NCBI GenBank assembly: GCA_965644295.1
Contig: CBFFRP010000609.1
Location: forward strand, 1 to 6,793
Source: Paraphysomonas bandaiensis
Lineage: Eukaryota > Protista > Chrysophyceae
Direction: 5' to 3'
DNA length: 6,793 nucleotides
Shown here: positions 1 to 6,793 of the stretch, one piece after another
Position numbering within the stretch: position 1 is the stretch's first letter
Layout of the letters: each line of letters opens with the position of its first letter
Program-made: the position numbers and the translations under genes
The notes under the pieces: model-generated
Databases searched by the model: none
What the model saw: only the letters and a program-made list of their open reading frames with translations
Told to the model about the DNA's origin: nothing

Positions 1-204
1 AGGAACATGTATTCCTTGATTAAAAAGGAATAGAGTGTGTTGCCTAAGACTTAGAGTTGCAGTACAACTGACATCATACATGCAGAAGTCGCGACTTCGG
101 TATTGCACAGCTAACTGCAGTGACAGAGTCGATTGTCAACTGTTCTGAATCTTGTATGCTGCCTAGATTATATTGATTTGTGTGTTTGCATGCTTTATAG
201 CTCT

Positions 205-225
205 CTATCTATCTAACTATCTATC
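205..225. repeat. Short imperfect (CTAT/GATA)n microsatellite
   Basis: ctatctatctaactatctatc. Confidence 0.6.
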
Positions 226-755
226 ATACAAGTGAATGACCTAATGGTAAATGCTTTGTGTTTTTCAGTTAAATGAAGTAATTCGTTCAGCTTGGACAGC
301 TAGGAAAAAGTATTTTATCGCATCCGTTATAATTCAGTACTGGCACTGTTATGTACCCCTTTACTGGTTCTGATCTATTTGAACACTCAAAGCTCTGTTT
401 CATGTCAACTTTTTGTTTGGCATTCTATTCTTTAAAGCATGTTGTATGGTGTCGTTTTCTCTCATTCTCTTCAGTTGGGAGAACTGTTGGCCTTCTTATA
501 TTGGCTTCCAATAATTTTGAAGTATATGTTATATGACTGGTTTCCGAGCAGTTTTTGTAGGAACGTATTGTGATTCGTCCTAGTAGAGGAAGGAAGCAGT
601 GTTGTGATGTGTGCTTGTAACTAATAACCATGACCTAGATGTGGTCTTCAGCTGTCATCTCAGAAGGCGTAGTTCATACCTCGGGCACGTCAATAAAATA
701 CACTATACTTTGATCGCCTGTGGCGTAGAGTACGAAGTAACATATCTAGAATGAA

Positions 756-860
756 GTGTTACTAAGTGTGAATAGAAGTAAGTTTTACTAGTGTTTACAA
801 AGTGTGAATAGAAGTAAGTGATACTAGTGTTTACTAAGTGTGAATAGAAGTAAGTGTTAC
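756..860. repeat. 36-bp minisatellite, about 2.9 copies
   Basis: AAGTGTGAATAGAAGTAAGT is exact at 764, 800 and 836. The intervening 16-mers TTTACTAGTGTTTACA and GATACTAGTGTTTACT are near-identical. Confidence 0.95.
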
Positions 861-1520
861 GAAGTTACACACAAAGTAACATCATATCTTATCAAAAACT
901 CACTTAATATTCAATTGATTAAAATTGTGGTGAACATTTCTCACCATGACTGTCATTCATCTAATCTATATCGCCTCTACTACAAGTCTGTAATCATTAT
1001 CAGCAAATCTTAGATAGTCACGATCTTATGCAATCAATGTACAATATTCAGTTTCACAAATATAGTTCTGATCATTTCATTAGTTAATGTAATACTGTTT
1101 TAAACTACTGTGTTAGAATTGGATTTTCACTGAATTTAACTTTGCTCTACACGTAAACCTTAATCTTATCTGTTATATAGTCACACATCAGTAACTGAAT
1201 TTCCGGACACGAGCTGATGTCTGAGTATGCACATTTAGTGCAGATGCGTGAGCCAACCGTATTTAATCCTCAAAATGAGCAGTACGTTAGTCGAGAAGAT
1301 TACCACCACATCGCAAGATATTTTCTGCAATAAACGTTACAAAATATGTTTTCTTAGAAGTCAGCTATATCCACACAGCAGCTTATCAGCTAGCTTCCGT
1401 ATATATAAGTTGTTTGTAGCACACGTACAAGTGCAACGAGATAATACTTTTATTGCAATATCTCTTATTATAATAAAAGAATGATGACATTATTGGTTGC
1501 TCTGGGAGTAGTAAGTGTAC

Positions 1521-2074
1521 CCGCAGGACATAATCGTGACTTCCCATCATCATAGGCATATGTATCACCTGTTGATACTGCGTCTGTAAAATCAGCTCCT
1601 ACTACATCTGCATAAACCTCAGAAACATCTAATTGCTAGTATGAGATTGCAATCTTTGAACATAGATGCCTACATTTTCTTTGGCAAGAATATGTTGATA
1701 AATGTCTTGAGCACGACGAGTGAATCATACGTCCCATCGTTTCCAGTGGTTTCCCACCCATTGTCACACAACTTATGAATGAAATATAGTTTTCATGTAC
1801 GGCTATGTTACCTCTCCTCGACAGCTGTCCCATCTAGGCTGGAAGAAGGAAGGATGTCAAGTACAAGATAAAGTAGTAATTAATGAAGAATTTATTTCTT
1901 TTAAGTGTGATATTTTACTATACATACTCCAATCACTCTATTTGTTGGTGCGTGTGTTTGTCGGTGCCATGTTTTCCTCTGAATTTCATGAATGGAATCA
2001 GAGATTTCCACAGATCATAATCATACGTACACTCTTGTCATAACAATACGCTCAATACATAAGAGTATATGCAT
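1521..2074 (-). pseudogene. Probable micro-exon gene or pseudogene, Cys-rich extracellular-type product; candidate exons 2074-2027, 1978-1928, 1838-1812, 1771-1731, 1669-1521
   Basis: Four GT-AG introns of 48, 89, 40 and 61 nt (donors GTATGA, GTATGT, GTAACA, GTATGA) join in frame to MHILLCIERIVMTRVYRKTWHRQTHAPTNRVIGPRWDSCRGELCDNGWETTGNDGTHLCSKIAISY*QLDVSEVYADVVGADFTDAVSTGDTYAYDDGKSRLCPA. 21 of 38 codons after the TAG begin with G. This is a hand-built model with no recognised homologue. Confidence 0.4.
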
Positions 2075-2656
2075 GTAACGGTCAGTTCTATCAGTATTGA
2101 GAGTTCAGTTCATGTGAATGGGATGATACTCTGATAGAGACATCTCTAAGTATGTATAGAGGATAGAATGTGCTCTATTTGATAACATATTCAAGAAGAT
2201 CTCCTGCAGGTTACTATAATGCTGCATGTTGTATGGGGATACTCTATAAGATCATCACTCCTCTAGACATGCTGTGCATGTGTACATACATGGACATATA
2301 TGGACATCTGCTGTATATAGATTTTTGTAGACGAATTTAGGCGTATTTTAAGCTTATTACAGGCTTTTTAGCATAAAAAACCGCTTTTATATAAAGAGTT
2401 CAATAAAAGTTGGCGGTCTTTATTCAGACCAGGCCTGAAAACCTCAAAAAAACGACAAAACAGTAACATATAGAAACACACGTTACAATATTAACCTCTT
2501 AAAGTGTTGATACAAAGTATTCACTATAGATGATTGAGACATGAATATCTTCCCAACAAGTAGTCGACATGACCGGAGAGAGGAGTTATTTCATCGCATA
2601 ATGAAATTACACACATATAATGCGGTCAACTATCGTATGGATGACATATTTTTTGT

Positions 2657-2777
2657 TTAGGCCCTGTTGGATTCATACAATGGATTTTGGTGCTGGATTT
2701 TCATTCACTGGATTTTTGAGAAATTCCACTGGCTGAAAAACCAAAAAATATACACCACATCTTCAAACATGACATAA
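2657..2777. mobile_element. Degenerate fold-back element, MITE-like (possibly Tourist/PIF-Harbinger type)
   Basis: Inner arms 2694-2716 and 2721-2743 are reverse-complementary at 18/23 positions. The ends TTA-GGCCCTGTTGGA and TCAAACATGACA-TAA are partly complementary. The motif TGGATT occurs four times on the left arm. Confidence 0.4.
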
Positions 2778-3078
2778 ATTTGTTAGGAATATTCCCACAT
2801 ATACATATGGTGTGATCCACCCGCCCCACACACTACTTTTTTTTATAGGATAGTCAAGCTGTTCCACAGACAATCATGCAGAAAGTTGACACGAAGTTTT
2901 ATGAAGTGAAGTGAGACGACAGCTTCCACACACTCCGAAGTGACTATACGGAGATATGTATACATAACAAGAGTGAGTGTGATGGTTAAACACAACTAAC
3001 AAACACACATATACACACTCTCATCAGATCAGACACTCTTCAGCCTCTTCAGTCCCAGTGCTCTGCTCATCCACTGAT

Positions 3079-3139
3079 ATGCTGTCTGAGTTGTGTCTGT
3101 TCCTCTGCGTGGCTGTTATGGGATATCAACCATCTCAAG
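3079..3139 (+). other. Exon 1 encoding a probable signal peptide
   Basis: MLSELCLFLCVAVMG-YQPSQG has a hydrophobic core LCLFLCVAVM followed by small residues. The unspliced frame stops at TGA 3178-3180, so splicing is needed. Confidence 0.8.
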
Positions 3140-6100
3140 GTAATGGTTCGTGTTATCATACTAACATAATGATCATATGATTGATTAGGCCATAATATAT
3201 CTGAGTTACATCGTCACTTATCTCATCAACAACTCTATTCGCTCACTTTTATAGCTGGAAACGGTGAAGAGGGACACTATGATGCGATTGGGACAAACTC
3301 AAAGTTTATCCGACCCGCTGGCGTGAAGTTGTACTCCTCGGATCAATATGCATTGATTGGTGATTATACCCGTGTACGTAAGATCGATTTGGCTACAATG
3401 GCAGCATCCACTGTGGCTGGAAATGGATTCGGTGGTAACACTGATGGTGTTGGAACCCTTGCACAGTTTGTGGCACCATATGGATTAGCGATATCTTCGG
3501 ACAATAGTTTCGCAGTGGTGGCAGACTTTGACAGTCATTACATACGACTGTTGCTGTTATCATCTCGGCAAGTTGTTACTCTTCATCCTGACGGTTCTGG
3601 GGGTGGATCGCAGGACGGTGGATCAGCATCTAGTTTCAATAGCCCACGTGATATTGTACTATCTGCAGATGACTCGTATGCCCTCATTGTCGACAGATAT
3701 AATAATCGAATTAAGAAATTAGTTCTGACAGACAAGATCATCACTACTGTTGCGGGCGGCTCGAGTGGAAATGCCGATGGTATTGGTACAAATGCTCAAT
3801 TTAATAATCCTATTGGTATGTTCATGTCCTCTGACAAATCTTTTGTGTTGATAACAGAATTTGCGGGTAATCGTGTACGTAAGATGGTATTATCGACATC
3901 TATGGTTACTACCATTGCAGGATCTAGTTCGGTGGGTACGGTGGATGGTGTGGGAACTTCAGCTACTTTTTCGGCCCCATCATCGGTGGTCCTTTCCCAA
4001 TCGGACACTGTGGCATATGTGACTGACCTAGGTGGACATGCCATTCGACACATTGATATGGCCACCCTGCAGGTGACAAGGGTCGTTGGAACCACGGCCG
4101 ATGCATGTATAGATGGTGTAGGTACAAGTGCTTCAATTTCAACCCCTTCTTCCCTTGACATTTCTGATGACGAGTCATTCATGTTAGTTTCTAGTATGTA
4201 TAGCCATCGTATTGCCAAGGTCAGTGGCCTACCTACTCTCCCTGTTAGTTTGCCGACAATTTCTCCCACAATTTCACCATATAGTGCTGCCGAGGTGACC
4301 TTTCTGTGTGACATGGTCACTTTTACCAGTGTGGGTATTGTGCACCCGAGCTGGAGTTGCACCAATACCGATGACAGAACGGCATGGGATGGACTCGGCT
4401 TTAGCGATGGGTCAATAATCAGTATAGATTTGAGTTCACGTGGTTTGAGTGGCACGCTGCCATCATCCATAGGGTCATTGACGAAACTAACAGCCTTGAA
4501 TTTCAAATCGAACATTCTCGCTGGTGGTGTTCCCGATACCATAACTTCATTGTCAAATCTCAGTCTACTTAATTTCGGTAATAATTCTTTGCAAGGAACT
4601 ATTCCGATGGGGATGGTGGATATGACTAATTTAATTAATATTGACTTAGGAAGCAACCGTCTGAGTGGAGTGATACCTCCATTGAATGGTTTAATGTCCG
4701 GTCTTACGAATCTGAGATTAGATTCGAACATGCTTTCTGGTGGTATTCCATCGACTTTGGGTGAAATTGTAGGTTTATATTTTATTCGAATTTATAATAA
4801 TCTTCTCTCTGGGCCCCTTCCAACTGAACTCAGTTCGTTGATGAGTCTACGGATTCTCAGTGCGGCTAACAACGTATTATCTGGAACTCTACCTTCGGCT
4901 TTTGGGGTCCTCAGTCGTATGGAAGTATTTCAGTTGAATGGGAATTACCTGACTGGAAGTATTCCTTTGTCGTATGCGAATTTAAATTCGATACGGTCAC
5001 TCAGGTTGGACTCTAATAATTTGAATGGGGACTTTCCTCCTGGTCTTTGTGATATTTCTGGAATGGATGTTTTCTATTTGACTCAGACGTCTCATCATGA
5101 GTGCAGAATACCATCTGCTCCTCCGTCGTTTGCCCCAACGATTTCCCCCACTGCTATTCCCACTGCGCCAAGTCTCCACCCTTCGGGAGAACCGTCTGGG
5201 CAACCCTCGGAGCATCCTTCTTATCAACCATCATTGCGTCCAACGGGAATTCCGACATATATGCCTACAGGGGCACCGTCAGCTCAGCCTACTTGTGAAC
5301 CCTCGTGGCTGCCTACTAGTCAGCCTTCATCGCTGCCTTCGAGAGAACCGTCTGGACAGCCCACTACTCAACCTTCAGAACAACCTACTAGTGCACCTTC
5401 ATCGATCCCTTCGGTAAAACCGTCTGGATACCCCACCAGTCGACCTTCAGTACAACCTTCTGCCGCACCTTCTGGAGAGCCTACTGGTGTACCTTCTGGA
5501 CGGCCAACTGGCGAGCCTACTTGTGCACCTTCTGGAGAGCCAACTAGTGAGCCTACTTGTGTACCTTCTGGAGAACCAACTGGCGAACCCTCTAGACAAC
5601 CTACTTGTGTACCTTCTGGAGAACCAACTGGACAACCTACTGGTGTACCGTCTGGCGAGCCATCTGAACAACCTACTAGTGTACCTTCTGGACAGCCATC
5701 TGGACAACCTACTTGTGTACCTTCTGGACAGCCAACTGGCGAGCCATCTGGACAACCTACTAGTGTACCTTCTGGACAACCTTCTGGAGAGCCTTCCAGA
5801 CAACCAACTTATGTACCTTCTGGACATCCAACTGGTGAGCCTACTAGCGTACCTTCTGGAGAGCCAACTGGCGAGCCCTCTGGTCAACCTTCTGGACAGC
5901 CAACTGGTGAGCCTACTTGTGTACCATCTGGAGAGCCAACTGGCGAGCCATCTGGACAACCTTCTGGTGTACCGTCTGTAGAGCCAACTGGCGAGCCTAC
6001 ATGTGTGCCTTCTGGACGGCCATCTGGCGAGCCTACTTGTGTACCATCTGGACAGCCAACTGGCGAGCCATCTGGACAACCTACTAATGTACCATCTGGA

Positions 6101-6793
6101 CAGCCAACTTGTGTACCTTCTGGAGAGCCAACTGGTGAGCCCTCTAGGCAACCTACTGGTATACCTTCGGGAGATCCAACTAGCGAGCCCTCTGGACAAC
6201 CTTCTGGAGAGCCAACAGGTGAACCTACATGTGTACCTTCTGGACGGCCATCTGGCGAGCCTACTTGTGTACCATCTGGACAGCCAACTGGCGAGCCATC
6301 TGGACAACCTACTAATGTACCATCTGGACAGCCAACTGGCGAGCCTACTTGTGTACCATCTGGACAGCCAACTGGCGAGCCTACTTGTGTACCATCTGGA
6401 AAGCCAACTGATGAGCCTACTGGTATACCTTCGGGAGAGCCAACTAGCGAGCCCTCTAGACAACCATCTGGAAAGCCAACTGGCGAGCCTACTTGTGTAC
6501 CTTCTGGAGAGCCCTCTAGACAACCTACTGGTGTACCTTCGGGAGATCCAACTGGCGAACCTACTTGTGTACCTTCTGGAGAGCCAACTGGCGAGCCTTC
6601 TGGACAACCTTCTGGAGAGCCAACTGGCGAGCCATCTGGACAACCTACTAGTGTACCATCTGGACAGCCAACTGGTGGACCTACTTGTGTACCTTCTGGA
6701 GTGCCTTCTTATGTACCATCTAGCGAGCCTACTTGTGTACCTTCTGGAGTGCCAACTGGCGAGCCATCTGGACAACCTACTTTTCTGCCTTCA
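3079..6793 (+). CDS. Secreted/cell-surface NHL-repeat + leucine-rich-repeat protein with long Pro/Ser/Thr stalk; join(3079..3139,3189..>6793), 3'-partial, >=1222 aa
   Basis: Hand translation shows frame +2 open from 3185 to the window end with no stop. ATG 3079 starts a hydrophobic leader (MLSELCLFLCVAVMGYQPSQ) that joins this frame through a phase-1 GT-AG intron. NHL, LRR and PS/PT repeat motifs follow in order. Confidence 0.93.
3140..3188 (+). other. 49-nt spliceosomal intron (phase 1)
   Basis: Donor AAG|GTAATG at 3139/3140. Perfect branch consensus TACTAAC at 3159-3165. The first AG after it is TTAG at 3185-3188. Removing the intron restores the frame (CAA G|GC CAT). Confidence 0.8.
3236..4222 (+). 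other. NHL-repeat domain, six ~55-aa repeats (probable six-bladed beta-propeller)
   Basis: Six copies of T[IV]AG...DGxGTxAxFxxPxG[ILV]x[ILV]SxDxxxxx[IV]xDxxNxR[IV]RK, e.g. TTVAGGSSGNADGIGTNAQFNNPIGMFMSSDKSFVLITEFAGNRVRKM and STVAGNGFGGNTDGVGTLAQFVAPYGLAISSDNSFAVVADFDSHYIR. Confidence 0.88.
4292..5104 (+). other. LRR domain: N-cap, nine 24-aa plant-specific-type LRRs, Cys-containing C-cap
   Basis: Repeats match LxxLxLxxNxLsGxIPxxLxxL, e.g. LINIDLGSNRLSGVIPP, LTNLRLDSNMLSGGIPSTLGEI, MEVFQLNGNYLTGSIPLSYANL. N-cap EVTFLCD...WSC...WDG. C-cap GLCD...HEC. Confidence 0.93.
5168..6793 (+). repeat. Coding 12-bp tandem repeat encoding (P-[ST]-x-x)n, 135.5 units, mucin-like stalk
   Basis: A proline codon occurs every 12 nt without a register break from 5168 to 6788. 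Main units are PSGE, PSGQ, PTGE and PTCV. Confidence 0.97.

Follow-up and report, generated by a model that had tools for sequence, protein, structure and literature searches.

An NHL propeller and plant-type leucine-rich repeats on a PT/PS stalk in Paraphysomonas bandaiensis: probable outer part of a giant REJ-GAIN-seven-helix receptor

The stretch of DNA analysed here (the window) is the entire 6.8-kb contig C609 of the Paraphysomonas bandaiensis assembly, 6,793 nucleotides long, and its 3' end falls inside the stalk region of a gene on the forward strand. By comparison with paralogues, the window would cover the outermost 40% of the gene for a giant cell-surface receptor, with the following features.

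2930..3078, forward strand: upstream part of the 5' module, sharply bounded; putative core promoter and 5' UTR
3079..3139, forward strand: exon 1, with ATG at 3079 and a 20-residue hydrophobic leader (putative signal peptide), ending in phase 1
3140..3188, forward strand: intron of 49 nt, GT..AG, with a TACTAAC branch-point-like motif; predicted from sequence, its phase fitting the long frame
3189..6793, forward strand: exon 2, incomplete, open up to the contig end
3236..4228, forward strand: six-bladed NHL beta-propeller (Pfam, AlphaFold2, Foldseek)
4232..4279, forward strand: PT linker of 16 residues, also marking the 5' edge of the LRR cassette exchange proposed below
4286..4414, forward strand: LRR N-cap with a conserved cysteine pair (C373 and C390 invariant)
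4415..5062, forward strand: nine plant-type 24-residue LRRs in LxxLxLxxNxLxGxIP register
5063..5113, forward strand: LRR C-cap with a cysteine pair (C620 and C638 invariant)
5114..6793, forward strand: PT/PS stalk, a strict P-[ST]-x-x tetrapeptide array with 560 residues in the window, incomplete

The long frame at 3185-6793 on the forward strand holds 1,203 sense codons and is stop-free to the contig end, which agrees with a preliminary description of this DNA that had placed almost all domains in one exon; the counterparts of exon 2 in the paralogues comprise 2,353-2,548 codons. Antisense and off-frame long ORFs in the stalk, such as that at 5447-6775 on the minus strand (442 residues), were rejected as by-products of a stop-poor repeat. 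The hydrophobic leader exon was found where a signal peptide had been proposed, with a 9-residue Kyte-Doolittle hydropathy maximum of 3.3. Exon 1 is kept in five paralogues with variation at codon 3 only, and the predicted intron has one mismatch among the five. Both lie in a 5' module at about 2930-3295 that is 98-100% identical across all five paralogues; the identity to paralogues, 0.2-0.5 before about 2910, rises sharply and is 0.96-1.00 at about 2950 and beyond.

Concerning the propeller, six repeats of a DG.GT.A.F..P pattern were identified, the Pfam matches were Str_synth (4.8e-7) and NHL (7e-5, above cut-off), and the AlphaFold2 model showed six blades, each four-stranded, closing the propeller. 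The Foldseek matches were the NHL domains of NHLRC2 (6g7w) and SOQ1 (7djl), and also Pizza6. These data bear out the six NHL repeats that had been read from the sequence, and by sequence the closest relatives (35-41% identity) are multi-NHL surface proteins. Because the top Pfam match is Str_synth, accompanied by a weaker Arylesterase match, and many database relatives bear automatic lactonase names, the propeller might be taken for a surface-displayed enzyme (lactonase, strictosidine-synthase-like or amidating-lyase-like) and not a binding module. We consider this extremely improbable, as each of the Str_synth and Arylesterase matches spans no more than one blade (28-30 residues), the nearest structural neighbours, the NHL domains of NHLRC2 and SOQ1, are non-catalytic, and the relatives are multi-propeller surface proteins. 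As a predicted binding module, the propeller resembles those of teneurins and bacterial NHL surface proteins, in which a six-bladed NHL propeller is likewise an extracellular module. Teneurin, however, has a YD shell, a toxin and an EGF dimerisation region, whereas the window gene has a single propeller without these. Profile search found no teneurin-type YD-repeat shell or C-terminal toxin-like domain in the window or the paralogue, in which one sub-threshold teneurin-like EGF match was the only teneurin-type match.

Behind the propeller, the PT linker lies exactly at 4232-4279, as first described, and is followed by the LRR domain. Pfam matched this domain with LRR_1 (5e-17), LRR_8 (2e-10) and LRR_14, the AlphaFold2 model reached a pLDDT of about 90, and the top PDB matches by Foldseek were plant LRR receptor-kinase ectodomains, those of MIK2, ERL1, GSO1 and FLS2 showing 33-40% identity and 1.2-1.9 A rmsd. 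Together with the repeat register, these results confirm the nine GxIP-type LRRs reported before. As in plant receptor kinases and RLPs, 24-residue NxLxGxIP repeats stand between cysteine-pair caps, the arrangement of a plant-type (PS) LRR ectodomain. PS-type LRR surface proteins (MRM2-type) are mentioned as known in diatoms in a preprint citing Schulze et al. 2015 (bioRxiv 10.1101/2024.04.15.589526). Unlike these plant and diatom proteins, the window gene has nine repeats only, with no kinase and no single-pass anchor, and its LRR domain sits behind a propeller and before a stalk, with a REJ-GAIN base expected from the paralogues. The single-pass helix, with or without a kinase, that comes straight after the LRR in plant LRR receptor kinases and RLPs is not found here, a stalk of at least 560 residues taking its place, and profile search detected no kinase in the paralogues, where REJ, GAIN and helices come downstream. 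An NCBIfam search gave sub-threshold LRR-effector and NHL matches only.

The stalk matched the Pfam PT repeat at 1.4e-110, was also found as tandem repeats, and showed a proline-to-proline spacing of 4 in 138 of 141 cases. It contains 17 cysteines in PTCVPSG context at spacings that are multiples of 4. At 560 residues or more, it upholds the giant stalk of over 540 residues noted earlier. The array is collinear with the stalk of the paralogue on C247 up to the last residues of the window, and the contig end falls about 100 residues short of the array end in this closest paralogue, where the stalk has about 660 residues.

All data on the REJ, GAIN and membrane parts come from paralogues, as the base of the window copy is absent from the assembly: no contig matching the continuation was found there, and the window, ending in the stalk, contains no REJ domain. 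The headless copy on C116 was rejected as the continuation, since its stalk differs. In the genome, 53 propeller matches were obtained, seven of which are NHL+LRR heads of the window subfamily, and four of these seven heads lie within open frames of 2,353-2,548 codons. Five full-length paralogues, with propellers 75-91% identical to that of the window, continue with a REJ domain, an EGF-like stretch, a GAIN-fold and about seven helices, followed by a serine-rich cytoplasmic tail. The 91%-identical copy on C247 carries the full layout, with a cysteine-rich pre-REJ module, the REJ domain (Pfam PF02010, E 2.6e-39), the EGF-like stretch, the GAIN-fold and the helices; REJ also scored above cut-off in C79, C516a, C116 and C247b, and is present in every unbroken paralogue. 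Since five collinear paralogues carry REJ, GAIN and helices, the window gene most likely encodes the head and stalk of such a receptor. We hold with high confidence that the window represents the N-terminal part, head plus stalk, of a giant REJ-GAIN-seven-helix receptor oriented with its N-terminus out, its base being assigned by proxy because the assembly does not contain it and partial copies exist. The anchor had been guessed to lie beyond the window, and indeed the contig ends in the stalk and the paralogues carry a downstream membrane base; by proxy, this base consists of REJ, the GAIN-fold and about seven helices, not of a kinase, a GPI signal or a single anchor helix.

The existence of partial family members (the headless paralogue on C116 and the frame-broken one on C247), together with the lack of a continuation contig in the assembly and the periodic stalk cysteines, which could cross-link into a matrix, leaves room for another reading, namely that the window copy is a 3'-truncated paralogue encoding a secreted or wall/scale-associated mucin-like adhesin without a signalling base. 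This is unlikely, given that each of the four paralogues whose exon 2 is unbroken has the base, as does the frame-broken fifth on C247, that the window stalk is collinear with the C247 stalk to within about 100 residues of the array end, and that the contig ends inside a repeat array, a typical assembly break site.

The contig itself might also be an assembly by-product that joins the end of C516 to the stalk of another paralogue, in which case this exact pairing of head and stalk would exist in no real gene. The contig is short and has repeats at its end, positions 272-4635 repeat the C516 end at 99.98% identity, and positions 1-271 resemble the 3' flank of the C79 paralogue (94%). However, a single frame on C516 contains this propeller and linker together with the initial 117 residues of this LRR type, so that the head was assembled independently; the stalk shares only 88% identity with its nearest counterpart among the paralogues and is thus not a copy of one; and the frame is open across every junction. 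We regard such a joining artefact as very unlikely.

Returning to the receptor reading, the pre-membrane segment of the paralogue was modelled by AlphaFold2 (pLDDT 78.9, pTM 0.71) as six helices and a beta sandwich, that is, a GAIN-fold, and its ten best PDB matches were all adhesion-GPCR GAIN domains, with E down to 2e-8; by sequence, the REJ-GAIN part gave nothing useful against PDB chains. In the paralogue, the GPS/GAIN domain stands immediately before the first helix, a membrane helix encoded in the next exon following directly after the last GAIN strand. An intronless paralogue on C378 has seven hydrophobic segments after the GAIN domain, and the C247 copy has the same hydrophobic series across its exons, both as judged by hydropathy, instead of eleven helices with a PKD-channel-like last six. 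The helix region of the distant intronless paralogue gave no tblastn match in the C247 copy. In the downstream exons of the C247 paralogue, no match was obtained to PLAT at E <= 5 or to PKD_channel, 7tm_2 or another 7TM Pfam family, and the one weak PLAT match in the genome is at an unrelated locus. Among 142 homologues with a CxC, none has the GPS autoproteolysis motif HL[TSC] within 3 residues after it, and in 117 the loop that follows contains a dibasic motif, which is mostly RRL. The loop preceding the last GAIN strand spans about 20 residues. As HL[T/S/C], PLAT, PKD-channel and 7tm_2 are lacking, the signalling mechanism is not simply transferable from polycystin-1 or adhesion GPCRs.

Membership of the PKD1/REJ family is defined by the REJ domain (PMC1934368), and polycystin-1 has been described as resembling adhesion GPCRs, with a tethered stalk (PMC9672506, PMC12513491). 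The window gene is most likely related to polycystin-1, the sea-urchin REJ proteins and the adhesion GPCRs. Polycystin-1 and the sea-urchin REJ proteins share with this family the form of a giant N-out glycoprotein with distal binding modules, LRRs also standing at the start of polycystin-1, and share with the paralogues a large REJ domain followed by a GAIN-type domain straight before the first helix. In contrast to polycystin-1, the paralogues have no PLAT after helix 1, no PKD-channel-like end, no HL/T cleavage motif and about 7 helices rather than 11; the family has no PKD/Ig repeats, C-type lectin or WSC, and its head consists of NHL and plant-type LRR modules. Adhesion GPCRs (class B2: latrophilin, BAI, CELSR) resemble the paralogues in their adhesive ectodomain and GAIN fold, followed by seven helices that are predicted in the paralogues, whereas the paralogues show no 7tm_2 sequence match and no autoproteolysis motif, and possess a REJ domain. 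Among stramenopiles, Esi0130_0068 of Ectocarpus, with 1,427 residues, has REJ, GPS and 6-7 predicted helices; it is expressed in male gametes and was proposed as a recognition protein under positive selection (PMC4700764). Compared by description, it is likewise a stramenopile REJ receptor with 6-7 helices, but it is much smaller, and no NHL, LRR or stalk is described for it. Beyond this gene, a literature search on stramenopile REJ/GAIN receptors with NHL or LRR heads returned none, and nothing describing the present layout was found.

The LRR cassette appears to have a history that differs from that of its flanks. Between the window and the C79 paralogue, the synonymous divergence was 0.10 in the propeller and more than 2 in the LRR; the identity between the two LRR types is about 42%, barely above the 37-38% that they show with LRRs on unrelated receptors. 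We propose that the heads evolve as exchangeable cassettes and that the window gene acquired its LRR block by exchange at the PT linker. In the sister LRR type (C79 vs C116), 84% of the concave-face positions differ compared with 40% of the other exposed positions (Fisher 8e-7), and the concave-face dN was 1.03 against an LRR-wide dS of 0.37; these values are crude pairwise Nei-Gojobori estimates from few paralogues and concern the sister LRR type, not that of the window, which differs from its nearest copy at 5 of 216 positions. The concave ligand face may thus be diversifying in the sister type.

Based on these comparisons, the two distal modules would bind external ligands, possibly microbial, prey or conspecific surface molecules. 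The stalk, probably O-glycosylated and extended, would hold the heads about 150-200 nm from the membrane, past the silica covering, and binding or pulling could be relayed to the GAIN/seven-helix base, a mechanism that has been put forward for adhesion GPCRs and polycystin-1; the last GAIN strand is predicted to lead straight into the first of about seven helices and then to the serine-rich tail. Silicon transporters are present in the genome, and no candidate for light-harvesting proteins, PsbO or the RuBisCO large subunit was found in it. A prey/pathogen-recognition or adhesin role is consistent with the tandem duplication, the LRR cassette exchange, the concave-face excess and the finding of no photosynthesis genes.

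The genome contains 91 REJ matches at about 88 loci and 90 pre-REJ matches. The preliminary description named no characterised protein with this architecture. Its domain reading, with two predicted binding modules and a very long stalk in one exon, stood. The architecture is not a one-off, since the genome holds a family with seven NHL+LRR subfamily heads and about 88 REJ loci, and LRR, NHL and REJ also occur together in the metagenome gene P0392. A broader and more speculative reading, possible although we would not expect it to hold, is that the roughly 88 REJ-GAIN-seven-helix genes, with cassette-swapped heads (NHL, LRR and others) whose binding faces diversify, serve a colourless, phagotrophic, silica-scaled flagellate as a germline-encoded recognition repertoire for distinguishing prey, microbes or mates, and that the GAIN domain is opened by a secretory-pathway protease at the RRL before the last strand, not by autoproteolysis.

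The molecular basis of prey, microbe and mate recognition at the surface of free-living phagotrophic protists is largely unknown. The family described here is large and tandemly duplicating, with interchangeable heads on long glycoprotein stalks, and the same REJ-GAIN-seven-helix base serves animals in polycystin-1, sperm egg-jelly receptors and adhesion GPCRs. Were it a recognition repertoire, it would offer concrete candidates for prey- or microbe-binding assays, a GAIN/REJ chassis used for diversified recognition outside animals, and a natural GAIN variant without the self-cleavage motif. The window alone gives a smaller gain, as one member that is incomplete but illustrates a clean exchange of the LRR cassette and homogenisation of the 5' module.

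Against public proteins, the best match of the head had 41% identity, with no close relative or transcript fragment found. Outside the genome, 1,365 cluster representatives were matched at E <= 1e-30. The homologues matched by the base were all metagenome proteins. The metagenome gene P0392 is intronless, encodes 3,526 residues combining LRR, NHL and REJ, and also contains the LRR N-cap motif of the window gene.

The gene in the window probably encodes a known kind of receptor, of the REJ family, in a variant whose head joins an NHL propeller to a plant-type LRR domain; our literature search found no account of a REJ-GAIN base that bears NHL together with plant-type LRR modules. The whole of contig C609 (6,793 nt), in a eukaryotic assembly of 669 contigs and 62.5 Mb, was covered. 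An open frame of 1,203 codons runs from 3185 to the last base of the window, with no start codon close to its 5' end, and excision of the predicted intron at 3140-3188 would bring a short leader into phase with it. Exon 1, this intron and their flanks are nearly identical among five paralogues. All protein searches for the window gene used exon 2 as the query. The features of the leader and head are the following:

3079, plus strand: exon 1 leader, ATG and then 20 codons, hydrophobic at the core (sequence, hydropathy)
3140-3188, plus strand: intron of 49 nt, with GT at 3140, a TACTAAC motif and AG at 3187-3188
3236-4228, plus strand: NHL propeller, six copies of the NHL pattern
4232-4279, plus strand: PT linker, exact span
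4286-4414, plus strand: LRR N-cap, cysteine pair
4415-5062, plus strand: nine LRRs of 24 residues each, plant-type pattern, from the repeat register
5063-5113, plus strand: LRR C-cap, cysteine pair

Pfam matched Str_synth and NHL on 3191-4282, and LRR_1, LRR_8 and LRR_14 on 4283-5179. The linker coordinates in the preliminary description were exact, and the propeller and solenoid that it had proposed were borne out by an AlphaFold2 model built from an alignment of five paralogues, which predicted a propeller of six blades, each of four strands (strand pLDDT 70-87), next to an LRR solenoid (pLDDT about 90), with the relative placement of the head domains undefined (pTM 0.47). In Foldseek searches against the PDB, the LRR part matched the ectodomains of the plant LRR receptor kinases MIK2, ERL1, GSO1 and FLS2 (33-40% identity, rmsd 1.2-1.9 A), and the propeller matched NHLRC2 and SOQ1, each at its NHL domain.

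From 5114 to the end of the window runs the stalk (Pfam PT repeat on 5180-6793, 1.4e-110), whose 560 residues in the window comprise 25% Pro, 16% Ser, 14% Gly and 12% Thr, with a proline-to-proline spacing of four in 138 of 141 cases. Its 17 cysteines (5288-6745) each lie in PTCVPSG and are separated only by multiples of four residues; therefore, they keep the phase of the tetrapeptide repeat, which could allow regular inter-chain disulfides. Long open frames of up to 442 codons cross the stalk on the minus strand (5447-6775) and in other frames of the plus strand (5097-5981); they are almost certainly artefacts of the stop-poor repeat and not genes.

The 3' part of the window copy was not found among the assembly contigs, and we therefore infer its base from the paralogues. 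Seven heads of the window-gene subfamily were counted in the genome, four of them within uninterrupted second exons of 2,353-2,548 codons. The closest copy, on contig C247, is 91% identical to the window in the propeller and 97% in the LRR domain, and its stalk, collinear with that of the window at the point where the latter stops, extends about 100 residues further. It is followed by a cysteine-rich module, a REJ domain (Pfam E 2.6e-39), an EGF-like stretch and a 390-residue segment that stops at a splice donor, the next exon starting with a 20-residue membrane helix. Modelled from an alignment of 19 paralogues, the 390-residue segment is predicted to form six helices and then a beta sandwich (pLDDT 78.9, pTM 0.71), and the ten best PDB matches of this fold were all GAIN domains of adhesion GPCRs, with E down to 2e-8 (BAI2, BAI3, latrophilin-1 and -3, CELSR1, GPR110, CD97, GPR126 and GPR56). 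In an intronless paralogue on contig C378, seven hydrophobic segments and then a long tail follow the GAIN-fold domain, and by hydropathy the C247 exons contain an equal series.

Concerning cleavage, the canonical HL-T/S self-cleavage motif was found in none of 142 homologues. Between a conserved CxC and the last strand, the GAIN-fold domain (L018:4556-5716, minus strand, and alignment A2) contains a disordered loop, about 20 residues long. In 117 of the 142 homologues this loop has a dibasic motif, for the most part RRL, which makes it a possible site for cleavage in trans. RXL sites serve in the processing of diatom silica proteins.

Possession of a REJ domain is the criterion of the PKD1/REJ family (PMC1934368), and by it the paralogues are members; the PLAT, eleven-helix and GPS-motif features of that family are all missing in them. 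PLAT, PKD-channel and 7TM profiles gave no match to the downstream exons of the C247 paralogue, and the sole PLAT match of the genome is at another locus, away from the family. The paralogues resemble adhesion GPCRs in their topology. In Ectocarpus, a stramenopile REJ/GPS receptor of smaller size has been described, for which 6-7 helices are predicted (PMC4700764), and diatoms are known to have surface proteins with plant-type LRRs (bioRxiv 10.1101/2024.04.15.589526).

From the observed head, stalk and family chassis, we infer how binding and signalling might proceed. The propeller and LRR domain would bind external ligands, and the stalk, O-glycosylated and extended, would measure 150-200 nm by our estimate (660 residues at about 0.25-0.3 nm each), raising the heads past the silica covering; phased cysteines may cross-link stalks. 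Since the self-cleavage motif is missing, members of the family may, speculatively, stay uncleaved or undergo cleavage in trans within the RRL loop. Ligand binding or traction would act on the GAIN/seven-helix base, a mechanism already suggested for adhesion GPCRs and for polycystin-1 (PMC9672506, PMC12513491).

As for the organism, silicon-transporter genes were found at about eight loci of the genome, and not one candidate came up in it for light-harvesting proteins, PsbO or the RuBisCO large subunit, the latter two being matched in control genomes. Judged from these genes, it looks like a colourless silica-maker and not a photosynthetic diatom; the prey recognition proposed in the preliminary description is more plausible in a phagotroph than in an alga.

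The REJ profile gave 91 matches in the genome, at about 88 loci and nearly all in open frames of 1,700-7,900 codons, and the pre-REJ module gave 90. When the 1,199-residue base was used for an exhaustive search beyond this genome, 1,365 cluster representatives reached E <= 1e-30, with end-to-end alignments at 30-40% identity; those looked up were all from metagenome assemblies. Among the best 150 representatives, two had NHL, one had LRR and none had both. A cluster member, the metagenome protein P0392 (intronless, 3,526 residues, on a 23.6-kb ENA contig, ERZ27332993; L049:1001-11581), carries LRR, NHL and REJ together, in the order LRR, LRR, three NHL blocks, LRR, NHL and REJ base, with the same LRR cap motifs as the window. 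Therefore, the combination exists in at least one other organism.

Within the family, the LRR block is, by sequence comparison, a swapped cassette whose 5' edge is the PT linker, because LRR divergence is saturated between two dissimilar types and the propeller and REJ regions are similar. Synonymous divergence between the window and the C79 and C516a paralogues is 0.10 in the propeller and rises to saturation (over 2) across the stretch made up of linker and LRR domain. The window and C247 copies share one LRR type, and C79, C516a and C116 the other; identity between the types is about 42%, barely above that to LRRs on unrelated receptors, and the REJ region is 86-97% identical across all copies. 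The C79 and C116 LRR domains differ at 84% of concave-face positions, as compared with 40% of exposed positions elsewhere (Fisher 8e-7), with a concave-face dN of 1.03 against an LRR-wide dS of 0.37, crude pairwise estimates taken from the sister LRR type, the window's own type being too close to its nearest copy for such a comparison.

At the 5' end, about 365 nt (window ~2930-3295) are 98-100% identical in five paralogues, with sharp edges, whereas their coding regions have diverged to 65-90%; the C116 copy likewise falls to 65-85% after this module, and similarity to the paralogues vanishes upstream of about 2910. The module extends from the upstream 150 nt, where the promoter and 5' UTR putatively lie, across exon 1 and the 49-nt intron into exon 2, of which it takes in the first 100 nt, and its uniformity suggests gene conversion, strong constraint or a common regulatory cassette.

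Contig C516 ends in 4,364 nt that equal window 272-4635 with one mismatch (99.98%), independently supporting the propeller, the linker and 117 residues at the start of the LRR domain. The second paralogue on C516 (C516a) is oriented the same way and situated 13.8 kb upstream, its last exon stopping about 250 nt before the stretch common with the window; therefore, the genes are tandem duplicates. Window 1-271 has no match to C516 and is 94% identical to the 3' flank of the C79 paralogue, which could reflect a difference between haplotypes, a recombination breakpoint or a join made in the assembly. Other family members include a headless one (L025, C116:3878-9184, minus strand), whose exon 2 begins directly in a different PT stalk, and one with its frame broken within the LRR domain (L026, C247:76000-85999; overlapping open frames of 543 and 1,768 codons). 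In the intergenic part of the window upstream of the gene, positions 755-860 contain three copies of a 36-nt unit, with 91% identity.
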